NCBI GenBank assembly: GCA_002780005.1
Contig: PEWV01000060.1
Coordinates: 1 to 63,392, forward strand
Length of the DNA stretch: 63,392 nucleotides
DNA from: Candidatus Aquitaenariimonas noxiae
GTDB taxonomy: Bacteria > Omnitrophota > Gorgyraeia > Aquitaenariimonadales > Aquitaenariimonadaceae
Reading direction: 5' to 3'
The translations under genes were made by a program, and so were the position numbers. The notes beneath the pieces are model-generated. The model was given only the letters and a program-made list of their open reading frames with translations, made no database searches and was not told where the DNA came from. This document shows positions 1 to 63,392 of the stretch, piece by piece; positions within the stretch are counted from its first letter, which is position 1, and every line of letters starts with the position of its first letter.

Positions 1-3
1 CAT
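1..3 (-). CDS. Start codon of a gene running off the left edge (partial)
   Basis: CAT at 1-3 with an SD (AAAGGAGG on minus, cctccttt at 9-16) just upstream. Confidence 0.5.
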
Positions 4-102
4 GTGATCCTCCTTTGAGAAGGATCATTATAGCAACTTTGGAACAGGACATTCTTGCTTTGTTAAAACCGGACATTATTGTATTGCGATTACAGGTTTT
101 TC

Positions 103-993
103 TTATTTTCGCTTTATTATATACGAAGGGATAAGCCGGGAAGGGCGGTATGAAAGTTTTACTTTTTTAATGTTTTCTAAGAACGAGTCATCCATTGTGT
201 TTATATATTTATAGTTTAATTCTCTTGAGAACTGGCGGAATATGAACTGGGCCAGGCCATTAATAGATAAGTCTGTTATCTCGTATAAAATGCAGAAGGT
301 TTCATGATTCAATTCAAACCCGAAAGTGAAGGCTTTAAATTTGCTGTCTACCGTTACGATCCTACCTACCATATCTAAATATTTATAAGATTTTAACATG
401 GTCTCTAACGCTATCTTGCTGTCTCTAAGCATATATTCATATGCGCTGTCTTGGCTTTTATCTCCACGCTGCCTTGACCAAAAATCATATAATTTAAGGC
501 ATTCTTCTTTGTATTTTAAAGAAAAGGGGAGGTATTTAAAATTATAATGTTTAACAAAGTGATTAAAACTAGAGCGCTTACTCTTAAATTTATCTCCTTT
601 GAGTTGCGCTAAATCTTCTTTTTTGTATACATAGTCATTAGATTTAGGCATGTATTCATAGCCTAAATTCTTGTAAAAAGACAGTGTTCTTTCTTCCGCA
701 TTCTCAATGCGTGATATTTCTTTATTATTATTCATCTTGTCCATGATAGAAAATACTTCGTCAATGATTTTGGCGGAAGGTTGTACGCTTAACGGCGGCA
801 GATACATAAAGCAGCCTGCGTGATCTTTAAAAAAAATACATAGGCTTTCTTCGATTTTGATCCAATATATTTCAAAAAGTTTCTTCCAAATAAAAATATT
901 CTCGAACGCATAAGAGGACAGCCCGTGGGTTTCAAGCTTTAAGGACTTGTTAAAATATTTTTTATCACTAATATTTAATTTATGGATCTTCAT
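103..993 (-). CDS. DUF2156 / phosphatidylglycerol lysyltransferase-like (GNAT-fold) domain protein
   Basis: 296-aa ORF; YxFxNxFIW, DYVY, KRSSFNHF and C-terminal K-x-KLSYRP motifs typical of DUF2156. Confidence 0.75.
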   Translation of the reverse strand: MKIHKLNISDKKYFNKSLKLETHGLSSYAFENIFIWKKLFEIYWIKIEESLCIFFKDHAGCFMYLPPLSVQPSAKIIDEVFSIMDKMNNNKEISRIENAEERTLSFYKNLGYEYMPKSNDYVYKKEDLAQLKGDKFKSKRSSFNHFVKHYNFKYLPFSLKYKEECLKLYDFWSRQRGDKSQDSAYEYMLRDSKIALETMLKSYKYLDMVGRIVTVDSKFKAFTFGFELNHETFCILYEITDLSINGLAQFIFRQFSRELNYKYINTMDDSFLENIKKVKLSYRPSRLIPSYIIKRK

Positions 994-996
994 CGA

Positions 997-1491
997 TTAT
1001 AACGAAATGGTTGAGATATTTAAAACTTTCGGATATTTATGTATGATACGCGGGGTATTTTTTAAAATTTTTTTGAACGCCACGCTCCTCACAAATTTGG
1101 TTATGTACCGCGTGTATTCCTTCAATTCATCGGAATCAAGCTTTGCTTTAATATACGAGCAATTAATATCAACGGCTAAAAAAACCTTTTTACCTGTCCG
1201 GTTAATAAGGAACGGGTATAAGGCGCATTCGAACGGCCGGAACGCGTAAGCCTTACATTCGCTGTTTTTTATATTAAGGAGCGGGCAAATAAAGATCTTT
1301 TCATCTAAAATCGGTATAAGTTTTATTTTTTTGCTTTTGGTAATAGCTGTGGGCTGGAGGGCATTGCTATTTAATAAACTTTTTATATCCCCGTCTAAAA
1401 GATGCGGCGTCCAAACAGAATCCTTTTTAATAAAACGGCAGCATATTTTACACTTAAGGCAAAAATCGTTTGGGATAAATTGGTTTATCAT
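997..1491 (-). CDS. YkgJ family cysteine-cluster protein
   Basis: CLKCKICC, CPLL, C-x-x-Y-x-x-RPFEC-x-LYP motifs. Confidence 0.85.
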   Translation of the reverse strand: MINQFIPNDFCLKCKICCRFIKKDSVWTPHLLDGDIKSLLNSNALQPTAITKSKKIKLIPILDEKIFICPLLNIKNSECKAYAFRPFECALYPFLINRTGKKVFLAVDINCSYIKAKLDSDELKEYTRYITKFVRSVAFKKILKNTPRIIHKYPKVLNISTISL

Positions 1492-2327
1492 TGCGACAAC
1501 GGTCTTGATTGAAAGGAGATAATTTTTTTCTGCACTGCCTTATCTTGCGGGAACAGCGCGAGGATCTTTCTATATAACTCCAGGACCTTCTCGATATCGC
1601 CGAAATTCTCATAAGACGCCGCTAAAAAAGAATAAAGTTCTCTTTTGCCGAATTTGTCCGAGTTCTTATCGGTTATAAGGCCGTAGGCTTTTTCGAAGTT
1701 AAACAAGGCTTTTTTGTAGTCCTTTTTATTTACAAAATAAACTTCGCCTAGTTGCGTATATATCTCCCAAGAGCCGGGGTTATGGATCAAGCCTTCTCTT
1801 AAAAATTTAATGGCTTCATCGGGCTTATTAAGCCTCTGCCCGATCCAATAGCTACCCGTCACATATGCGTCTATATTTTCGGGGTTTAAACGCGTGGAAT
1901 AGTAGAGCCACGGCAAGATCTCTTGCTCTTCTTTTCCGTGAAGATGCATGTGTTTACTTATGCGTATTATTTCACCAATATAAGGAAGTATGCTTATTTT
2001 CGAGACGCTTGATAGTTTATCATTTTTTTTGTGAAAATGCTCGTTGTCATCGGCACACTTGTCTTCGCCATGCGCGTCTTCTGTTTTAGCGCATTCTTTT
2101 TCATCTTTTTTATAAATGCCTCCGTGAAAGTAGAGGTCCGCTTTTATATAAGAATAGTCCGAAAATATTTTTCTTATGTCCCCCAAAGTCTTGTAGAACA
2201 TGTCCTCCTGCGCCACGCCTTTTTTTGAAAAAAAATTGTATCTATAATTGTCTATCGCCGGGGTAAGAAAAAAAAGCAGCGTAATAAGGCTCCCGATATA
2301 TATTAAACTTATTCCTTTTCTATACAT
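1488..2327 (-). CDS. Membrane-anchored TPR protein with His-rich motifs
   Basis: N-terminal TM segment, HMHLHG, TPR-like helices (EAIKFLREGLIHNP, KALFNFEKAY). Confidence 0.7.
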   Translation of the reverse strand: MYRKGISLIYIGSLITLLFFLTPAIDNYRYNFFSKKGVAQEDMFYKTLGDIRKIFSDYSYIKADLYFHGGIYKKDEKECAKTEDAHGEDKCADDNEHFHKKNDKLSSVSKISILPYIGEIIRISKHMHLHGKEEQEILPWLYYSTRLNPENIDAYVTGSYWIGQRLNKPDEAIKFLREGLIHNPGSWEIYTQLGEVYFVNKKDYKKALFNFEKAYGLITDKNSDKFGKRELYSFLAASYENFGDIEKVLELYRKILALFPQDKAVQKKIISFQSRPLSQ

Positions 2328-2333
2328 GATAGA

Positions 2334-3104
2334 TTACAAGAATTTCTTTTTAAGTTTTGAGCAGCTTATATATAAAACTACACTGGTATATAAAATAGTA
2401 TATACTATAACGCCCGAAAGAACCCATAAAGGAAAGGCTTCCCAGGAATGGGCCAATCTTACGCGCAGATCGTAAAATTCGTAATGCGGGATTACATAAT
2501 AAACTATATTCAATAATACGGATTCGATCCCTGTTCGGGAAATAACTATCGCCCGCAGTTTATCCGCAAACCAGATAATAGCAAAATAAATTACAAATGA
2601 CACCGTAATGCCGGCGGAAAGAGTTAAGTATAGCGTAAGCAATATAGATATAGCGGATACTAGGCTTAAAAAACAAATACCCATTATATAAGCCTGGATA
2701 ACTAATGAAAACGCTATCCCTTCGCCCTTGATGCTCGTAACTACGATATAAAGAAAATAAAAAATCGTATAGGCTGAAGACGACGCTAACACAGTTCCGA
2801 GAAACCTGCCTAAAATAAAATGGGTCCTCGTCACCGGTTTTGCCAGTAAAGGCAAAATAGTCTTTGAATCAATTTCTTCGGGTAATTGTTTCGAGGCAAA
2901 TGTAACCGCAATGATAAAAGAAAAAAGCCATAAACAAAAAAATCCTATGTCTTTTATATATCGAGACACGTTCCTGGCGCCAAAGAAGTTTTCTGATAGT
3001 AGAGACACCAGAAGCACCAGCAACATAATAAAAAAAACATAGAAATCTTTTTTTCTTATTAATGCCTTAATTGTGTTCTGGGCTAATATCCATATCTGTC
3101 TCAT
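2334..3104 (-). CDS. ABC-2 type transporter permease
   Basis: Multi-TM; EIDSKTILPLLAKPVTRTHFILGRFLG motif; adjacent to an ABC ATPase. Confidence 0.85.
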   Translation of the reverse strand: MRQIWILAQNTIKALIRKKDFYVFFIMLLVLLVSLLSENFFGARNVSRYIKDIGFFCLWLFSFIIAVTFASKQLPEEIDSKTILPLLAKPVTRTHFILGRFLGTVLASSSAYTIFYFLYIVVTSIKGEGIAFSLVIQAYIMGICFLSLVSAISILLTLYLTLSAGITVSFVIYFAIIWFADKLRAIVISRTGIESVLLNIVYYVIPHYEFYDLRVRLAHSWEAFPLWVLSGVIVYTILYTSVVLYISCSKLKKKFL

Positions 3105-3105
3105 A

Positions 3106-3843
3106 TTACCTATAATTATCCCCTATAATACTTAGAAAATAGCTCTCGAACGTGGTAGAACCGCCTTTTTTTTTAAGAAGATCTCCTAATTTCCCGGCCC
3201 TCAAAAGCTTCCCGTCTTTTATTATGGCCACCTCATCGCAGATCATCTCAACCTCGGAAAGTTCATGCGATGAGAAAAAAATAGTTTTTCCTTCTCTGTG
3301 AAGCTCTTTTATCACATCCCGCATCTTAATTCTTGAGACGGGGTCAAGCCCGCTTGTCGGCTCATCCAGGATAAGGAGGTCAGGGTCATTTATAAGAGCC
3401 TGGGCAAAACTTACTTTCTGCATCATCCCCTTTGAAAATGTCCGCATCAGGTTATCTGCAGCATCCTTAAGGTCGGACAAATCTATAAGCTTTTCTATCT
3501 TGGCTAGGGCGTTTTTCTTCGATATGCCGAATATCTGAGCGTACATATACAACAATTCCCGAGGCGTAAGATACCAGTAATAATTAGCTATTTCAGGCAT
3601 AAAGCCTATTTTCTGTTTAACCGATAAATTATCGGGAGAGGCGCCCATAATAAGCACTTTTCCTTTATAGCGGGGAATAAGCCCTAGGATGATCTTTATT
3701 GTGGTAGTTTTCCCGGCGCCGTTCGGTCCAAGAAAACCATAGATCTGGCCTTTATAGACATTTAAATCCAGGCCTTGCAGGGCTTCTTTTGAATTTTTGC
3801 TTTCATAATTAACGTAAAGTTTTTCTATTTCTATGTATTTCAT
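3106..3843 (-). CDS. ABC transporter ATP-binding protein
   Basis: GPNGAGKT, FSKGM signature, LLILDEP, SSH. Confidence 0.95.
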   Translation of the reverse strand: MKYIEIEKLYVNYESKNSKEALQGLDLNVYKGQIYGFLGPNGAGKTTTIKIILGLIPRYKGKVLIMGASPDNLSVKQKIGFMPEIANYYWYLTPRELLYMYAQIFGISKKNALAKIEKLIDLSDLKDAADNLMRTFSKGMMQKVSFAQALINDPDLLILDEPTSGLDPVSRIKMRDVIKELHREGKTIFFSSHELSEVEMICDEVAIIKDGKLLRAGKLGDLLKKKGGSTTFESYFLSIIGDNYR

Positions 3844-4581
3844 TTATGACGGCCTACCAGTATTTTTGTTAACTGTAAGATCCGATAAAAAGGCATAAAA
3901 GTAATCCGGGTGTTTAATATTCAATAAACTTTTTCTGTTTAGTTCCAGGTCTTTGTAAGTCATTTTGTTTATTTCACTTTCTGAATAGCTTAACATGTTT
4001 TCCGGTTTGCCCTTTGTTATAACGCCAATGCCGGTAGCATCATTGATAACAAACACCTTAAGATCGTTTCTTAGGGAGCGCAGGTTCACTATCGTTTTCC
4101 ATACATCACCGGACCAGGCGCCATCATAATCCGGAAAATTCAACTTTTTCATATCTTCTATAGAGGCGGCGGGATAACCCTTCAATTCCGACGTGGGGCT
4201 GCAGTCATGCATGAGGATAATTCCGTTTTTATCCAGATATTTGAGGCAGTTCAATACATCTTTTAATGATTGGTTGTAGGTATGCAACCCATCTATAAAA
4301 ACGACTTTAATTTTATATTTATTGAGCAGTGACGGATATTTTAAAAAGAACTCGTCACTAGTCATCTTGAAAATAACTTCCTTTTCAAAGAACAGCATTT
4401 TTTTTACTTTTCTTTTAATCACATGGAATAGCGGCGGGTTGATCTGGGGTTCCGGATCTACGCCAAATTTTATTTTCGCATTTATGAACCAAAAATTATA
4501 CCCTTTTGCTATACCGATCTCCAGGTACGTACGGGCATTTAAGCTATCCGCAATTGCTTGTACGATCTCAAGCCTTTTCAT
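3844..4581 (-). CDS. Class I SAM-dependent methyltransferase (Methyltransf_24-like)
   Basis: YLEIGI, FIDGLHTY, MHDC, WSGDVWK motifs. Confidence 0.85.
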   Translation of the reverse strand: MKRLEIVQAIADSLNARTYLEIGIAKGYNFWFINAKIKFGVDPEPQINPPLFHVIKRKVKKMLFFEKEVIFKMTSDEFFLKYPSLLNKYKIKVVFIDGLHTYNQSLKDVLNCLKYLDKNGIILMHDCSPTSELKGYPAASIEDMKKLNFPDYDGAWSGDVWKTIVNLRSLRNDLKVFVINDATGIGVITKGKPENMLSYSESEINKMTYKDLELNRKSLLNIKHPDYFYAFLSDLTVNKNTGRPS

Positions 4582-6094
4582 ATTTTGACACCTCTAATTT
4601 ATCGCTATAGCGCAATTCTTTGATGATCTCCGATATGTCACGGCTTTCTCCTTTACCGACTTTTATAAGGTACGAGGCTATACTCAAGTTCGCGCGCAGC
4701 TTAAAAACCTTGACTTGTTCGCCGAAATCCTCGGGCAGTTTATCCGAGGCCTCTGCGTATGACCCAATGAAATATTCCTCTTTATATTTTTCCAGTACTT
4801 CCTGAAGGTTGTGGAATTGATACCTGAATTGAGAAAGGAAATATCCGACGTCGAAAGCCCTGGGCAAAGAAATAGAACTGTCAAAATCTATCACAGAGAC
4901 AAAAAGCGTGCTGATATCGCGCGAGCGGTCCTGGCCTATAATAACATTCTTCGGGTGATAATCGCCGTGACATTGCACAAATGATTTTTTATCCCCCAAG
5001 AGGGTCTGTTCCTCTTTTTTCCTTAAAAACTCTATAACGGTTTTTATATACTTGGTATGTGGGTTATTGGTTTTCACAAAAGCTTCTTCGTATCCTGTAA
5101 ATCTTTTTCTTTCACGCGCTATAGCATCATCCGGATCGCTCATACGTAACTTCATATTATGCAATTTGGCAAGCCACTGTGCGGTGATCTTAAAATATTC
5201 CATGCCTATGGTATCATTCACGTACCCAAGCACGTCAAATAAGCTTGAACCGCGCTGCCCTTCTTCGATGATAAGCTTATCTTTTTCATCAATATCCACG
5301 ATTTTTGGAACGCGATATTTTCCACGATCAAATCCATTTTTATATACCTCTTCTCTTATTTTAAGCGAATTCTTGACCTGTTCCCACCTCTTATCATCGG
5401 TTATTTTTTTTGTAATAAGCCTTGTCCTGAACTCATCAGAACCCTTTATCCCCATTGTTATTTCCGTAACTGTAATATTGCTCCCTGACTTGGGTATTTC
5501 TTTAAAGAACGGCTTGCATCGCCCTTTCTTTATTTCGACAACAAGCTCCTCGATCGTTGAAATAGGGTGATTTATTTCAGTAGGGAATATAGCCACACTT
5601 TCTTTTGAGTGAGTGTCGCTTCCGCCAACCGCGGTAAATTTATACCGGTGCCAGAGGCTAAGCCCCGTATAATTTTCTTTCGCGTTGTAATTAACATTGA
5701 ATATTTCGATCGCGTCCAAAAGCGGGTTCTTCAACTCTCCCTCGCTGGGGACCTTGCCGTTCCTGAACGGATGGGCCCAGATGAGCGCCGCGTCCGGGAA
5801 GTTCTTTCGTAACTCCTCGATAGATATTACTTTGTCCAATACGTCATTTACCCCGTATACTAAAACATGCCCTATGTCTGTTTCCGCTTCCTGCGCCGAT
5901 AGTATCAGGAAATTATTCTCTACCTCGCTTTTTAACCTTAATTCGCGTATTTCATCCTCGCTCCACTTATATTTATGCTCGGTTATAACGATACCCTGCA
6001 CACCCTTGTCTTGCGCCTGTCTAACGAGTGTGACAGGGTCTACCTGGCTGCATTTTGAGTATTTTGATGAATGGGCATGGATTTCTAGTAGCAT
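4568..6094 (-). CDS. PHP phosphoesterase - aminoglycoside/choline phosphotransferase-like kinase fusion
   Basis: N-terminal HAH, ITEH, AHPFR, GSDTH (PHP); C-terminal HGDYHPKN and IDFD (APH/ChoK-like). Confidence 0.85.
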   Translation of the reverse strand: MLLEIHAHSSKYSKCSQVDPVTLVRQAQDKGVQGIVITEHKYKWSEDEIRELRLKSEVENNFLILSAQEAETDIGHVLVYGVNDVLDKVISIEELRKNFPDAALIWAHPFRNGKVPSEGELKNPLLDAIEIFNVNYNAKENYTGLSLWHRYKFTAVGGSDTHSKESVAIFPTEINHPISTIEELVVEIKKGRCKPFFKEIPKSGSNITVTEITMGIKGSDEFRTRLITKKITDDKRWEQVKNSLKIREEVYKNGFDRGKYRVPKIVDIDEKDKLIIEEGQRGSSLFDVLGYVNDTIGMEYFKITAQWLAKLHNMKLRMSDPDDAIARERKRFTGYEEAFVKTNNPHTKYIKTVIEFLRKKEEQTLLGDKKSFVQCHGDYHPKNVIIGQDRSRDISTLFVSVIDFDSSISLPRAFDVGYFLSQFRYQFHNLQEVLEKYKEEYFIGSYAEASDKLPEDFGEQVKVFKLRANLSIASYLIKVGKGESRDISEIIKELRYSDKLEVSKYEKA

Positions 6095-6130
6095 ACGTTC
6101 GATCCTGCTGTCATAAATGACGAAGACAAA

Positions 6131-7912
6131 TTATGGATAGTTTTCCCAGGTTCCGCTCATTTCGCCATTATATGTATTCGGCGCTCCGCTTGGGGCAAAT
6201 TGCCCTATGGCACTACCCGATAGCTGCTTATCAAAGCTATCAGCGAAACTATTAGCCGGCTGCACTGTTGCCGACCAATCTATAGGGCCGTTGGTATTCG
6301 TAGCGTATCCCGGATTTCCGCCAGCAACCATCACTTCGTCGCCTGTTGTGTAATTCTTAAATGTAAGGCTCCATGAGGGGGATACGTTACTGTTAATAGT
6401 CCCAGCAGTTATAACTCCGGACCATGTCCCGTCTGACTTAAGCGCAATATCCAGAGTCCCTGCGTTAAAACCACCGCCTACCATGTAAGAAAGAGTACCG
6501 CTATAGATAGTAGTAACGGATGATGCGGTAGTGGCGGAAGAAAACGTCTCGCTGAAAATAACCTGGTCTAATGGTCTTGACGCAAGCATTGTATCAGAAC
6601 CTACCTCGCTTGCCGGCAGTACGCTTTGGGCTCCGCCTGAGACAAGTGATTGCTGGAAAGCCCCTTCTGAGGCCGTAGGTGCCGAATAACCATCAATAGC
6701 CTCTGTTCCTGACCATGACTGGTTTAGGTTGTTTCTTTGCTCGTTTGTTGTATCGATTGGAATAGATATCGCTCCTGATGAATCTGCCGATGAATTCTGG
6801 CCGGCTCCTATTTCCGCAGTCTGGCCTGTAATAGTGCTTATCATAAGGCCCTGCCCGCCTTCATAAAAAGCCTGCGTGGAAGTCGGCGTTGTGTCTAGAT
6901 ACATTATTGTCCCGCGGGGACCGCAGATAGCGAGCGGCGTCTTTATCTGGAAGGTTGACTGCTTTCCGCGTTTTTCAATGATGGCCTTTATCTTGCCGTA
7001 TTTTGATTCTAGGGTATTGATATATTCCCCTGTAGAAGGGTCATAGCGCAATGTTTCAAACGCGAGCTCTGTGTTTGACTGAAGGAATACGGTATTCCCG
7101 TTATCGAGATGGATGCCGATCCTTCCGTCCTCACCCGTCTGGATTTTATCGCCTTCGGAGAGAACGTCATTCTGCTGGGTATTCTGCCAATCTTCGGATT
7201 TTTTTCTATATACGCGGGCCGTGCCTGCTGACATGGTAACGACACCGTTCATCTGGGCTTCGCCTTTTGGAAGCCATTTTTTAAGAAGAAACCGTTCAAC
7301 GTCTCTATTGTGAAGCTTCATTTCCGAGTCAAGAAAGGTCTGCTTCTCTCCTGGGGGCGCGTTAAAGGGCACCAAGACCCGCTCGCCTGTCATCGTTTCC
7401 ACAACTTTCTCTGGGATAGATAAATTAGATACCGAGATCTTGCCTTCTTTAACCAAGACGCCTGTTTTGCCGCCCTGATAAAAAACAAATATATCAGAGC
7501 CTTTAACGCTTCCTGTCGCATTCGGGGTTTCAATAACGAATGTATCGGGCTTACCTGTCTTGGAAACTACTGCCTCGACCTTTCCCCTGGTAAGCTTTAT
7601 ACGCGAATGCTCTCTTGTTTTTTTGTCATCGATCTTATATTCTTCTATTGTGACGCATGTATTCGGACCGAGCTTCAGTATACTCTTGTCGCCGAATTCT
7701 ATCTCGGCCTTTGAGTAGCTCTTTGTCCTTATACGGTCTCCTAAATAAACAGGGTCTTTTATGTTTGCGAAAGCTGACGATGCTCCGTTGTGAGAGATAT
7801 CGGATACGCCTTCGAGATAGGTGATAGTACCTACGGGGTTTTCGTTGTCACAAAAACCGTTCCATGCTATCAATAGAAAAAATATCGCGATCGTTAAGAC
7901 TCTAGTACGCAT
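6131..7912 (-). CDS. Secreted protein with two FecR domains and a C-terminal Gly/Thr/Ser-rich beta domain
   Basis: Signal peptide; two FecR-like repeats (GDRIRT..IETPNATGSVKGS; GDKIQT..IKTPLAICGPRGT). Confidence 0.8.
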   Translation of the reverse strand: MRTRVLTIAIFFLLIAWNGFCDNENPVGTITYLEGVSDISHNGASSAFANIKDPVYLGDRIRTKSYSKAEIEFGDKSILKLGPNTCVTIEEYKIDDKKTREHSRIKLTRGKVEAVVSKTGKPDTFVIETPNATGSVKGSDIFVFYQGGKTGVLVKEGKISVSNLSIPEKVVETMTGERVLVPFNAPPGEKQTFLDSEMKLHNRDVERFLLKKWLPKGEAQMNGVVTMSAGTARVYRKKSEDWQNTQQNDVLSEGDKIQTGEDGRIGIHLDNGNTVFLQSNTELAFETLRYDPSTGEYINTLESKYGKIKAIIEKRGKQSTFQIKTPLAICGPRGTIMYLDTTPTSTQAFYEGGQGLMISTITGQTAEIGAGQNSSADSSGAISIPIDTTNEQRNNLNQSWSGTEAIDGYSAPTASEGAFQQSLVSGGAQSVLPASEVGSDTMLASRPLDQVIFSETFSSATTASSVTTIYSGTLSYMVGGGFNAGTLDIALKSDGTWSGVITAGTINSNVSPSWSLTFKNYTTGDEVMVAGGNPGYATNTNGPIDWSATVQPANSFADSFDKQLSGSAIGQFAPSGAPNTYNGEMSGTWENYP

Positions 7913-7935
7913 AAGACACCGCCCTTCTTACGTAT

Positions 7936-9465
7936 CTAAAATTGGTATTTAGCCCCTATACTATATACATTTCTTTTATATTTAAAGATGCCTATCGATG
8001 CCGCATCGTTTACAAACGTGTGCTGCAGTTGAAATTCAAAATTATCAAATACTTCATACGCGACCAGATTTGATACGGTAAAAACGTCGTCATGGCGTTC
8101 TTTGTCATATGTCGTATTCCGTTTTGAAAAATCCTGCCTGAAATAATCTCCGGCGACGCTCCACTTGACCTTTTTGACGATAGGAACTGTGGCGCTTGCG
8201 GTCAGGCGATTGCCTAAATATTTCCAGTTGTTACCTTCCGCGTCTTCTTTATTCATGGCATAGCGCAGGTTAAAAAAACCTTCTTTATTTCTGCCGAAAA
8301 AGTAAAACCATCCTAAAGACCCTAGATATTCGTTAGAGTCCCTATCATTATCTTCGCTTGTAACGGTCCAGGCGTAATCTTTGATATTGTACTGCAGTAA
8401 AAGTTGAACCATTTTATCATTACCGATCATTACATTGTTTAAATTACTTATACCTATTATTTCAAGGTACCTCTTGTCATTCACCGTAACATAATTATAA
8501 TGCACGGGAAAACCTATAACAGCCTTTTTGGCGTAAAATGCTGGCTGCAATGCAAAATCATGGCTTACCGTATCGTAAAAATCAAGATCAAATTGTTTAG
8601 CTCCGTAAAGAGAGTATGAGGCCCTTGTCCCAAAAGTTTCGACAGGCTTGAAATTATATTCAACCTGCGCGGTATATACGTGACGCCAGTCTTCTTTGTC
8701 ACTGGCTGCAGCCGCGAGGTCTTCGTTATTTGGTTTTAATATTACGTTGTCGTCGTACTGCAGCGAATAGCCAACGCTGCCTCGGAACGGCCGCATTGCC
8801 TTTTCTTGCCTTTTTAAGATACTTATGTATTCATTCGCGAACTCGGCTAGATCTGTTGCGGGTTGCTGCACAACTATCTCATTAAAGACATTTTTTGCTT
8901 CTTTGAAGTTTTTCGACTGCACATAAGCCAACCCTTTGTAATAACTTACGGTTTGCGCCAGTGAGGCATCAAGCTTTTCCGCCTCTTCAAACGCCTTAAT
9001 CGATTCGTCGGGCGCGGATCCCTCTTTCAAAAGTACAAGCCCCTTAAAGAACGCTGTCTGGGCCGGAGCTATAGCCTCCTTTTCGGCTACGGCTATCCAT
9101 TTTTTTGCCCCTTCCATATCCTCGGATTGATACAAAAGGTCTATTAATTCGGGTATAGCTTCTTTAACTTTTGGCTCGAGCGTGGCCGCGGTTTCAAGGT
9201 CGGGTTTTGCTTCTAAAAAATTTTGAAGCTTTTTGTAAGTAACTCCGCGGTAATATGCGATGCTGGCTGACTGTGGTTCTTCAGTTCTTAATTCTTTAAA
9301 TAAAACCAAAGCCTCTTCATAGTTTTCATGCTGATAAAGCCATATAGCCTTTTCTAATTTGTTGCCTGAACTGCTTGAATCTTGAGGAAAGCAATGAGAA
9401 GGGAAATTAAGCGAGAATATAAATACAATAACAAAAACCAGTATTATTTTTTGTTTATATTCCAC
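7936..9465 (-). CDS. TPR plus outer-membrane beta-barrel protein (Slam/DUF560-like, type XI secretion channel candidate)
   Basis: Signal peptide, TPRs, YDDNV at the barrel start, alternating beta-strands, C-terminal YQF. Confidence 0.75.
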   Translation of the reverse strand: MEYKQKIILVFVIVFIFSLNFPSHCFPQDSSSSGNKLEKAIWLYQHENYEEALVLFKELRTEEPQSASIAYYRGVTYKKLQNFLEAKPDLETAATLEPKVKEAIPELIDLLYQSEDMEGAKKWIAVAEKEAIAPAQTAFFKGLVLLKEGSAPDESIKAFEEAEKLDASLAQTVSYYKGLAYVQSKNFKEAKNVFNEIVVQQPATDLAEFANEYISILKRQEKAMRPFRGSVGYSLQYDDNVILKPNNEDLAAAASDKEDWRHVYTAQVEYNFKPVETFGTRASYSLYGAKQFDLDFYDTVSHDFALQPAFYAKKAVIGFPVHYNYVTVNDKRYLEIIGISNLNNVMIGNDKMVQLLLQYNIKDYAWTVTSEDNDRDSNEYLGSLGWFYFFGRNKEGFFNLRYAMNKEDAEGNNWKYLGNRLTASATVPIVKKVKWSVAGDYFRQDFSKRNTTYDKERHDDVFTVSNLVAYEVFDNFEFQLQHTFVNDAASIGIFKYKRNVYSIGAKYQF

Positions 9466-9501
9466 CGGCCTATTGCCTCTAGTATTACAAATATATGCTA
9501 A

Positions 9502-9530
9502 AGTTTATCATACAACTTTACTAGAGTCAA
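9502..9530 (-). promoter_or_regulatory. Sigma70-type promoter for the Slam/FecR operon
   Basis: TTGACT-N17-TAAACT. Confidence 0.5.
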
Positions 9531-9593
9531 TAGACATTATAAAAAACGAGATTATTTAAGTAATAGCGAGTCAAAAAAATATAAATTTTAAAC

Positions 9594-11165
9594 TTAGGCC
9601 GTTTTCAAATGGCTTTTTGCCTTTTTAAGTTTTTGGTTAAATGGGCTTTTTTCAAACTCTATAGTCCATTTTTTTAGATAGCTCCAGCCTACGAATCTTA
9701 TCATGTAATTCCGCCACGAGCGATTCCATCTTTCCCATCCGATCTTGATATTATGCAAAAAGAAAATTATGCTGGGAAATAAAAATATTTTCAATCCTAG
9801 CATAAACATATATTTGAATTGATAGAACCTGGTCATAATTTTCCAGGCTGAAAGCTGCATTTCTTCGGCTGTGAGGGGTTTGTCGGGTTCGAAAAGCGGA
9901 AAATTGCCGTCATAATATTCCCAACCTATGTCTTTAAGCGAATAAAGTCTATTTTGCCTTTCCAGTCGATTTCGCAGCTCTGTCCCAGGTAAAGGAACCG
10001 GCAATAAAATTTGAATAGTATCAAGTTTCGCCTTACTGATGAATCTTCTAAAACGTTTTATTCTTTCTTCTGGCGGCATGAAAAAACTAACTCCTTCTTG
10101 GAGCGGGTAAGCAAATATAAACATGCCATGTGTGACAAATCCGAATTTATGAAATACTTTGGCCAAGGATACCATTTCATCAGGCTTAAGACGCTTGTTC
10201 ATAGCTTTTAATTCTTCTTCTATAGGAGATTCGAAACCTATCGCCACCGACAGAACATTTGCTTCTCGCATAGCCGAAAGGAGTTCCGTGTCTTTCGCCT
10301 TATCAAGCCTTATCTGAACGCCAAAAACAAGCCTTTTGCCTGTACTTTCCTGATATTTTTTGATCATCTTGCAAAATCTTATCGTATCTTCCCGATGCTG
10401 CCCAAAGAGGTCGTCGACTATAAAAAACTTACGCGCGCCCCTAGTTTCGGCAAGAGAGCTGATGCGCTCTAAGAGGCGTTCCGGAGACGCGTCCCTGGGC
10501 TTACCCTTAACTGTGCAGAATTCGCAATCCATGCCGCATCCCCTTATTCTTTCTACAGGGTAATTAATAATTTTAGCATACCGAACTAAAGAGAAGTCAG
10601 GTAAAGGCAGTTTGTCAAAATCGGTAATAGGCTCTCTTTTTTGAGTAAAAATAACATTACCGTTGTCGAGATAAGCTACGCCTTTTACCTCACTTATATC
10701 CCCTTTTCCTTCTAATGCCAAAATAAGTTCTTTAATAGTTTCTTCGCCTTCGCCTATAACCACATAATCAACACCTGAAACCAGGGCCTCGGGTATGTCG
10801 CCGTTGCTAAAATGTTGGCCTCCGGCAATAGTTATGACTCCTTTACTTTTATAAAAACGCGCAAGCTCATATAATCTTGGTATGGTGCTTGTTAACCCTC
10901 CGTATAAACCAATAATATCAGCCGGCCGTATGTTCTGCAAAAGTTCGTTATCAACCCCGCCTGAATCGCCCCTCGGTCCATATTTATCGAGGTTGTTCTC
11001 ATCTATAACTTCCGCATCCCATCTATCCATCCTGTTTATAATGCTCGCGACGCATATCGGGCCTAAAGCGGTGGTTCTTTTGGCAGAATAGGAATAAATA
11101 TTAATAGCCGGAAAAAGCGGGATTAACATTCTGAATCTATATCTTTTTTTGGATGAATTGATCAT
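9594..11165 (-). CDS. B12-binding domain radical SAM protein
   Basis: RGCGMDCEFC (CxxxCxxC), GGQH, VVIGEGE, FFIVDDLF, AIGFES. Confidence 0.9.
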   Translation of the reverse strand: MINSSKKRYRFRMLIPLFPAINIYSYSAKRTTALGPICVASIINRMDRWDAEVIDENNLDKYGPRGDSGGVDNELLQNIRPADIIGLYGGLTSTIPRLYELARFYKSKGVITIAGGQHFSNGDIPEALVSGVDYVVIGEGEETIKELILALEGKGDISEVKGVAYLDNGNVIFTQKREPITDFDKLPLPDFSLVRYAKIINYPVERIRGCGMDCEFCTVKGKPRDASPERLLERISSLAETRGARKFFIVDDLFGQHREDTIRFCKMIKKYQESTGKRLVFGVQIRLDKAKDTELLSAMREANVLSVAIGFESPIEEELKAMNKRLKPDEMVSLAKVFHKFGFVTHGMFIFAYPLQEGVSFFMPPEERIKRFRRFISKAKLDTIQILLPVPLPGTELRNRLERQNRLYSLKDIGWEYYDGNFPLFEPDKPLTAEEMQLSAWKIMTRFYQFKYMFMLGLKIFLFPSIIFFLHNIKIGWERWNRSWRNYMIRFVGWSYLKKWTIEFEKSPFNQKLKKAKSHLKTA

Positions 11166-11204
11166 GCGGGGCTCCTGTCCTTTGATTGGTTTGGTAGGTA
11201 CTCT

Positions 11205-11263
11205 AAAAAGAAAAACCGCAAGGCGAATACCCTTTGCCTTGCGGTTTGAGATGTTCTCCTCTT
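11205..11263 (-). promoter_or_regulatory. Leader hairpin/terminator (attenuator-like) upstream of the radical SAM gene
   Basis: CCGCAAGGC/GCCTTGCGG 9-bp stem followed by TTTTTCTTTTT, located between promoter and start codon. Confidence 0.6.
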
Positions 11264-11276
11264 TTGACTAACATTA

Positions 11277-11305
11277 AGTATATCTATTTTTCTTCATTTT
11301 GTCAA
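11277..11305 (-). promoter_or_regulatory. Sigma70 promoter
   Basis: TTGACA-N17-TATACT. Confidence 0.75.
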
Positions 11306-11416
11306 ATAATTTCAAAATTAATAAGACGGTAATTAAACCTTGTTTTATTTGATTTTTTCTTAGGATGGACGCTGATTTGACATAAAACCGCTTTTTTAGT
11401 TTTGATTGTATGAGAC

Positions 11417-11450
11417 AAAAAAAGGCCCAGTCTTTGGGGACTGGGCCTTT
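11417..11450 (-). terminator. Rho-independent terminator of the csp gene
   Basis: AAAGGCCCAGTC/GACTGGGCCTTT stem plus T-run. Confidence 0.85.
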
Positions 11451-11463
11451 CTGATTTGCCAGG

Positions 11464-11664
11464 TTATATCTTCTTTACGTTTTTAGCCTGTTCGCCTTTG
11501 GGACCCATCGCGACGTCAAACTCGACTTCTTGGCCCTCGCTTAAAGACTTAAAGCCATCACCTTGAATCTCGCTATGATGCACAAATACATCCTTGCCTT
11601 CTTCAGGAGTAATGAATCCAAAACCTTTGCTATCATTGAACCATTTTACTTTACCTTTTGCCAT
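11464..11664 (-). CDS. cspA: Cold-shock protein
   Basis: GKVKWFN, KGFGFI, DVFVHHS; 66 aa; strong SD. Confidence 0.97.
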
Positions 11665-11715
11665 TATTTACTTTCCTCCTTTCCACATGAATTGCAGTAA
11701 GTTAAGAACAGAAAC

Positions 11716-11774
11716 AAAAAAAACCGTCAGGCAAGCTTCTTTCTGCCTCACGGCCCAAGATATCTATTCCTCTT
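11716..11774 (-). promoter_or_regulatory. csp 5' leader with hairpin and U8 tract (attenuator-like)
   Basis: CCGTGAGGCA/TGCCTGACGG stem followed by T8. Confidence 0.65.
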
Positions 11775-11785
11775 ACCACGGAAGT

Positions 11786-11814
11786 ATTATACCGTATCTA
11801 GTCCTGTTTGTCAA
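11786..11814 (-). promoter_or_regulatory. Consensus sigma70 promoter of csp
   Basis: TTGACA-N17-TATAAT, perfect match. Confidence 0.85.
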
Positions 11815-11832
11815 GATATAAGTTATAATACT

Positions 11833-12864
11833 TTAAAAAATTTTCCTAACATGTTGTCCGATATGGCGTTCTGTAAACTGAATGACCTGGCTCATTGTTT
11901 TGACGGCTTCCGCGGGATGGGCCCCGACAGACGTTTCCGCGGAGAGCATGAGATAATCAGAGCCGTCTATAACGGCATTAGCCACATCACTTACCTCTGC
12001 CCTTGTGGGCCTCGGATTCTCGGTCATGCTCTCAAGCATTTGGGTTGCGGTTATCACGAACTTGCCGGCTCGGTTGCACTTCCGTATAATCTGCTTCTGA
12101 ACTATCGGGACTTCATAAATAGGGATAGAAACACCCATATCCCCGCGCGCGATCATTATGCCGTCTGATGCGTCGATTATTTCATCAATGTTTTTAATGC
12201 CTTCCCGGTTTTCAATTTTTGCTATAAGTTTGCACTTGGGCAAGCCTCTGCTTATCAAAGACTTGATCTTCAGAATATCCTCCTTAGTGCGCACGAAGGA
12301 TTGCGCCACATAATCAAGGTTATGACTTATGCAAAAAAGTATATCCATTTTATCTTTTTCGGTAATAACAGGAAATTCCAGCCTCGCGCCGGGAATGTTC
12401 AGTCCTTTGCGCTCTTTAAGCAGCCCTCCTATAATTACGCGGGTTTTTAAGTTACTTTTCCCGCGGCCTTCTACCAAAAGGACTATATTTCCGTCGTCAA
12501 TATAAATATCCTGTCTTGCTTTTATAGCCTTTAAATCGCCTGCGTAATCAAACGAAATGATCTCGCGCGTTCCTATGACTTTTTTTTGCGTCAGGTAAAT
12601 AACCTGATTCTTTTTAAGCTCGATAGGCTTACGCAATCTGCCGATGCGAATACGGTTACCCTCGAGGTCACCCAATATCCTTACATGGCGAGCGTATTTT
12701 TTATTTAGTTCTCTTACCAATTGTATATTATCACGACATTCCTGGAGGCTTCCGTGAGAAAAATTCAATCTTGCCATATCCATGCCTGCGCGCATCATTT
12801 TAAGCAAAACGATTATCTTGTTTGACGCCGGCCCTAAAGTGCAGATTATTTTAGCGTTTGTCAT
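11833..12864 (-). CDS. pyk: Pyruvate kinase (short form lacking the C-terminal domain)
   Basis: [48 protein letters not shown]. Confidence 0.95.
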
Positions 12865-12880
12865 TTATAGCTTTGCCTTT

Positions 12881-13654
12881 TTATATAATGCCTATACCTA
12901 AAGCAATAGCGATAGTGATCAATAATATCGCGACGATAAGCCGTATCACCCGCATTGTAATTTTATTAAGCAAACGATTCCCTATAAATGCCCCTAGAAA
13001 TGCCGAGAGGATGGCTGACATTAATAAGACCATACTATTGCTTTTGATTATAGAGGGAAAATACCCGCTGTAAATAAAAATCCTGGAAAAATCTACCAGG
13101 CAGGAAATAGCAACACCTGTCGCGATAAAAGATTCTTTGCCCAATCCGCTCTTCATAAGAAACGCGCTGCGCAAGGCACCCTGGTGCCCGGAAAGCCCGC
13201 CGAAAAAACCGCTTAAAATACCGCCCAGAGGCAGATATTTTTTCTGAAATGATAACTTTTCAAATCTCGGAGCTATTTCAATAAATGCAAAAAGTATCAT
13301 CAATATAGCTACTATAAGTTTAACCGGGGTAATTTTGAAAATATAACCGGATAATTGATATTGAACTAACGGTTTTAATTCAGAAAGCCAAAACAGGACT
13401 TTTGCTCCGGCTATAGCCGCCAAAACAGCCGGTATTCCAAATTGAAATACAGCTTTTCTATCGGCGTATCTGCCTAATAAAATAAATTTAAAAATATTAT
13501 TAGACAAATGAACTATCGCGGTAAGGGTGACTGCTATATATATAGGGAAGAATACCGCAAAAACCGGCAAGAGGACCGTTCCCAACCCAAAACCGGAAAA
13601 AAGGGATAGTCCTGAAATCAGAAACGCTACGGAACAGATTATGAAATATTCCAT
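12881..13654 (-). CDS. TauE/SafE (TSUP) family membrane transporter
   Basis: SGFGLG and GGLSGHQGALR motifs; multi-TM. Confidence 0.85.
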   Translation of the reverse strand: MEYFIICSVAFLISGLSLFSGFGLGTVLLPVFAVFFPIYIAVTLTAIVHLSNNIFKFILLGRYADRKAVFQFGIPAVLAAIAGAKVLFWLSELKPLVQYQLSGYIFKITPVKLIVAILMILFAFIEIAPRFEKLSFQKKYLPLGGILSGFFGGLSGHQGALRSAFLMKSGLGKESFIATGVAISCLVDFSRIFIYSGYFPSIIKSNSMVLLMSAILSAFLGAFIGNRLLNKITMRVIRLIVAILLITIAIALGIGII

Positions 13655-14512
13655 TTACATAAAGTCCTTAAAGACGCCTGCTATATCTACATTTTCAATA
13701 TTCGCTTCTGCTAAAGGAGTCCATTTATCGATCCCACTTCGCTCTTCATATGTTTCTTTATCGGATCTGTAAATAATACCTATAGGAATTTTGTCGCCCC
13801 ATTCAGCGGCTTTCTGGTAAGCCAATACCTTGTCCTGCGGGTTATATAGAGGGTCATCATTAACTTTGTATACTCTTTTCGTATACCATTCATATGTATT
13901 TTTTTTATTATAGGTAACACAGGGTTGTAATACATCTATCAAAGAAAAACCTTTGTGTTTTATGCCTTCCGATATAAGCCACGAAAGGTGTTCGGAATTT
14001 GCCACATACCCTCTAGCGACAAACCCGCAACCGAGCGAAATCGCTATCTCCAGCGGGTGGATAGGCTCTATAATAACGCCTTTCGTTTGCACTTTAGTTT
14101 CATAACCTAGATCTGTCGTGGGCGAAGCCTGTCCTTTAGTCAATCCATAAACCTGATTATTGTGGACGATAACCGTTATGTCGACGTTCCTTCTTATATT
14201 ATGTATAAAATGATTTCCGCCCTCACCGTAGCAATCCCCGTCCCCGGTTGTAACCAACACCGTCAAGTTAGGGTTGACGATCTTTGCAGCTACTGCCGGA
14301 GGAATGGCCCTTCCATGAAGACCGTTAAAGCAGTTGCACTTTATATAATGGGGGAGTTTTGCAGCCTGGCCTATTCCTGAAACAAGTAAAACGTCTTTAG
14401 GGGGCCGGCCTAATGCAACTAACGCCTTCTTAAGCGCGTTCAAGATCCCAAAATCGCCGCACCCTGGGCACCATGCGATTCCGTCATTACTTTTAAAATC
14501 ATTTATATTCAT
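13655..14512 (-). CDS. korB: 2-oxoacid:ferredoxin oxidoreductase beta subunit
   Basis: WCPGCGDF, HGRA, GDGD, NNQVYGLTKGQ, QPC. Confidence 0.95.
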   Translation of the reverse strand: MNINDFKSNDGIAWCPGCGDFGILNALKKALVALGRPPKDVLLVSGIGQAAKLPHYIKCNCFNGLHGRAIPPAVAAKIVNPNLTVLVTTGDGDCYGEGGNHFIHNIRRNVDITVIVHNNQVYGLTKGQASPTTDLGYETKVQTKGVIIEPIHPLEIAISLGCGFVARGYVANSEHLSWLISEGIKHKGFSLIDVLQPCVTYNKKNTYEWYTKRVYKVNDDPLYNPQDKVLAYQKAAEWGDKIPIGIIYRSDKETYEERSGIDKWTPLAEANIENVDIAGVFKDFM

Positions 14513-16221
14513 TAGATATCTCTCTTGCTCAATTGCGCATTAAGATAATCCAGATCAAAAGGCCTTCCGTCAAAACGCAGCACCGAACCGCTAACCTTAA
14601 TACCCGTCTCCCTCATAAGGAGTCTGGCAAGCTGCCCTGCTGCATTGTTTTCCACAGTAATAATATTCTTCTTGCCATTCAATAATCGGGTTATTTCCTG
14701 GGTGGGAAACGGCCAAACCTGAGACAGGTGCACAAAGCCGATATTTTCATTAGAGGTTTCGCAGACTTCTTTTATTGCGCCATAGGTCGAGCCAAACCCC
14801 AAGAGAATAGTCTTCGCTTTAACAAGATTATACGCGGCAGGCTGTTCGATCTCCCGGGCCAGGGCGTTCATTTTCTTATAAAATCTTTTTTCAACCATTT
14901 TTATGCGTATATCGGCTTCTTCTGTAATGTGCCCCTCTTCATTGTGCTCGTCGCTGTCTACGTATATAACATCCTCTATCCATGACGGTATGGCGCGCGG
15001 AGAGACCCCAGATTCGGTGAATTGATATCTTTTATAACCGGTTATTTTTTTAGACTCAGACCGCGAGATTATATGTCTTTGTATCTTTACTTTATTTAGA
15101 TCAAAGGCCTCGATATCGCGTATCGAATCGGCCAGATGCTGGTCGGTCATTATCAAAACCGGTATCTGATATTCTTCCGCGATATTAAAAGCTTTGATCG
15201 TCAAATAAAACGCGTCTTCTATCGTGCCGGGAGTGTATACTACCCTTGCGAATTCTCCGTGACCGGCGTGAATGAGAAAATCTAGATCCGATTGCTCGGT
15301 TCTGGTCGGGAAACCTGTCGCAGGGGCAGGCCTCTGCGCATCTACTATTACAACAGGGGTCTCGGTCATTCCGGCAAGGCTCAAGCCTTCTACCATAAGC
15401 GCGAACCCGCCTCCGGATGTAGCTGTCATAGAGCGCGATCCTCCATAGGAAGCGCCCAATGCCATATTTATGGCGGCGATCTCATCTTCAGCCTGTTCTA
15501 CCACAATATTAAATCTTCCGGCATAATGCGCAATAGTATTCATAATACTCGTGGAAGGCGTCATGGGATATGCAGAGTAGAATTTGCAGCCTGCCCTTAT
15601 GGCCCCCAGCGCGATCGCTTCATTGCCGTCTATCAACAATGTATTTTTTGCTGAGGAAGCTTTTGGTTTATTTTTTTCTTTGCCGGGCTTATTTTTAGCG
15701 AAATCGTAACCGGCTCTTGCCGCGGAAACATTTTTTTTGATGCTCTCGTCACCCTTGCCGGCAAAAATATCTTTGATGGCCTCTTCAAGATATGCGAATT
15801 CTAATCGGTTTATTCCGGCAATAACTCCGCAAGAAACCGTGCTTATGAAAATATCGCTTCCGCCCACGCTTACCGCTAGCTCGTACAAGGGCACATCGAA
15901 AAAGGTTTTGTCGTCTTCGGGAATATCAAATTTCTTTTTATCTAAGACTATTATCCCACCCTCGTTCAAATTTGCTTTATGTATAGCGACACTTTGTTTG
16001 TCCAGAGCTATAACGATATCGGATTTTTTTCGAAGGGAAAAAATTTGACTGTCTGCAACTCTGAGCTGAAAAAAATTATTGCCTCCGCGCACCCTGGACA
16101 TATAATCCTGGTTCGCGAAAATATTATACCCGGCTTTTTTAAATATCCGGCACAATGCCGCGCCGATAGTTTGCATTCCTTGGCCGGCTTCACCGGCTAT
16201 TTTTATAGTAAATTCGTTCAT
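14512..16221 (-). CDS. korA: 2-oxoacid:ferredoxin oxidoreductase alpha subunit (gamma-alpha fusion)
   Basis: GEAGQG, YPMTP, EDEIAA, TSGGG; start set at MNEF (track start is 16230). Confidence 0.95.
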   Translation of the reverse strand: MNEFTIKIAGEAGQGMQTIGAALCRIFKKAGYNIFANQDYMSRVRGGNNFFQLRVADSQIFSLRKKSDIVIALDKQSVAIHKANLNEGGIIVLDKKKFDIPEDDKTFFDVPLYELAVSVGGSDIFISTVSCGVIAGINRLEFAYLEEAIKDIFAGKGDESIKKNVSAARAGYDFAKNKPGKEKNKPKASSAKNTLLIDGNEAIALGAIRAGCKFYSAYPMTPSTSIMNTIAHYAGRFNIVVEQAEDEIAAINMALGASYGGSRSMTATSGGGFALMVEGLSLAGMTETPVVIVDAQRPAPATGFPTRTEQSDLDFLIHAGHGEFARVVYTPGTIEDAFYLTIKAFNIAEEYQIPVLIMTDQHLADSIRDIEAFDLNKVKIQRHIISRSESKKITGYKRYQFTESGVSPRAIPSWIEDVIYVDSDEHNEEGHITEEADIRIKMVEKRFYKKMNALAREIEQPAAYNLVKAKTILLGFGSTYGAIKEVCETSNENIGFVHLSQVWPFPTQEITRLLNGKKNIITVENNAAGQLARLLMRETGIKVSGSVLRFDGRPFDLDYLNAQLSKRDI

Positions 16222-16248
16222 AGCCCTCAAGCCCTGAATCTTGCCCCT

Positions 16249-16437
16249 TTATTCCTCTATCATTATAGCACTAGCTGGGCATTCTTGGGCTGCATTTTTA
16301 CAAGCCTCCTTAAAAGCATCCGGAACAGGATTTTTATACGCTATGGATTTACCGTCTTTCATTTTAAACACTCCCGGGCAGGTTTGAGTGCATAGAGTGC
16401 ATCCGATGCATATTTCCGGGTCAACAGAAGCTTTCAT
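16249..16437 (-). CDS. Ferredoxin (single 4Fe-4S)
   Basis: CIGCTLCTQTCP ... ECP. Confidence 0.92.
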   Translation of the reverse strand: MKASVDPEICIGCTLCTQTCPGVFKMKDGKSIAYKNPVPDAFKEACKNAAQECPASAIMIEE

Positions 16438-16979
16438 TATAAATACTCCTTTTCGGCTTTCTCAACCAGCTTTTTATACTTTTCATGAATAAGCGTTCGA
16501 TCAAATGCTTCAAATCTGGAAAGCATCTCATCTTGCTCATTCTTGGTAAAATAGGTCATCGATGAAACAAAAAATTGTTTATCCTCTTTTTTAATATGGC
16601 TGGTATATAAATCAACTAGTTTTTTCAAGCATTCTTTGATCTCGCGCACCGTATCAGGATTTTCCCTCTGGCATCCTGTTTTTGCAGTCTCCAACTTCCC
16701 TATCAACTCTCTTGCGCGGGCATGATCTTGCATTAGATCTGCCATCATTTTTTTATGCTCGCTAGAAAGCGGCCTAGTCCCCAGGTCTTTAAACATAATA
16801 TCTTCTTCTTTCCCATGGTGGCATCGATCGGCATAGGATTTAAAAAAATCCACAGCAACGCAGATAAGGTTTATATTAATCTGCTCTTTGGATCCTGCCC
16901 TTTCGGACTCCTTTTTTAACAAAGAGACCATGCGGTCAATAATCCTATGCTCTATCATCAATTGCCCTATTGGAAGCAT
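16437..16979 (-). CDS. Hemerythrin/HHE domain protein
   Basis: EH, HHGKEED, DH, HIKKED motifs. Confidence 0.9.
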   Translation of the reverse strand: MLPIGQLMIEHRIIDRMVSLLKKESERAGSKEQININLICVAVDFFKSYADRCHHGKEEDIMFKDLGTRPLSSEHKKMMADLMQDHARARELIGKLETAKTGCQRENPDTVREIKECLKKLVDLYTSHIKKEDKQFFVSSMTYFTKNEQDEMLSRFEAFDRTLIHEKYKKLVEKAEKEYL

Positions 16980-17025
16980 AATTTTTAATATATCCTAAGT
17001 ATAAGTTTTTTATAAATATAGGCTA

Positions 17026-17433
17026 CTACGCGCCGAATAACTTGGTAATGCTGAATTTTCCCGAACCCATGAAGAGTAAGGAAATAAGCCCGCATAAAAT
17101 AACAAAATTGTATTCCCATCCACCGTTAGTGATAAAAAAGCCTTTGCTAAGGTGAACTGTGGCTACTGCGACTAGCATAAAGATGATGAGCGGAACGCAT
17201 GCTATCCTTGTAATCAATCCCAATATCAGGCATAAGCCGCCTATCAAACATGTGTAGGACGCGAGGATCGACCAAAATAGTGGTTGTATAAAACCCATTC
17301 CCCCTAACATTTTTGAAAAGCCACCAACGCCAGGTCCTTTATATAATCCGAATACCATCTGTAATCCGTGAGCCGTAAACATGATACCTAACCCAAGTCT
17401 CAAAATTAAAATTCCCCAATCCATACTATTCAT
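17026..17433 (-). CDS. DoxX family membrane protein
   Basis: LRLGLG..AHG, GLITR, GWEYN motifs. Confidence 0.9.
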   Translation of the reverse strand: MNSMDWGILILRLGLGIMFTAHGLQMVFGLYKGPGVGGFSKMLGGMGFIQPLFWSILASYTCLIGGLCLILGLITRIACVPLIIFMLVAVATVHLSKGFFITNGGWEYNFVILCGLISLLFMGSGKFSITKLFGA

Positions 17434-18562
17434 CTCCTTTTATTAACCCTTTTATTAACCCTTTTATTATACCAAATTTATTCCTCCAATTGAAAGAACG
17501 ATAAACACACATTATGAAATGAAAGATAGTAGGCAAAAGGCCTTTTAAATTAAAACCCATTATTACGCCGCAGGACCTGTTATTTGCCATAGGGATAATA
17601 TAACCCATGTCTATCGGGCGATATTTTTTAAGCTTACGGCCTTTTATACTGTTTATTATATTTTTGGCCGCGAGATCTCCTTCTACTATGGAAAATTGCA
17701 TAGCCATCCTTAAATAAGCGTTATTATATGAAAAAAACGCCGCATCACCCGCCGCAAAGCAGTTCTCGTTCAATCTTAAAAACTCATCTACCTTTATCCT
17801 CCCTTGGGGATTTTTATCTACCGTTAAGTTCTGTATAAATGCGGCTGTTTTCACGCCTGCTGCCCAGATCACAACGGCGTTATCAAAAACCCTTGCGCCT
17901 GAAACATAAACTTTTTCCCCATCTATTTTTTCAATCGCGCTGTCAACAAATACCTCCACATCTAAAACTTTAAGATTATCGGATACATATTTTTTCATCC
18001 ATTCCGGGAGGGGGCCCAGAATCGAAGGCGCGCGCTCGACAATGACCACTTTACCTGCCTTTTTATCTTTTCCGAGAAAGCACCTCAAGTTAGTCGCGAC
18101 CTCTACGCCTGTATATCCTCCTCCGCCGATGATGTACGCGCTGTACGCATCCCCCTTTAATACCCTGCAAATCGTTCTGACATCATTTGCGTCATCGAGT
18201 TTATAGGCGTATTTTTGTATATTTTCATTGCCATAAAAATTAGTTTCGCTGCCGCTGGCGATCAAAAGAAAATCATAGCTTAAGACCCTGTTTTTAAGCG
18301 TTACTTCTTTTTTGTAAAAATCTACCGCTGTTACCTCGTCATTTATGAACTGAAATCGCAGTCTCTGCGCCATGTCTGTTATATCATAGGTTAAATATTG
18401 AGGCTCTATACCCCTGCCTAAACAGTCAGGCAGGGTAGGCAAAAAGTCTGAACCCTGTTTCTTGTCGATAAGTGTTATTTCAATGTTCGGATCAGACTTG
18501 CGAAGCCTTCTTGCCGCGAATAAGCCGGAGAATCCTCCGCCTATTATAACAACTCTTCTCAT
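17426..18562 (-). CDS. NDH-2-like NAD(P)H/FAD-dependent oxidoreductase
   Basis: GGGFSG, second Rossmann GGGYTGVE, WAAGV, AGD. Confidence 0.85.
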   Translation of the reverse strand: MRRVVIIGGGFSGLFAARRLRKSDPNIEITLIDKKQGSDFLPTLPDCLGRGIEPQYLTYDITDMAQRLRFQFINDEVTAVDFYKKEVTLKNRVLSYDFLLIASGSETNFYGNENIQKYAYKLDDANDVRTICRVLKGDAYSAYIIGGGGYTGVEVATNLRCFLGKDKKAGKVVIVERAPSILGPLPEWMKKYVSDNLKVLDVEVFVDSAIEKIDGEKVYVSGARVFDNAVVIWAAGVKTAAFIQNLTVDKNPQGRIKVDEFLRLNENCFAAGDAAFFSYNNAYLRMAMQFSIVEGDLAAKNIINSIKGRKLKKYRPIDMGYIIPMANNRSCGVIMGFNLKGLLPTIFHFIMCVYRSFNWRNKFGIIKGLIKGLIKGDE

Positions 18563-19470
18563 AAGATCACCACTATGATCAAGATCACGCTTGCAAAAAC
18601 GTGCATGGCAATAGTTAGTTTTGCCGACTCGACTAATTTTATTTTTTCTTTAGGGTATTTTTTAAATATTCCTGCCGATCTGACCGCGACAGGAACAAGA
18701 ACGAAAGTAAAAAGTGCCAGCGGGGAAATATACCCCGAAGTGACACTAAATAATATGGACAAAAAAGCAAAACATACCAGTGCCAAATAAATTATATACG
18801 CCCTGTCATTGCCTAAAATACCCACCCAGGTAAGCTTGCCCGACTTTTTATCGTTCTCGAAATCCGGGATCTCGTTCCCATATAAAATAGCCGTTGTGAA
18901 AAATCCGAAAGGTAGCGAAAGTATAAAGCTTTTAAGGTCCGGAAATATTCCTGTTTGAATAAAATACCCACCCATAACCAAGACCGGGCCAAAAAGAATA
19001 AAGACTACGATCTCTCCCATTCTATGGTATGAAAGTTGAAGCGGTTTAAGCGAATATGACCAACTCAAAAAAAATATAAATAAAAAGATGCCTATTATTA
19101 ATAGACTATTTGAAATTAAGGCGAGCGCGACCGCCGAAACGGCTGAAATAAGGGCAAAGAATGCGCCTAGCCATAAATAGAATACCTCTGAAAGCACACC
19201 CTCCTGGATCAGTTTAGATCCGCCGAAAAACTTGTAGAATCCCAGGTCCTGCCAATCCGCCAGGCTCTTAGAGTCGGCATAATCATTTATAAGATTCGCG
19301 CTTAAATGCATGGATAGGGCGACGGTTATTCCGAGTATAAATTTTATTAGATCAAAGTGCTGTTTATCGATCAATGAACCGAAAATAAAAGGGAGCGCGG
19401 TTGCGGCGGCAAAAGGCAATCTTAATGCCCTTGCAAGATCTTTAACGCAAAATTTCGTTTGTCTTGCCAT
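18559..19470 (-). CDS. menA: MenA-like DHNA prenyltransferase (UbiA family)
   Basis: NLINDYAD, GEIVVFILFGP, NEIPDFENDKKSGKLT. Confidence 0.8.
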   Translation of the reverse strand: MARQTKFCVKDLARALRLPFAAATALPFIFGSLIDKQHFDLIKFILGITVALSMHLSANLINDYADSKSLADWQDLGFYKFFGGSKLIQEGVLSEVFYLWLGAFFALISAVSAVALALISNSLLIIGIFLFIFFLSWSYSLKPLQLSYHRMGEIVVFILFGPVLVMGGYFIQTGIFPDLKSFILSLPFGFFTTAILYGNEIPDFENDKKSGKLTWVGILGNDRAYIIYLALVCFAFLSILFSVTSGYISPLALFTFVLVPVAVRSAGIFKKYPKEKIKLVESAKLTIAMHVFASVILIIVVIL

Positions 19471-19493
19471 TGGCCATATGTTAGCATATTCTC

Positions 19494-20534
19494 ATGCTAA
19501 ATGAAATAAAAAACAGGATTTTTTCGGAAATACGGAAGTATACACGCGATCTAAGAAATATATACTCCTCAAGCAAGTTATCCCCCGCACTTTTTAAGCA
19601 CATAGAGGAATTCCTCTTAAGAGATAGTAAAAAAATACGGCCGGTACTTTTTGCTATCGGTTACCTTGGTTTTACCGGGAAACCGGCCTCCGGATTATAC
19701 AGGAGCGCCCTATCGGTCGAGATCCTTCACGATTTTATGCTTGTCCATGACGATATAATCGACAAGTCTGACGTTAGAAGGGGCAGGCCCTCCATGCACA
19801 GCATGTTGGATAAATATGTGGCAAAATATAAAAATATTAAATTTAACGGCGCGGATCTGGCGATCATAACAGGCGATGTGATCTACGCTATGGGAATAGG
19901 CGCCTTTTTAAGTATAAAAGAAAACCCTGAACGCAAAGAAGCGGCGCTTAAACAGCTGATCAATACCGCGATATATACCGGCACCGGTGAGTTCCTGGAA
20001 CTTCTTTCGGAGACCAAAGAATTAAACAGAGTAACAAAAGATAATATTTATAAAATATACGATTTAAAAACTGCCAATTATTCCTTCGCCTGCCCTCTAG
20101 CGCTGGGCGCGATACTCGCGGGGGCAAAAAAGAGGGATGTCAATAAATTAATAAAATACGGGATATTCTTAGGCAGGGCATTTCAGATAAAAGACGATCT
20201 CTTAGACATGGTTCCTGAAGAAAGACGGCTCGGGAAATCTGCCTTTTCGGACCTGCGCAGTTCAAAAAGGACAATACTTATATGGCATGCGTATAATAAT
20301 TCCGATAAAAAGGATAAATTAAAAATAAAATCAATACTAGAAAAGGATCATATTAATAGACTTGATTTGTCAGCGATCCAAAAAATAATCGATAAGACCG
20401 GGACAATTAATTATGCGAAACGGGAAATAGATGAGCTTCTTAAAAAGGCTGGCTCCATTCGCAAGCGTTTAAAAATCAATGAAACCTATAAAAATATACT
20501 GATATCTCACTCTGAAGAGATCTTTGATTTATAG
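19494..20534 (+). CDS. Polyprenyl diphosphate synthase
   Basis: KKIRP, LVHDDIIDKSDVRRG (FARM), KTA, FQIKDDLLD (SARM). Confidence 0.93.
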   Translation: MLNEIKNRIFSEIRKYTRDLRNIYSSSKLSPALFKHIEEFLLRDSKKIRPVLFAIGYLGFTGKPASGLYRSALSVEILHDFMLVHDDIIDKSDVRRGRPSMHSMLDKYVAKYKNIKFNGADLAIITGDVIYAMGIGAFLSIKENPERKEAALKQLINTAIYTGTGEFLELLSETKELNRVTKDNIYKIYDLKTANYSFACPLALGAILAGAKKRDVNKLIKYGIFLGRAFQIKDDLLDMVPEERRLGKSAFSDLRSSKRTILIWHAYNNSDKKDKLKIKSILEKDHINRLDLSAIQKIIDKTGTINYAKREIDELLKKAGSIRKRLKINETYKNILISHSEEIFDL

Positions 20535-20557
20535 TCTTTGTGCCTTATTCTTCGGCG

Positions 20558-20884
20558 CTATTCTTCAACTGTAATTTCTGCGGCCTTCAAGCCGGCAAAG
20601 GAGTTCGCGTAATAGTAAACCTTGACCGCATCGGATAAACCGATCTCGCTAAAATCGATATCATGAGCGCCTTTGGTTATTTTCGTATCATTAGAAACTA
20701 CAAATGTCATATCATCATTATCCAGCGCCCGCACAACAAGCTTATTCCCGACCCAATCCGTATCTACTACCGTGCCTGAAACACTTCTTGCCTGCTCCGT
20801 CTTGCCGGGGCTCTGGCAATAACCAATAATACTTAATGACATCGTGAATAATAACGTAAGAATAAATATTCCCCTTTTTATCAT
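20558..20884 (-). CDS. Small exported protein (OB-fold/DUF5666-like)
   Basis: Signal peptide; SGTVV..TFVVSNDTKI..GDAVKVYY pattern. Confidence 0.6.
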   Translation of the reverse strand: MIKRGIFILTLLFTMSLSIIGYCQSPGKTEQARSVSGTVVDTDWVGNKLVVRALDNDDMTFVVSNDTKITKGAHDIDFSEIGLSDAVKVYYYANSFAGLKAAEITVEE

Positions 20885-20900
20885 TTTATCACCTCAAATT

Positions 20901-22871
20901 TTATTCATATCTTAGCGCTTCGATAGGATCGAGTTTGGAGGCCTTCTGCGCCGGCCAAAGGCCGAAAACTACTCCTACGATCAGAGAAAATATTGTCGCG
21001 AGAAGTATAGAAAATGTTGAAACCTTTACCGACCATCCGGCTAAAAGTGTTATAAGAATTGATATTCCGCCGCCCAACAAAATACCTAATATGCCTCCTA
21101 TAAGCGACATCAATACGGATTCGATCAGGAACTGGACCATTATATCTTTATTATTCGCCCCTATCGCCTTACGCAGCCCGATCTCGCGCGTGCGCTCGGT
21201 CACTGAAACAAGCATAATATTCATGATCCCTATCCCGCCCACCAGGAGTGAAATGGCCGCGATTGACCCTAATAATAAAGACATTGTCTTGGTTGTTGAT
21301 TCAAGCGCATTCTTTATGTCGGCCATGTTGCGGATCTGAAACGAGTCATCAACATCTTTTTTATTGATATGGTGTCTTTTAATAATAAGCTTGGATATAT
21401 TATCCTGCGCCGCATCCATCAACTGAGGGCTTTTTACCTCTACATAAATGGAGTCTATGTATTCTTTTCCAAAAACCCTATACATGGCCGTGGTAACGGG
21501 AATAAGCACAGTATCGTCCTGATCGTGAAAACCGGCCGCCCCTTTTGACGGCAGCACTCCTATTACTTTAAAGTTAAGAAGGTTTATCTTTATCGTTTCC
21601 CCGACAGGATTTGCGTCACCGAAGAGTTCCCTGGCAGGCGTAGTGCCGAGCAGGGCGGCCTTTACCCTCATCTTTTCTTCATCTTCGTTAAAGAATCTGC
21701 CTACGGCAGGATACGAGGCCCTGAGTCCGGCATAATCAACCCCGACACCCTCAACTTGTGTATTCCAATTTTTATTTCCATACACTAACTGCCCCCTGCC
21801 TGTCACCGAAGGGCTCTCACTCTTCACTTCGCCGATAAGTTTTTTAATGGCGTCCGCATCCTGCAAGGTAAAACGCGTCACAGAACCTGTTTCTAAGGCT
21901 ACTCCATGGACCCTTGAAGAGCCGGGCCTCACCACGAGCAGGTTAGAGCCTAAAGACGCCAGCTGTTTCTCTATCGACTCTTTCGCCCCCTGCCCTACCG
22001 CAAGCATCGCTATAACCGCTGCCACGCCGATCAATATGCCGAGAATAGATAAAAATGAACGCATTTTATGCGACACCATCGCGCCTGCTGCCTGTTTCAG
22101 ATAATCAAAAAATTTTGTTTCCCTGTTCATCCTCTCTGATTTGGATAAAACGAAATCTATTATCTTGTCCGCCTCATTTTCTTCAACTGATACCGGTAAA
22201 ACCCCGGATCTCTCGTCAGAAATAACCCGGCCGTCTACCATGCGAATAACGCGCCTGGCGTGCGCGGCAACTTCATGTTCATGCGTAACAATAATAATAG
22301 TCTTTCCTTTTTGATTTAAATCCTTCAGGATCGAAATGATCTCTTCTTTGCTTTTTGAATCAAGATTACCCGTCGGTTCATCGGCCAGGATAATTAAAGG
22401 GTCGTTAACCAATGACCTGGCGATCGCGACACGCTGCTGCTGGCCTCCTGAAAGCTCATTCGGCTGGTGGTTTATCCTTTCGGCAAGACCTACTTCCTCT
22501 ATCTTTTGTTTAGCCCGGTCCTTTAAATGCCGCTTTCCGGCATAAACTAAAGGAAGTTCAGCATTCTCCAAGGCGCTCATTCTCGGCAAGAGATGGAACT
22601 GTTGAAACACAAAACCGGCTAAACGGTTTCGTATCGCTGATAATTCTTCATCTGAAAGCTCATTGATTTTTCTTTTCCCTAAATAATATTCTCCCGCGTT
22701 GGGCCTGTCAAGTAAACCTAAAATATGCATAAGCGTAGATTTGCCCGAGCCGGAAGGCCCCATGATCGCGACAAATTCCCCAGGAGCGATCTTTAAGGAA
22801 ACGTCCTGCAGGGCCTTTACCTCGACCTGGCCCATTTGATAGGTTTTATAGATATTTTTTAATTCTATCAT
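20901..22871 (-). CDS. macB: MacB-type ABC ATPase/permease fusion
   Basis: [35 protein letters not shown]. Confidence 0.95.
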
Positions 22872-23827
22872 CGTTTTTTGCGGCTGGGCATGAACGGGTT
22901 AGTGCCTGTCGTGCTTGTCGGAAGAGAGTACTTTTGTGTCTTTATCACTACCTTGCCGTCCTGGGTCAGGCCAGAAAGAATTTCTATATTTTTATCATCG
23001 GACATGCCGAGCGTAACGGCTGTTTTAACAGGTTTTTTATCTTTATTTCTTTTAACCAATACGTAATTTCCGTCTTTTTCATTAAGCACGGCGTCCACGG
23101 GAAGAAGTAAGGCGCCGGATCTACTTTGTTCTATAAAATCAATCGTCGCATTCATGCCTGAACGGAAAAATGACGGCACCTCTTCGGGCATAAGATCGAC
23201 CTTATAGACTGTAACGTTGTTAACGGTTTCCGATTCATAATAAATATGCTCAACGGATGCGCGTATCTTTGTATCCGGATAGGCTTCCAGGCTGATAACG
23301 GCCTTATTATCCGGCTTGATCTTGCCTATATCGGTCTCATCTACCTGCGCCCGCACGATAAGGCGGTCCGACAATACCACTATAGCATCGGATGCGGTAA
23401 CGGTCTGGCCCGGCTGAGTATCCGAGACGATAACTTCTCCGTCGATCGGGGAAATTAACGGAATGGCCTTGTACGTTTCTTTCCAGTATTTTAACGATTC
23501 ATCGCTTTGCCCGCGCGCGGCATCAAGGAGCGCGGCCCGTTCGGTCGAACTCATCCACGCTAAGATCTGTCCGGTCTTAACCACTTCCCCTTCCTTAGCC
23601 AGCATTTCCACGATCCGTCCGTTAACAGGCGGCTTTACTTCAAGCCTGTTCTTGGGCAATACCGTACCGGTAGTGGAAATGATGTTCTCGATGTTCCCTA
23701 CAACCGGTTTTATCTCTTCGGTTATTTCGGTATTCTGCTTAGGATGCCACAATTTCGCATGCAGAAAGATCAGGGCCGCCAGTATACATAAAGATATAGA
23801 AATGATCTTCAATTTTTTATTGCGCAT
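22868..23827 (-). CDS. macA: MacA-type periplasmic adaptor
   Basis: Membrane fusion protein features; VDETDIGKI; directly upstream of macB. Confidence 0.88.
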   Translation of the reverse strand: MRNKKLKIISISLCILAALIFLHAKLWHPKQNTEITEEIKPVVGNIENIISTTGTVLPKNRLEVKPPVNGRIVEMLAKEGEVVKTGQILAWMSSTERAALLDAARGQSDESLKYWKETYKAIPLISPIDGEVIVSDTQPGQTVTASDAIVVLSDRLIVRAQVDETDIGKIKPDNKAVISLEAYPDTKIRASVEHIYYESETVNNVTVYKVDLMPEEVPSFFRSGMNATIDFIEQSRSGALLLPVDAVLNEKDGNYVLVKRNKDKKPVKTAVTLGMSDDKNIEILSGLTQDGKVVIKTQKYSLPTSTTGTNPFMPSRKKR

Positions 23828-25106
23828 ATTCTATTGTTTCTCCTTTCGCTTGAACCCAGTTCGCCTCGGCAAGTAAAGCATTGGCTTGAGCGTTTAAATA
23901 TGCCTTTTTGGCGCTTACCAGATCATTCTGGATAATGATCCAGTTATCGAATGTGATAAAACCTGTTGAATACTGTTCTTGCGCTATTTTTGAGCGCTCC
24001 TCGGTTGCATTAAGCACCTTGCTCTGTACTTCTACCGTTTCAAGGGCATCCTGCAACGCCGTCCATGTCTGCTCGAGCGCTACAACAACGCTGTCCTTCG
24101 TGCTTCTTTCATTGGCTTCTGCCTGATTATATAGGGCTTTGGCCTGGTAGACTTGAGCTACTTTTGATCCACCTTCAAATATAGGCACGCTTGCGCTCAA
24201 ACCCAGGCTCCACCCATTGCCTTCAGGGGGCCAACGAGAATCGCTTCTAGTGGCTCCCGCAGTGCCTGAAAGTGTCGGAAAAAATTCCGAATACGCGGAT
24301 TTGACCCCAAAAGAAGCCGCGTTCTTTTCCGCTTCCAGCTTGAGGTAGGATGGGTTATTTTTTACCAAAGTTTCGAAATCCTGTTTTTCTTTGGCCGGAT
24401 CGCGTACTGTAAAATCCGCCTTCACACTCATAGGCTTAAATTCCCTGCGCCCCATTTCTTTCGTTAGCTGTCTTTGCGCGAGTTCTACGTCTCTTTTGGC
24501 CTGCGAAAGCTCAAAATTCGCCTCCGCAAGATTCGCGTCTGCTGTCAGGAACGCTCCTTTATGCTCTAACCCCGATTGATACCGTAAAGTTATCAGATCC
24601 AGATTGTCTTTTCTGATCTTTGCGATCTCATTGGTTACATTTATTAACTCCTGTGCCTTTAATAAATTAATGAAGGCGGTACGAAGGTCTAATCTTACTT
24701 CGGACGAGGTAAATTTATAATTATATTATGCGGCCTTTATATTTTCCGAAGCGGCCCTTACGTCGTTTATCGTCTTAAAACCATCAAATATTAACTGGGT
24801 GCCGGCGACACCGTATGAGTAGCTATTGCTCGTGGAACTCCTCATCTCATCGTCGGTTCTCGTGCTTGTCTTCGCCGTTCTGCCGCTGGCATTTCCGGTA
24901 ATCTGGGGAAGCAGGCCGCTTGTTGTTATTGCCTTGCTGGCTTCCTTCTCTTTTATGCTTTCTTGGGCAGAGATCAAATTTGGATGGTTCTTTTGGGCCT
25001 CTCCAATGCAGTCCTGCCACGCAAGAACCTCCTCGGCTAATGCGTTCCCGATAAACATATTAAAGAATAATAGGAAGGTAATAAAAAATTTTATGTGCTT
25101 AGTCAT
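23817..25106 (-). pseudogene. tolC: TolC-family outer-membrane protein interrupted by an in-frame TAA at 24726-24728
   Basis: Frame stays open on both sides of the stop (ENIKAA*YNYKFTSSEVRLDL...KEMGRREF), joining track ORFs 24726..25106 and 23817..24455 into ~429 codons. Confidence 0.88.
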
Positions 25107-25198
25107 ATTTTTTTAGTTTAAGTTTTTTTATTATTAATAGTATGCTATATTAAATCAAATCCCTTGTCAATAATAAACCACGGAAATAGCCCTGCTTT

Positions 25199-25852
25199 TT
25201 ATTTCGCGTACATGACTTTTAACTGTTCGATCTTGGGAAATTCCGTATAGTATTCGCCCTGGGGACCGACAAAACCGTTCCCCGATCTTTTTAACGCAAC
25301 GGCAGTATATCCGCCCTTGGAGTTGGGCACGTTCACGGTAAAAGATTCTTCTGTATTTTTTGCCGGAACCCCCACTTCGGCCTTTACCTGGTCGGCAACC
25401 TTCTTTTTGAAAGCGGCATCCTGCTCGGATTTGAGGTCTTTATTAATAATGATCACCTGCGGCGGAGGCACAACCTGATATCCATAATTCGTATACATAT
25501 AAGTGGTACCGTTAATCGTATAGTAGGGAACCCCATCAACAATAACCGGCTGATAACCCGCAGGAATTGTTGTAACAACCGCTCCTATTGGCGCAGGGAT
25601 AACGACATATCGATCCGACGAGCGTTGATAGTATGTGCCTTCGTAATAATAATAATTCGACCCTCCGATTATAAGCCTGAAAAAACCGTAAGGCAAAGAG
25701 TGATAAGCCCTGCCGTGCGGGGGATAATTATGAAAATCGTGGGACCGCGGACCTTCAAACCCGCGCGCATCAGCCGGTTGCGATTGACTTAAGAATGCTA
25801 AAACCAAAAAAGAAACCACTACTATTTTCTTTATGCTTCTGCTGCTCAACAT
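25199..25852 (-). CDS. DUF6515-like exported protein
   Basis: YYYYEGTYY..VVIPAPIGAVV repeats; signal peptide. Confidence 0.75.
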   Translation of the reverse strand: MLSSRSIKKIVVVSFLVLAFLSQSQPADARGFEGPRSHDFHNYPPHGRAYHSLPYGFFRLIIGGSNYYYYEGTYYQRSSDRYVVIPAPIGAVVTTIPAGYQPVIVDGVPYYTINGTTYMYTNYGYQVVPPPQVIIINKDLKSEQDAAFKKKVADQVKAEVGVPAKNTEESFTVNVPNSKGGYTAVALKRSGNGFVGPQGEYYTEFPKIEQLKVMYAK

Positions 25853-25908
25853 AACGCACCTCCCTTTAGTCTGGATAACAACATCCTGGTTTTTAATCTT
25901 TCAGATAG

Positions 25909-25937
25909 TTAGACAAAAGTAATCGCCAAAAAGTTCC
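25909..25937 (-). promoter_or_regulatory. ECF sigmaE-type promoter
   Basis: GGAACTT-N16-GTCTAA. Confidence 0.65.
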
Positions 25938-25965
25938 TTAATTCAAACAAAACTGTATAATAAAA

Positions 25966-25994
25966 ACGTTATGACATAACTTCTTTATTATCAA
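25966..25994 (-). promoter_or_regulatory. Sigma70-type promoter with overlapping palindrome GTTATGTCATAAC
   Basis: TTGATA-N17-TAACGT; 6-1-6 inverted repeat at 25968-25980. Confidence 0.5.
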
Positions 25995-26006
25995 TTAGTT
26001 AGGATT

Positions 26007-26822
26007 TTAACCTTCGGCGTGATGGTCCAGGTGTATGTGGGAATGGATGTGTATTTTGTCTTTATGCCTGTGGCTATGGATATGCACAAGGTTATTCGCC
26101 TGAAGAAGGGCGGCGTCTTTCAATATCGAGTCCGGCTCCCCGGACTTGACTATTTGTTTATTATGGCTAAACACATAGACAGTGTCAGATATCTCCTCAA
26201 CTATATGCAGGTCATGCGTAGAGGTGATTATAGTTCTACCTGAAATATTCTCTTCTATAAGCAGGTCAATGATGTGCCTGGTGGTCAATGGGTCAAGGCC
26301 GGCGGTAGGTTCGTCTAAAATGAGGACTTCCGGTTCGATGATCAAGGTGGACGCTATAGCCACTTTTCGCTTTTCGCCTATGCTTAACTGATGCGGCGGC
26401 CTATTAACGAGATCTTTAATATTTAAAATGGCGAGGAGCCTCTCGAGACGCTTTTCGATCTCCTGTTCCTCTATCCCAAGCTGCAGGGGACCGAAAATAA
26501 TGTCATCCTTTACGGTGGGGCAAAATAACTGAACATCGGGATTTTGAAAAACTAAGCCTACTTTTTTACGAAAATCCTTGGAAAAAACCTTATCATTAAA
26601 AATATCCTCATTCAACGCGCTGCCAAAAGCCGTAATGCTGCCGCGTTCCGGAAAAATGAGGCCGTCCAGCATATGTAAAAGAGTTGACTTACCTGAACCG
26701 TTTGCGCCTATCACAGCTATCTTTTGGCCTTTTTCTATTTTAATATCTATCCCGCGCAAAGCCGGATATTTTCCAAGATATGAGAAGTGAACATCTTTTA
26801 ACTCAAATATCGTATTAGCCAT
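26007..26822 (-). CDS. nikO: ECF Ni/Co transporter ATPase with His-rich tail
   Basis: GANGSGKS, VFQNPD, LSIGEK, LDEP; tail HIHSHRH..HIHSHIHLDHH. Confidence 0.9.
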   Translation of the reverse strand: MANTIFELKDVHFSYLGKYPALRGIDIKIEKGQKIAVIGANGSGKSTLLHMLDGLIFPERGSITAFGSALNEDIFNDKVFSKDFRKKVGLVFQNPDVQLFCPTVKDDIIFGPLQLGIEEQEIEKRLERLLAILNIKDLVNRPPHQLSIGEKRKVAIASTLIIEPEVLILDEPTAGLDPLTTRHIIDLLIEENISGRTIITSTHDLHIVEEISDTVYVFSHNKQIVKSGEPDSILKDAALLQANNLVHIHSHRHKDKIHIHSHIHLDHHAEG

Positions 26823-26828
26823 AATGCC

Positions 26829-27674
26829 TTAAACTCTCGCTTTTGCGCCCAAATAAGTAAGTCCCATAAACAAAATTATTACAAAAAATAACCACAGCCA
26901 GTCTTTTGCGCTGGTTTTAAAATCATGCAATATGACAGGTTCTCCGTCGTATCCCCGCGAAAGCATGGCATTATAGACCTCTTCATTCAAACGGTAGGAC
27001 CTGTACCATAGAAAAGCTATATTTAAGGCGACTATGCGCTGGCCTCTTTTATAATGTACCTCTAGTCCCACGCGGCTTTTTATCGCCGTATAAGTATTTT
27101 CGATTATTTCCATAAAAAGGTATATGTACCTGTAACACATGCCGAGTATCATAACAAATATTTGAGGCACCTTGAAGATGCGCAAGGCTTTCAAGAGCTC
27201 AAAATGTTTCGTGGTAATGCTGAGCAGGACAGCAAAAGACACTGAAGTTATTACGCGCGTGACAAATAACAGCGCCCCGAAGAAGCCCTGACGCGTAATA
27301 ATAAGTTTAAAACCAAGCAGATCGATCACGGCTAATGTTTCCCCTGGGGTAAAGACACTGAATAAAGCGGGAATAGCGATAAATAGCGAGAATAAAGGAA
27401 TAAAAATCCAGGTGCGCTTTAAGAAAAAACCCAGGTTAATTTTAGAAAGACAGGCCAACGATAAACATAGCGCGTACAGGCATAATAAAATAAGGATATC
27501 TTTTATAAGAATTGCCTGGATGATGAACAGAAGAAAAGTCGCTGCTTTTATTCTCGGATCCAATGATTGCAATAATCCTTTTCTTAAAGCGTATTCATCC
27601 GCGAAAACAGATTCTTTTAAGAAGGATAGAGCGCCCATGATCGAGCGTTCTATAAAATTATTATTCTTAAGCAT
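26829..27674 (-). CDS. nikQ: ECF transmembrane component (CbiQ/NikQ)
   Basis: LDPRIK, RYI, AMLSRGYDG. Confidence 0.9.
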   Translation of the reverse strand: MLKNNNFIERSIMGALSFLKESVFADEYALRKGLLQSLDPRIKAATFLLFIIQAILIKDILILLCLYALCLSLACLSKINLGFFLKRTWIFIPLFSLFIAIPALFSVFTPGETLAVIDLLGFKLIITRQGFFGALLFVTRVITSVSFAVLLSITTKHFELLKALRIFKVPQIFVMILGMCYRYIYLFMEIIENTYTAIKSRVGLEVHYKRGQRIVALNIAFLWYRSYRLNEEVYNAMLSRGYDGEPVILHDFKTSAKDWLWLFFVIILFMGLTYLGAKARV

Positions 27675-27677
27675 TTT

Positions 27678-28013
27678 TTAATCGTCTTTCTTTGCCAATA
27701 TTTTACCGATAAGCAATACTACGATAACTGTTGCAGTTATCCCTACAACCGCTGATATAATATAGGAAAAACTTAAACGCGGCAAGCCTTTTTCTTCCCA
27801 ACCCCTGAAGGCATAATCAGGAATGGGCGCACTCCAGAGGCTTGAGAGTTTTTCCAGACCTCTCGGAATATATCCGACTAATTCCTTGATCGTATCCGTT
27901 CCCCACTCGCCCCAGGCGTCACCTGCCTTAAAATGATCGGGCAACAACAACCCAAGCGGAGAGAGCACGATCAATATTGCTAATCCTATCCATAATTTCG
28001 TAGTAATTTTCAT
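27678..28013 (-). CDS. nikN: NikN/PDGLE-domain auxiliary component
   Basis: LSPLGL..AWGEWG..APIPDYAF. Confidence 0.85.
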   Translation of the reverse strand: MKITTKLWIGLAILIVLSPLGLLLPDHFKAGDAWGEWGTDTIKELVGYIPRGLEKLSSLWSAPIPDYAFRGWEEKGLPRLSFSYIISAVVGITATVIVVLLIGKILAKKDD

Positions 28014-28015
28014 AA

Positions 28016-28696
28016 CTACATCCCCCCTTCTTCGATAACTTCGGGAGCTTCTTTTTGGAGATATTTGACTACTAAGGCGGTAACAACGGCTTCCACCCAG
28101 CCGAATATCAAGAGGTGTTCACCCGCCATTGCCGGTACCGCGATTTTTAATCCGTAAGGGCAATAAAGAGCCTGGCCGTTCGCGGTATGGCATAATAATG
28201 GCTGTAACCCAAACTCAACGCCTGCCAGAAAAGCCGCCACGTTAATACCGATATATCCGGCTGCGCCTGCCGCTAACATTCTCCTGCTTGAATCTGCAGA
28301 GGCATTATAGCTGATTGCCTTATAGACGTAATAACCCGTAAACGGCAGCACAAAAGCCATATTAAAGCAATTGGCCCCTATCGCGGTAATACCACCGTCG
28401 CCAAATAATAATGCCTGGACCACCAGGGCAACCGTTATGGCAATAGAGGCTGCCCAGGGCCCTAATAATATTGCCACCAAAACTCCGCCTACAGCGTGTC
28501 CCGTGGAACCGCCCGGTATGGGCACATTGAACATCATGATCACAAAACTAAATGCGGCGCCTATAGCAAGCAAAGGGACTTGTCTTGCCTTGAGCGTCTT
28601 CTTAACGATGCGTGAAGCGGCTGTCCATATAGGCAGCATGATCGCGTAAAAAATCCCGCATGTTGCCGGCCCTAAATAACCATCAGGTATATGCAT
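28016..28696 (-). CDS. nikM: ECF Ni/Co substrate component (CbiM/NikM)
   Basis: N-terminal MHIPDGYL; TGHAVGG; GDGGITA. Confidence 0.93.
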   Translation of the reverse strand: MHIPDGYLGPATCGIFYAIMLPIWTAASRIVKKTLKARQVPLLAIGAAFSFVIMMFNVPIPGGSTGHAVGGVLVAILLGPWAASIAITVALVVQALLFGDGGITAIGANCFNMAFVLPFTGYYVYKAISYNASADSSRRMLAAGAAGYIGINVAAFLAGVEFGLQPLLCHTANGQALYCPYGLKIAVPAMAGEHLLIFGWVEAVVTALVVKYLQKEAPEVIEEGGM

Positions 28697-28710
28697 AAAT
28701 CTCCCCCTTC

Positions 28711-29619
28711 TTAAAATGTATAGACAAACGTCGCGACAATAGAATCGTTTGCGTCTGTATTGGTCCCTGTTAATATGCGCTGATAGGTAATTAAGGTCTG
28801 AATTTTGTCATTTGACCATCCGATACCCGGAGCGATAGTAAGATAATTAACATCCGATCCTGGGGTTCTTGCCCCATCCTCTCTTCTATCTCCCTGCAAA
28901 AATCCATTGACCTCGAACATGAGGTTGAAGCCTTTCGGCAGAAAATATTCTACGCCGAAATCGTAGTTAAGATAATCCGCGTAACGCGTCTTGATACCAT
29001 CAACATATACTTGTTGCGAAATGCTATATGTGGCATCGGCATAAAGTATGAATGGTTTCAACTTCTTAGCAAGATTAATGCCAAGACCCTGATCCCATGA
29101 GCCGTCCCCCATTAAATCTGCTCCTAATTTATCAGGATCGGCGTTTTCATATTTGCCCGTAGGCATTCTGAGCTGAAATAATCCTGTTATATGAGGAAAC
29201 CACCCTTTTTCTTCTAAAGCGCAATAGCGCATAAAAAGATAACTGTCGCCAAAACCATCGGCATGGGCGCTGGAAGAGTCCTGCTTTACGTAATTCTCCT
29301 GATAGACTGTTTGAGCGTCAAGCTCAAGCCTGTCAGTAATGCCATATTGCGCGAAAAGCTGTTCCTGAAACTGATATTTTTTGTCCCCTTTAGGCAAAGG
29401 ATCATAATGTCCGTCCGAATTGAAAGCGCCTCTTGTCCTGTTATAAAGTAAAAATGGCTGAACCACAAATTTACCTTTACCACATAAAGGCGCTGTCCAC
29501 GCCGTAATAGGACCTGCTGAAGACGGATTCCATTCTTCTTGACCGGCATCGGCGCTAACGAGCACCGGGTCAAAGAAAATGAGATTAATAAATATTACCC
29601 AAAGAAAAACTTTTCGCAT
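28711..29619 (-). CDS. Outer-membrane beta-barrel (Phenol_MetA_deg / transporter family-like)
   Basis: Signal peptide, GFGDSYL, PTGKY, C-terminal VYTF. Confidence 0.7.
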   Translation of the reverse strand: MRKVFLWVIFINLIFFDPVLVSADAGQEEWNPSSAGPITAWTAPLCGKGKFVVQPFLLYNRTRGAFNSDGHYDPLPKGDKKYQFQEQLFAQYGITDRLELDAQTVYQENYVKQDSSSAHADGFGDSYLFMRYCALEEKGWFPHITGLFQLRMPTGKYENADPDKLGADLMGDGSWDQGLGINLAKKLKPFILYADATYSISQQVYVDGIKTRYADYLNYDFGVEYFLPKGFNLMFEVNGFLQGDRREDGARTPGSDVNYLTIAPGIGWSNDKIQTLITYQRILTGTNTDANDSIVATFVYTF

Positions 29620-29634
29620 GCGTATCTCCTTATC

Positions 29635-29661
29635 TTGCTACTAAAATTATTTTCGTGCTAC
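29635..29661. promoter_or_regulatory. NikR operator candidate 2
   Basis: TTGCTAC-N13-GTGCTAC, same spacing as the site at 30115. Confidence 0.55.
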
Positions 29662-29682
29662 TACTGGATAAAAAAATAATGC

Positions 29683-30099
29683 CTACACTATGCCCTGACC
29701 TGTTGTTGACATACTAAGGGTTGAATGCTTTACCCCTTTTACGGCCTTCAGGCTGTCTGACAGGTGCTGAACCTTTTCCGGACTGCCTTTTAAGGCAAGT
29801 ATCTCGAGGCAGTTATCGTGATCCATATGAATATGCTGTGAGGAAATAATGCAAGAACCGAATTTATGCTGGATATCCAAAAGCTTATTCACTAATTCGC
29901 GTTTATGATGGTCATAGATCAGCGTAGCCGCGCCTATGACCTCATCCGCGTCTTTCCATTCCTTTTTGACCAGTTCCTGCCGGATCAGGCCCCGGAACGC
30001 CTCGGAGCGATTGGTATAACTTTTGGCCTTGATAAGCTTATCGAATTTTAGAAGAAGCTCCTTGTCTAAAGAAACTCCGAATCTTGCTATTGGTGACAT
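29683..30099 (-). CDS. nikR: Nickel-responsive regulator NikR
   Basis: RFGVSL, NRSEAFR, YDHH, HIHMDHDNCLE. Confidence 0.96.
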   Translation of the reverse strand: MSPIARFGVSLDKELLLKFDKLIKAKSYTNRSEAFRGLIRQELVKKEWKDADEVIGAATLIYDHHKRELVNKLLDIQHKFGSCIISSQHIHMDHDNCLEILALKGSPEKVQHLSDSLKAVKGVKHSTLSMSTTGQGIV

Positions 30100-30114
30100 A
30101 TCACCCTTCCTCTT

Positions 30115-30160
30115 GTATTACGAATGTAAAAATTGTAACACCTATATATTGTTCTGTCAA
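30115..30160 (-). promoter_or_regulatory. nikR promoter with overlapping NikR operator
   Basis: GTATTAC-N13-GTAACAC (30115-30141) overlapping TTGACA-N17-TACAAT. Confidence 0.7.
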
Positions 30161-30179
30161 GAAAAAAAATCCGAATAAA

Positions 30180-30857
30180 TTATTTACCGTCCTTCAATTT
30201 TTCAGGATGGTGTCTGACCACTTCTGCCTGAACCATATAGATCACGTCCTCAGCAATATTTGTAGCGTGATCACATATACGTTCTAGAAAACGCGCTATC
30301 AGCAACAGTTGAACAGCCCTTGGTGCCGTAGATCCGTCCTTCACCATATAATCTTCTACAAGTTCTTTCTGTATTAAATTTCTCAGTTTATCGGCGTCCG
30401 GGTCTGATAATAAAACCTTTTTAGCCAATTGAATATCGGATCTTACGAACGCGTCTATGGCCATTTTCACCATATTTTGTGCTATCTCGCTTAATTTAGG
30501 AATGTCAATAAGCGGTTTTAAAAGCGGTTTGTCTATGATCTCAAGCGTGCGCTGCGCTATGTCCATGGCTATATCGGCGATCCTCTCAAGCTCATTGTTC
30601 AATTTCATCCCTGTCGTGATAAATCGCAGATCTTTCGCCATAGGCTGGTATCGAGCGATCAGATCTATGCATTTCTCGTCTATAAGCAACTCAAGCTCAT
30701 CTATTTTGTCATCATTTTCTATTATTTTTTTTGCCATCTCTTTATCGCGATTCTTGAGCGCTTCGATCGATTTATAGATCGCCTCCTCGGCAAAAGCCCC
30801 CATCTTTAATATATCTTTATTCAACTCTTTTAATTCTTGATCAACATGTCTTTCCAT
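30180..30857 (-). CDS. phoU: Phosphate transport regulator PhoU
   Basis: DDKIDELE, QPMAKDLR, LERIAD, LERICDHATNIAE. Confidence 0.96.
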   Translation of the reverse strand: MERHVDQELKELNKDILKMGAFAEEAIYKSIEALKNRDKEMAKKIIENDDKIDELELLIDEKCIDLIARYQPMAKDLRFITTGMKLNNELERIADIAMDIAQRTLEIIDKPLLKPLIDIPKLSEIAQNMVKMAIDAFVRSDIQLAKKVLLSDPDADKLRNLIQKELVEDYMVKDGSTAPRAVQLLLIARFLERICDHATNIAEDVIYMVQAEVVRHHPEKLKDGK

Positions 30858-30880
30858 ACTTGTCTCCTTATTTTGACTTC

Positions 30881-30946
30881 TAGCGTTTAGCGATTAGCGC
30901 ATAGCGTTTAGTTTCTCTATACGCTAGACGCTATTCGCTATACGCT
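30881..30946. repeat. Palindrome built from 7-bp TAGCGNN tandem units
   Basis: 4.4 x TAGCGNN, a 5-nt loop, then the inverted array. Confidence 0.85.
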
Positions 30947-30951
30947 AATAA

Positions 30952-31707
30952 TTATCCGTATCTCCCGGTAATATAGTCTTCCGTGCGTTTATCGCTTGGC
31001 GCGGTAAATATATTCTCGGTTTTACCAAATTCTACTAATTCACCTAAAAGCATAAAACCCGTATTATCAGAAACGCGTGCAGCCTGCTGCATATTATGCG
31101 TCACTATTATTATAGTATAATTGTCCTTTAATTCACGCATTAATTCTTCTATCCGCGCCGTTGCCTGCGGGTCAAGAGTCGAGCAGGGTTCATCCATCAG
31201 CAATATGTCGGGCTTAACAGCAATAAGCCTGGCAATACACAACCTTTGCTTTTGCTCTAACGATAAGCTTAAGGCCGGTTTATCCAATTTATCCTTCAAT
31301 TCATCCCACAAAAGAACGCTTTCTAAGCTTTCTTTAACGATCTCGTCTAATTTATCCCGTCTTATTCTCTCCCCGTGTATCTTTTCGCCAAAAACAATAT
31401 TCTCGTAAATAGACAACGGGAACGGATTGGGCCGCTGGAAAACCATTCCCACTTTTTTGCGTAAAGTCACAAGGTCTTTACTGCCGTTAAGAATATTCAT
31501 ACCATCGATCAAAACTTCACCGTTCGTCCGCACGCCATCGATCAGATCGTTCATTCTGTTAAAAACTCTAAGCAAAGTCGATTTGCCGCATCCCGAAGGA
31601 CCGATTATGGCTGTAATCCTATTCGCCTCTATGCCTGAGTTTATGTTCTTTAAGGCGTGAAAAGTACCATACCAAAGGTTTAGATTTTTAGTTGTAATTT
31701 TTGCCAT
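30952..31707 (-). CDS. pstB: Phosphate ABC ATPase PstB (copy 2; degenerate signature LSLEQ)
   Basis: [26 protein letters not shown]; signature LSLEQKQR. Confidence 0.95.
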
Positions 31708-32525
31708 TATCCGAATTTCCCCCTGACATAACCGTCCGTGCGTTTATCTTGCGGCGCGGTAAATATTCTATCCGTCTTATCTAATTCAACGAGTTCACCG
31801 TTTAAGAAGAACGCTGTTTTGTCCCCAACCCTTGCAGCCTGCTTTACATTGTTGGTTACTAAAACTATGGTGAATTTCTCTTTAAACTTAACCATTGCAT
31901 CTTCTACTTTAGCGGTGGAGATAGGATCAAGCCCTGAACAAGGCTCATCAAACAAGACCACCTCGGGCCTTACCGCTAATGTCCTTGCGATGCAAAGACG
32001 CTGCTGCTGCCCTCCCGATAATTTAAAAGCCGATTCGCTTAACCTGTCTTTAACTTCCTCCCAAAGATATGCCTGTCTCAAGGTTTCTTCTACTTTTTCC
32101 TCCAATTTTTTCTTTCCTCTTTCACCATGCATTCTTATCCCATAGGCTACATTATCAAATATGGATAACGGAAGAGGCAGGGGCAGCGCAAAAACCATGC
32201 CTATTTTACGGCGCAATTCTTCCACTTTGATCCCGCGAATATCTTCTCTTTCAAGCTCTATCGCTCCGGTTATTCTATAATTAGTATTAAGCTCATTAAG
32301 GCGATTAAGCGCCCTAAGAAAAGTTGTTTTTCCGCTATTGGCCGGCCCTATCACGCTTAAGATCTCATTAGATCGGATCTCCATATTGACATGCTTTATG
32401 ACCTGCGCTGGGCCAAACCATATGTTTAGATCGTGTATCTCAAATTTTACCCCGTTAGAAATTGTTTCTTGATTATTTCTTCCCGAGGTTTCTTCTAATT
32501 TTTTATTTCTAACGGGGTTTACCAT
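31707..32525 (-). CDS. pstB: Phosphate ABC ATPase PstB (copy 1; degenerate Walker A, Q-loop and H-loop)
   Basis: [30 protein letters not shown]. Confidence 0.93.
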
Positions 32526-33367
32526 TTCTTTCTTTTCCTAAATTTATAACGTATTATTATAGCCACTAAATTCATGATTAAAACGAGCGCCAACAAAACA
32601 AACGCCGTCCCGTATCTTATCTTTTCATCAACATTAGGAACCTGTGTTGAAATAACATATAGATGATATGGCAATGCCATAGCCTGATCGAATATCGACG
32701 AAGGAAGCTGAGGCAGATAAAAAGCCGCTACGGTAAAAAGGATCGGCGCGGTCTCTCCGGCCGCTCTTCCCAATCCTAAGATAGTCCCGGTCAATATGCC
32801 GGGTACGGCGTTAGGTAAAACTATATTTCTTATGGTCTGCCATTTGCTTGCTCCTAAAGACAGGCTTACCTCGCGGAAGGAATACGGTACGCTTTCCAAT
32901 GCTTCGCGCGAAGTAGTAATGATTATAGGAAGTATCATAATGCCTAAAGTCAGCGAACCCGAAAGGATCGAAGCTCCAAATTTGAAAAATATAACAAATA
33001 ACGCCAAACCGAAAAGCCCATAAACTACTGACGGTACGCCTGCCAAATTAACGATTGCCAATTTTATAAGCCGCATAAGCAGATTCTCTTTTGAATACTC
33101 ACTAAGGTATATCGCCGCCAATAAACCGATCGGCAAGGCGAAGATAATGGTACCTGTAACTAAATACACTGTTCCGACAATAGCGGGGAAAATACCGCCT
33201 GCGCGCATCCCATGCCTTGGTATATCGGAAAGGAATTGCCAGTCAATAGCCGGCAGTCCTTTTTGAATGATCACAAAAACGATAAAACCAACAGGCACCA
33301 CTATTAAAAGTGTGGCGAGAAATAAAAAGAAAAAGGCTATATTCTGTGTTATGTGCGGATTTTTCAT
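32519..33367 (-). CDS. pstA: Phosphate ABC permease PstA
   Basis: LAGVPSVVYG, GRAAGETAP. Confidence 0.95.
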   Translation of the reverse strand: MKNPHITQNIAFFFLFLATLLIVVPVGFIVFVIIQKGLPAIDWQFLSDIPRHGMRAGGIFPAIVGTVYLVTGTIIFALPIGLLAAIYLSEYSKENLLMRLIKLAIVNLAGVPSVVYGLFGLALFVIFFKFGASILSGSLTLGIMILPIIITTSREALESVPYSFREVSLSLGASKWQTIRNIVLPNAVPGILTGTILGLGRAAGETAPILFTVAAFYLPQLPSSIFDQAMALPYHLYVISTQVPNVDEKIRYGTAFVLLALVLIMNLVAIIIRYKFRKRKKW

Positions 33368-33422
33368 CCTTCGACTCCTTTTAGTCGCTCAGGATGACCC
33401 TCAAGCGAAGCCGAATGGGTCA
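33365..33422. repeat. REP-like hairpin element (CATCCYTCG..CTCRGGAT family) between pstC and pstA
   Basis: catccttcgact-ccttt-tagtcgctcaggatgac plus second hairpin tgaccc..gggtca. Confidence 0.65.
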
Positions 33423-34286
33423 TCATTGCCTTTTGTGTAAAAACAGATCTGCCGTTACGTTGATCGCAAAACTAATTATAAATAGAACTATCCCTATAGC
33501 GAATAGCGCAAAATAATGTTCACTCCCCACTACCGCTTCGCCCATCTCGGCGGCGATCGTAGCCGTTAAAGTCCGCACAGGCGCAAATATGCTATTCGGC
33601 ATAACGGCAGCGTTACCTGTAATCATCATAACAGCCATGGTTTCGCCTATCACCCTTCCGATCCCCAGCATAATGGCAGCAACTATACCTCTGGACGCCG
33701 CGGGAAGCATCACGCGATGAATCGTCTGCCAGTGAGTCGCCCCCAAAGCAAATGCGCCTTCTTTATAAGTCTTCGGAACAGAGTAAAGCGCGTCTTCAGC
33801 GATCGAGACGATCGTAGGCATGGCCATAAACGCAAGCATTATAGAGCCGGATAACGCGGTAAGACCTGTCGGTAAATGAAAAAAGGTTTTCACGAACGGC
33901 ACGAGTGTCACCATACCAATAAATCCCAAAACTACGCTTGGTATAGCCGCTAGCAGCTCTATTCCCGCTTTAAGGATCTCTTTTAGATTTGCAGGAGCTA
34001 CCTCCGCGATATAGACGGCGCAACCGACACCGATAGGAATAGAGATGATCGCGGCGCCTAAAGTCACTAAAAGCGAGCCTAAGATCAGAGGGAGTATTCC
34101 CAATTGAGGCGGGTCTGAAATAGGATACCAATTCTTACCGAAAAGGAACTTAAAAGGGCTTACGGTGCTGAATACCGCAAGCCCTTCTTTGAGAAGGAAC
34201 AAAAAGATCAGCACCACAAAAAATATTGATGCCAATCCGCATATTAATATGAGTTTCTCAATAATAAACTCTTTAAGTTTGCGCAT
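33423..34286 (-). CDS. pstC: Phosphate ABC permease PstC
   Basis: ELLAAIPSVV, GRVIGETMAV, AEMGEA. Confidence 0.95.
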   Translation of the reverse strand: MRKLKEFIIEKLILICGLASIFFVVLIFLFLLKEGLAVFSTVSPFKFLFGKNWYPISDPPQLGILPLILGSLLVTLGAAIISIPIGVGCAVYIAEVAPANLKEILKAGIELLAAIPSVVLGFIGMVTLVPFVKTFFHLPTGLTALSGSIMLAFMAMPTIVSIAEDALYSVPKTYKEGAFALGATHWQTIHRVMLPAASRGIVAAIMLGIGRVIGETMAVMMITGNAAVMPNSIFAPVRTLTATIAAEMGEAVVGSEHYFALFAIGIVLFIISFAINVTADLFLHKRQ

Positions 34287-34291
34287 CGAAT

Positions 34292-35146
34292 TTATTTTAT
34301 GATCGGAACAAAATCGGTTTTTAAAACAATGTCCTGGCCTTCTTTATAAAGCGCAAAATCTATAAATTTTTTCACCAAACCCTGGGGTGCGCCATTGACA
34401 TAAATAAACAATGGTCTTGATATAGGATATTTCCCATCTACGACATTTTCGATCGTCGGCGTAATATACTCTGAGCTCGCGTCTTTGGCAACGGCTATTG
34501 CTTTTTGTTTTGCGGATATATACCCCATACCATAATATCCTATCGCTGACGCATTACCTGCGACTTCATCGGCGATTGCCTGTGAAGAAGAAAGAAGAAG
34601 CGCGCTTTGCGCGAACTCTTCCTTACCGTCAGCATTGCCTTTTCTCAAAACGTGTTCTTTAAAATAAACATGGGTGCCGGAATTTATCTCACGTGAAAGT
34701 ATTACGATTTTTTCATCCTTACCACCTACATCTTTCCAGTTGGAAATGGTACCTGTAAAAATTCCTGCCAGCTGATCTAAGGTAAGTTTGCTGACCGGAT
34801 TGGCCGGATTCACTACTACCGCAAGGCCGTCCAAAGCTACTTTGATCTCTGTTGGATTTATACCTTTTTGGTTAGCAAGCGATATTTCTTTTCCTTTAAT
34901 ACTTCTTGAAGCCATTGCAATATCGCAAGTCCCGCTTATAAGGCTGGAAAATCCCGTACCCGAACCGCCGCCCGTAACCGCAACAAACTCTCCGGGGTTC
35001 TCTTCCATGTACTTCTCTGCCCATGCCTGGCCCAAATTCACCATAGTATCCGAACCCTTAACCTGTATTGAATTTTTCCCCGATTTGGCAAGAGCCGGAC
35101 CCGTGAGCATAAGCGCCATTAAAATAATTAACCCCTTCTTGAACAT
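34292..35146 (-). CDS. pstS: Phosphate-binding protein PstS
   Basis: KGSDT, GGGSGTG, SGTH, YPISRPL. Confidence 0.95.
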   Translation of the reverse strand: MFKKGLIILMALMLTGPALAKSGKNSIQVKGSDTMVNLGQAWAEKYMEENPGEFVAVTGGGSGTGFSSLISGTCDIAMASRSIKGKEISLANQKGINPTEIKVALDGLAVVVNPANPVSKLTLDQLAGIFTGTISNWKDVGGKDEKIVILSREINSGTHVYFKEHVLRKGNADGKEEFAQSALLLSSSQAIADEVAGNASAIGYYGMGYISAKQKAIAVAKDASSEYITPTIENVVDGKYPISRPLFIYVNGAPQGLVKKFIDFALYKEGQDIVLKTDFVPIIK

Positions 35147-35167
35147 AAATTCCTCCTTTTTTCTTAA

Positions 35168-35220
35168 ATTATACTTTAGTCATGTAATATTTATGTTATA
35201 CCAATGTAAAATCTATGTAA
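35168..35220 (-). promoter_or_regulatory. Pho-box array and -10 of pstS
   Basis: Four TT/TAACAT-like units at exact 11-bp spacing (35182, 35193, 35204, 35215), then TATAAT 8 bp downstream. Confidence 0.8.
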
Positions 35221-35233
35221 AATTAATTTTTTG

Positions 35234-36532
35234 CTAGAATTTCATATTCCAATCCACCTATGCAACAATAGCCGGACTAGACTGTGTAGAGCCAAACTGG
35301 CTTTTAATCTTTTGAGCCTGATAAAAATCAAAACCGATCCATGTGTTCTTGGCTAAACCCCAATCGAACATAATTTCATGCGCTTTCATTCCGGTCTTGC
35401 CGTCATAACGGTCTGAATCAGGCAGTGTATCAAGAATGGCGTCTCTGTCAAGTGCGGCATAGTTATATCGCACCTGCCAATCAGCCCATTTTTCTACCTT
35501 CTCGGCTCCCAGTTTACACCCAAGCATATACCCTTTATTATATTTAATACCTGAATCGACATTCTGCACATATTCTCCGAACAGGGCTATATACGGTAAA
35601 TCCAAACCTATCGGCTTAAACGGCTCTTTAAAACTGAGCTCGAGGGCCGGTATGATTTCCCTATAATCATACTTCAAACGTCCGCTGACAGTACTGCCGC
35701 TCACAGTATAACCGGTATTAGTACCTTTTGTGCCGGACAATAAGTTGTCTTTTGCATTTGCGAAATGATAGTAAGAAATCGCACCCTTAAGAGAGGTCGT
35801 ATCATTGATCGCAAGGTTAAAACCAGGCTGTATCGCGTACATCATGGGATCATGATCGGATGCTGATTGTTCCTCTATTACATAAACTCCGGAATTCAAA
35901 AAAAGGTCAAGCTCAGAATTGATTTTTTTGGTCAATTTAACAGCGCCGCCTTCCGGATTGATATCTGTATCCCAAACAAGATCTCCCGGTTCCCAAAGGT
36001 TATTTTTAAATTTGCCTCCTATAAAAGTGGCCCAGGAAAAAGGCGCATATTGCGCATAGGCATAATCAAAAGCAATAGCCTTCTTGCTGAAACCTTTTTC
36101 AAGCGACGCATTAGTCGATCTTGCGGCATCTGCTGAACCGTCAGACAGGCCGGTTGCTATGCCGATCCCAGCCAAAATCTTATCGTTCACCTTTGACTCG
36201 AGCCCCAACCTCGTTCTAATGCGGACCCTATCGCGATAAATTGAATTATTTGTTGTACTTTTTGAATGGTCACGTTGATATCTTAACCTAAAATCGCCTT
36301 TCAGCTTAGTGTTCTGAACCCATTGGGGCAAAGAAGAACTCTTGCCTTCAGCTATCTCTTTTTTAACCTCTTCCTTTGTTTCCGTAATGATCTGCTGCGC
36401 TTCGCCCGGAGTAAGCACACCCTTTTCAATGAGCTTATTGACCAGCGTGTCAATTTCGCCGGCAAAACAATATCCTATACCTATCCACATAAATACAGCC
36501 ATAAATACCGCAAACCTAAACAACTTTTTCAT
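35234..36532 (-). pseudogene. Putative porin (phosphate-associated) with in-frame TAG 8 codons before the natural end
   Basis: GDFRLRY, DINPEG, DSD motifs; ...PAIVA*VDWNMKF* (TAG at 35258-35260, natural TAG at 35234-35236). Confidence 0.8.
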
Positions 36533-36557
36533 TCTTTCACTCCTTCCTTATTTTATA

Positions 36558-36674
36558 TCAGGCGCATCGCCTGTAATATCTGTCCATTTGTTCGATTTCG
36601 CCATTAATGATATTTTTTGCACTTGTCGTAATGATCGATGCAAGTTTGTATATCCAGATAATCATATTTTTCAT
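36558..36674 (-). CDS. Unannotated 38-aa small protein
   Basis: SD GAAGGGGGG; MKNMIIWIYKLASIITTSAKNIINGEIEQMDRYYRRCA; fills the gap before the porin SD. Confidence 0.55.
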   Translation of the reverse strand: MKNMIIWIYKLASIITTSAKNIINGEIEQMDRYYRRCA

Positions 36675-36697
36675 ATCCCCCCTTCATTATTTTTTAC

Positions 36698-36820
36698 CTA
36701 TGTCCAATCCTCGTTAAAATACTGCTGGTTAAATCCATTGACTCTTTCTGCTTCCCTATCTATAATGCGGTTGAAGAAGCCTGTTATTAAACGGATCATT
36801 TTAACTAGCGCGCTTTTCAT
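36698..36820 (-). CDS. Unannotated 40-aa small protein
   Basis: SD GAGGTGAG; MKSALVKMIRLITGFFNRIIDREAERVNGFNQQYFNEDWT. Confidence 0.6.
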   Translation of the reverse strand: MKSALVKMIRLITGFFNRIIDREAERVNGFNQQYFNEDWT

Positions 36821-36844
36821 ATCTCACCTCTTTTTTTCAATTCA

Positions 36845-36899
36845 AGTATACAAGGGGGATATTAAATGCGCTTCAAAGGAATGTTAAATAGGGGTAAAA
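36845..36899 (-). promoter_or_regulatory. Degenerate Pho-box array and -10 upstream of the sORFs and porin
   Basis: TTTTACCC, TTTAACAT, TTTGAAGC, TTTAATAT at 11-bp period; TATACT 8 bp downstream, same geometry as pstS. Confidence 0.65.
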
Positions 36900-36920
36900 T
36901 TATTTTGGTGGATTTTTGGA

Positions 36921-38696
36921 CTATTTCGGGATAGTGAACCAAAACTTCGAGCCGAGGCCTTCAGCGCTTTCTACGCCTACATTGCCGCCGTGAAGCTCGA
37001 CAATGTGTTTAACGATAGAAAGCCCAAGGCCGGTTCCGCCGAGTTCGCGCGAGCGCGCTTTGTCTACACGGTAGAAACGCTCAAAAATGCGGGGAATGTC
37101 TTTTTCTGGAATGCCGATTCCTTTATCTTCTACAAAAACTTTTATTTTTCCATTTACTTCCTGGATATATATCCGAATAGCGCCCTTTTCTTTGTTAAAT
37201 TTTATTGCATTATCAATAAGGTTAGTGAACACCTGCTCCATTCTATCTTGATCGGCTGTTACCGAAATACTTATAGGCAACTCATTCTTAACCTCTATAC
37301 CGTTCTTCTTCAGTTGAGCCTTAAATGTTGAGATGGCTTCTTCAAGTTGTTGCCTTAAATTAAAGCTTTTCTTATTAAGTATTATTTCTTTTGATTCAAG
37401 ATGTGACAGAGAAAGCAAATCCTCAACTAAGTTATTAAGACGTTCAGTATGGTCATATATAATCTTCAAGAAATTACGGTTATTTTCCTTATCATCCAAA
37501 GCGCCCTCAAGTAGCGTCTCCACGAAGCCTTTTATGGAAGTAAGCGGTGTTTTTAACTCATGCGAAACGTTAGCAACAAAATCACTGCGCATGGTCTCAA
37601 GCCGTCTCATTTCGGTTATGTCATGTATGACCGCCAAGCACCCGTTTATGCTATCATTGTCAAAAATAGGAACGGCGTTGATCTGAAATATTTTACGCAC
37701 AGGCAAAACAAGGCTTATTTCACCCGAGACGGATCTACCGTTCTTTATGGCATCGTTTATAGATTCCGAGATATCATTATTACGTATTGCTTCTAACAAC
37801 AATTTACCTTCCACGTATTTTTTGGAGATACCGAATATCTTCTCAACGGTAGGATTAATGGAAATCACGCGAGCGGACTTATCTACAACGATCACACCTT
37901 CGATCATGCTATTAAAAATTGCCGCTACCTTTTGGTTTTGGGCTTCGATCTCTTTGATCTTATCCTCTATATCTTGCGCCATGTTATTTAAGGTATTAGC
38001 GAGCTCACCTATCTCATCTTTAGAGTTATGGATTATTCTGCGGCTAAAATCGCCCTCTGAAAATTTGCGTGAAATCTGGATCATCCTGTTGATCGGTTTA
38101 ATAGTGCGGCGTGCAACAATAGAACCTAAGATAAAAGCGAACACAAGCGCAAAAAGCAGTCCAATAAAGACTATTCTTCTAATCGCGAATAATGTCTTTT
38201 GTACGCTCTCTAAAGGAAGGGACAATCTCAGTATTCCTGGGATTGCGGTCTTATTTTTAATAGGTACAGCAACATATAGCATATCTATCTTTAGGGTAGA
38301 TGAATAACGCGTATCTATACCGGTGACACCGGTTAAAGCAACTTTTACTTCCGGCCGGTAAAGATGGTTTTCCATTTGAGGAATTTCTTCCTGTGATTTT
38401 TCGGAATCGGCCAAAACCCTGCCTTTGCTATCAATAATAGTAATACGGCATTTTGTCTTAAGCCTCGAGGCCTTCACTAGAGATTCTAAGTACGGGGTAT
38501 CTTCCTGCCTCAGGCGCTCAGGGAAAATCTGGCTTTCGATCAAATTAGCCTGAGTAATTAGGGAGGATTCAATGTTGCGGATGGAGTTCTCTTCTAAATT
38601 TTTATCTAAAAAGAAGGCTATAAATCCGAAGGAAACTAAAATTACAAAAATATAAGAAAAAATCAGTTTTAGTTTAAAACTAATCTTCATATTCAA
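36921..38696 (-). CDS. phoR: PhoR-type sensor histidine kinase (HAMP-PAS-HisKA-HATPase)
   Basis: VANVSHELKTPLTSIKG, NLIDNAIK, FERFYRVDKARSRELGGTGLGL. Confidence 0.92.
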   Translation of the reverse strand: MNMKISFKLKLIFSYIFVILVSFGFIAFFLDKNLEENSIRNIESSLITQANLIESQIFPERLRQEDTPYLESLVKASRLKTKCRITIIDSKGRVLADSEKSQEEIPQMENHLYRPEVKVALTGVTGIDTRYSSTLKIDMLYVAVPIKNKTAIPGILRLSLPLESVQKTLFAIRRIVFIGLLFALVFAFILGSIVARRTIKPINRMIQISRKFSEGDFSRRIIHNSKDEIGELANTLNNMAQDIEDKIKEIEAQNQKVAAIFNSMIEGVIVVDKSARVISINPTVEKIFGISKKYVEGKLLLEAIRNNDISESINDAIKNGRSVSGEISLVLPVRKIFQINAVPIFDNDSINGCLAVIHDITEMRRLETMRSDFVANVSHELKTPLTSIKGFVETLLEGALDDKENNRNFLKIIYDHTERLNNLVEDLLSLSHLESKEIILNKKSFNLRQQLEEAISTFKAQLKKNGIEVKNELPISISVTADQDRMEQVFTNLIDNAIKFNKEKGAIRIYIQEVNGKIKVFVEDKGIGIPEKDIPRIFERFYRVDKARSRELGGTGLGLSIVKHIVELHGGNVGVESAEGLGSKFWFTIPK

Positions 38697-39372
38697 ATCT
38701 ATATCCGTAATTTTTCACGGTAATAATGTATTTTGACTCGCTTTTCAACTTTTTGCGCAGCGTTCTAATATGAACATCTACCGTGCGGGTCTGGATCTCC
38801 ATAGCATGATCAATTCCCCAAACTGTGTCTAAAAGATGATCCCGAGACAAAACCCTGCCTTTGGCTTTTATTAAAGTTTTTAATAGTTCAAATTCTTTCG
38901 CCGTAAGTTCTACGGGTTTATCTTTTACCGTTACTGCGATCTTAGAAAAATCGATCGCCAAATCACCTATTTTTAATACCTCAGGCGTTTTATCTTTTTC
39001 TTTTACGCGGCGCAGTACGGCCTTTATTCTGGCGATTAATTCTCTTGGGCTGAAAGGTTTAGTCATATAATCATCCGCGCCTAATTCCAACCCTACTATT
39101 TTATCCGATTCCTGGCTTTTTGCCGTAAGCATAATTATAGGAATAGCTGCGGTTTTGCTTTCATTTTTTAGCGTCTTACATACTTCAAAACCATCCATTC
39201 CGGGAAGCATTAGATCCAAAATGATAAGGTCCGGCCGTTCTTTATTCACCAGATCAACGGCATCTTCGCCATCGCGGGTTGAAACCCTTTTAAAACCTTC
39301 CTTTTTAAGATTATAATCAAGCATCTTAATTATATCTTTTTCGTCTTCTACGATCAGTATTTTTTCTTTCAT
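38680..39372 (-). CDS. phoB: PhoB/PhoP-type OmpR family response regulator
   Basis: LDLMLP, GADDYMTKPF, TRTVDVHI; adjacent to phoR and pst. Confidence 0.88.
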   Translation of the reverse strand: MKEKILIVEDEKDIIKMLDYNLKKEGFKRVSTRDGEDAVDLVNKERPDLIILDLMLPGMDGFEVCKTLKNESKTAAIPIIMLTAKSQESDKIVGLELGADDYMTKPFSPRELIARIKAVLRRVKEKDKTPEVLKIGDLAIDFSKIAVTVKDKPVELTAKEFELLKTLIKAKGRVLSRDHLLDTVWGIDHAMEIQTRTVDVHIRTLRKKLKSESKYIITVKNYGYRFEYED

Positions 39373-42300
39373 TTTTCCTCGGCGGGGATAATCCTGACGC
39401 CCCCCTGCTTCATTTCATATTTCCATTTCCATATCGAATAAATAGGCGGGTATACCAAAAGTTCCATAATAAAGCTCGTGAATATGCCGCCGATCATCGG
39501 CGCGGCAATTCGTTTCATCATGTCGGCCCCTGCGCCCATTGACCACATAATAGGAAGCAAACCCATAAACATCGCCATCACCGTCATCATCTTGGGCCGT
39601 ATCCGCTTTACGGCACCGTGAATAATAGCCTCGTCGAGATCTTCTCTTGTTTTCATTCTTCCTTGCCGGACCATATCGTAATAAGACATATCTAAAAAGA
39701 GAAGCATAAATACCCCTGTTTCGGCATCCAGCCCCATAAGGGCGATCATCCCAACCCAAACCGCGATCGACATGTTATAGTGCAAAAGATACAAGAACCA
39801 TACGGCTCCGACCAAAGAAAACGGAACCGCCAGCATGACTATGGAAGCCTTAATAGGAGATTTGGTATTCATATACAGCAAAATAAAGATGAGAAAGATC
39901 GTGATGGGTATAACAAGCTTTAATCTCTCTCGCACCCGAAGCATATTTTCGTATTGCCCGCTCCACGCGAGCGCATAGCCCGCAGGCAGTTGAATTTTCT
40001 GGCGAACGATTTTTCTTGCTTCTGTAACGTAGCTCCCCACATCACGTCCGGCGATATCGACATACACATATCCTGCGAGCATGCCGTTTTCATCCCGGAT
40101 CATAGCGGGCCCCAAAGACAAATGAATATCTGCTAATTCCTCAAGCGGTATCTCGGCGCCCGACATCGTGGGCACAAGCACTCTTTTTAACTTATCCAAA
40201 TCATCGCGAAATTCTCTTGCATAACGTACATTAACGGTGTAGCGCTCCCGGCCTTCAATCGTTGTTGTGACCGGTTCACCGCCGATGGCTGATGTTATGA
40301 TCATTTCCGCATCTTTTATCGTGAGACCGTAGCGGGCGATCTGTTCGCGCTTGATATCAAAATCTATAAAATATCCTCCGGTCACGCGTTCGGCAAAAAC
40401 AGAACGTGTGCCTTTAATATCTCTCAGGGTTGATTCAAGGTTTAGGCCGATCTTTTCGATCTCTTTTAGGTCAGCGCCATATATCTTTATTCCGACCGGC
40501 GTGCGCACCCCAGTCGACAACATATCGATCCTCGCCTTGATAGGCATAGTCCACGCGTTCGATACTCCGGGGAATTGCATTTGTTGATCTAGATCATTTA
40601 TCAGATCTTCGTATGTAATGCGGTCGCGCCAAATAGGCCTAAACGGTGTTTGCATAAAATCCGGCATCCATGAATACCACCGGTGAACTTTTCGCCACTG
40701 GTTCTCGGGCTTTAGCACAACTGTTGTTTCCATCATAGAAAATGGCGCCGGATCAGTAGACGTCTCTGCTCGGCCCGCCTTGCCAAAGACCCTTTCAACC
40801 TCAGGAGTACTTTTTAGGATCTTATCCATCGATTGAAGCAGTTTCTGCGTCTCCGTTACCGAAATGCCCGGTAAAGTCGTAGGCATATAAAGTATCGTAC
40901 CTTCGTTAAGCGGGGGCATAAACTCTGACCCCAGCTGAAGGTAAACAGGAATGGCGGAAAGCATTAGTATTCCCGCAGTTATGATCGTAGTCTTGCGATG
41001 CTTTAATACAAACTTGCAGGCTGGCTCGTAAATACGAAAGAGCACCTTGCTGATAGGGTGCCTCTCTTCAGGATAATATTTACCGACGGTCGCCGCATTA
41101 AAGAGATTTGAAAGCCAGCGCGGTTTGAAATGCTTGTAGTCCATCCGCGTAAACAACATCCGCATGGCAGGGTCGAGCGTAATGGCAAGAAGTGCCGCAA
41201 TTGCCATCGCAAGGTTTTTGCTAAAAGCAAGCGGCCTGAAAAGCCGCCCTTCCTGATCCACGAGAGTAAACACCGGCAGGAAAGCAACCGCGATCACAAG
41301 GAGCGAAAAAAATACGGAAGGGCCGACTTCTTTTAGCGCATTGAGCCTTATGATATGAAAATCGCCTTTACGTCCTCCGGCCTCCCAAAGCTGTAATTTC
41401 TTATAGGCATTCTCCACCTCAACAATAGCCCCATCGACAAGCACGCCGATCGAGATCGCGATACCCGAAAGGCTCATAATATTTGAAGTAAGTCTCATCC
41501 CAAACATAGGGATAAAGGAAAGGAACACTGCTATAGGTATCGTAACGATCGGAATAATTGCAGACGGAAAATGCCAGAGAAAAATAAGAATAACAAAGCT
41601 GACAATGATCATTTCCTCAATCAACTGATGTTTCAGCGTCTCTATAGAACGTTTAATAAGTTCTGATCTGTCATACGTTGTGACTATCTCGATGCCTTCG
41701 GGAAGAGATGGTTTGATTTCTTCGATCTTATCTTTCACGCGGTTAATCACATTAAGGGCGTTTTCGCCGTAGCGCATAATGACAATACCGCCAACGGTAT
41801 CTCCCTCACCGTCGAGATCCGCCACCCCGCGGCGCATATCCGGGCCCAGGGCAACCTTGGCTATATTTTTTACGAGTACAGGCGTACCGGATGCGTCGGA
41901 GCCAACGGCAACATTCTCGATATCTTGAGTAGATTTCGCATAACCCCTGCCTCGGATCATGTATTCAGCTCCGGAAAACTCCACAAGCCGGCCGCCCACA
42001 TCATTATTGCTATCACGGATCGCGTCAACAACCTTGGTAAGCGGTATCTTATAAGAAAGCAGCGCGTTAGGGTCAACATTCACCTGATATTGCTTCTGGA
42101 ATCCTCCCACAGAAGCTACTTCGGCTACTCCGGGAACACCCTGAAGCCAATAGCGCAGGTACCAGTCCTGAAAGGAGCGAAGTTTTGCTAAATCGTTTTT
42201 ACCGGTCTTATCGACAAGGGCATATTGATAAACCCAGCCGACGGAGCTTGCGTCCGGCCCCATCTCGGTCCTGACTCCTTCGGGTAGTTTGGGGATGATC

Positions 42301-42644
42301 TTGCTAAGATATTCAAGTGTACGGCTGCGCGCCCAATAAATATCCGTACCGTCTTTAAAAATGACATAAACGTAGGAAAATCCAAAATCAGAAAATCCCC
42401 GAATCGCCTTGACGTTGGGCGCTCCCAGCATCGCGCTTACAATAGGATACGTCACTTGATCTTCGATAATATCGGGAGATCTGTCCCATCGGGAATAAAT
42501 AATAACCTGCGTATCGGAAAGATCTGGGATGGCATCTAAGGGGATATTTTTAATGCAATATACCGCGCCTATCATCGCCGCTATGACAAAAATAATAACG
42601 ATGTATTTATTTTTTGCCGAAAATTCGATGATTTTTTCGATCAT
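39369..42644 (-). CDS. cusA: CusA/CzcA heavy-metal RND permease
   Basis: LDAIPDLSDTQV, MLSTG, RIRPKMMT, IAAPMIGG; Met-rich. Confidence 0.95.
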   Translation of the reverse strand: MIEKIIEFSAKNKYIVIIFVIAAMIGAVYCIKNIPLDAIPDLSDTQVIIYSRWDRSPDIIEDQVTYPIVSAMLGAPNVKAIRGFSDFGFSYVYVIFKDGTDIYWARSRTLEYLSKIIPKLPEGVRTEMGPDASSVGWVYQYALVDKTGKNDLAKLRSFQDWYLRYWLQGVPGVAEVASVGGFQKQYQVNVDPNALLSYKIPLTKVVDAIRDSNNDVGGRLVEFSGAEYMIRGRGYAKSTQDIENVAVGSDASGTPVLVKNIAKVALGPDMRRGVADLDGEGDTVGGIVIMRYGENALNVINRVKDKIEEIKPSLPEGIEIVTTYDRSELIKRSIETLKHQLIEEMIIVSFVILIFLWHFPSAIIPIVTIPIAVFLSFIPMFGMRLTSNIMSLSGIAISIGVLVDGAIVEVENAYKKLQLWEAGGRKGDFHIIRLNALKEVGPSVFFSLLVIAVAFLPVFTLVDQEGRLFRPLAFSKNLAMAIAALLAITLDPAMRMLFTRMDYKHFKPRWLSNLFNAATVGKYYPEERHPISKVLFRIYEPACKFVLKHRKTTIITAGILMLSAIPVYLQLGSEFMPPLNEGTILYMPTTLPGISVTETQKLLQSMDKILKSTPEVERVFGKAGRAETSTDPAPFSMMETTVVLKPENQWRKVHRWYSWMPDFMQTPFRPIWRDRITYEDLINDLDQQMQFPGVSNAWTMPIKARIDMLSTGVRTPVGIKIYGADLKEIEKIGLNLESTLRDIKGTRSVFAERVTGGYFIDFDIKREQIARYGLTIKDAEMIITSAIGGEPVTTTIEGRERYTVNVRYAREFRDDLDKLKRVLVPTMSGAEIPLEELADIHLSLGPAMIRDENGMLAGYVYVDIAGRDVGSYVTEARKIVRQKIQLPAGYALAWSGQYENMLRVRERLKLVIPITIFLIFILLYMNTKSPIKASIVMLAVPFSLVGAVWFLYLLHYNMSIAVWVGMIALMGLDAETGVFMLLFLDMSYYDMVRQGRMKTREDLDEAIIHGAVKRIRPKMMTVMAMFMGLLPIMWSMGAGADMMKRIAAPMIGGIFTSFIMELLVYPPIYSIWKWKYEMKQGGVRIIPAEEK

Positions 42645-42645
42645 G

Positions 42646-44043
42646 CTATTTTCCTTGAGAAGGAGATTTTAATTTTGACTCGGAATCAACAAGAAAGTTC
42701 CCGCTTGTAACTACAACATCTCCTTCTTTAATACCACCCAGAACCTCGTAATAGTTCTCTGCCTTTTGCCCAAGTGTTACTTCGCGGGACTCAAGCACGT
42801 TATTTTCTTCGGAAAGATACACGATCTTTCTTAAACCAGTGTCTAAGACGGCTGTTTCAGGAACCGCTAATTTGGATCCCAGGTCTTCTTTAATTAACGC
42901 GTTTACAAACATCTCCGGCTTGAGCTTATTTTCGGGGTTCGGCACTTCAACACGCACCTGATTTGTCCGTGTGGCCGGATCTAATACAGGATTGATGGAT
43001 ACGATCTTGCCGGGGAATTTCTCTCCGGGATAGGCAACAGCCTCAATGTCCACAGGATCGCCAATTTTAATAAATCCTATTTCATATTCATACACATCAA
43101 TATAAGCCCAAACGTTTTCTCCCTTGCCGGGAAGATATAGATTTGTTTCGGCTTTTCGCGTCTTTTCAAGAACAGCGATCTGATCGTCGTTCATGCCTAA
43201 GAGTTTTAATTTATTTCGCGAGGCTTCTGTAAGGCTTTTGGCCCTATCAATGACATCCTGAAGGGGGGAATCTTTGACATTATCCTGCGTATCCAGCGCC
43301 TGAATGAATTCTTCTTGTGTTATGGCAAGTTCGGGGTCATAGGCGATCTTGCCGGACACGCGCACAACCTTCGTTAGATCCATTATCTTAACCGGCTCTG
43401 TTTTAACACCGATCATTTGCTGTCTCTCAGGGCTTATGGTAACAGTAGGCCCTCCATAGGCCGCTGCCGGTGCTTCTTCTTCGTATACAGGAACATAATC
43501 CATTCCCATCGAATCTTTCATAGGCACTGGTGACGTAGCTTGGGGATTCATCGGGTTTCGATAATAAAGGAGCTTTCGTTCTTTTTTACCTTCTGCTGAA
43601 ACGGATCCTTGCGGTGTTTTGTCATTAGGTATTTCCACCACTTTCCCGCTCGTAGTAACAATGACCTCGCCGCATACGGGGCAGATGAGTCTTTCTCCCG
43701 GTTTAATATGCGCCTTAATTGACATCGGGCAATCTTTCATAGTGCATTTATAGGTAACGCAAACCTCTTCCAATGTTTTTTCTTTGGATGGCGCTTGCAT
43801 ATTCATTTCCTGGGCGGATGCCTTATCCGAAGAATCATTTTCTGCTTTAACAAGCTTCATCCCGCAAATCGGACAATCTCCGGGCTTATCAGACGTATAC
43901 GTCGGATGCATAGGGCAATGATAAGTAATTTTGCTCTGTGAAACAATGTTGGGGTCTTGCGATTGTCCGCATCCTGAAACAGTCATCATTACTAAAAAAA
44001 CCAACAATAAATAAATTATAGAGATGTTTTTATTTTTTTCCAT
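42646..44043 (-). CDS. cusB: CusB-type RND adaptor lipoprotein with three N-terminal metal-binding modules
   Basis: VSGC lipobox; YHCPMHP..CPICGM; CTMKDC..CPVCG; YYRNPMNP..DSMGMD. Confidence 0.9.
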   Translation of the reverse strand: MEKNKNISIIYLLLVFLVMMTVSGCGQSQDPNIVSQSKITYHCPMHPTYTSDKPGDCPICGMKLVKAENDSSDKASAQEMNMQAPSKEKTLEEVCVTYKCTMKDCPMSIKAHIKPGERLICPVCGEVIVTTSGKVVEIPNDKTPQGSVSAEGKKERKLLYYRNPMNPQATSPVPMKDSMGMDYVPVYEEEAPAAAYGGPTVTISPERQQMIGVKTEPVKIMDLTKVVRVSGKIAYDPELAITQEEFIQALDTQDNVKDSPLQDVIDRAKSLTEASRNKLKLLGMNDDQIAVLEKTRKAETNLYLPGKGENVWAYIDVYEYEIGFIKIGDPVDIEAVAYPGEKFPGKIVSINPVLDPATRTNQVRVEVPNPENKLKPEMFVNALIKEDLGSKLAVPETAVLDTGLRKIVYLSEENNVLESREVTLGQKAENYYEVLGGIKEGDVVVTSGNFLVDSESKLKSPSQGK

Positions 44044-45337
44044 AACCGCCTCTGTTTAATACTTCGTTCAAACTCACGCCTATAGCTTTCTCGAGATCTG
44101 CCAAGGCAAGCCTCAATTCCAAAATAACTTTATAGTGGTCGAGTTTAAATTCTATCAACGTTCGTTGACTGTCCAAAAATATAAAAAGATCCGTCTTCCC
44201 GGATTCGTAACCTTTAATAGACGCCTTCAAGGCTTCGTCTGCCTGAGGAATAAATGCGGTTTCATATAATTCTATCATTTTTTTATTCGCTTCTATTCTT
44301 GCGTAGGCATCCCTTATATCTAATAAGATATTTTTTTCTTTTGCGTCATATTCGGCTTTTAACATTTCCAGTTCTGATTTCATCTCCTTCACTCCAAAAG
44401 CCTGCTTCTCAAAAAACCAAAGGGGAACAGTGACTCCCAGCATTCCGGCCCATGAACCGCTTTTAAAATCGCCGTCGTCAGCCATTTGCCTGAACTTTAC
44501 CATAAAATCAGGGGCAAATTCATTGATTGAAAGATCGTACGCGGCCTGCCCTCTATCTATAGCGTACCTGTATGTTTTAAGTTCAGGATTATTCTCTTTA
44601 GCAATAACATAAAATTCTTTAAGAGGCAGTATAGACGCAACCGGCGCTTCGGCGGCGGGAATACCTATTTCATTTTCAGGATCTTTATTCATCAAAACAT
44701 CGAGTTTGGCCTGCGCTGTAAGCCTTTTTTGCTCCAGCGTAATAAGTTCATTATCGGTTTTTGCGACCTCAACCTGAGCTTTTAACACATCTCCTTCCGC
44801 CCCCATTCCAGTCGAATACCTATTAGTGGCACTTGCGGCGAATTGATCAAGAATGCTTTTGCTCTCCTTATTTATGTCGATAGTTTTATAAATAAGAAAA
44901 AGTTCCGCATAGGCGCTTTTCGCCTGCGATATGATATCCTTCTCTTTTGTATTATAATTTTCGTAAGACATCTTTGCCAATTTTGCCGCAATCTTGGCGC
45001 GCAGATAGAGTTTTGTCGGAAATGGGATCTCCTGTGAAATAGAGAATGTCTTCATCGGATTCCCGGACAACATTCTGTCAGCAGTTATCTTGTCATATTC
45101 AAATTCTAAAACAGGGTCATTAAGGCTGGCTGCCTGAGGTATTCTAGCATTTGCGGCTTCATATGATCTACGCGCGGCAAGAAGTTCGGGGTTTGATTTA
45201 AGCGTTTCTTCAACTATTTTTTCTATCGAGATAGCTGAATCTTGTTCGGCGTGTATGGCAGTCTGGTGGAAAATTATAACTGAAAGTAAAATAGTATATA
45301 AAAAAACTGAAATAGTTCGTTTTTTCATAACACTCAT
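44030..45337 (-). CDS. cusC: TolC-family outer-membrane factor of the cus operon (alternative start 45328)
   Basis: NPEL, LNDP, YESGK; upstream of cusBA. Confidence 0.88.
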   Translation of the reverse strand: MSVMKKRTISVFLYTILLSVIIFHQTAIHAEQDSAISIEKIVEETLKSNPELLAARRSYEAANARIPQAASLNDPVLEFEYDKITADRMLSGNPMKTFSISQEIPFPTKLYLRAKIAAKLAKMSYENYNTKEKDIISQAKSAYAELFLIYKTIDINKESKSILDQFAASATNRYSTGMGAEGDVLKAQVEVAKTDNELITLEQKRLTAQAKLDVLMNKDPENEIGIPAAEAPVASILPLKEFYVIAKENNPELKTYRYAIDRGQAAYDLSINEFAPDFMVKFRQMADDGDFKSGSWAGMLGVTVPLWFFEKQAFGVKEMKSELEMLKAEYDAKEKNILLDIRDAYARIEANKKMIELYETAFIPQADEALKASIKGYESGKTDLFIFLDSQRTLIEFKLDHYKVILELRLALADLEKAIGVSLNEVLNRGGYGKK

Positions 45338-45464
45338 AACTATTCTTTGATAAATAGCTTATAATACAATATATACAATGTCAATTAATTAGTTATTTCA
45401 GATTAAAATAAAAATTTTTAAAACTTTCACTGAGTCTCAAGCTGGATCTTTTTAATTCAGTTTT

Positions 45465-45794
45465 TCACTGGCAGGTCTTTTTTTTCTTTCTCTTCTTTTC
45501 CTCGTTTTCCCAAAATTCTACTGCCTTGCGCGCTTCAAAATAAACATCTGAAAAAAGCCTGTGAAGATCGGATCTGCCACCTTTAGCTCTGCTATATTTT
45601 TTTATCATTTTTACAAAATCCTTCTCTAGATCAACAGGCTTGTACTTGGGATAAGCTGCTGAAATTAACTTTGGAACCTGTAGGCACGCCACAAGTCTTA
45701 ATGCTTCGGAAAAGCTTATATCGTATTTTTTTGATATGCCCTTAAGATGATCGGCCAGCCAAGTATTGAATACAACTTGATACCTTTTAAGCAT
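45465..45794 (-). CDS. Hypothetical protein, ribbon-helix-helix-like N-terminus
   Basis: SD GGAGG; KRYQVVF-(helix)-DISFSEALR pattern. Confidence 0.65.
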   Translation of the reverse strand: MLKRYQVVFNTWLADHLKGISKKYDISFSEALRLVACLQVPKLISAAYPKYKPVDLEKDFVKMIKKYSRAKGGRSDLHRLFSDVYFEARKAVEFWENEEKKRKKKKTCQ

Positions 45795-45980
45795 AATTCC
45801 TCCGGTAAGGTTTCGTATATTGATGGCCGGATTTGTCTGTCCCGTATTTTAAGGCGAGTGTATGCAGATTCTTTACAAAAAATGGGTCTTTGAAAAGTAT
45901 TTTATTTGATAAGCTTTCTATAAAATAATCTACGCTTATCATCTAATTTAGGAAGGGTTTATAGTATCTGCCTTGCAAAT

Positions 45981-46009
45981 AGACTATAGCATAACTTATT
46001 CTATGTCAA
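45981..46009 (-). promoter_or_regulatory. Sigma70 promoter with AAGTTATGCTATAG motif
   Basis: TTGACA-N17-TAGTCT. Confidence 0.6.
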
Positions 46010-46013
46010 GGGA

Positions 46014-46760
46014 TTAAGCGATATAATTTAACAGCTCATACCCGTTTTTTAAATTTTCGGAGGTTGCCGGCTTTACATCGGCTAAGGGATATTTAAGATC
46101 CAAATATTCCCACTTATGTTTTCCTAGAGTGTGGTATGGTAAAAATTCGAATTTCCGGCAGAATTTTAAATTTTTAAGAATATTCCTTAATCCTTCCATA
46201 TCCTTTTTGGAATCATTGAGGCCCGGCACGAGCACATACCTTATCCAATAGTCTTTCTTGTTTTTCTCCAGGATCTGCAAAAATTCGATGACCTGGCCGA
46301 GTTTTCTTCCGGTCAGCTTTTCGTGCAGGCCTTCAAAAGCCGCTTTTATATCCACTATAAACAGGTCCGTAACCGAAAGAAGGCTTTTTAATTTCGGTTT
46401 GTCGCCTAAATTATAGAAGGCGCTTGTATCTATCGCAGTATGTATTTTATTATCTTTGCAGCGCTTTAAGAAATCCGTTAAAAAATCCATCTGCAATAGC
46501 GGCTCCCCTCCGGAGATGGTAACACCGCCGTTAGAAGAATTTATATAAGGCAGGCATCTTTTTAGTTTGGCGAATATCTCCGCGGCGGTCATCGCTTTTC
46601 CTGATCTAAGGCCCCACGTATCAGGATTCTGGCAATAGAGGCACCTTGCGCGGCACCCTTGCAAAAAAAGCACAAATCTTATGCCCGGGCCTTCATGCGC
46701 TCCAAAGGTCTCTATAGAATGTACACGCGCTAATTTTTCTTTTTTCTTACATGCTTTCAT
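46014..46760 (-). CDS. pflA: Pyruvate formate-lyase activating enzyme
   Basis: [26 protein letters not shown]. Confidence 0.95.
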
Positions 46761-48957
46761 GAAAAGTCCTGGCCAGCACTTCTTTCTGCTGCTCCCGCGA
46801 TAATTTGGTGAAATGGACGGCGTAACCTGACACCCTTATAGTAAGTTGGGGGTATTTTTCAGGATGATTCACGGCATCCCTTAAGGACTCTCTATCGAGC
46901 ACGTTGATATTCACGTGGTGTGCCCCTTTAGTGAAATAACCGTCAAGCATTCCTTTGAGATTATTGATCCTGTCTTCGTCTGTTCGTCCGAGAGCCGAAG
47001 GGAGCGTAGTAAAAGTATTCGATATTCCATCCCTGCAGTCCGCGTAGGGAATAGCCGCGACGGAATTAAGGGACGCTATTATACCGTTCTCGTCGCGGCC
47101 GTGCATGGGATTGGCGCCCGGAGCGAAAGGTTTGCCTTTTTCCCTGCCGTCCGGCGTGGCGCCCGTTTTTTTACCGTACATCACGTTGGAAGTTATCGTG
47201 AGAATAGAGACCGCAGGTATAGAATTCCTGTAAAAATTATTCTTTTTCAGTTCCGTTATAAATGTTTTCACCAGGTCCACGGCCCTGCCGTCAACCTTGT
47301 CATCATCGTTCCCGAATTTCGGAAAATCCCCTTTTATCTTAAATGTTGTCGTGAGCCTTTTCTTATTCCTTAGGGCGTATACCTTCGCGTAACGTATCGC
47401 ACTCAACGAATCGGCGACCACCGAAAGCCCGGCGATGCCAAAGGCCATATAACGCGTGAGCTCGGTATCAAGAAGAGCCATCTGCGCCCGCTCGTAATAA
47501 TACGTATCGTGCGATGAGTGAATTATATTAAGCGCCTCGGCATAGGTCTTTAACGTCCAGCGCAATACCTGGTTTACTTTCTCCCTGACTTCAGTGATAT
47601 CAAGCGGGTCGTTTTGGATAGGCGCAATATTGGGAATGACTTTTTCGCCTGTCATTTCGTCCCTGCCTTCATTAAGGGCGTATAAAAGGACTTTCGCGAG
47701 GTTGCATCGCGCCCCGAAATACTGCATTTCGCTTCCGTTTTTAAGAAGGGAGACGCAGCAGGATATGCTGTAATCATCGCCTCCGATAAGCCTCATCATA
47801 TCATCGTTTTCGTACTGGACGGAGCTTGTCTTTATTGATACCTCCGCGCAAAATTTCTTAAAATTATCCGGGAGCCTCGTTGACCAGAGGATCGTGAGGT
47901 TCGGTTCCGGCGCGGGCCCAAGATTAAAGAGCGTCTGTAAGAACCTATAGGAAGTTTTCGTTACCTTATGCCTGCCGTCGATACTTACCCCGCCGATACT
48001 TTCCGTTATCCAAACAGGGTCTCCGGCGAATATTTCCGAATACGACTTTGGCCTGAGATGCCTTACGAGACGCAGTTTGATCACAAAATCATCAATAAGC
48101 TCCTGCGCCTCTTCCTCTGTGAGAAGGCCTTTTTTCATATCATTTTCTATATAGATATCAAAAAAATTACTCACACTTCCGAGGCTCATCGCGGCGCCGT
48201 CCTGCTCTTTTATGGCAGCCAAATACGCGAGATATACCCATTGTATAGCCTCGACCGCGTTCCCGGCTGGCTTTGACAGGTCAAAACCGTACATTTTTCC
48301 CAATTTCAGGATATCTTCCAGGGCAATTATCTGTTCCGCTACTTCTCCTCTTAGCCTGATAGCCTCCGGCAGGGCTGAATCTTCCAGTAATTTCTTGTCA
48401 TGTTTTTTAGCCGCTATGAGCTTTTTTATTCCATAAAGCGCCACGCGCCTGAAGTCGCCTATTATCCTGCCCCTGGCGTAATTATCCGGCAAACCCGTGA
48501 TCAGGCCGGCGTGCCTTGCCTTTAAAATATCGTCCGTATAAGCGTCAAAGACAGCGTCGTTGTGCGTCTTGCGATACTTAGTGTATATTTCCTTAATTCT
48601 ATCACTGAGTTTATACCCGTAATCATTGCAGGCCATTTCAACAAGTTTTATGCCGCCAAGCGGTTTAATAGCCCTTTTAAGCGGTTCATCGGTCTGCAGG
48701 CCTTTGATTATTTCGTGTTTTTTGTCGATATAACCTGGCCTGTGGCTTGTAACGGTAGAGACCGTATCGGTATCCACGTCAAGCACGCCGCCCCGTTTCA
48801 TTTCTTTTTCAAAAAGCTTGAGGCATTTAGCCCACAGCGCTTTCGTCCTTTTTGTGGGAGCGCATAAGAATTCTTCGCTTCCGTCATAGGGCGTGTAATT
48901 CCTGTTAACAAAGTCTCTTACATCTACTGTTTTATCCCATCTTCCTCTTGTAAACAT
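46747..48957 (-). CDS. pflB: Pyruvate formate-lyase
   Basis: ISCCVS active-site Cys pair and RVSGYAV glycyl-radical motif; start set after GGAGG. Confidence 0.97.
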
Positions 48958-48971
48958 ATCAACCTCCATAA

Positions 48972-49078
48972 AATAAAAAACACCTGGGTTTTAAAAACCC
49001 AGGTGTACGGTTTTTTCTGTTTCACCAGTTCAGCGCTCCCTCATGGTTACCCATGCATCACCAGTCGCGCCTTCCTCC
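48972..49078 (-). ncRNA. ZMP/ZTP (pfl) riboswitch with intrinsic terminator
   Basis: GCGCGACUGGUG..CAUGG/CCAUG..GGGAGCGC..CCGUACACCUGGG; terminator ACACCUGGGUUU/AAACCCAGGUGU plus U-tract overlapping the 3' aptamer strand. Confidence 0.9.
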
Positions 49079-49090
49079 GAATTTTGTATC

Positions 49091-49119
49091 ATTATAACAC
49101 TTGATAATTGCTTTGTAAA
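49091..49119 (-). promoter_or_regulatory. Sigma70 promoter for riboswitch-pflBA
   Basis: TTTACA-N17-TATAAT with extended TG. Confidence 0.7.
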
Positions 49120-49183
49120 GAAAAAAGTAAAAAAAATTTTATGCCCTTAATATTTCTTTCGCCGTACACTGCTCGCTAATACA

Positions 49184-49833
49184 TTAGCATCTGAAAGTGG
49201 GGCTCATGGTGATGGCCAGGCGTATCTTGGAGGCATCGAACCATTCCTTGGGAATTTGGCCGGGGGCGTAGATATTCGCGCTCCGTTCGTCTTCTAGAGG
49301 GATCCCGAGCGCAGCGGCCGCATGCGCTGCCACCCATTGAGAATAAGTCGGGAAATGGGCGCAGTTCGGCAAGCTTGTACTGTCGACATAGAACCTGCTA
49401 TCAGTTTTTTTCTCGGGCCAACCGGTGATATATGTCAAAATAACGTCTTTGTTCATCACATACACCGGATATGTAAAATCCTGTGTAAAGGTTTTACGTT
49501 CGGAACGGAGATAAAGCATCTTTTTTTATGTATTTTAATACGGTCTGCACCGTTCAGATCGCATGTTCGGACATTTCCGGTAGGAATATTAAAAAAACAC
49601 CAATAAGACTTAAATTGTTTGGTGCCGGGCGCTATAACTATTATATGTTCCAGGCCAAACCAAAGCAGGCTTACTCCGGCTAAGAAAAGCGCCGAGATCA
49701 AGCTGGGTAAAACTGTAATGACCCCTTTTGACAGGCCGATCACCAGGGCAATAGATGTTAACCCAAAAAGCCCGCCGATAAGAAACCTGAGACCTCTAAA
49801 CGGCAGCCTGATTATTAGGGGTGTGTTTTGCAT
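49184..49833 (-). pseudogene. Hypothetical two-TM membrane protein apparently frameshifted at an A7 run (49521-49527)
   Basis: Overlapping ORFs 49456..49833 and 49184..49519; adding one A fuses HKK-KMLYLRSE. Confidence 0.5.
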
Positions 49834-49952
49834 GTTTAAAATAAAGTCACCGCTTTAAAAACATTCGGGCGCTAGCCCCACCCTAGTGTAACTCTTTGTG
49901 GGTCGCAGGCAAACGCCACCTTTATAAAGTGCGTTTGCCGGAGACCGAAAAA

Positions 49953-50042
49953 TGGCGGAGAGTGGAGGATTCGAACCTCCGAGGCAGTTACCCGCCTAAC
50001 GGTTTTCGAGACCGCCGCATTCAACCGCTCTGCCAACTCTCC
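49953..50042 (-). tRNA. tRNA-Ser(CGA)
   Basis: GGAGAGTTGG..CTCGAAA loop, long variable arm, TTCGAATC, CCA end; 90 nt. Confidence 0.95.
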
Positions 50043-50074
50043 AAATTGCTATCGCATTAAAACTGCAGGCAATT

Positions 50075-50115
50075 TGTCCCGAGTAGCCCTAGCTTAACTC
50101 AGGCTACGAGGGATG
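50075..50115 (-). repeat. REP-like hairpin (CATCCCTCG..CTCGGGAC) 33 nt upstream of tRNA-Ser(CGA)
   Basis: Same flanks as the elements at 33365, 53303 and 57657. Confidence 0.65.
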
Positions 50116-50151
50116 AAACCCAACCTTAAACTTTATTATAATTGATTTTCC

Positions 50152-50835
50152 CTATTTAAGCAAGTACCCAAAATACCCCGGGAACTTGGTTTCAAAAGTA
50201 AGACGCCTACCACTATAAGGATGGTTAAATGAAACCGATTTGGCATGAAGCGCCAATCGCTTATAGATATTATCCTTTTTGCCGTACTTTTCATCGCCCA
50301 CGACAGGATGCCCCCTATCCGCTAAATGCACTCTTATCTGGTTCTTCCTGCCGGTTATAAGGTTTATTTCGAGAAGGCTAAAGCGTTTTGTCTCTTTAAT
50401 AACTTTATAAGCGGTGTGGGATAATTTTCCTTCCTTAGCGTCCTTGGTGGAATAAACAACGTAGGCTTTGTTCTCTGCCAGATATGATGTAATGGTCCCG
50501 GCTTTATCATTAAATTGTCCGTGGACAACTGCAAGGTATTTCTTTTCTGTGCTGCCCCATTGCGCCTGCAAAGATAATTTAGCTTTTTCGCTCTTTGCGA
50601 AAATAAGGATACCTGAAGTACCCCTGTCTAAGCGGTGAACTATATATACCCTGTTTCTTGACTTGGAATAGCCCTTCCTCACATAATCGGTAAGGATATA
50701 GTACGCGGTCTTTACGGCTAAGCGGCCTGTTCCCATCGTAAGAAGCCCGGGCGGCTTATCCACAACGAGGATGTCCTTATCTTCATAGATTATCTCTATT
50801 CCGCCTAACCATCGTTTTTTGGGTAATTTTTTCAT
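50152..50835 (-). CDS. RluA family pseudouridine synthase
   Basis: DKPPG, VHRLDRGTSG, TGRKNQIRVH, GDEKY. Confidence 0.93.
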   Translation of the reverse strand: MKKLPKKRWLGGIEIIYEDKDILVVDKPPGLLTMGTGRLAVKTAYYILTDYVRKGYSKSRNRVYIVHRLDRGTSGILIFAKSEKAKLSLQAQWGSTEKKYLAVVHGQFNDKAGTITSYLAENKAYVVYSTKDAKEGKLSHTAYKVIKETKRFSLLEINLITGRKNQIRVHLADRGHPVVGDEKYGKKDNIYKRLALHAKSVSFNHPYSGRRLTFETKFPGYFGYLLK

Positions 50836-50993
50836 AAGATTTATTCTACAGCCCGTTTATTCGATCGCGAAACTTACGCTTACTACAGCCATAACCTTCT
50901 TATCGAGGGAGGGTGCGTCGCTTTCGCCACAATTTGGTACATCAGCCTTGGTGTGGAGATTATATGGATGCGCCTTTAGGATAGGTAATGAAT

Positions 50994-52790
50994 TTACTGC
51001 CCGAAAATCTTTTGCAACAGCGGATTAGTCGTTTCAGTCGTGCTGCCTTGCGGCGCCTGCTGCGTCTCTGTAGTTACCGGCGTTCCTGTCGTTGCCGGCG
51101 CCTCTGTCGTCTGCGGGTCAAGCCGCTTCATAAGATCCGAAATAAGTTCTGCGCCTTTTGTAACGGCGATTTTCGAAGCTATATACTTAATATTCGGCGC
51201 TACAATGCTTCCTTCAGGCCCGGCCGTAAAAGAGATCGGAAATTCAACCTGGCCCTGGTCATTCTCAAGCACTCCGATCATCTCGACCACCGCTACCATA
51301 GCCGAAGAAAACGACTTGCTGAAAAGCAGTTTTCCTTTACCCGATATGGTGCCTCCGAGAGAAATATTTGTCGCCCCTTCAAAATCTATGAAATCGCTCG
51401 ACATATTAAAGTTCTCAAGAATAATATTCCCATCGCTAATAGTAAAGGTCTGCTTGATCGGCTTTAAAATGGTATGTTCTTTACTGAGCGCCTCTTGTTC
51501 CTGCGGAGATAAACGCTGCTCGATAAGGCCTAACAGGCCCGGGAACATCGGAAGGGCTTCAAGGCTTTGCTTTACAATATTCATATTTAAAAGCATGCCG
51601 TTCTCAAGAGAAAACGAACCGTCCCCGGTCATGCTCTGCGATATGTCGGGCCATGTCTTGCCGTTCATAAGGCCTTCGAAATTAAGCGCAAATTTTCCGT
51701 CGATATAGCCCTTTTTTCCTAAAATCGACATGAGCACTTCTTTTAACTGCGGCGTCTCTGCGGAAAACTTTAAACTCGTCTTCGGGATTTCCTGGTAATT
51801 ATCGATCGTGCCGCTCGCCTTGATGAGCGCATTCACTATTCGCGTCGAAAGATTATTGATCGTGATCCGGCTTTCGCCGAGATCGGCGTTAAGGGCGATA
51901 TCTTCTATCGGTATTTTTTGAGCGCCTACGAGAAGAGAGCCCTTATCGAATGTTATTTTGCCCTGAAGGGTAGTGATCTTACCCGTATTTATTTTAAGAT
52001 CATTGATGTTAATTTTTAGATCCCCGGAAAATTTTTCACCCAATTGTGCCGCCTGTAAAGAAGGGACCGCTTTAACAAGCGATTGGTAATCCAAAGAATC
52101 GAGATTTAGGTCTAAAGAGAGGTTTTTAAAATACATAGGAGCCGTCGAAAAGCCGCCGATACTCCCCTTCATAGCTATGTTCTGGATATTACTGAAAAGC
52201 GCGGCTTTTATATCAAGCGCAACCGGTCCTCTAAGCGATACGTTCTCTAAGAGGACGTCCAATTTATCAAGCTTCATGTTAATAGGGGGCGTCATTGTCA
52301 TGTCCTCGAAACGCACATTGCCTCTTTTAATTTCAAAACGGTCTACAAGAAATGGCACTACCGGAGCCGCTTCTGCTTTTTTCCCGGCAGGCGCCGCTTC
52401 CTTAGGCTCCACGCCGCGAACTTTAACCAGTCCTTCTTTTGTCCTTGTTATACTAAGGACCGGGTTTTCAAAAGAGAGTGCCGATATATGAAATTTCTTT
52501 TGCAGCAATCCGAGTAATTGGAGTTTCGCGGTAATATTATCGGCGGATATAGCGATATCGCGCTTGTCGCCTTCCTGGGTGAATATCTTTAAGCTATCAA
52601 CGCCCAGGGTCAGCCCGCCGCTCCACTTTAAGGAAAGCGTTCCTATCTCGACCGGGTTACCCAAGGCAACCTCAAGCTGTTTTGTGATAAGCGGTTTATA
52701 GGAGTTGATGTTAAACTTAGCGATAAAGATCGCCGGCCCAACAAGACATACTAAGAAAATGACAATCGCAATTAAAAATAGCTTTTTCAT
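50994..52790 (-). CDS. AsmA family protein
   Basis: N-terminal TM followed by FNINSYKPLITKQLE..GNPVEIG; long beta-rich body. Confidence 0.75.
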   Translation of the reverse strand: MKKLFLIAIVIFLVCLVGPAIFIAKFNINSYKPLITKQLEVALGNPVEIGTLSLKWSGGLTLGVDSLKIFTQEGDKRDIAISADNITAKLQLLGLLQKKFHISALSFENPVLSITRTKEGLVKVRGVEPKEAAPAGKKAEAAPVVPFLVDRFEIKRGNVRFEDMTMTPPINMKLDKLDVLLENVSLRGPVALDIKAALFSNIQNIAMKGSIGGFSTAPMYFKNLSLDLNLDSLDYQSLVKAVPSLQAAQLGEKFSGDLKININDLKINTGKITTLQGKITFDKGSLLVGAQKIPIEDIALNADLGESRITINNLSTRIVNALIKASGTIDNYQEIPKTSLKFSAETPQLKEVLMSILGKKGYIDGKFALNFEGLMNGKTWPDISQSMTGDGSFSLENGMLLNMNIVKQSLEALPMFPGLLGLIEQRLSPQEQEALSKEHTILKPIKQTFTISDGNIILENFNMSSDFIDFEGATNISLGGTISGKGKLLFSKSFSSAMVAVVEMIGVLENDQGQVEFPISFTAGPEGSIVAPNIKYIASKIAVTKGAELISDLMKRLDPQTTEAPATTGTPVTTETQQAPQGSTTETTNPLLQKIFGQ

Positions 52791-52893
52791 AAACGCATCC
52801 TAATGTTAAAAATGAAACATCACATCTAGTGGGTCATGAAGTCGCGTAGTCGTAGGCTACCGTCTTAATGCGCCGTTTTTATCACTTTTTTAT

Positions 52894-53118
52894 TTACAGT
52901 TGAAATTTCGAAGCTTGTGTTGTTTTTTTTGAAAATTTTTCCTTAACGCCGTCCACGGCCTGCTGGAGGGCGCCGATTATTTTATCCACCTCTTCCGTAG
53001 TTGATTCATAAGCGGAAGATGAAAGATGCCCTAATAATTCTATTTTCTTTACAGCATTAGGCACCCTTTGTGTAGCTAATCTCTTAAATTTATCATGTTT
53101 GCTTTCCACTTCTGCCAT
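52894..53118 (-). CDS. Small helical hypothetical protein (KFKRLA..RV..IELLGHLS)
   Basis: SD AAGGAGG; 74 aa; resembles a widespread uncharacterised family. Confidence 0.75.
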   Translation of the reverse strand: MAEVESKHDKFKRLATQRVPNAVKKIELLGHLSSSAYESTTEEVDKIIGALQQAVDGVKEKFSKKTTQASKFQL

Positions 53119-53206
53119 CTTTTCCTCCTTTTTAATAAAAGCAGTCCAAATCCTTATTTCTAATTTTATCTTTTATGTGTAATTTACTAATTTTCCAGTG
53201 AAAAAT

Positions 53207-53235
53207 AGGTTATAACATAACTTATCTATTGTCAA
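53207..53235 (-). promoter_or_regulatory. Sigma70 promoter with AAGTTATGTTATAAC motif
   Basis: TTGACA-N17-TAACCT. Confidence 0.6.
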
Positions 53236-53261
53236 GAAATTAACTATTCTCATTGTTATCC

Positions 53262-53370
53262 GATGTTACTCGATTTATACTTTTGTTTTCGACTTTGGTG
53301 GGCATCCCTCGACTGCGCTCGGGATCTTTCGAGGGATCCCCAAGCCTGTCGAAGGACAATTTTGGCGCAA
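53262..53370 (+). repeat. Left copy of an imperfect direct repeat (with a 52-bp REP-like insert)
   Basis: 35/43 identity to 55051-55093; insert at 53305-53356. Confidence 0.75.
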
Positions 53371-53422
53371 GATTCATAACTGGGATACAATAACCATCCC
53401 CAAAATCTAATCTTTTCTTTAG

Positions 53423-53482
53423 GGGGCAGGCCTAAGATAGGATACGGGACGGGCCTGGGTTCAGTTTCAGGATCGTCCCTGA
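53423..53482 (+). repeat. Degenerate copy of the RAYT right-end repeat
   Basis: Gapless similarity to 57206-57265; two GGGAC-like units 23 bp apart, ending GTCCCTG. Confidence 0.6.
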
Positions 53483-54921
53483 TTGGACATAAATGTGCGC
53501 TTTATAGAATTACCGAGTCTGCCTTTTTGTATTTCTTTAACTACAATATTCTTTAGTACGAAGGGACTCACAATAAGGAAAGACATTATATCTTTAAAAG
53601 TATAAAACCTTACAATATTCATCTTCCACGCTATCTTCAAAAGCCTTGGCAACGTATAGAAAGAGAATCTTATTTTCTTACCTATCTTTTTTAGCGCAGG
53701 ATGGCTATACATATCGGAATAAAGCTCTCCTTTGTCGGTAATATGGTAACCGGGCGTTTTCTCGGCAAGCTCCTTAAGCGCTGAATATTTATCTATTCGC
53801 AATTTGTTGTAACTAATGGAATCAACTTTTATTTCTTTCGCGAACTTCGGTATGCACATCATCTCTTCCTCGGTCTCGCCTATATTACCGTAAATAAAGT
53901 AACCGTGGCAATATATAGGATATTTTCTCAAGATCTCAAAAGCTTTCCTTATATCATCCGAGTTAAAACCCTTATTCATTTGAGCTAGTATATGGTCATG
54001 CGGAGATTCTAGGCCTATTAAGAACATTTTAAAACCTGCCTTTACCGCCTTTTCCAACAATCTGGGATGTTTTGTTATTTCAATGCGCGCCTGGGCTATA
54101 AATCGTTTTTTTATTTTGCATTCTACTATTAAATCGCAAATTTTTTCCGCTCTTTTTACATCTACAAAAAAATTATCATCACTAAATAACACTATATCCG
54201 CGGTTATTCCTTCGATCTCTTCGATAACAGAATCAATGCTGCGGGCCGAGTAGTTTCTCTTTTGCCCCAGAGGATTTAAACTAAATGTGCAGAATTTACA
54301 GTTATAGGCGCATCCCCGCGCGCTCAACATATAATCATAAGTCGGGCTTGTAAGGTCAACGCCGTTTAATCTCATGTTGTATTTATTGCGCCTCAGGCTG
54401 CGATCCGGAGCGGCTATAGCGTTCACATCCGGCAGGGGCCTGTTTGCGTTGTGAATTATACTGCCGTTGTTTCTATAAGAGATGCCTAAAATATTTTCGA
54501 GAGGCAAACATTTAAAAATTTCCTTTATTGTCTCTTCGCCTTCTCCTCGTACGATAATATTTATTCTCGGAGAGGCTTTAAATAGATCTTCGGTTATCTC
54601 GGTTGCCGTATACCCTCCCACGACAAGTGGTATATTATCCGGCATTCGATTCAAGAGGTCATATATTTCGTTAAGCTGGCGGCGCCATCCGAGGCTAACG
54701 CATACAATATTTATTTCCTTGCGTATAAAATCTAGGAGCTTATTAACATCGCTTAAGTCTTTTTCGTATCTTAAGTCAATAAGCGTTATTTTATCCGCAA
54801 GGCCTTTGGCGTTTGCAGCTACATATTCAAGGCCTGTAGGCGGAAAAATTTCCATAATACTTCTTGTGTCGTCTTTATGGGCGACGTAAGGATTTAAAAA
54901 TAAAGCGTGTTTATATTTCAT
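53467..54921 (-). CDS. B12-binding domain radical SAM protein
   Basis: PPTGLEY, VRGEGE, RGCAYNCKFC, FSDDNF; start set at MKYKHAL. Confidence 0.9.
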   Translation of the reverse strand: MKYKHALFLNPYVAHKDDTRSIMEIFPPTGLEYVAANAKGLADKITLIDLRYEKDLSDVNKLLDFIRKEINIVCVSLGWRRQLNEIYDLLNRMPDNIPLVVGGYTATEITEDLFKASPRINIIVRGEGEETIKEIFKCLPLENILGISYRNNGSIIHNANRPLPDVNAIAAPDRSLRRNKYNMRLNGVDLTSPTYDYMLSARGCAYNCKFCTFSLNPLGQKRNYSARSIDSVIEEIEGITADIVLFSDDNFFVDVKRAEKICDLIVECKIKKRFIAQARIEITKHPRLLEKAVKAGFKMFLIGLESPHDHILAQMNKGFNSDDIRKAFEILRKYPIYCHGYFIYGNIGETEEEMMCIPKFAKEIKVDSISYNKLRIDKYSALKELAEKTPGYHITDKGELYSDMYSHPALKKIGKKIRFSFYTLPRLLKIAWKMNIVRFYTFKDIMSFLIVSPFVLKNIVVKEIQKGRLGNSIKRTFMSNQGRS

Positions 54922-55050
54922 TTGGAATTTCCTGGTGACACTTTTCACTCCGATCCCGAATTTGCCTTGTATTATAGTACAAACATGACCCACAAACAAG
55001 CACAAACGTGTCCTTTTGTTCAATCCAAAACTGTCGCTTTTTTATTACCT

Positions 55051-55107
55051 GATGTTACCCGATTTATCCCTTTGTTTTGAACTCCGGCGGGCACATTTTG
55101 GGCACAA
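55051..55107 (+). repeat. Right copy of the imperfect direct repeat (att/arm-site-like GGGCACATTTTGGGCACA)
   Basis: Matches 53262-53370 after removing the insert. Confidence 0.7.
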
Positions 55108-55137
55108 AAGTCATATCTAGACAAGACGTGCTATCGC

Positions 55138-56560
55138 TTATTCGGAACGCCCTTCTCTTTTTTCTTTAATCAAGCTTCCTATGCGCTTCAACTCTTCGGG
55201 TAATTTATCCTCAAAATCTATTGAAATATAGAAATACGAGTCGCAACTCTCGGTAATAGGCTTATCGCCTACAGGAAACCCCCACTCCAGCCTTATCAAT
55301 ACCTGGTCATAAAGCCTTAACCTTATTCCGCTGCCTACACCCCAGAAATCGACGGATTTTTTCTCCGTTGACAAAGGGGATCTTCGCTCTCCATGACCAT
55401 AATCAAGAAACGTAAACACTGTAACTTGGTCTCTTAAAGATTCCTTAGCATAAGGAAGCCGTATATTCTGCGGGATAAAAAAACTCGGTATAAGCAATTC
55501 CCCGCTTGCAGTAGCCGCGTTATCGGCTGAATAGTCACCGTCGGGGTAACCCCTAACCGAATTCATGCCACCCAAATAAAATGTCTCCTGAGGCATGAGT
55601 TTGGTAGAAGCAAACTGGGTTTTACATTTTAAATTTGCCTGAAAACTGCACGGCAGACTTTGTCTGCGCTGGACGTCAAAATTAAACTTGCTGAATGAGG
55701 ATTTTGCCGCTCTCGAAGCTAAGGGATTGTTGTTAGGGCTGGCACCGAATGTATCGACGCCTTGAGAAAATTTAGGAGAGAAATATGTCATACTGCCTAA
55801 AGCGCGATATACAAAGTTGCCGCCCGCGTTTATAATACGCAACCTATCCCTATTAATAGTCCCGGCATTCTCTTTGATCGTCTTATCTTTGGCGTCGAAT
55901 CCTAAAAATAATTCCCCTAAGCTTTCGCCTTTTGCGTTAAAAATATCCTGATATAAAGAAAAACTTATATTTTCTGCTTGTGAATTGATCCCAAATTGTG
56001 AAAAATCTTTTTTGGGAACGGCCTTACTTTCATTATACCCGTAAAGAAGGTGCGTGCCGCTAGCGCCTATGGGCAAATTGTGATAGGCATATTTTCCGCT
56101 GAAATCTTTCCCGAACATATAACCGGCCATAAGAACATCGTCCAGGCCTAAAAGATTATTATGCCTGAAACCAAGGCTGTTCCTGTATTTTCCTGTAGAA
56201 ATCGAGCCTTCATTGTCAAATGAGTATATCAAATGGAGAGGGAAGCGCGTTTTGGTTCGCAAGAGGATGTCCGTCGTACCAGGTTTTTCTCCGGCATGAA
56301 GCGTCGCCTTGACTTCGCGGTCAGGGTTTCTATTCATCAAATCTAAAAACTTCTTTATCCTGCTATAGCGAAGGATCTCTTCTGCTTTAATTTTCCAGAA
56401 ATCTCTTAGCCTATTCTTTTTAAAATACTTGTGCTCTTCGATACGGAGTTCGCCCATCCTTGCCTCCACGACCTCTAGCGTAACTGTGTTGTCTGTGATT
56501 TCCTGCGGAGACACAAAGACAGCTGCGATAATCCCGCGTTTTAAATACTCCTGTGTGTTT
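55138..56560 (-). pseudogene. 5'-truncated ShlB/FhaC/HecB (TpsB-like) beta-barrel protein
   Basis: Begins mid-POTRA (TQEYLKRG..PQEI); barrel motifs DNEG, VRGY, G-G-R; no signal peptide; abuts the RAYT hairpin. Confidence 0.8.
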
Positions 56561-56564
56561 CTCG

Positions 56565-57262
56565 GGGACAGGTCCCGCAACAATCCCAGACTTGTCCCTT
56601 ATTATAACCCTGAATTGTCCCTTTTTCAATCCCAGAATTGTATTTTTAACCAACCTGGACATGTCACTTTTTTTAAAATAGTTTGAAAGAAAATGCCTAC
56701 TTTTAGTGTCATGTATAGTAGGGGAGGTAATATCTATGCCGAGACAAGCCAGATTAGTTTTGGAAGGTTTTTGTTATCATATTATTAACCGGGGAAATCG
56801 TAAAGAGAGCATATTTAAAGATACCGATGATTACGAAAGATACCTCAAGCTGTTGTCTAGATATAAAATAAAGTATAATTTTAAGTTATACGGATGGTGC
56901 CTTATGAACAATCACGTCCATCTTATACTAGAATCTAATAAACTAAGCAATGCTATGCATGGTATAAATTTGTCATATGCGCAATATTTCAGATTCAAAT
57001 ATAATAAATCAGGCCACTTCTGGGAGGGCAGGTATAAGAGCTTTGTTATACAAAAAGACCAATACCTCATCAATTGCATCAGTTATGTGGAATATAACCC
57101 TGTTCGGGCAAATATAGTAAGTAGGCCTGAGGATTATAAATGGAGCAGCTATTCTACTAGACTTCTTGGGCAGTCGAATGGGTTACTTGATCCTTTAGCT
57201 CTTTAGGGACAGGTCTGAGATACGCTGGGGGACAGGTCTAAGATTGGCTTGGGACCTGTCCC
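56565..57262 (+). mobile_element. RAYT/IS200-like HUH element bounded by GGGACAGGTC-N14-GACYTGTCCC hairpins
   Basis: Left hairpin 56565-56598, right hairpin 57229-57262, extra unit at 57206. Confidence 0.75.
56736..57206 (+). CDS. REP-associated tyrosine (Y1/HUH) transposase
   Basis: MPRQAR, YHIINRGN, NHVHL (HUH), FWEGRYKS, YVEYNPVRA, YKWSSY; SD GGAGGT. Confidence 0.92.
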   Translation: MPRQARLVLEGFCYHIINRGNRKESIFKDTDDYERYLKLLSRYKIKYNFKLYGWCLMNNHVHLILESNKLSNAMHGINLSYAQYFRFKYNKSGHFWEGRYKSFVIQKDQYLINCISYVEYNPVRANIVSRPEDYKWSSYSTRLLGQSNGLLDPLAL

Positions 57263-57306
57263 TGGATTCTCGGGACAGTTTTGCCTGAGTTAAACTATGG
57301 CAAAAC

Positions 57307-57327
57307 TGGCGGAGGAGGTATGATTCG
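57307..57327 (-). repeat. Duplicate of the tRNA-Ser(UGA) 3' end (att-like)
   Basis: TGGCGGAGGAGGTATGATTCG vs TGGCGGAGGAGGTAGGATTCG (20/21). Confidence 0.75.
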
Positions 57328-57532
57328 TCGTCCCGCCCGTGCTTTAACTTCCGGCGGGACTCCTTAAAAAGGAAACCTGATGTTTCCTTTTTAATATTTT
57401 TCCTTCTTCCGCAAAGATGTTCTCGTGCGCCGATAAGGAAAAAACTATAGTTTTTTCCTTAAAATCCTTTTTCACGAATCCTACCAACTACACGCGTAAT
57501 ATAATACATCCTCAAACTGAGTTAATAATACT

Positions 57533-57622
57533 TGGCGGAGGAGGTAGGATTCGAACCCACGGTGGGCTTACGCCCACAACGGTTTTCAAGACCGCCGCTT
57601 TCAACCGCTCAGCCACTCCTCC
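57533..57622 (-). tRNA. tRNA-Ser(TGA)
   Basis: GGAGGAGTGG..CTTGAAA loop, long variable arm, TTCGAATC, CCA end; 90 nt. Confidence 0.95.
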
Positions 57623-57656
57623 AAAATTTCTATAGCTTTTCTCGTGTGGGAAATTT

Positions 57657-57697
57657 TGCCCCGAGGCACCATAGTTTAAGGTAAGTGCCGAGGGACG
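57657..57697 (-). repeat. REP-like hairpin (CGTCCCTCG..CTCGGGGC) 35 nt upstream of tRNA-Ser(UGA)
   Basis: Same family as 50075. Confidence 0.65.
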
Positions 57698-57701
57698 AAA
57701 C

Positions 57702-58736
57702 TTACTTCCCTTCCATAAACTCAAATATCGTTTCCGCCACGAGTTTATGGCCGTTCTCGTTCAAATGCCCGTCAAGAGGATAATATAAAGCTTGGTTTTT
57801 ATTATCCTTTAAAATTTTAAGCATGTCAATAAAATCTATATCGTGGGCTTTACAAAATTCCCTCGCCGCATTATCGAAATCATCCGTTGGTTTTTTATCA
57901 AAATAAAACGGGTTATTTATATTTTCAACCCCCTTAACCTGGAACTCCAGCGGCGCGATAAAAACGATGAGCTTTATTTTATTACTGTCGGCGATTTCTT
58001 TTATACGTGAAAGATAATCTTCTGTATCGCGCCACGCCTCTTTTTTAAGTTCATCATTGCCCTCCCGGATAAAAAAGAATTGGTCTACGGGAAACTTTTC
58101 TTTTTTGGATATTTTTTTCGCGAGTTTTACCTTTTGCCTTGAAAAATAATGATAAAACCTCGAATGCTGATAAATAAACGATCTTCCGAACGGAGGGTTG
58201 ACATTATCTTTTATGTTTTTATATTGATAATGGTCATCATACACGTCATTGGCGAAAAGCTGGACTATTATATAGTCGGGCTTGAACTTAAGCAATCTAT
58301 CCCTTATATATAAATATTCAAGCTTAGGCGAGTAACCTGACATGCCGGCATTGATCACCTCGACGTTCTCGCCTCTCTCTTTGAATAACTGCTCCAGGCG
58401 GCTTGAATAATTCTTACCCATGTCCACCTGGACGGCCTCTGTGAACGAATCCCCGACGGTGATAATCCTTAATGTCCCTTGATTTTTTCCAATATTGCAG
58501 GGCTTCCCTATAAACCCCCATTTATTGATATATCCATGGCCTATAAACTCGTTTTCGCGACCTTTGCTGGCAAAATAAGTATTCGGGATGTGCTGGGTGT
58601 GTAGATAAGGATCTGGGGTCCATATGTGCCCGCCTTCTATAGACGCCTCTATGCGGATAATTATTTCCCCGGCTGCAAGAAAAATAATTACGGAAAGGAT
58701 CAAGGAGAGAACCGTAAAAGAAAGTTTTTTACTCAT
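57702..58736 (-). CDS. SGNH/GDSL hydrolase family protein
   Basis: GDSFT, NAGMSGY, FANDV, DGHLNENGH. Confidence 0.9.
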   Translation of the reverse strand: MSKKLSFTVLSLILSVIIFLAAGEIIIRIEASIEGGHIWTPDPYLHTQHIPNTYFASKGRENEFIGHGYINKWGFIGKPCNIGKNQGTLRIITVGDSFTEAVQVDMGKNYSSRLEQLFKERGENVEVINAGMSGYSPKLEYLYIRDRLLKFKPDYIIVQLFANDVYDDHYQYKNIKDNVNPPFGRSFIYQHSRFYHYFSRQKVKLAKKISKKEKFPVDQFFFIREGNDELKKEAWRDTEDYLSRIKEIADSNKIKLIVFIAPLEFQVKGVENINNPFYFDKKPTDDFDNAAREFCKAHDIDFIDMLKILKDNKNQALYYPLDGHLNENGHKLVAETIFEFMEGK

Positions 58737-59398
58737 ACGACAAAAAGCTGGTTAAATATAGAAACATAGATATCCTTTGTGATCGTGATGAATGAACAAG
58801 AAAAATTTTTAAATGAAAAATCGGGCAGTAAGGATCCCAATAAAATGCCTATTACAAGAAAATTTATGATATAAACCAGTACTAGCGAATTCCAATAACC
58901 GAGCCGAAGGAAATCCGGCTGTTCTATCTTGGTTTTATCTATGGTCATGACTATATGGAACGAAAACGCAAAGCCTACTAGGAATATAAAATATCTTTCG
59001 GAAGAGCTGATCCTCCAGAAGGCATCCACGAACAGGTATAAGGCTAAGACCAGTATCGCGTGTATAGGAACGAAATAGGGTGCCAGCTCAATAAATGTAT
59101 TGGATTTATTAGTTTTCACGCTCCCGCCTTTTTTTGAAACTTTAAACGAGAAGATCTTGCCGCCGAAGATCCAGACGAATATCGCGTGCACAAATTCGTG
59201 GCCCGCTACGTACAAATAATCCATTTTAAAAAACACAATATACATGATAACGTACGCGACGACGCCGCAAAAAAAGTACCTGGACATAGTTGTCAGGGCC
59301 TTTACCCCGGTCAGTTCAAAGTAAAAAGCCTTTGTTACGGCAACAATAAAGGGTATGAACGCCACGCTTATGAGATTTTTTACTATTTTGCCAGCCAT
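58733..59398 (-). CDS. M50-like membrane metallopeptidase
   Basis: HEFVH (HExxH) in a TM context, LAPYF, Q-x-D. Confidence 0.65.
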   Translation of the reverse strand: MAGKIVKNLISVAFIPFIVAVTKAFYFELTGVKALTTMSRYFFCGVVAYVIMYIVFFKMDYLYVAGHEFVHAIFVWIFGGKIFSFKVSKKGGSVKTNKSNTFIELAPYFVPIHAILVLALYLFVDAFWRISSSERYFIFLVGFAFSFHIVMTIDKTKIEQPDFLRLGYWNSLVLVYIINFLVIGILLGSLLPDFSFKNFSCSFITITKDIYVSIFNQLFVV

Positions 59399-59404
59399 GA
59401 TCTT

Positions 59405-60685
59405 TTAGGATTTACGCTCTATAAGCTTTTGCCCGTCGAGGTAGGGCACTAAGGCGTCGGGAACTTTAACGCTTCCGTCTTTTTGCTGGTATGTTTCCAA
59501 TATGGCTACCACGAGCCTTGCCAGCGCGACGCCTGAACCGTTCAGCGTATGGATATATTCGGCCCTTTTTGAATCCTTTGGCCTGTATTTTATATTTGCC
59601 CTTCTCGCCTGAAAATCCGTGAAATTGCTGCAGCTTGAAACTTCGAGATGGGTATTCATCCCTGGGGCCCAGAGTTCTATATCATAACATTTGCTTGCGG
59701 CGAAGCTGATATCGCCCGTGGAAAGGAGGACTACTCTATAAGGAAGTTTAAGCAATTGAAGCACCTGTTCCGCATTTTTAAGCAAGGCCTCTAATTCGTC
59801 AAAAGAGGTTTCGGGTTTTACAAATTTCACGAGTTCGACCTTGTCGAACTGATGGACGCGGATAAGCCCTTTGGTATCTTTCCCGTAAGAGCCTGCCTCT
59901 CTCCTGAAACATGCAGTATAGGCCGTATAATAAATAGGCAGGTCTTCCTCATCAAGGATCTCGTCCCTGAATATATTCGTAACAGGCACCTCTGCCGTCG
60001 GTATTAGAAAGAGGTCATCGTCCTTTAATCTATACATGTCCTCTTCAAGCTTCGGCAGCTGGCCTGTACCTGTCATGCTGTCCCTGTTCACTAAAAACGG
60101 CGGGAAGATCTCCGTGTAACCATGTTTTTTGGTGTGCAGATCTAACATAAAATTGATAAGCGCCCTCTCTAGCCTAGCGCCTTGCCCTTTGTATAAAATA
60201 AAATTAGAGCCTGTTATTTTTGACGCCCTCGGCAGGTCGATGATATCAAGAAGTTCCACGATCTCGACGTGCGTCCTGGGTTTGAAATCAAATTTCGGAA
60301 TCTCTCCCCAGCTTCTCGCTATTTTATTGTGGCTCGCGTCAGGTCCAACGGGAACAGAGGAGTGGGGAACGTTCGGTATCATCAAAAGCATTTTATTAAG
60401 GCCTTCTTCGACCTCGTTCAGGCGTTTATCGAGCTCCTTTATCCTATTCGATACGTCTTTCATCTCCGCTATTTTTGAAGAAGCGTCGGTTTTATCCTTC
60501 AGCATCTTGGCGATCTCATCCGAGGCGATATTTTTCCGGTTTTTTAAGCTCTCGGCTTCCTGTAAGATTTTTCTTCTTTCGGCATCCATTGAGAGGACCT
60601 TATCTATATCAATTTTTAAGTTCCTGTTCTTTATCGATGTTTTGACCAGTTTCTCATTTTCTTTTATAAATTTAACGTCGAGCAT
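59405..60685 (-). CDS. serS: Seryl-tRNA synthetase
   Basis: [38 protein letters not shown]. Confidence 0.98.
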
Positions 60686-60725
60686 TTGTCTATCCTTTTC
60701 GTTTTTTTATAGTTTAATATTAGTT

Positions 60726-60808
60726 ATGATTACGGTGATGAAAAACCAGATTACAGTGATAAAATATGAAACTTATCACTGTAATCTATTGTTTATCATT
60801 GTAATCAT
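60726..60808. repeat. Long imperfect inverted repeat made of GATTACRRTGAT(A/G)A units
   Basis: Two tandem units, a 10-nt loop, then two inverted units. Confidence 0.85.
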
Positions 60809-60824
60809 TTATATGAATTTTTTC

Positions 60825-62282
60825 TTATCCTTTTATAACACCTAAAGGTCGCATCCTGCAGACTTTTTTAGAGATCCCCGCCATATGCACAACATCGACG
60901 ACGTCATTTACGTCTTTATACGCCTCAGGCGCTTCTTCCGCAAGTGTAGCCCGGCCTTCAGCCTTCACAAATATTCCTTTATTTTCAAGTTCTTTCGCTA
61001 TGTCCCTGCCACGGCACGCTGAAATAGCCGCTGTCCTCGAGAGGACCCTGCCTGCGCCGTGACATGTGCTGTAAAATGTCTCTTCGGCTTTTGCTGTCCC
61101 GACGAGCAAATAAGAATTGCGCCCCATGTCGCCCGGTATGATAACGGGCTGGCCTATATTTTTGTAAGCCTGTGGCAATTCCGGGTGGCCTGGACCGAAA
61201 GCGCGCGTGGCGCCTTTTCTATGAATGAATAACTTTTTTTCTTTGCCGTCAATTTTATATTTCTCGAACTTGCCAATATTATGCGTGACATCGTAGATCA
61301 AGCTCATTCCCAGATCTTTTTCGCTTCTTTCGAAAACTTTTTCAAAGACCTCACGGGTGAGATGCATGAGACATTGCCTGTTGGACCATGCGTAATTCGC
61401 GGCGCAGGTCATGGCGCCTATATAAGATTTGCCTTCCGGTGAATTCACCGGCGCGCAAGCCAATTGCCTATCAGGCACTGATATATTATACTTTTCAAGA
61501 CACCTTAGCATACTTTTTGAATAATCGTCGCATACCTGGTACCCGAAGCCTCGGCTGCCTGAATGTATCATAACCGTAACCTGGCCCTTATACAGCCCAA
61601 AGACCGCGGCGGCCTTCTCGTCATAGATCGTATCTATCGCCTGGATCTCCAAGAAATGATTACCCGAACCGAGCGTGCCTGATTGTTTCTTTCCGCGTTC
61701 ATAAGCCCTGTCAGAAACTTTTGAAAGGTCAGCGCCTTTAAGCTCTCCTTTTTCTTCAGTATACTCCAGGTCCTCTTTCCTGCCGTAACCTTTCTCGACA
61801 GCCCAACGGGCGCCTTTCAAAAGGATCTCTTCTTCTTCTTTTGGGTTTACTTTTATATCGCCGGACGAACCGACCCCGGATGGGACATGAGAAAAAAGCA
61901 TATACACGAGGTCTTTAAGTTTTGGGCTCGTCTCGTCCAAAGTTAAATTCGTTTTAAGCAACCGGACGCCGCAATTTATATCAAAACCTATTCCGCCCGG
62001 GGTGACCACGCCGCCGTCTTCCGGGTCTGTCGCAACCACTCCGCCTATCGGCAGGCCATAGCCCCAGTGTATATCAGGCATTGCCAGCGAATATTTTACG
62101 ATCCCGGGCAGGGTAGCGGCGTTGGCGACTTGTTCGGGCGCTTTATCGAAACGGATATCTATTAGGAGTTTTTGGTCGGTATATATAATACCGGGCACGC
62201 GCATGCCGGATTTATAAGATTTAGGGATTCGCCACCGGTAATCGTCTATTTTTTCTAATTGGCCTTCCCATTTATCCGCCAT
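60825..62282 (-). CDS. rtcB: RtcB RNA 2',3'-cyclic phosphate ligase
   Basis: MPDIHWGYG, GFDINCG, GSGNHF, HSGSRG, HRKGAT, CHGAGR, EEAP, KG end. Confidence 0.97.
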   Translation of the reverse strand: MADKWEGQLEKIDDYRWRIPKSYKSGMRVPGIIYTDQKLLIDIRFDKAPEQVANAATLPGIVKYSLAMPDIHWGYGLPIGGVVATDPEDGGVVTPGGIGFDINCGVRLLKTNLTLDETSPKLKDLVYMLFSHVPSGVGSSGDIKVNPKEEEEILLKGARWAVEKGYGRKEDLEYTEEKGELKGADLSKVSDRAYERGKKQSGTLGSGNHFLEIQAIDTIYDEKAAAVFGLYKGQVTVMIHSGSRGFGYQVCDDYSKSMLRCLEKYNISVPDRQLACAPVNSPEGKSYIGAMTCAANYAWSNRQCLMHLTREVFEKVFERSEKDLGMSLIYDVTHNIGKFEKYKIDGKEKKLFIHRKGATRAFGPGHPELPQAYKNIGQPVIIPGDMGRNSYLLVGTAKAEETFYSTCHGAGRVLSRTAAISACRGRDIAKELENKGIFVKAEGRATLAEEAPEAYKDVNDVVDVVHMAGISKKVCRMRPLGVIKG

Positions 62283-62294
62283 GACAGCCTCAGG

Positions 62295-62711
62295 TCACAC
62301 GTCAAAAATCAATTGCGTCTGCCAAATATTATTTTTATTTTCTATTTTTAATTCATGGTAGGTAACAGCCTTGATCTCTGTTTTCAGCCGGCTTCTGTTC
62401 TCGCCTATGTGCCGCCCGAACGCTTTTGCCGTGATATGGCTATCATTAAGATCGACGATCTCGAATTGGCTGAATATCAGGCCTTTGGTGTAAAAATTAT
62501 ATAAAAGCTCGTCGAGCCAGGCCACAAGAAGCTCTTCGGAATTAGGCGCGTCTTTTTTAATATCGACCGTAACCGAATTTTTTAGGCTGCTTAAGTCGGC
62601 TATTATATCGAACATGGCGAATGCGGCATTTTTGAAAAGTTCGGCGAGGTCTTTTCCGTAAACCTTTATACCGATATCAGCAGTATGGTCTATGAGTTCG
62701 TATGGTTTCAT
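62295..62711 (-). CDS. Archease (RtcB activator)
   Basis: DHTADIG, IKAVTYH, IFDV; start set at MKPY because the track extension overlaps the tRNA. Confidence 0.95.
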   Translation of the reverse strand: MKPYELIDHTADIGIKVYGKDLAELFKNAAFAMFDIIADLSSLKNSVTVDIKKDAPNSEELLVAWLDELLYNFYTKGLIFSQFEIVDLNDSHITAKAFGRHIGENRSRLKTEIKAVTYHELKIENKNNIWQTQLIFDV

Positions 62712-62725
62712 TGGATCAAAAAAAG

Positions 62726-62801
62726 TGGTGAGTCGCCCGAGACTCGAACTCGGCACGCCCGCCTTAAAAGGGCGGTGCTCTACCAGATGAGCTAGCGACC
62801 C
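62726..62801 (-). tRNA. tRNA-Lys(TTT)
   Basis: GGGTCGCTAGCTCA..CCGCC-CTTTTAA-GGCGG..TTCGAGTC..ACCA; 76 nt. Confidence 0.95.
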
Positions 62802-62837
62802 ACGAAATTAAATTTATACCTTATGGCTGTCGAAGGA

Positions 62838-63392
62838 TCACGTCCCGAGGATCTCTTTTTCTTTTTCCTGCAATACCTTGTCAACTTCGCCTATATATTT
62901 GTCAGTGAGCTTTTGGACCTCATCTTGGGCCTTGAACCGCTCATCCTCAGGGACACTTTTATCTTTTTCCAATTTTTTAATGTGCTCATTAGCGTCGCGC
63001 CTTATGGAGCGAATAGAGATCTTGCTGTCCTCGGCGATCTTTTTCACGACTTTTGTTAATTCTTCCCTTCTCTCTTGCGTAAGCGGCGGCATTGAAAGGC
63101 GTATGAGTTTCCCGTCGTTTGTCGGCGTGACGCCCAGTTCGGAAGCTAAAATAGCTTTCTCTATTTCGTTTATCACGCTATGGTCCCAGGGTTGTATGAT
63201 AAGCAAGCGAGCCTCGGGAGTAAGGATATTCGAGATCTGTTTAAGCGGCGTAGGCGTGCCGTAATAATCTATTTTTATACCTTCTACCAGGCTTCCTGAC
63301 GCCCTGCCTGTGCGTATGGTCGAGTATTCTCTTTTGGTAACCTCGATGGTCTTCTTCATCCTGTCTTCGGAATCTTTTTTTATTTCATTAAT
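62838..63392 (-). CDS. frr: Ribosome recycling factor (5' end outside the window)
   Basis: IRTGRAS, IQPWD, NDGKLIRL, RSIRRDAN; frame open to the window edge. Confidence 0.97.
   Translation of the reverse strand: MNEIKKDSEDRMKKTIEVTKREYSTIRTGRASGSLVEGIKIDYYGTPTPLKQISNILTPEARLLIIQPWDHSVINEIEKAILASELGVTPTNDGKLIRLSMPPLTQERREELTKVVKKIAEDSKISIRSIRRDANEHIKKLEKDKSVPEDERFKAQDEVQKLTDKYIGEVDKVLQEKEKEILGT

Follow-up and report, generated by a model that had tools for sequence, protein, structure and literature searches.

The window, a 63,392-nt stretch of DNA (GCA_002780005.1 PEWV01000060.1:1-63392), comes from Candidatus Aquitaenariimonas noxiae, whose source genome is an Omnitrophota MAG of 1.93 Mb that is 97% complete and has 42% GC. 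Downstream of a pyruvate kinase gene, the minus strand carries a cold-shock-domain gene (csp1) and a gene for a B12-binding radical SAM enzyme (rSAM), each preceded by a consensus-like promoter and a leader with an AAGAGGA box, a hairpin (P2) and a U run. In the predicted folds, the strands on either side of the hairpin pair with each other (P1), forming a rod. The features, with positions counted from the first letter of the window, are as follows.

11833-12864: pyruvate kinase gene (pyk), 343 aa
11786-11814, minus strand: csp1 promoter, TTGACA at 11814-11809, 17 nt, TATAAT at 11791-11786 (12/12 consensus match)
near 11779, minus strand: predicted csp1 transcription start
11763-11779, minus strand: P1 5' strand of the csp1 leader, GUGGUAAGAGGAAUAGA, including AAGAGGA (11768-11774), paired with 11694-11712 in the minimum-energy fold
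11774-11768, minus strand: csp1 AAGAGGA box, 11 nt after TATAAT and 14 nt before the hairpin
11724-11753, minus strand: csp1 hairpin P2, CCGTGAGGCA (11753-11744), 10-nt loop, TGCCTGACGG (11733-11724)
11716-11723, minus strand: csp1 U8 (T8) directly after P2; P2 and U8 together (11716-11753) have the look of an intrinsic terminator
11694-11712, minus strand: P1 3' strand of the csp1 leader, UCUGUUCUUAACUUACUGC, as placed by the fold; equals the conserved UUUCUGCCGUUAUUUACUAU strand of the family
11675-11679, minus strand: csp1 Shine-Dalgarno sequence GGAGG
11464-11664, minus strand: csp1 gene, 66 aa, cold-shock domain (Pfam CSD, E 1e-29; best NCBIfam match CspE-like)
11419-11452, minus strand: the csp1 gene's own 3' terminator, GGCCCAGUC...GACUGGGCC then U7, seen as a terminator stem in alignments
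11277-11305, minus strand: rSAM promoter, TTGACA at 11305-11300, 17 nt, TATACT at 11282-11277 (11/12 consensus match)
near 11270, minus strand: predicted rSAM transcription start
11255-11270, minus strand: 5' strand of the rSAM leader, UAGUCAAAAGAGGAG, including AAGAGGA, paired with 11199-11210 in the fold
11263-11257, minus strand: rSAM AAGAGGA box, 13 nt after TATACT and 12 nt before the hairpin
11216-11244, minus strand: rSAM hairpin P2, CCGCAAGGC (11244-11236), 11-nt loop, GCCTTGCGG (11224-11216), a perfect 9-bp stem
11205-11215, minus strand: rSAM U5CU5 (T5CT5) after P2; P2 and U run together span 11205-11244
11199-11210, minus strand: 3' strand of the rSAM rod, CUUUUUAGAGUA, as placed by the folds
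11172-11175, minus strand: rSAM Shine-Dalgarno sequence GGAG
9594-11165, minus strand: B12-binding radical SAM gene, 523 aa (Pfam PF02310 and PF04055)

The initial annotation had described a common leader architecture for these two genes, and our examination recovered every element of both leaders on the minus strand at the claimed spacings, exact to the base. In each, 32 nt separate the -10 box from the hairpin. The csp1 P2 stem contains a single G.G mismatch, and, in keeping with the claim that stem substitutions preserve pairing, one stem position differs between the two hairpins on both sides (U-A to C-G). Within the 4 kb scanned, no site other than the two promoters matched the consensus at 12/12 or 11/12 positions. 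The pattern AAGAGGA-N8-18-CCGNNAGGC occurred twice in the window, as compared with none in 100 shuffles, and at three sites in the 1.93-Mb genome; the third site (C19:12191) was attributed to chance because neither a hairpin nor a T run is found there. The arm pair CCGNNAGGC...GCCTNNCGG is present in the whole genome solely at these two leaders. The further claim that no start codon follows AAGAGGA applied to the rSAM leader, where the frame runs open into the gene without ATG, GTG or TTG, and failed for the csp1 leader, in which a TTG 9 nt downstream opens an 18-codon frame. Since neither of these frames is conserved in the wider family described below, a leader peptide was rejected.

The source genome contains three further cold-shock-domain genes in addition to csp1. 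One of these, csp2 (contig C7, 18571-18768), is preceded by a third copy of the leader, comprising TTGACA, 17 nt, TATCAT, AAGGGAG, CCGCAAGGC...GCCGUGCGG and U8, and the three leaders can be aligned from the -10 box through the start codon. The rSAM leader is 64% identical to the csp1 leader and 71% identical to the csp2 leader, values that do not single out the donor copy. A covariance model built from these three leaders (R1) retrieved the same three and none besides in its own genome, and matched 195 of 401 genomes of the same class with one to three copies each. In a phylum-level set, 66 of 301 genomes were matched at E values up to 1e-4, four of them from other Omnitrophota classes. The exact consensus was additionally found on 14 public MAG contigs, 10 titled Omnitrophota or Omnitrophica and four Planctomycetia or Planctomycetales. 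A second model (R2), with 52 seed sequences that included the own copies, scored csp2 at 90.4 bits, csp1 at 61.5 bits (E 3e-10) and rSAM at 43 bits (E 1e-5), the last value being not fully independent because the rSAM leader is in the seeds of both R1 and R2. In its own genome, R2 revealed no copy beyond csp1, csp2 and rSAM.

To describe the family further, 109 foreign copies were retrieved together with their downstream sequence. About 105 of these lie directly upstream of a csp gene that starts ATGGCAAAAGG. Among the exceptions, one copy precedes a DEAD-box RNA helicase gene (genome G011, locus L130) whose N-terminus matches RhlE/CshA/CsdA models, and another (L123) precedes a cold-shock-domain gene remnant and a CxxC zinc-ribbon gene. 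Two copies carry a 100-nt insert; one (L071) is then followed by csp, and the other (L060) runs off the end of its contig. Across 80 foreign leaders, both promoter boxes (-35 and -10) occupy this position with a conservation of at least 90%. The family consensus reads TTGACAAA, 17 nt, TATACT, about 7 nt, GUAGUAAAUAAGGGAnUAGAAGUCUUnGG, CCGCAAGGY, loop, RCCUUGCGG and U7-8, followed by nUUUCUGCCGUUAUUUACUAUAAUUU, about 8 nt, GAAGGAGG and GUAGUAAAUA-AUGGCA. The AAGAGGA motif of the window is a local variant of the conserved UAAGGGA box within the 5' strand. The csp1 and rSAM leaders both match the model and contain the promoter, 5' strand, P2, U run and 3' strand in this order, and we assign them to this RNA family, and to its fold, with high confidence.

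The initial annotation had called the shared element an unnamed cis-regulatory RNA, and this view was borne out: the two leaders are homologous copies of one RNA that is common to a csp and an rSAM gene, and no Rfam family was matched at threshold. Searching the window (E up to 10) and canonical copies (E up to 1) returned a sub-threshold match to the cspA thermoregulator (RF01766) alone, which scored 44.1 bits for the window copy and 51.3 and 32.3 bits for the canonical copies, as compared with a gathering threshold of 78, and whose aligned columns fall mainly in the csp coding region. The family would share with the E. coli cspA thermosensor and its cold box a strong promoter with control exerted after initiation, an extended, structured 5'UTR that is translatable in its co-transcriptional "cold" fold, and a motif common to cold-shock genes; it differs from it in architecture.

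Structurally, the leader is a rod in which the 5'-terminal purine strand pairs with a downstream pyrimidine strand (P1), enclosing the GC hairpin P2 and the 7-8 U. From raw MAFFT alignments of all copies, RNAalifold recovered P2 alone, and P1 required testing of an explicit structure. We therefore tested an explicit rod (P1/P1b/P1c/P2) on 52 diverse copies (A6), where 89.5% of the cells were paired, as compared with 40-53% in slid controls, and 15 of 29 pairs were changed on both sides. The covariation score was 0.221 vs 0.06-0.10, and none of 500 shuffles reached the observed values. For P1 itself (GUAGUAAAUAA with UUAUUUACUAU), 94.3% pairing and six pairs changed on both sides were obtained in 99 sequences, again with 0 of 500 shuffles; across the two family tests, P1 pairing amounted to 92-94% with compensatory changes. 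P2 is 92% paired in the family and displays repeated compensatory C-G/U-A exchanges. In some copies, the whole of P1 is replaced by a different yet complementary sequence, as in L147 (GCAGAGGAG/CUCCUCUGC), and four copies carry extra hairpins inserted in the junction. The rod measures about 25-28 nt per strand and is the minimum-energy fold of both the csp1 and the rSAM leader, with P1 starting at the predicted +1 in each. Since P1 covaries on both flanks of the hairpin, the leader is one structured RNA that spans the terminator-like hairpin, and since the pyrimidine strand pairs back to the 5' strand, P2 sits at the tip of the rod. A long-range helix around the hairpin does not feature in the initial annotation.

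These distributions leave hardly any room for a chance likeness of generic promoters and terminators, in which the csp1 hairpin would merely be the terminator of the upstream pyruvate kinase gene. The position of pyk does invite this explanation, as the gene ends 19 nt before the csp1 -35 box without a terminator of its own, so that P2 and U8 are the first terminator that pyk transcripts meet. However, the arm pair recurs nowhere else in the genome, the csp gene ahead of the rSAM copy already ends in a terminator of its own, and the element is conserved with covariation throughout the family. Arm uniqueness, the distribution over 195 of 401 genomes and the covariation together refute chance as the sole explanation.

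Evidence at the RNA level came from a lake-water metatranscriptome contig of a relative (L154), which starts about 10 nt after the predicted start, with zero coverage upstream, and continues across the hairpin and U run into csp. The leader and csp thus form one transcript in this relative, which supports the promoter assignment and indicates that read-through occurs; the evidence is an assembled contig, a type of data in which short products are not visible. No RNA run turned up for the window itself or for a copy in a peat MAG. The same contig bears on whether the locus might consist of two units, namely a small RNA of about 65 nt (promoter, purine seed and terminator) and a csp or rSAM gene transcribed from its own TATAAT promoter within the 3' strand. 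A promoter, a single-stranded seed and a hairpin with a U tail do constitute a typical small-RNA architecture, and csp copies retain a TATAAT box downstream of the U run. Against this, the RNA contig spans the hairpin and csp, and the covariation of P1 links the two sides of the terminator within one RNA; moreover, no usable -35 box precedes the TATAAT, which is degenerate in csp1 (TGCAAT) and absent from the rSAM leader. We regard a two-unit arrangement as very improbable.

In the canonical copies, the sequence from the Shine-Dalgarno element to codon 2, GUAGUAAAUAAUGGCA, repeats the 5' strand, GUAGUAAAUAAGGGAG, and the pyrimidine strand is therefore able to pair with either. Accordingly, in canonical copies including csp2, this strand is complementary to the csp spacer, the AUG and the second codon (UAGUAAAUAAUGGCA). 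Because the 5' strand mimics the translation start region, a translational switch is suggested in the canonical copies between an open form (rod formed) and a locked form (start region paired). The locked helix was paired in 88.7% of cells, as compared with 34-54% in slid controls, and its covariation was no better than that of shuffles; the start-region complementarity is hence conserved, though not proven to be selected as pairing, and the start region may be constrained for reasons unrelated to it. When folding included the start region, the locked form had the lowest energy in 69 of 99 leaders, with a median advantage of 8.3 kcal/mol over the open fold at 15 C. The start-region mimicry by the AAGAGGA-bearing 5' strand had been overlooked in the initial annotation. 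The computed duplex energies at 15 C (kcal/mol) were as follows.

Consensus: open -27.7, locked -38.4
csp2 (C7): open -25.2, locked -30.9
csp1: open -26.7, locked -22.1
rSAM: open -17.5, locked -9.2

By these computed energies, the csp1 and rSAM leaders are derived copies predicted to form the open rod, with little or no locked form. Both have retained the consensus promoter, the 5'-terminal helix and P2 with its U run. The rSAM 5' strand (UCAAAAGAGGAG) is still similar to the start region of the rSAM gene itself, UCAAAGGACAGGAG. A UUUGUUU motif is found in the csp1 leader and in most family members, and the rSAM copy has UUUUUCUUUUU in its place.

[quoted passage not shown] 2021, PMC8034633); the same open/locked logic is cited there for E. 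coli cspA. As in S. aureus, the Omnitrophota csp 5'UTR would adopt two mutually exclusive folds, with the anti-RBS strand held either in a long hairpin (open) or, by prediction, on the ribosome-binding region (locked); in both systems, a UUUGUUU-type U-rich motif offers a likely Csp contact, and paralogous copies reside within one genome. The rod itself is a long 5'UTR hairpin that sequesters the anti-RBS strand in the open form. The two systems nevertheless belong to different phyla and share no sequence similarity, and the Omnitrophota leader is known from sequence and predicted folds. Its 5' strand lies at the very end of the transcript and copies the spacer, AUG and codon 2, its rod carries a GC hairpin followed by U7-8 (the word "terminator" is absent from the main text of PMC8034633), and, unlike in S. 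aureus, copies also precede non-csp genes.

Copies of the latter kind further delineate which part of the leader is portable. The helicase leader of G011 is 82% identical to the csp leader of the same genome from the promoter to the U run and 53% identical beyond it, and the portable unit is therefore the promoter-to-U-run part; the rSAM leader keeps this same part. A copy in front of a helicase gene fits a cold-shock regulon.

The portable part ends in what resembles a terminator. For leader P2 hairpins, the median energy is -14.3 kcal/mol and 7 of the 8 nt behind the stem are U; for the csp genes' own 3' terminators, the median values are -18.5 kcal/mol and 5 of 8. The terminator-like character proposed for the hairpin and U run thus held up, P2 being by sequence comparable to these terminators. 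As in an attenuator, a GC-rich hairpin and U run lie between the transcription start and the start codon. Nothing upstream would be able to compete with P2 during its synthesis, and our search of the leader found no convincing antiterminator structure: alignment inspection yielded a weak UCUU/AAGG option in which the AAGG box pairs with the P2 3' arm over 4-5 bp at most, a candidate that did not convince. It is possible that Csp or a similar factor bound to the U-rich or purine tracts prevents the hairpin from forming. The P2 loop is long (10-12 nt), and a long hairpin loop lowers terminator efficiency. Pairing alone could also account for the conserved U run, whose partner is the purine strand in the open rod and the Lys/Gly codons when the start is locked. 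Attenuation under the control of Csp or cold, as the initial annotation had proposed, is therefore a plausible reading of the sequence features, and we hold only tentatively, at somewhat below even chances, that premature termination is a controlled step at the csp1 and rSAM copies.

Precedent for such control exists in E. coli, where Csp proteins reduce intrinsic termination: CspA, CspC and CspE promote read-through at metY-rpsO, and CspD acts at sRNA terminators (PMC9765468). By analogy, the leader would offer a hairpin and U run that a Csp protein could melt, coupling the downstream genes to the Csp level. The terminators in E. coli are ordinary ones outside any conserved leader family, in contrast to P2.

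A purely translational thermoswitch, in which the open rod competes with the locked start and P2 with its U run serves as a folding nucleus or pairing partner for which termination is not regulated, would account for many of the family-wide observations. The locked fold is the minimum-energy one in 69 of 99 csp leaders, the start-region complementarity reaches 88.7%, the U run is paired in both states, a read-through transcript is observed, and the analogy to S. aureus cspB/cspC is close (PMC8034633). Yet the locked form is predicted to be weak in csp1 (-22.1 vs -26.7 kcal/mol) and absent in rSAM (-9.2 vs -17.5 kcal/mol), and such a switch therefore cannot explain why the rSAM copy has been retained. 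Moreover, the non-csp copies retain the promoter-to-U-run part and not the switch part, and a GC hairpin with U8 is expected to terminate some transcripts anyway. We thus consider a thermoswitch without termination unlikely.

Alternatively, the rod might act as an mRNA-stability or processing element that protects against 5'-end-dependent RNases or provides an RNase III site, with Csp bound to the U tract modulating cleavage. S. aureus cspA supplies the model: its 5'UTR hairpin is reported to be processed by RNase III and to carry a U-rich CspA site, through which cspA is autoregulated (PMC5815144; cited in PMC8034633). The Omnitrophota csp leaders likewise combine a long 5'UTR hairpin with a U-rich tract, and the encoded protein may similarly regulate its own gene; P1 begins at the predicted +1 in both window leaders and in the relative with RNA evidence, and the rod reaches about 25-28 nt per strand. 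The Omnitrophota rod is, however, imperfect, and the two RNAs are unrelated in sequence. Since the rod is broken by internal loops, and since neither the exact mimicry between 5' strand and start region nor the U run abutting the hairpin would be explained, we judge a stability element to be improbable, more so than a pure thermoswitch.

The reading we favor, with moderate confidence, is that the two leaders are diverged copies of the csp leader with a terminator-like P2 and U run, and that the copy before rSAM places this gene under csp-type control. The radical SAM gene itself gave few clues to its function. The suggestion that it might be lipid-modifying was unsupported, as an NCBIfam search returned no equivalog at cut-off, the best match being BchE at 97 bits against a cut-off of 481. 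Orthologs that are 63-73% identical are widespread in Omnitrophota. When 13 ortholog loci in other genomes were scanned with the model and filters off, the leader was absent upstream of rSAM, and the sole scoring element was the csp leader downstream of the rSAM gene in G034. Weak model matches in L017 and L009 showed no motif on inspection. Conservation of the motif upstream of orthologs thus holds for csp genes (about 105 of 109 copies) and not for rSAM; the rSAM-leader link is therefore lineage-specific, and co-regulation of rSAM with csp is no general trait.

The surroundings of rSAM genes in other genomes nevertheless recur. In G034, a leader-csp unit lies 72 nt after rSAM; in G015, the rSAM ortholog directly follows a DEAD-box helicase gene; and in G019, a 33%-identical rSAM paralog of the same architecture is located 25 nt behind a csp terminator and before ychF, an arrangement comparable to Csp-mediated read-through. 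These recurring neighbors hint, and only hint, at a link to RNA or cold biology rather than to lipids. In the window, the leader before rSAM probably ties the enzyme to the cold-shock programme.

Based on these findings, we propose the following mechanism. A sigma-70-type consensus promoter would start the RNA right at the 5'-terminal purine-rich strand (consensus GUAGUAAAUAAGGGAGUAGAAG); the GC hairpin P2 would follow, then directly the 7-8 U, and then the pyrimidine strand UUUCUGCCGUUAUUUACUA, which would form P1 with the 5' strand. The canonical RNA could then be open, with the rod formed and the start site free, or locked, with the start site paired, the 5' strand serving as a start-site mimic. 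Because the 5' and 3' strands of the rod are transcribed first, the open rod would form first as a kinetic trap, which cold would preserve and warmth or an RNA chaperone would resolve. In csp1 and rSAM, the open rod would be the ground state, with P2 and the U run located about 35-65 nt into the transcript. A fraction of transcripts would stop at the U run, and cold and/or Csp bound to the U-rich tract would set the share that reads through. Copying of the cassette before rSAM would in this way have brought rSAM under csp-type control. Homology, structure, distribution, gene association and, in a relative, co-transcription are observed; we infer the termination step and a responsiveness to temperature or Csp. 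That the leaders have a regulatory role tied to the cold-shock programme seems to us somewhat more likely than not.

A much bolder extension can be formulated, to which we attach little weight. Here, the csp leader would be a portable riboregulator acting at two levels, and would define a cold-shock regulon of Omnitrophota that is controlled after initiation. It would combine a Csp- or temperature-tuned attenuator (hairpin and U run) with a kinetic translation switch (5' mimic), while an abundant terminated RNA of about 65 nt would act in trans, as start-site mimic or Csp sponge, on all csp-leader mRNAs, and the B12 radical SAM enzyme would be a cold-adaptation factor. Action in trans is conceivable because the csp-leader mRNAs have the same anti-start strand in common. 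If this were true, the neighbors of rSAM elsewhere (csp, DEAD-box helicase and YchF) would suggest an RNA or ribosome role for the enzyme.

Omnitrophota have few cultured representatives. A full-text literature search found no paper on an Omnitrophota csp leader or on RNA-based control of their csp genes. The family is an undescribed, phylum-wide leader RNA of Omnitrophota csp genes whose fold is supported by covariation. Rfam does not include it, about half of the genomes in the class carry it, and it is easy to annotate. It belongs to a known kind, the csp 5'UTRs that adopt alternative folds, perhaps with attenuation in addition; what is new is the sequence family, the embedded terminator shape and the spread to non-csp genes. 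The family would carry csp control by mutually exclusive 5'UTR folds to a distant phylum, with two twists: a hairpin shaped like an intrinsic terminator lies inside the switch, and the promoter-to-U-run cassette has been independently copied before DEAD-box helicase and B12 radical SAM genes. For the latter, a family of unassigned function that is about 70% identical across the phylum, the leader provides a first regulatory clue. DNA near-identical to that of the window is present in groundwater and aquifer metagenomes.

The csp leader that precedes csp1 in the window follows directly on a pyruvate kinase gene, and the same genome holds further csp genes on its contigs C1 and C7. The features concerned are as follows.

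Features of the window and of two other contigs of the genome
Window 11833-12864, minus strand: pyruvate kinase gene, 343 aa
Window 11691-11696: TGCAAT, the csp1 counterpart of the leader's TATAAT box
Window 9594-9750, minus strand: C-terminus of the B12-binding radical SAM (rSAM) protein, with a hydrophobic stretch MFMLGLKIFLFPSIIFFL, then a Trp/Arg-rich tail GWERWNRSWRNYMIRFVGW
Contig C7 18848-19039: divergent cold-shock-domain gene (L034/L036) with a QPAQP repeat tail
Contig C1 12113-12313, minus strand: fourth csp gene (L035), with a different upstream hairpin

The pyruvate kinase is short, its PF00224 barrel-domain match covering residues 3-321 and being the only domain match, with the C-terminal PK domain absent. 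Since the gene carries no terminator of its own and ends 19 nt from the csp -35 box, its transcripts reach the csp leader hairpin before any other terminator.

Within the leader, a TATAAT box directly follows the 3' strand of P1, the helix of the 5' and 3' strands, and is about 90% conserved across csp copies in the family consensus; P1 pairing does not require it. Possible roles for the box are an internal -10 element, an AU-rich translation enhancer and the loop of the locked form, in which the 3' strand pairs with the csp start region. Lineage-specific inserts were also observed, namely additional GC hairpins of 20-60 nt between CAUU and AUUUACUA at four loci (L129, L133, L146 and L148), and a 100-nt insert between the TATAAT and Shine-Dalgarno boxes in two copies on one contig (L060 and L071).

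Downstream of csp, a second, divergent cold-shock-domain gene (MHKGKI..RDRGFGFI) is often found, as on contig C7, where the repeat tail ends the protein, and at many loci of the leader sets A4 and A5. In other genomes, this position is occupied by a zinc-ribbon gene (TIGR04272; CxxC-x17-CxxC) whose product has a Gly-rich N-terminus. Together with csp, either gene appears to form a conserved small RNA-binding operon. Upstream of the fourth csp gene, a hairpin (CCAUGAG...CUCAUGG) followed by U7 lies about 25 nt 5' of the Shine-Dalgarno box. The leader model does not recognise this hairpin, which may terminate the preceding gene or belong to an unrelated leader.

Both C-terminal features of the rSAM protein are kept in a 33%-identical paralogue from another Omnitrophota genome (G019), and they suggest membrane or interface anchoring. 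In other families, B12 radical-SAM orthologues or paralogues adjoin RNA-related genes: a DEAD-box helicase gene lies directly upstream in G015 (L006), a leader-csp unit directly downstream in G034 (L009), and in G019 (L024) csp and its terminator are followed, after 25 nt, by the rSAM paralogue and then by ychF.

What the first reader, a model, noticed from the sequence alone, without database searches (positions are those of the whole stretch)
30952..32525. Two PstB paralogues with complementary defects: an asymmetric (one dead site) phosphate ABC importer
Seen: PstB-1 (31707..32525) has an altered Walker A (GPANSGKT), Q-loop Gln to Ala (VFALP) and switch His to Asn (VTNN) but a perfect LSGGQ. 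PstB-2 (30952..31707) has canonical Walker A, Q-loop, Walker B and His but signature LSLEQ. Known: each ABC site combines Walker A/B, Q and H of one subunit with the signature of the other. All five deviations therefore fall into one composite site and the other site is fully canonical. Degenerate sites are well known in heterodimeric exporters (TAP, CFTR, TM287/288); I do not know of one described for a Pst importer. Inference: an obligate heterodimer whose non-hydrolytic site could sense nucleotide or signal to PhoU/PhoR.
Basis: partly seen in the sequence, partly recalled or inferred. Interest (0 to 1): 0.78.

Follow-up and report, generated by a model that had tools for sequence, protein, structure and literature searches.

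The report
Phosphate importer with one degenerate ATP site
This groundwater Omnitrophota bacterium powers its phosphate-uptake pump with two different ATPase subunits whose conserved, complementary changes leave one normal and one crippled ATP pocket; this design is well known in drug exporters, recurs in many uncultured phyla, and I found no description of it for phosphate importers.

Summary
On the minus strand lies phoR, a Porin_5 gene, then pstS-pstC-pstA-pstB1-pstB2-phoU.

- **PstB-1 (31707-32525):** Q-loop Gln to Ala, switch His to Asn, Walker A GPANSGKT, and an intact LSGGQ.
- **PstB-2 (30952-31707):** fully canonical except for the signature LSLEQ.

In the head-to-tail ABC dimer, all these changes fall in one composite site.

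This is neither chance nor decay:
- All 58 PstB-1-type genes in related genomes keep Ala and Asn. All 54 complete downstream partners have a non-GG signature (53 have Leu-Glu).
- The order pstSCA-B1-B2-phoU is constant in every locus that reaches that far, apart from two where a long stop-to-stop ORF disturbs the sort order.
- dN/dS is about 0.06 for both genes.
- The two families co-evolve (r = 0.91).
- The two genes overlap by one base.

"Dead site" overstates the case. PstB-1 keeps the Walker A Lys/Thr, the Walker B Asp, the catalytic Glu and the A-loop aromatic, so it probably binds ATP and hydrolyses it poorly.

The proposed sensing or PhoU-signalling role has no evidence. Degenerate sites are already described in the fused-NBD importers RbsA and NupO. 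I therefore class this as a new variant of a known kind, widespread in uncultured phyla and absent from the literature I could search.

The parts
31707..32525 (-). pstB1: PstB-1-type NBD, 272 aa. Motifs: Walker [10 protein letters not shown]-loop VFALP (Gln to Ala), signature LSGGQ intact, Walker B LFDEP with the catalytic Glu kept, D-loop SGLD, switch VTNN (His to Asn), Lys at switch+3. The first ~22-24 residues are a low-confidence extension.
   Evidence: (TIGR00972 335.8 bits, cutoff 343.2). AF2 model pLDDT 87.1 with residues 1-22 below 50. Foldseek TM 0.95, rmsd 1.4 A to E. coli PstB 9k3x_C.
30952..31707 (-). pstB2: PstB-2-type NBD, 251 aa. Canonical Walker [10 protein letters not shown]-loop VFQRP, Walker B LMDEP and switch VTHN; signature LSLEQ (Gly-Gly to Leu-Glu). 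Its ATG shares one base with the pstB1 stop (TAATG), with a GGGGGA Shine-Dalgarno-like stretch upstream.
   Evidence: (TIGR00972 377.3 bits, above cutoff).
32519..33367 (-). pstA permease. Overlaps the pstB1 ATG by 7 bases.
   Evidence: TIGR00974, 298 bits.
33423..34286 (-). pstC permease.
   Evidence: TIGR02138, 295 bits.
34292..35146 (-). pstS phosphate-binding protein.
   Evidence: TIGR02136, 270 bits.
30180..30857 (-). phoU, the last gene of the operon.
   Evidence: TIGR02135, 201 bits. phoU follows PstB-2 in the related loci that extend that far.
35258..36532 (-). Porin_5-family outer-membrane porin upstream of pstS. Ends at an in-frame TAG where a homologue has Gln.
   Evidence: PF16930, 173 bits.
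36921..38696 (-). PhoR-like histidine kinase (HAMP-PAS-HisKA-HATPase_c) upstream of the operon.
   Evidence: A homologue sits upstream of pstS in about half of the related loci.

Best explanation
The operon encodes a Pst phosphate importer whose motor is an obligate PstB-1/PstB-2 heterodimer rather than the usual PstB homodimer.

**The two sites (shown by sequence):**
- Site A is built from the Walker A/B, Q-loop and switch of PstB-2 plus the LSGGQ of PstB-1. It is fully consensus and is the catalytic site.
- Site B is built from the P-loop side of PstB-1 (Q-loop Ala, switch Asn) plus the LSLEQ of PstB-2. It is degenerate.

**Why the heterodimer is obligate (logic from ABC architecture):** either homodimer would carry two impaired sites. 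Only the mixed dimer has one intact site.

**How it works (inferred by analogy with heterodimeric ABC exporters):** site B still binds ATP, because the P-loop Lys/Thr, Walker B Asp/Glu and the A-loop aromatic are invariant. It turns ATP over slowly or not at all and acts as a stable hinge or latch. ATP binding and hydrolysis at site A alone drive the inward/outward switching of PstCA. That would mean about one ATP per cycle.

**Origin (supported by the tree):** the pair arose from one ancient duplication. It has since been inherited, and probably transferred, as a unit with its own pstSCA and phoU.
For: - **Motifs and mapping:**. The head-to-tail geometry of PstB, with Walker A/B of one monomer and LSGGQ of the other, is shown for E. 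coli PstSCAB in PMC12976172.
- **Conservation in PstB-1-type genes:** 58/58 have Q98A, H210N, F103L, C47S and D-loop A183G (E. coli numbering), and 54/58 have Q213K. All 58 keep K49, D178 and E179 and an F or Y in the A-loop.
- **Conservation in PstB-2-type genes:** 53/54 have G156L and G157E, and are otherwise canonical.
- **Wider sampling:** the same holds in 120 close and 120 distant PstB-1-type protein clusters and 119/120 PstB-2-type clusters.
- **Constant operon:** pstS-pstC-pstA-B1-B2-phoU occurs in loci labelled Omnitrophota, Planctomycetota, Acidobacteriota, Aminicenantota, Elusimicrobiota, Ignavibacteriota, Chrysiogenota and Myxococcota.
- **Phylogeny:** PstB-1-type is one clade (SH-aLRT 100) and PstB-2-type is one clade (SH-aLRT 90). 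PstB-1 plus PstB-2 as a single clade is not rejected (p-AU 0.82), and the constrained tree is 18 lnL units better.
- **Co-evolution:** pairwise distances of the two families correlate at r = 0.91, with 0 of 2000 Mantel permutations as high.
- **Purifying selection:** median dN/dS is 0.061 for PstB-1 and 0.058 for PstB-2.
- **Translational coupling:** one-base stop/start overlap.
- **Intact fold of PstB-1:** pLDDT 87 and TM 0.95 to E. coli PstB.
Against: - Heterodimer formation, nucleotide occupancy and loss of hydrolysis at site B are all inferred.
- PstB-1 keeps the catalytic Glu, unlike many degenerate exporter sites, so residual or conditional hydrolysis at site B cannot be excluded.
- The Glu that replaces the second signature Gly would lie near the ATP gamma-phosphate. 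It could disfavour ATP, leaving the site ADP-bound or empty, rather than trap it.
- In E. faecalis, an excess of one tandem PstB can replace the other (PMC12096839). This shows that tandem pstB genes need not imply an obligate heterodimer, although both E. faecalis copies are canonical.
Confidence: 0.78

Rival explanations
1. Both sites are catalytically active. Asn at the switch and the retained catalytic Glu suffice for hydrolysis in PstB-1, and the changed residues only tune kinetics or coupling. The pair would then be a heterodimer without a truly non-hydrolytic site.
For: The catalytic Glu, Walker A Lys/Thr and Walker B Asp are invariant in PstB-1-type proteins. dN/dS of 0.06 shows the whole pocket is under constraint.
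Against: Four residues that contact the nucleotide, the Mg-water or the gamma-phosphate are replaced together in the same site: Q-loop Gln, switch His and both signature Gly. From my own knowledge of HisP, MalK and HlyB, not tested here, single changes of the switch His or the signature Gly strongly reduce ATPase. The substitutions are fixed alternatives, not conservative ones.
Confidence: 0.12
2. The two genes encode alternative motors, PstB-1 or PstB-2 homodimers used under different conditions, or one main ATPase plus an accessory one, as proposed for E. faecalis pstB1/pstB2.
For: In E. faecalis, excess PstB2 substitutes for PstB1 (PMC12096839).
Against: Each homodimer would have two impaired sites. 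The genes are always adjacent in the same order and overlap by one base. They co-evolve at r = 0.91. The Firmicute tandem pair in L068 has the consensus signature, Q-loop and switch in both copies (one copy has Walker A GPSGSAKS) and groups with canonical PstB, not with either clade.
Confidence: 0.05
3. PstB-1 is a decaying duplicate, a pseudo-ATPase on its way to loss, with no specific role.
For: It scores just under the TIGR00972 trusted cutoff and lacks two catalytic residues.
Against: dN/dS is 0.061, the same as its partner. The replacement residues are invariant across orthologues down to about 55% identity in eight labelled phyla. The predicted fold is intact. LSGGQ is perfectly kept, as needed to complete the consensus site.
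Confidence: 0.02

Closest known systems
Canonical PstSCAB with a PstB homodimer (E. coli; PDB 9k3x, 9k3y, 9k3s; PMC12976172)
   Same: Same operon logic (pstS, pstC, pstA, pstB, phoU) and the same type I importer parts. The PstB-1 model superposes on E. coli PstB at TM 0.95 and 45% identity. PstB-2 passes the PstB equivalog model.
   Different: There are two different NBD subunits instead of one. One composite site lacks the Q-loop Gln, the switch His and both signature Gly. PstB-1 falls just under the PstB equivalog cutoff.
Heterodimeric ABC exporters and channels with one degenerate nucleotide-binding site (TM287/288, TmrAB, BmrCD, PatAB, TAP1/2, CFTR; review PMC7756269)
   Same: Same logic. 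Non-consensus catalytic residues in one NBD and a non-consensus signature in the other converge on one site, leaving one consensus site.
   Different: Those are type IV exporter folds with NBDs fused to the transmembrane domains, whereas this is a binding-protein-dependent type I importer with free NBD subunits. Here the catalytic Glu is retained and the Q-loop Gln is lost. From my own knowledge, many exporters instead replace the Glu.
Fused-NBD importers RbsA and NupO of Bacillus subtilis (PMC11466899)
   Same: These are importers for which one degenerate ATP site has been noted from sequence.
   Different: Their two NBDs are fused in one polypeptide, belong to a different importer class and lack the Walker A Lys in the degenerate half. 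Here two separate PstB paralogues keep all nucleotide-binding residues.
Tandem pstB1/pstB2 of Firmicutes (Enterococcus faecalis, PMC12096839; B. subtilis PstBA/PstBB)
   Same: Two adjacent pstB genes sit in a pst-phoU operon, and the two copies have unequal roles in E. faecalis.
   Different: [quoted passage not shown] The Firmicute tandem pair sampled here (L068) branches among canonical PstB. It is an independent duplication without complementary degeneracy.

Membership tests
PstB, phosphate ABC transporter ATP-binding protein (TIGR00972 equivalog) | Scores above the curated whole-protein cutoff (343.2 bits) | tested here: met
   PstB-2 scores 377.3 bits.
PstB, phosphate ABC transporter ATP-binding protein (TIGR00972 equivalog) | Scores above the curated whole-protein cutoff (343.2 bits), applied to PstB-1 | tested here: not met
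   PstB-1 scores 335.8 bits. TIGR00972 is its best hit by far, but it is 7 bits below the cutoff. It is a divergent PstB paralogue.
PstB, phosphate ABC transporter ATP-binding protein (TIGR00972 equivalog) | ABC NBD fold closest to solved PstB | tested here: met
   The AF2 model of PstB-1 has pLDDT 87.1. The top Foldseek hits are E. coli PstB 9k3x_C and 9k3s_C, at TM 0.95 and 0.91.
PstB, phosphate ABC transporter ATP-binding protein (TIGR00972 equivalog) | Encoded with pstS, pstC, pstA and phoU | tested here: met
   The same order occurs in the related loci.
ABC transporters with one degenerate and one consensus nucleotide-binding site | Two non-identical NBDs | tested here: met
   The paralogues are 48% identical, and 40-57% within pairs across 54 genomes.
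ABC transporters with one degenerate and one consensus nucleotide-binding site | Non-consensus catalytic residues of one NBD and a non-consensus signature of the other fall in the same composite site, while the other site is consensus | tested here: met
   PstB-1 has Q98A and H210N with LSGGQ intact. PstB-2 has G156L and G157E with the catalytic motifs intact.
ABC transporters with one degenerate and one consensus nucleotide-binding site | The degenerate site binds nucleotide but hydrolyses it poorly (biochemical asymmetry) | not testable with these tools
   This needs ATPase, trapping or structural experiments. Only the retention of binding residues is shown.
ABC transporters with one degenerate and one consensus nucleotide-binding site | The two subunits physically form a heterodimer on the transporter | not testable with these tools
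   No multimer prediction was available. Indirect support comes from co-evolution at r = 0.91, constant adjacency and the one-base overlap.
Heterodimeric type IV ABC exporters (TM287/288, TmrAB, TAP) | Exporter-type transmembrane domain fused to each NBD | tested here: not met
   The NBDs are free 251- and 272-aa proteins. The membrane subunits are the PstC and PstA importer permeases. It works like these exporters but is not a member.
Firmicute tandem pstB1/pstB2 | Belongs to the same duplication (shared clade) | tested here: not met
   The L068 tandem pair branches within canonical PstB, apart from the PstB-1-type and PstB-2-type clades. Its signature, Q-loop and switch are canonical in both copies; one copy has Walker A GPSGSAKS.

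The most novel reading that the evidence does not exclude
The degenerate pocket may be a purpose-built regulatory site rather than a passive hinge. Several fixed replacements would then shape a pocket that reads cellular ATP/ADP or phosphate status and sets transport rate, or PhoU/PhoR signalling. These are Ala and Asn on the PstB-1 side, Leu-Glu in the PstB-2 signature, Gly in the PstB-1 D-loop, and usually Lys at switch+3. A related reading is that the design halves the ATP cost per phosphate. That would suit the energy-limited groundwater and sediment lineages in which this Pst subtype is found, sometimes directly beside a canonical pst operon (L002, L036, L044).
Probability: 0.15. Interest if true: 0.75.

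Novelty: new variant of a known kind. Interest (0 to 1): 0.55.

Why it matters
Pst is the textbook high-affinity phosphate importer and the input to Pho-regulon signalling. It has been studied only with homodimeric PstB, or with two canonical PstB subunits.

This finding points to a conserved, multi-phylum Pst subtype built on one consensus and one degenerate ATP site. It would extend the "one working site" principle from exporters to a binding-protein-dependent type I importer. It also gives a natural system for asking how many ATP a type I importer needs per cycle, and what a non-hydrolytic site contributes.

Some genomes carry a canonical and an asymmetric pst operon side by side, so the two designs probably serve different regimes. 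In practice, annotation pipelines name both genes plain phosphate ABC ATP-binding proteins and hide the distinction.

Tried and rejected
1. **A false lead from a regular expression.** In one search the pattern seemed to show that about a quarter of PstB-2 homologues had Lys or Arg in place of the switch His. This was an artefact: it matched the N-terminal "KIVTKNL". Restricted to the C-terminal half, 119 of 120 have VTHN.

2. **Which permease does PstB-1 dock on?** In asymmetric operons the EAA loop of PstA differs more from canonical PstA than PstC does from canonical PstC. The canonical set is mostly Firmicutes, so lineage confounds this. I treat it as a weak hint only.

3. **A Glu-Lys latch between the PstB-2 signature and PstB-1 switch+3.** Four PstB-1-type genes (L039, L043, L046, L055) have Ala at switch+3 while their partners keep LSLEQ. 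The pairing is therefore not obligatory. The test neither supports nor excludes it.

4. **Looking for a cultured or named carrier.** A profile search with distant PstB-1-type proteins returned only metagenome-assembled genomes. Cluster look-ups gave no names. tblastn against plasmids gave only canonical PstB below 60% identity.

5. **RNA evidence.** Only DNA metagenome runs hold the locus.

6. **Whole-genome search for a second, canonical pstB.** The 63-kb window holds no other pstB.

7. **Heterodimer structure prediction.** This was not possible, because the structure tool folds single chains only.

8. **Cyanobacterial tandem pstB genes (Synechocystis sll0683/sll0684).** They are mentioned in papers, but I could not obtain the sequences to check their motifs.

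Full report
**What is in the window.**

The minus strand between 30180 and 38696 carries these genes, in order:

| Gene | Coordinates | Identification |
|---|---|---|
| PhoR-like histidine kinase | 36921-38696 | HAMP-PAS-HisKA-HATPase_c |
| Porin | 35258-36532 | Porin_5 family |
| pstS | 34292-35146 | TIGR02136 |
| pstC | 33423-34286 | TIGR02138 |
| pstA | 32519-33367 | TIGR00974 |
| pstB-like gene 1 | 31707-32525 | see below |
| pstB-like gene 2 | 30952-31707 | see below |
| phoU | 30180-30857 | TIGR02135 |

- Close relatives of both ATPases come from Candidatus Omnitrophota genomes assembled from metagenomes.
- The same 1574 bases occur, with 0-1 differences, in contigs assembled independently from several groundwater metagenome runs. 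The unusual codons are therefore not assembly errors.

- PstB-1 reads GPANSGKT / VFALP / LSGGQ / LFDEP / SGLD / VTNN.
- PstB-2 reads GPSGCGKS / VFQRP / LSLEQ / LMDEP / STLD / VTHN.
- The two are 48% identical.
- PstB-2 passes the PstB equivalog model at 377 bits against a cutoff of 343. PstB-1 has the same best hit but falls 7 bits short.
- An AlphaFold2 model of PstB-1 is confident, with pLDDT 87. Only residues 1-22, a lineage-specific N-terminal extension, are disordered.
- The model superposes on E. coli PstB (9k3x_C) at TM 0.95 and rmsd 1.4 A. PstB-1 is thus an intact nucleotide-binding domain.

In PstSCAB, as in all ABC proteins, each ATP is held by Walker A/B of one monomer and LSGGQ of the other (PMC12976172). 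It follows that the Ala and Asn of PstB-1 and the Leu-Glu of PstB-2 face the same pocket. The other pocket, formed by the PstB-2 P-loop side and the PstB-1 LSGGQ, is fully consensus.

**It is conserved, not accidental.**

A scan of one genome per species returned 80 loci.

- 58 loci carry a PstB-1-type gene.
- In every locus where the contig continues (54), the next gene is PstB-2-type.
- The order is pstS-pstC-pstA-B1-B2-phoU wherever the contig reaches. In L048 and L050, long stop-to-stop ORFs disturb the sort order.

Aligned against 48 canonical PstB sequences including E. coli (E. coli numbering):

| Clade | Substitutions | Retained residues |
|---|---|---|
| PstB-1-type | Q98A, H210N, F103L, C47S and D-loop A183G in 58/58; G46N and S50T in 56/58; K99 replaced by Leu/Met/Ile in 58/58 (Leu in 53); Q213K in 54/58 | K49, D178, E179 and an aromatic A-loop residue in 58/58 |
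| PstB-2-type | G156L and G157E in 53/54; K99R in 54/54; a few helical-subdomain changes | every catalytic motif |

- The same pattern holds in 120 close and 120 more distant PstB-1-type protein clusters, and in 119 of 120 PstB-2-type clusters.
- Some distant PstB-1-type proteins have an ordinary Walker A (GPSGSGKT). The invariant hallmarks are therefore Ala at the Q-loop and Asn at the switch, not the P-loop change.
- Record titles name Omnitrophota, Planctomycetota, Acidobacteriota, Aminicenantota, Elusimicrobiota, Ignavibacteriota, Chrysiogenota and Myxococcota. Labels on metagenome-assembled genomes are not always reliable.

**Evolution of the pair.**

- In a maximum-likelihood tree of 103 sequences, PstB-1-type proteins form one clade (SH-aLRT 100) and PstB-2-type proteins another (SH-aLRT 90). 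The internal branching orders mirror each other.
- Holding the two clades together as one group is not rejected (p-AU 0.82). That constraint even gave a tree 18 log-likelihood units better than the quick free search. A single ancient duplication followed by complementary specialisation is therefore the simplest history.
- Pairwise distances among PstB-1 sequences and among their PstB-2 partners correlate at r = 0.91, with 0 of 2000 permutations as high.
- Median dN/dS is 0.061 for PstB-1 and 0.058 for PstB-2. The "defective" subunit is as constrained as its partner.
- In the window the pstB1 stop and the pstB2 start share a base (TAATG), with a GGGGGA Shine-Dalgarno-like stretch before it. This fits coupled, equimolar synthesis.

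**Most likely mechanism.**

- Shown by sequence and architecture: only the mixed dimer has an intact ATP site, and each homodimer would have two impaired sites.
- Inferred by analogy with heterodimeric exporters (review PMC7756269):
  - The degenerate site still binds ATP, because all binding residues are invariant.
  - It hydrolyses ATP slowly or not at all and works as a hinge or latch.
  - The consensus site drives the PstCA conformational cycle, so roughly one ATP is spent per cycle.
- Open points:
  - The retained catalytic Glu leaves room for residual hydrolysis.
  - The signature Glu might repel the gamma-phosphate instead of trapping ATP.

I therefore call the site degenerate, not dead. 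I put 0.78 on the obligate asymmetric heterodimer reading.

**Rivals.**

| Rival | Confidence | Main argument against |
|---|---|---|
| Both sites active | 0.12 | Four catalytic or contact residues are replaced together in one pocket |
| Alternative homodimers, or main plus accessory ATPase as in E. faecalis (PMC12096839) | 0.05 | Complementarity of the defects, gene overlap and co-evolution |
| Decaying duplicate | 0.02 | dN/dS and invariance |

On the second rival, both E. faecalis proteins are canonical. The Firmicute tandem pair sampled here branches among canonical PstB.

- The Walker A change is not a defect.
- "Dead site" is not shown.
- The idea that the site senses nucleotide or signals to PhoU/PhoR has no evidence, because phoU follows pstB in canonical operons too.

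**Novelty.**

- Full-text searches combined PstB with degenerate site, heterodimer, consensus site, cryo-EM and tandem paralogues. None found a description of this arrangement.
- The 2025 E. faecalis paper states that no earlier study addressed tandem pstB genes.
- The 2026 E. coli PstSCAB structures are homodimeric.
- Degenerate sites are common in exporters, and have been noted from sequence in the fused-NBD importers RbsA and NupO (PMC11466899). The principle itself is therefore known.
- Earlier notes of this scan report the same pair in at least 45 other genomes, with the same reading. These are unchecked AI notes. I re-derived every point used here.
- My verdict is a new variant of a known kind: widespread, apparently unrecognised, and of solid but not spectacular interest (0.55).

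**Limits.**

I could not ask whether this genome also has a canonical pstB. The window has none, but three related loci carry a complete canonical pst operon directly upstream of the asymmetric one.
- No multimer prediction, no RNA data and no cultured carrier could be obtained.

Noticed in passing
window 35234-35260 (minus strand), end of the Porin_5 gene 35258-36532: The porin ends at an in-frame TAG. The window reads '...PAIVA*VDWNMKF*', while the homologue in L034 reads '...TLVQVDWNMKF' with Gln at that position, so the last beta-strand is cut off. The TAG is present in contigs from four groundwater runs.
   Followed up: partly
L002 1-7500, L036 1-7500, L044 1-7550: In three related genomes a canonical pst operon (pstC-pstA-pstB-phoU, with consensus PstB; cut short at the contig start in L044, which shows only pstB-phoU) lies directly upstream of the asymmetric pstS-pstC-pstA-B1-B2-phoU operon. 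Some organisms therefore keep both designs side by side.
   Followed up: partly
L068 10377-11204: In the Firmicute Lacticigenium naphthae tandem pstB pair, the first copy has Walker A GPSGSAKS, with the Gly before the Lys replaced by Ala, and is otherwise canonical. This may be a mild, independent asymmetry in a Firmicute pair.
   Followed up: no
window 32454-32525 (minus strand), N-terminus of PstB-1: The only canonical start codon gives a 24-residue Lys/Glu/Asn-rich extension before the NBD, and the ATG overlaps the pstA stop by 7 bases. The extension is predicted to be disordered (pLDDT below 50). Only some relatives share it (272-aa forms); most are 248 aa.
   Followed up: partly
P0349 (a 50%-identity cluster representative): This PstB-1-clade protein has Asn at the switch and SGLD in the D-loop but still has Gln in the Q-loop (VFQSF). 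It could be an intermediate or a reversal, but it sits on a long branch and is only 228 aa.
   Followed up: no
window 26007-30099 (minus strand): Directly downstream of phoU lie a NikR-like regulator (29683-30099), a 302-aa protein with a signal-peptide-like N-terminus (28711-29619), which an earlier scan note reads as an outer-membrane barrel, and a CbiM/N/Q/O-like ECF-type metal uptake set ending in an ABC ATPase (26007-26822). I used that ATPase only as a tree outgroup. The gene names come from my reading of the translations, not from a family search.
   Followed up: no

Follow-up and report, generated by a model that had tools for sequence, protein, structure and literature searches.

The small-protein genes sA and sB lie on the minus strand of the window, by which we mean the whole stretch of 63,392 nucleotides of Candidatus Aquitaenariimonas noxiae DNA that was analysed (contig PEWV01000060.1). 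They are located between the phoB-phoR genes and a porin gene, as listed in Table 1. In brief, sA encodes a small protein of the A-type and sB one of the B-type. Both genes have a strong Shine-Dalgarno site 5-6 nt upstream of the ATG. The gap between sA and sB is 23 nt, and 25 nt separate sB from the porin ATG (36532). The porin is the third gene of the unit and is followed on the same strand by pstS, pstC, pstA, two pstB genes and phoU. The sequence-only reading had put two ORFs of 40 and 38 aa, tightly spaced and with Shine-Dalgarno sites GAGGTGAG and GAAGGGGGG, directly after the Pho boxes and the -10, and we found them there. It had also called the proteins unannotated. This holds in the sense that neither has a name or a family in public records; both have, however, already been called by public gene callers. 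The sA gene is called in 16 contigs (NCBI, JGI, ENA and Logan) and sB in JGI, as an odd 42-aa call. Groundwater and aquifer metagenomes dating from 2014-2017 contain the stretch without any change; the RNA sequencing runs that were searched for it gave no match.

Table 1. Genes and signals at the sA-sB locus, in positions of the window.
Feature	Position	Strand	Description
phoB	39372..38680	minus	Upstream of sA; Pfam Response_reg and Trans_reg_C
phoR	38696..36921	minus	Directly upstream of the Pho box; Pfam HAMP, PAS, HisKA and HATPase_c
Pho box	36898..36860	minus	Four direct hexamers in place of a -35, read directly: TTTACC 36898..36893, TTAACA 36887..36882, TTGAAG 36876..36871, TTAATA 36865..36860; best PWM match in the window
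-10, TATACT	36850..36845	minus	9 nt past the fourth box unit
sA Shine-Dalgarno	36830..36823	minus	GAGGTGAG
sA	36820..36698	minus	A-type small-protein gene; 40 aa, MKSALVKMIRLITGFFNRIIDREAERVNGFNQQYFNEDWT; length of the interval counts the stop
sB Shine-Dalgarno	36685..36677	minus	GAAGGGGGG
sB	36674..36558	minus	B-type small-protein gene; 38 aa, MKNMIIWIYKLASIITTSAKNIINGEIEQMDRYYRRCA; length of the interval counts the stop
Hairpin CAGGCG-ATG-CGCCTG	36559..36573	minus	Over the final codons of sB, stop included; read from the sequence
Porin gene	36532..35258	minus	Third gene of the unit; Pfam PF16930 (Porin_5), E 1.1e-50
pstS promoter	35224..35183	minus	Second Pho box and TATAAT; PWM 14.5 bits

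Promoters activated by PhoP/PhoB in Bacillus subtilis carry TT(A/T/C)ACA repeats with 11-bp phasing. The putative Omnitrophota site upstream of sA is like such Pho boxes in that four TT(T/A/C)A(C/A)(A/C) hexamers, here with an exact 11-bp period, replace the -35 and are followed by a normal -10. It is unlike them in its third and fourth units, which are more degenerate. A weight matrix (PWM) for the Pho box was made from the aligned equivalent regions of eleven related loci and scanned across the entire window. The box on the side of sA scored 35.7 bits, against a background of no more than 8.7 bits apart from the pstS promoter. The latter is the second-best site; it lies between the porin gene and pstS, and its units TTTTACA, TTTTACA, TATAACA and TATTACA are spaced by 11 bp with TATAAT next to them. 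We did not find a terminator-like site between the porin gene and pstS. Since pstS has a Pho box of its own, the porin unit and pstSCAB-phoU would be driven separately by the Pho system. As judged from these predicted promoters, the unit consists of Pho box, sA, sB and porin, and pstSCAB-phoU has a separate Pho box.

In related loci a variable cassette of genes sits between the Pho box and the porin gene. The architecture of box and -10, ahead of the first cassette gene or of the porin gene, is kept in more than 20 related loci, including loci outside the training set of the PWM. The -10 reads TATACT, TAACTT or TAGGCT and lies at an equal distance from the box. A strong Pho site is found 60-100 nt 5' of the first small gene of the cassette, and where there is no cassette the Pho box is directly 5' of the porin gene. 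With its repeats, 11-bp phasing, -10 and conservation among orthologous loci, the site has the architecture of PhoB/PhoP-type Pho-box promoters. The conserved promoter architecture and gene order also bear out the proposal of the sequence-only reading that a Pho-box porin operon begins with sA and sB. Pho control of the sA-sB unit is well supported by this architecture. Since the two genes lead a unit with a conserved Pho-box promoter, we infer that they would very probably be induced when phosphate is scarce. In two of the relatives (L031, positions 325-420, and L032) the interval from the phoR stop to the Pho box has an insert of approximately 90 bp. The insert contains two GC-rich hairpins (CATTCCCGCGAAAGCGGGAATC and ATGCCCGCTTACGCGGGCAT), has a REP/MITE-like look and is missing in the window and in L030.

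Three short metagenome contigs, L030, L031 and L032, have the same order of phoR end, Pho box, sA and sB as the window. Position, Shine-Dalgarno site, start and stop of both genes are maintained in all three, with the exception of the sA stop, which is missing in L030. In the proposed frames the dN/dS values, calculated according to Nei-Gojobori, were 0.12-0.38 for sA, 0.18-0.66 for sB and 0.15-0.50 for the two genes concatenated. Compared with L031, sB gave 0.18-0.25. The values for sA off frame were 0.35-1.08, and in four of six pairwise comparisons the proposed frame was clearly under both shifted frames (0.35-1.5). Between the window and L030 there are few substitutions and dN/dS was 0.38-0.66; for sB, frame 0 (0.66) was not the lowest here. 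An overlapping ORF of 27 aa at 36604..36687 was rejected, as stops close its frame in L031, and that of sB stays open in each of the three relatives.

To avoid circularity, we rebuilt the family profile described below without the clade of the window and ran it on the 746 ORFs of at least 20 aa in the window. Both small proteins matched this leave-clade-out profile, sA with an E value of 2.7e-16 and sB with 1.9e-4; the next best ORF had 0.24. A profile made from eight B-type members only also matched both, with E values of 2.7e-7 for sA and 1e-5 for sB. The family motif of the profile is M-K-K..I..I..FF-N-R-x-x-D-x-E-A-E-R-V..Y/F. That the two ORFs are genuine small-protein genes, the starting point of the sequence-only reading, is thus upheld by their conserved place in three close relatives, by dN/dS and by the leave-clade-out profile. 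We hold it very probable that sA and sB are both real protein-coding genes.

The sA and sB proteins share 26% identity and are old paralogues; their mutual similarity, which had been seen in the sequences beforehand, is real but old, and one profile matches both. This family profile was built from 14 members of related loci. It retrieved 29 clusters from 5.8 billion proteins, all of them "hypothetical" and none with a Pfam domain, and 107 representative clusters (E <= 1e-3) from 1.84 billion proteins, nearly all of 31-70 aa. A search with the single sA sequence matched only itself; an alignment was required to reach the family. Neither sA nor sB had a match in Pfam (E <= 0.01), NCBIfam, PADLOC or PHROGs, and other family members gave only chance-level matches to unrelated families in Pfam at E <= 1. 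The best match of a profile search (profile A3) against PDB was a helix pair in the middle domain of yeast Hsp90, residues 385-418, with an E value of 0.05. This match is weak but spans the whole 35-residue core, and it is probably a chance likeness of amphipathic helices.

The A-type has FFNR(M/I)(A/I)D(Q/R/K)EAERV as its core; a conserved aromatic position (Y or F) comes next, often with a KPxxGG tail behind it. In the B-type, which is approximately 35 aa long, the core is (I/V)(I/V)D(E/D)E(L/I)x(I/S)MDxFY. Judged by these sequences, sA and sB represent two old subfamilies, A-type and B-type, of one undescribed family. The named genomes with the family are all Omnitrophota MAGs or MAGs labelled as PVC, and a pattern scan with the A-type subset gave four loci, all in Omnitrophota-type MAGs. 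The family thus appears to be specific to Omnitrophota.

Starting from family members, and not from the porin, we reached 12 loci (L030-L041) representing 10 distinct arrangements, with L031/L032, L033/L034 and L037/L038 as near-duplicate pairs. Each of the 12 is either a phosphate locus or a short fragment that carries the partner receiver gene. On contigs that are long enough, the family gene is located behind phoB-phoR and ahead of Porin_5-pstSCAB. Short contigs have a phoR fragment 5' of the family gene, a receiver-only gene directly 3' of it, or both. A position between Pho box or phoB-phoR and Porin_5-pstSCAB is also what the wider set of loci, L002-L041, agrees on wherever the contig reaches.

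In its fullest form the cassette is ordered as B-type gene, receiver-only gene, a gene for a Cys-rich protein of 62-69 aa, A-type gene, a gene for a helical hairpin protein of 61-68 aa, and porin gene. Many cassettes are reduced, and about half of the related porin loci have none. The A- and B-types occur together in seven loci, i.e. the window, L030, L031, L003, L012, L025 and L036; L014 has two A-type copies. The window has only the A- and B-type genes, arranged A-B like those of its close relatives, and receiver-only, Cys-rich and hairpin genes are absent within its 63 kb. In L031 the hairpin gene is kept after sB.

The receiver-only protein has 124-170 aa and is a paralogue of the PhoB receiver in which the acceptor Asp is present. 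Its gene follows the B-type gene within approximately 55 nt, sometimes with an overlap, in eight loci. Receiver-only genes that share this Pho box, mostly as the next gene after the B-type, were observed in L006, L012, L013, L025, L033, L035-L037 and L039-L041. These proteins are candidate phosphate sinks or relay partners. The A-type gene adjoins the gene of the hairpin protein. In three representative clusters the two are fused, and some A-type proteins are fused to the last dozen residues of the hairpin protein.

The other small genes of the cassette form families of their own. The Cys-rich family (MCPCLSSKSKYATC...ERENxC..YELCPLF, 62-69 aa, 6-7 Cys) is encoded between the receiver-only and A-type genes, for example at L025:2398-2595, L003:2597-2794 and L012:2560-2811, and has no Pfam match. 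The hairpin family, with two helices, is encoded just 5' of the porin gene, as at L001:2784-2972, L025:2734-2916 and L031:831-1034. Its members start with an H-box-like RRDFVASHLRSQL, in which the His is not invariant, and end with LRQ(I/L)RKLC. In a profile comparison the A/B family and the hairpin family came out as unrelated, with no significant match. In L003, a complete contig of 1.57 Mb, the A-type ORF lacks a stop and continues into the porin ORF (2794-4326). The result is a frame of 510 aa in which the porin's own Met and signal peptide come 69 residues in.

The porin gene of the window ends at a TAG (35260..35258, minus strand), an in-frame stop at a Gln that is conserved in all 12 relatives examined. 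The stop is 8 codons short of the usual end of the family, ...Q(V/I)DWNMKF in the relatives, and beyond it the frame continues through the last strand, VDWNMKF, to a second stop (35234-35260). The TAG is unchanged in contigs from three of four groundwater runs (X1, X2 and X7; 2014-2017), and the contig of the fourth stops short of the site. As it is repeated across runs, it is not a one-off assembly error. It may reflect a pseudogene, read-through or recoding. The porin nonsense codon and the sA stop lost in L030 could be signs of decay in the lineage of the window.

AlphaFold2, given an alignment of 33 sequences, predicted one continuous helix from residue 2 to 36 with a mean pLDDT of 87. The hydrophobic positions 5, 8/9, 12, 15/16, 19/20, 27, 30 and 34 make a single stripe on this helix. 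The hydrophobic moment of the family points to 147 degrees, and Glu23 is found at 140 degrees, that is, at the centre of the stripe. This Glu is present in 32 of the 33 aligned members and is, besides Met1, the sole nearly invariant residue. The profile has a hydrophobic moment of 0.68 for residues 2-19 and a mean hydrophobicity of -0.13. The net charge of sA is +4 in the N-terminal half, -3 in the C-terminal half and +1 in total. The N-terminal half is predicted to be a basic amphipathic helix; the sequence-only reading had described a basic-hydrophobic amphipathic N-terminus for both proteins.

We did not find a signal peptide or a membrane-spanning stretch in sA or sB. The sA protein is charged throughout; in sB the stretch M4-A19 is broken by K10, and in L030 and L031 by R/Q. 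Both proteins have the length (31-70 aa), the single predicted helix and the Glu on the hydrophobic face that mark the family. We predict that sA and sB are cytoplasmic proteins consisting of a single amphipathic helix, basic and hydrophobic in its N-terminal half and more acidic towards the C-terminus. A lone amphipathic helix of 50 angstrom with a polar residue of the buried type would be expected of a peptide that docks onto a partner or forms a bundle. A natural fusion of an A-type and a hairpin protein was modelled by AlphaFold2 as three helices with a pTM of 0.54. Foldseek gave nothing significant for this fusion; the best match, to the hairpin of the CsoR copper sensor, covered the hairpin part only (30% identity over 56 columns, E 0.15).

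We suggest that sA and sB are produced under control of phosphorylated PhoB (PhoB~P) and tune the response by binding, perhaps as a pair, to a component of the PhoR-PhoB machinery with their hydrophobic stripe and Glu23. We give this reading a probability of about one half. When phosphate becomes limiting, PhoB~P would switch on the unit at its Pho box. The leading two cistrons, sA and sB, each with a Shine-Dalgarno site of its own, would be translated before the porin. The stripe with Glu23 would then dock onto a partner in phosphate signalling, with sA and sB possibly acting together. Candidate partners are the cytoplasmic helices of PhoR or a PhoB-type receiver domain. Such docking would tune the response after it has been switched on.

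A Pho-signalling role for the family is plausible from the gene context: in all loci that reach far enough, the family is found directly behind phoB-phoR, and B-type genes mostly have a PhoB-like receiver-only gene close behind them. In the clade of the window the A- and B-types are kept under purifying selection at a locus with neither receiver-only nor hairpin gene, so the essential partner should be common to all loci, which leaves PhoR, PhoB, or sA and sB for one another. PhoU and the PstB pair had been proposed as targets alongside PhoR; nothing singles out either of them. Two placements on PhoR were tried with hhalign and rejected. In one, the second DHp helix (KIIYDHTERLNNL) was paired with the A/B core, as if the latter mimicked PhoR, and in the other the start of the hairpin family, whose His is not conserved, was aligned with the PhoR H-box (RxDFVA). 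Their probabilities, 0.35% and 4% respectively, are not significant.

A more far-reaching form of the proposal can be made for the cassette as a whole. The A and B helices, the receiver-only protein, the Cys-rich protein and the hairpin protein would together be a lineage-specific, Pho-induced addition to signalling made almost entirely of microproteins. In it the helices would complete or cap helical bundles, either those of PhoR or that of the free hairpin protein, and would steer the flow of phosphoryl groups between PhoR, PhoB and the decoy receiver. In the window the sA:sB pair alone would dock to PhoR/PhoB and set the strength or the duration of the response. We offer this extended version as speculation and think it rather unlikely to hold in full.

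The proteins could also serve transport or the envelope, as peripheral helices at the inner membrane that act on PstCAB/PhoU, on export or assembly of the porin, or on lipids during phosphate limitation. They are always encoded within the Pho-box unit of a Porin_5 gene and beside pstSCAB, and basic amphipathic helices, such as the N-terminal half predicted here (moment 0.68 for residues 2-19, sA +4), often bind membranes. Against this, a protein with neither signal peptide nor membrane-spanning stretch has no access to the outer membrane, and a hydrophobic face with an invariant Glu at its midpoint is more in keeping with contact to a protein than to lipids. The B-type is coupled with a receiver-only gene and not with a transporter gene. 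The cassette is also missing from approximately half of the related porin-pst loci and is thus not needed for transport as such. We consider a role in transport or the envelope unlikely. We find it improbable that the helices merely assemble with themselves, sA with sB or as homo-oligomers, for a job unrelated to PhoR/PhoB or Pst, e.g. in stress, in storage or as a membrane-active (lytic) peptide of a possibly host-dependent, ultra-small bacterium. Such self-assembly would fit the continuous heptad-like stripe of approximately nine turns, the co-occurrence of A- and B-types in seven loci, the two A-type copies in L014, and the fact that these are leaderless amphipathic peptides of 35-45 aa. 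The near-neutral net charge (+1 for sA) and the acidic C-terminal half of sA and of the family consensus are, however, unlike known cationic lytic peptides, the cassette has no exporter gene, and the strict linkage to phoBR points to a signalling context.

Finally, the porin transcript carries sA and sB in its 5' portion, and they might act there in cis, as an RNA element or as upstream ORFs that control the porin, with products that are not functional proteins. The small hairpin over the sB stop could be taken in favour of this, as its arms CAGGC/GCCTG are retained in L030 and L031 where the encoded residues vary (RRCA, RQQA, RQRA). The leader RNA, however, folds no better than shuffled sequences (z = 0.44), and Rfam gave no match over 35100..37000. 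The amino-acid motifs last across approximately 100 clusters despite low nucleotide identity, dN/dS is lowest in frame in four of six comparisons, and the B-type gene often precedes a receiver gene and not the porin gene. An action in cis is therefore highly improbable, and we retain the reading in which sA and sB bind to PhoR or PhoB and tune the response.

Only in a few model organisms, all of them cultured bacteria, are small proteins known that tune two-component systems. The family described here, with approximately 100 clusters, is hard-wired at the phosphate-sensing locus of an uncultured, ultra-small and possibly host-dependent phylum, and is often joined by up to three more microproteins and a decoy-like receiver. 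If binding to PhoR/PhoB is true, it would be a compact example of feedback by single-helix proteins that can be approached without culturing, and the accessory layer of the Pho regulon would be far more varied than model organisms suggest. Irrespective of function, genomes with nameless short genes gain a conserved family, a clear operon structure and a Pho-box consensus specific to the organism.

Among known systems, the analogy with MgrB and SafA made in the sequence-only reading is poor, as those proteins span the membrane and sA and sB are charged amphipathic helices without such a segment. The lack of a transmembrane segment sets them apart from membrane-spanning kinase modulators of the MgrB, SafA and YoaI type in general. 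Sda and Spo0E-type proteins are helical hairpins of 46-85 aa with motifs of their own (e.g. SQELD), which dock on the DHp helices of the kinase or on the receiver domain in the Bacillus phosphorelay. They are similar to sA and sB in being short, all-helical and cytoplasmic, and the pair of B-type and receiver-only protein in the relatives recalls such pairs. They differ in that sA and sB have no Pfam match and are modelled as a single helix, and the two thus fall outside the hairpin regulators.

YoaI of E. coli has 50 aa or less, is induced by PhoR-PhoB and binds EnvZ via a conserved Glu31 (PMC11429745). From their promoter sequence sA and sB would likewise be driven by a Pho box, and they too have one nearly invariant Glu; YoaI, in contrast, is a transmembrane protein that targets EnvZ and not PhoR, and is unrelated in sequence. 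The DUF1127 small proteins, i.e. the SDPs of Agrobacterium tumefaciens and YjiS of E. coli, bind PhoR and restrain pst expression (PMC12501420). As soluble proteins of less than 50 aa in phosphate homeostasis they are the best functional analogy for the reading we prefer. There is no sequence relation, as neither sA nor sB matches DUF1127 in Pfam (E <= 0.01). Moreover, DUF1127 genes are not described as the first cistrons of a Pho-box porin operon, and the contact of sA and sB with PhoR is our hypothesis. Measured against these systems, sA and sB are a new small-protein family within a known arrangement, that of accessory microproteins of a two-component regulon.
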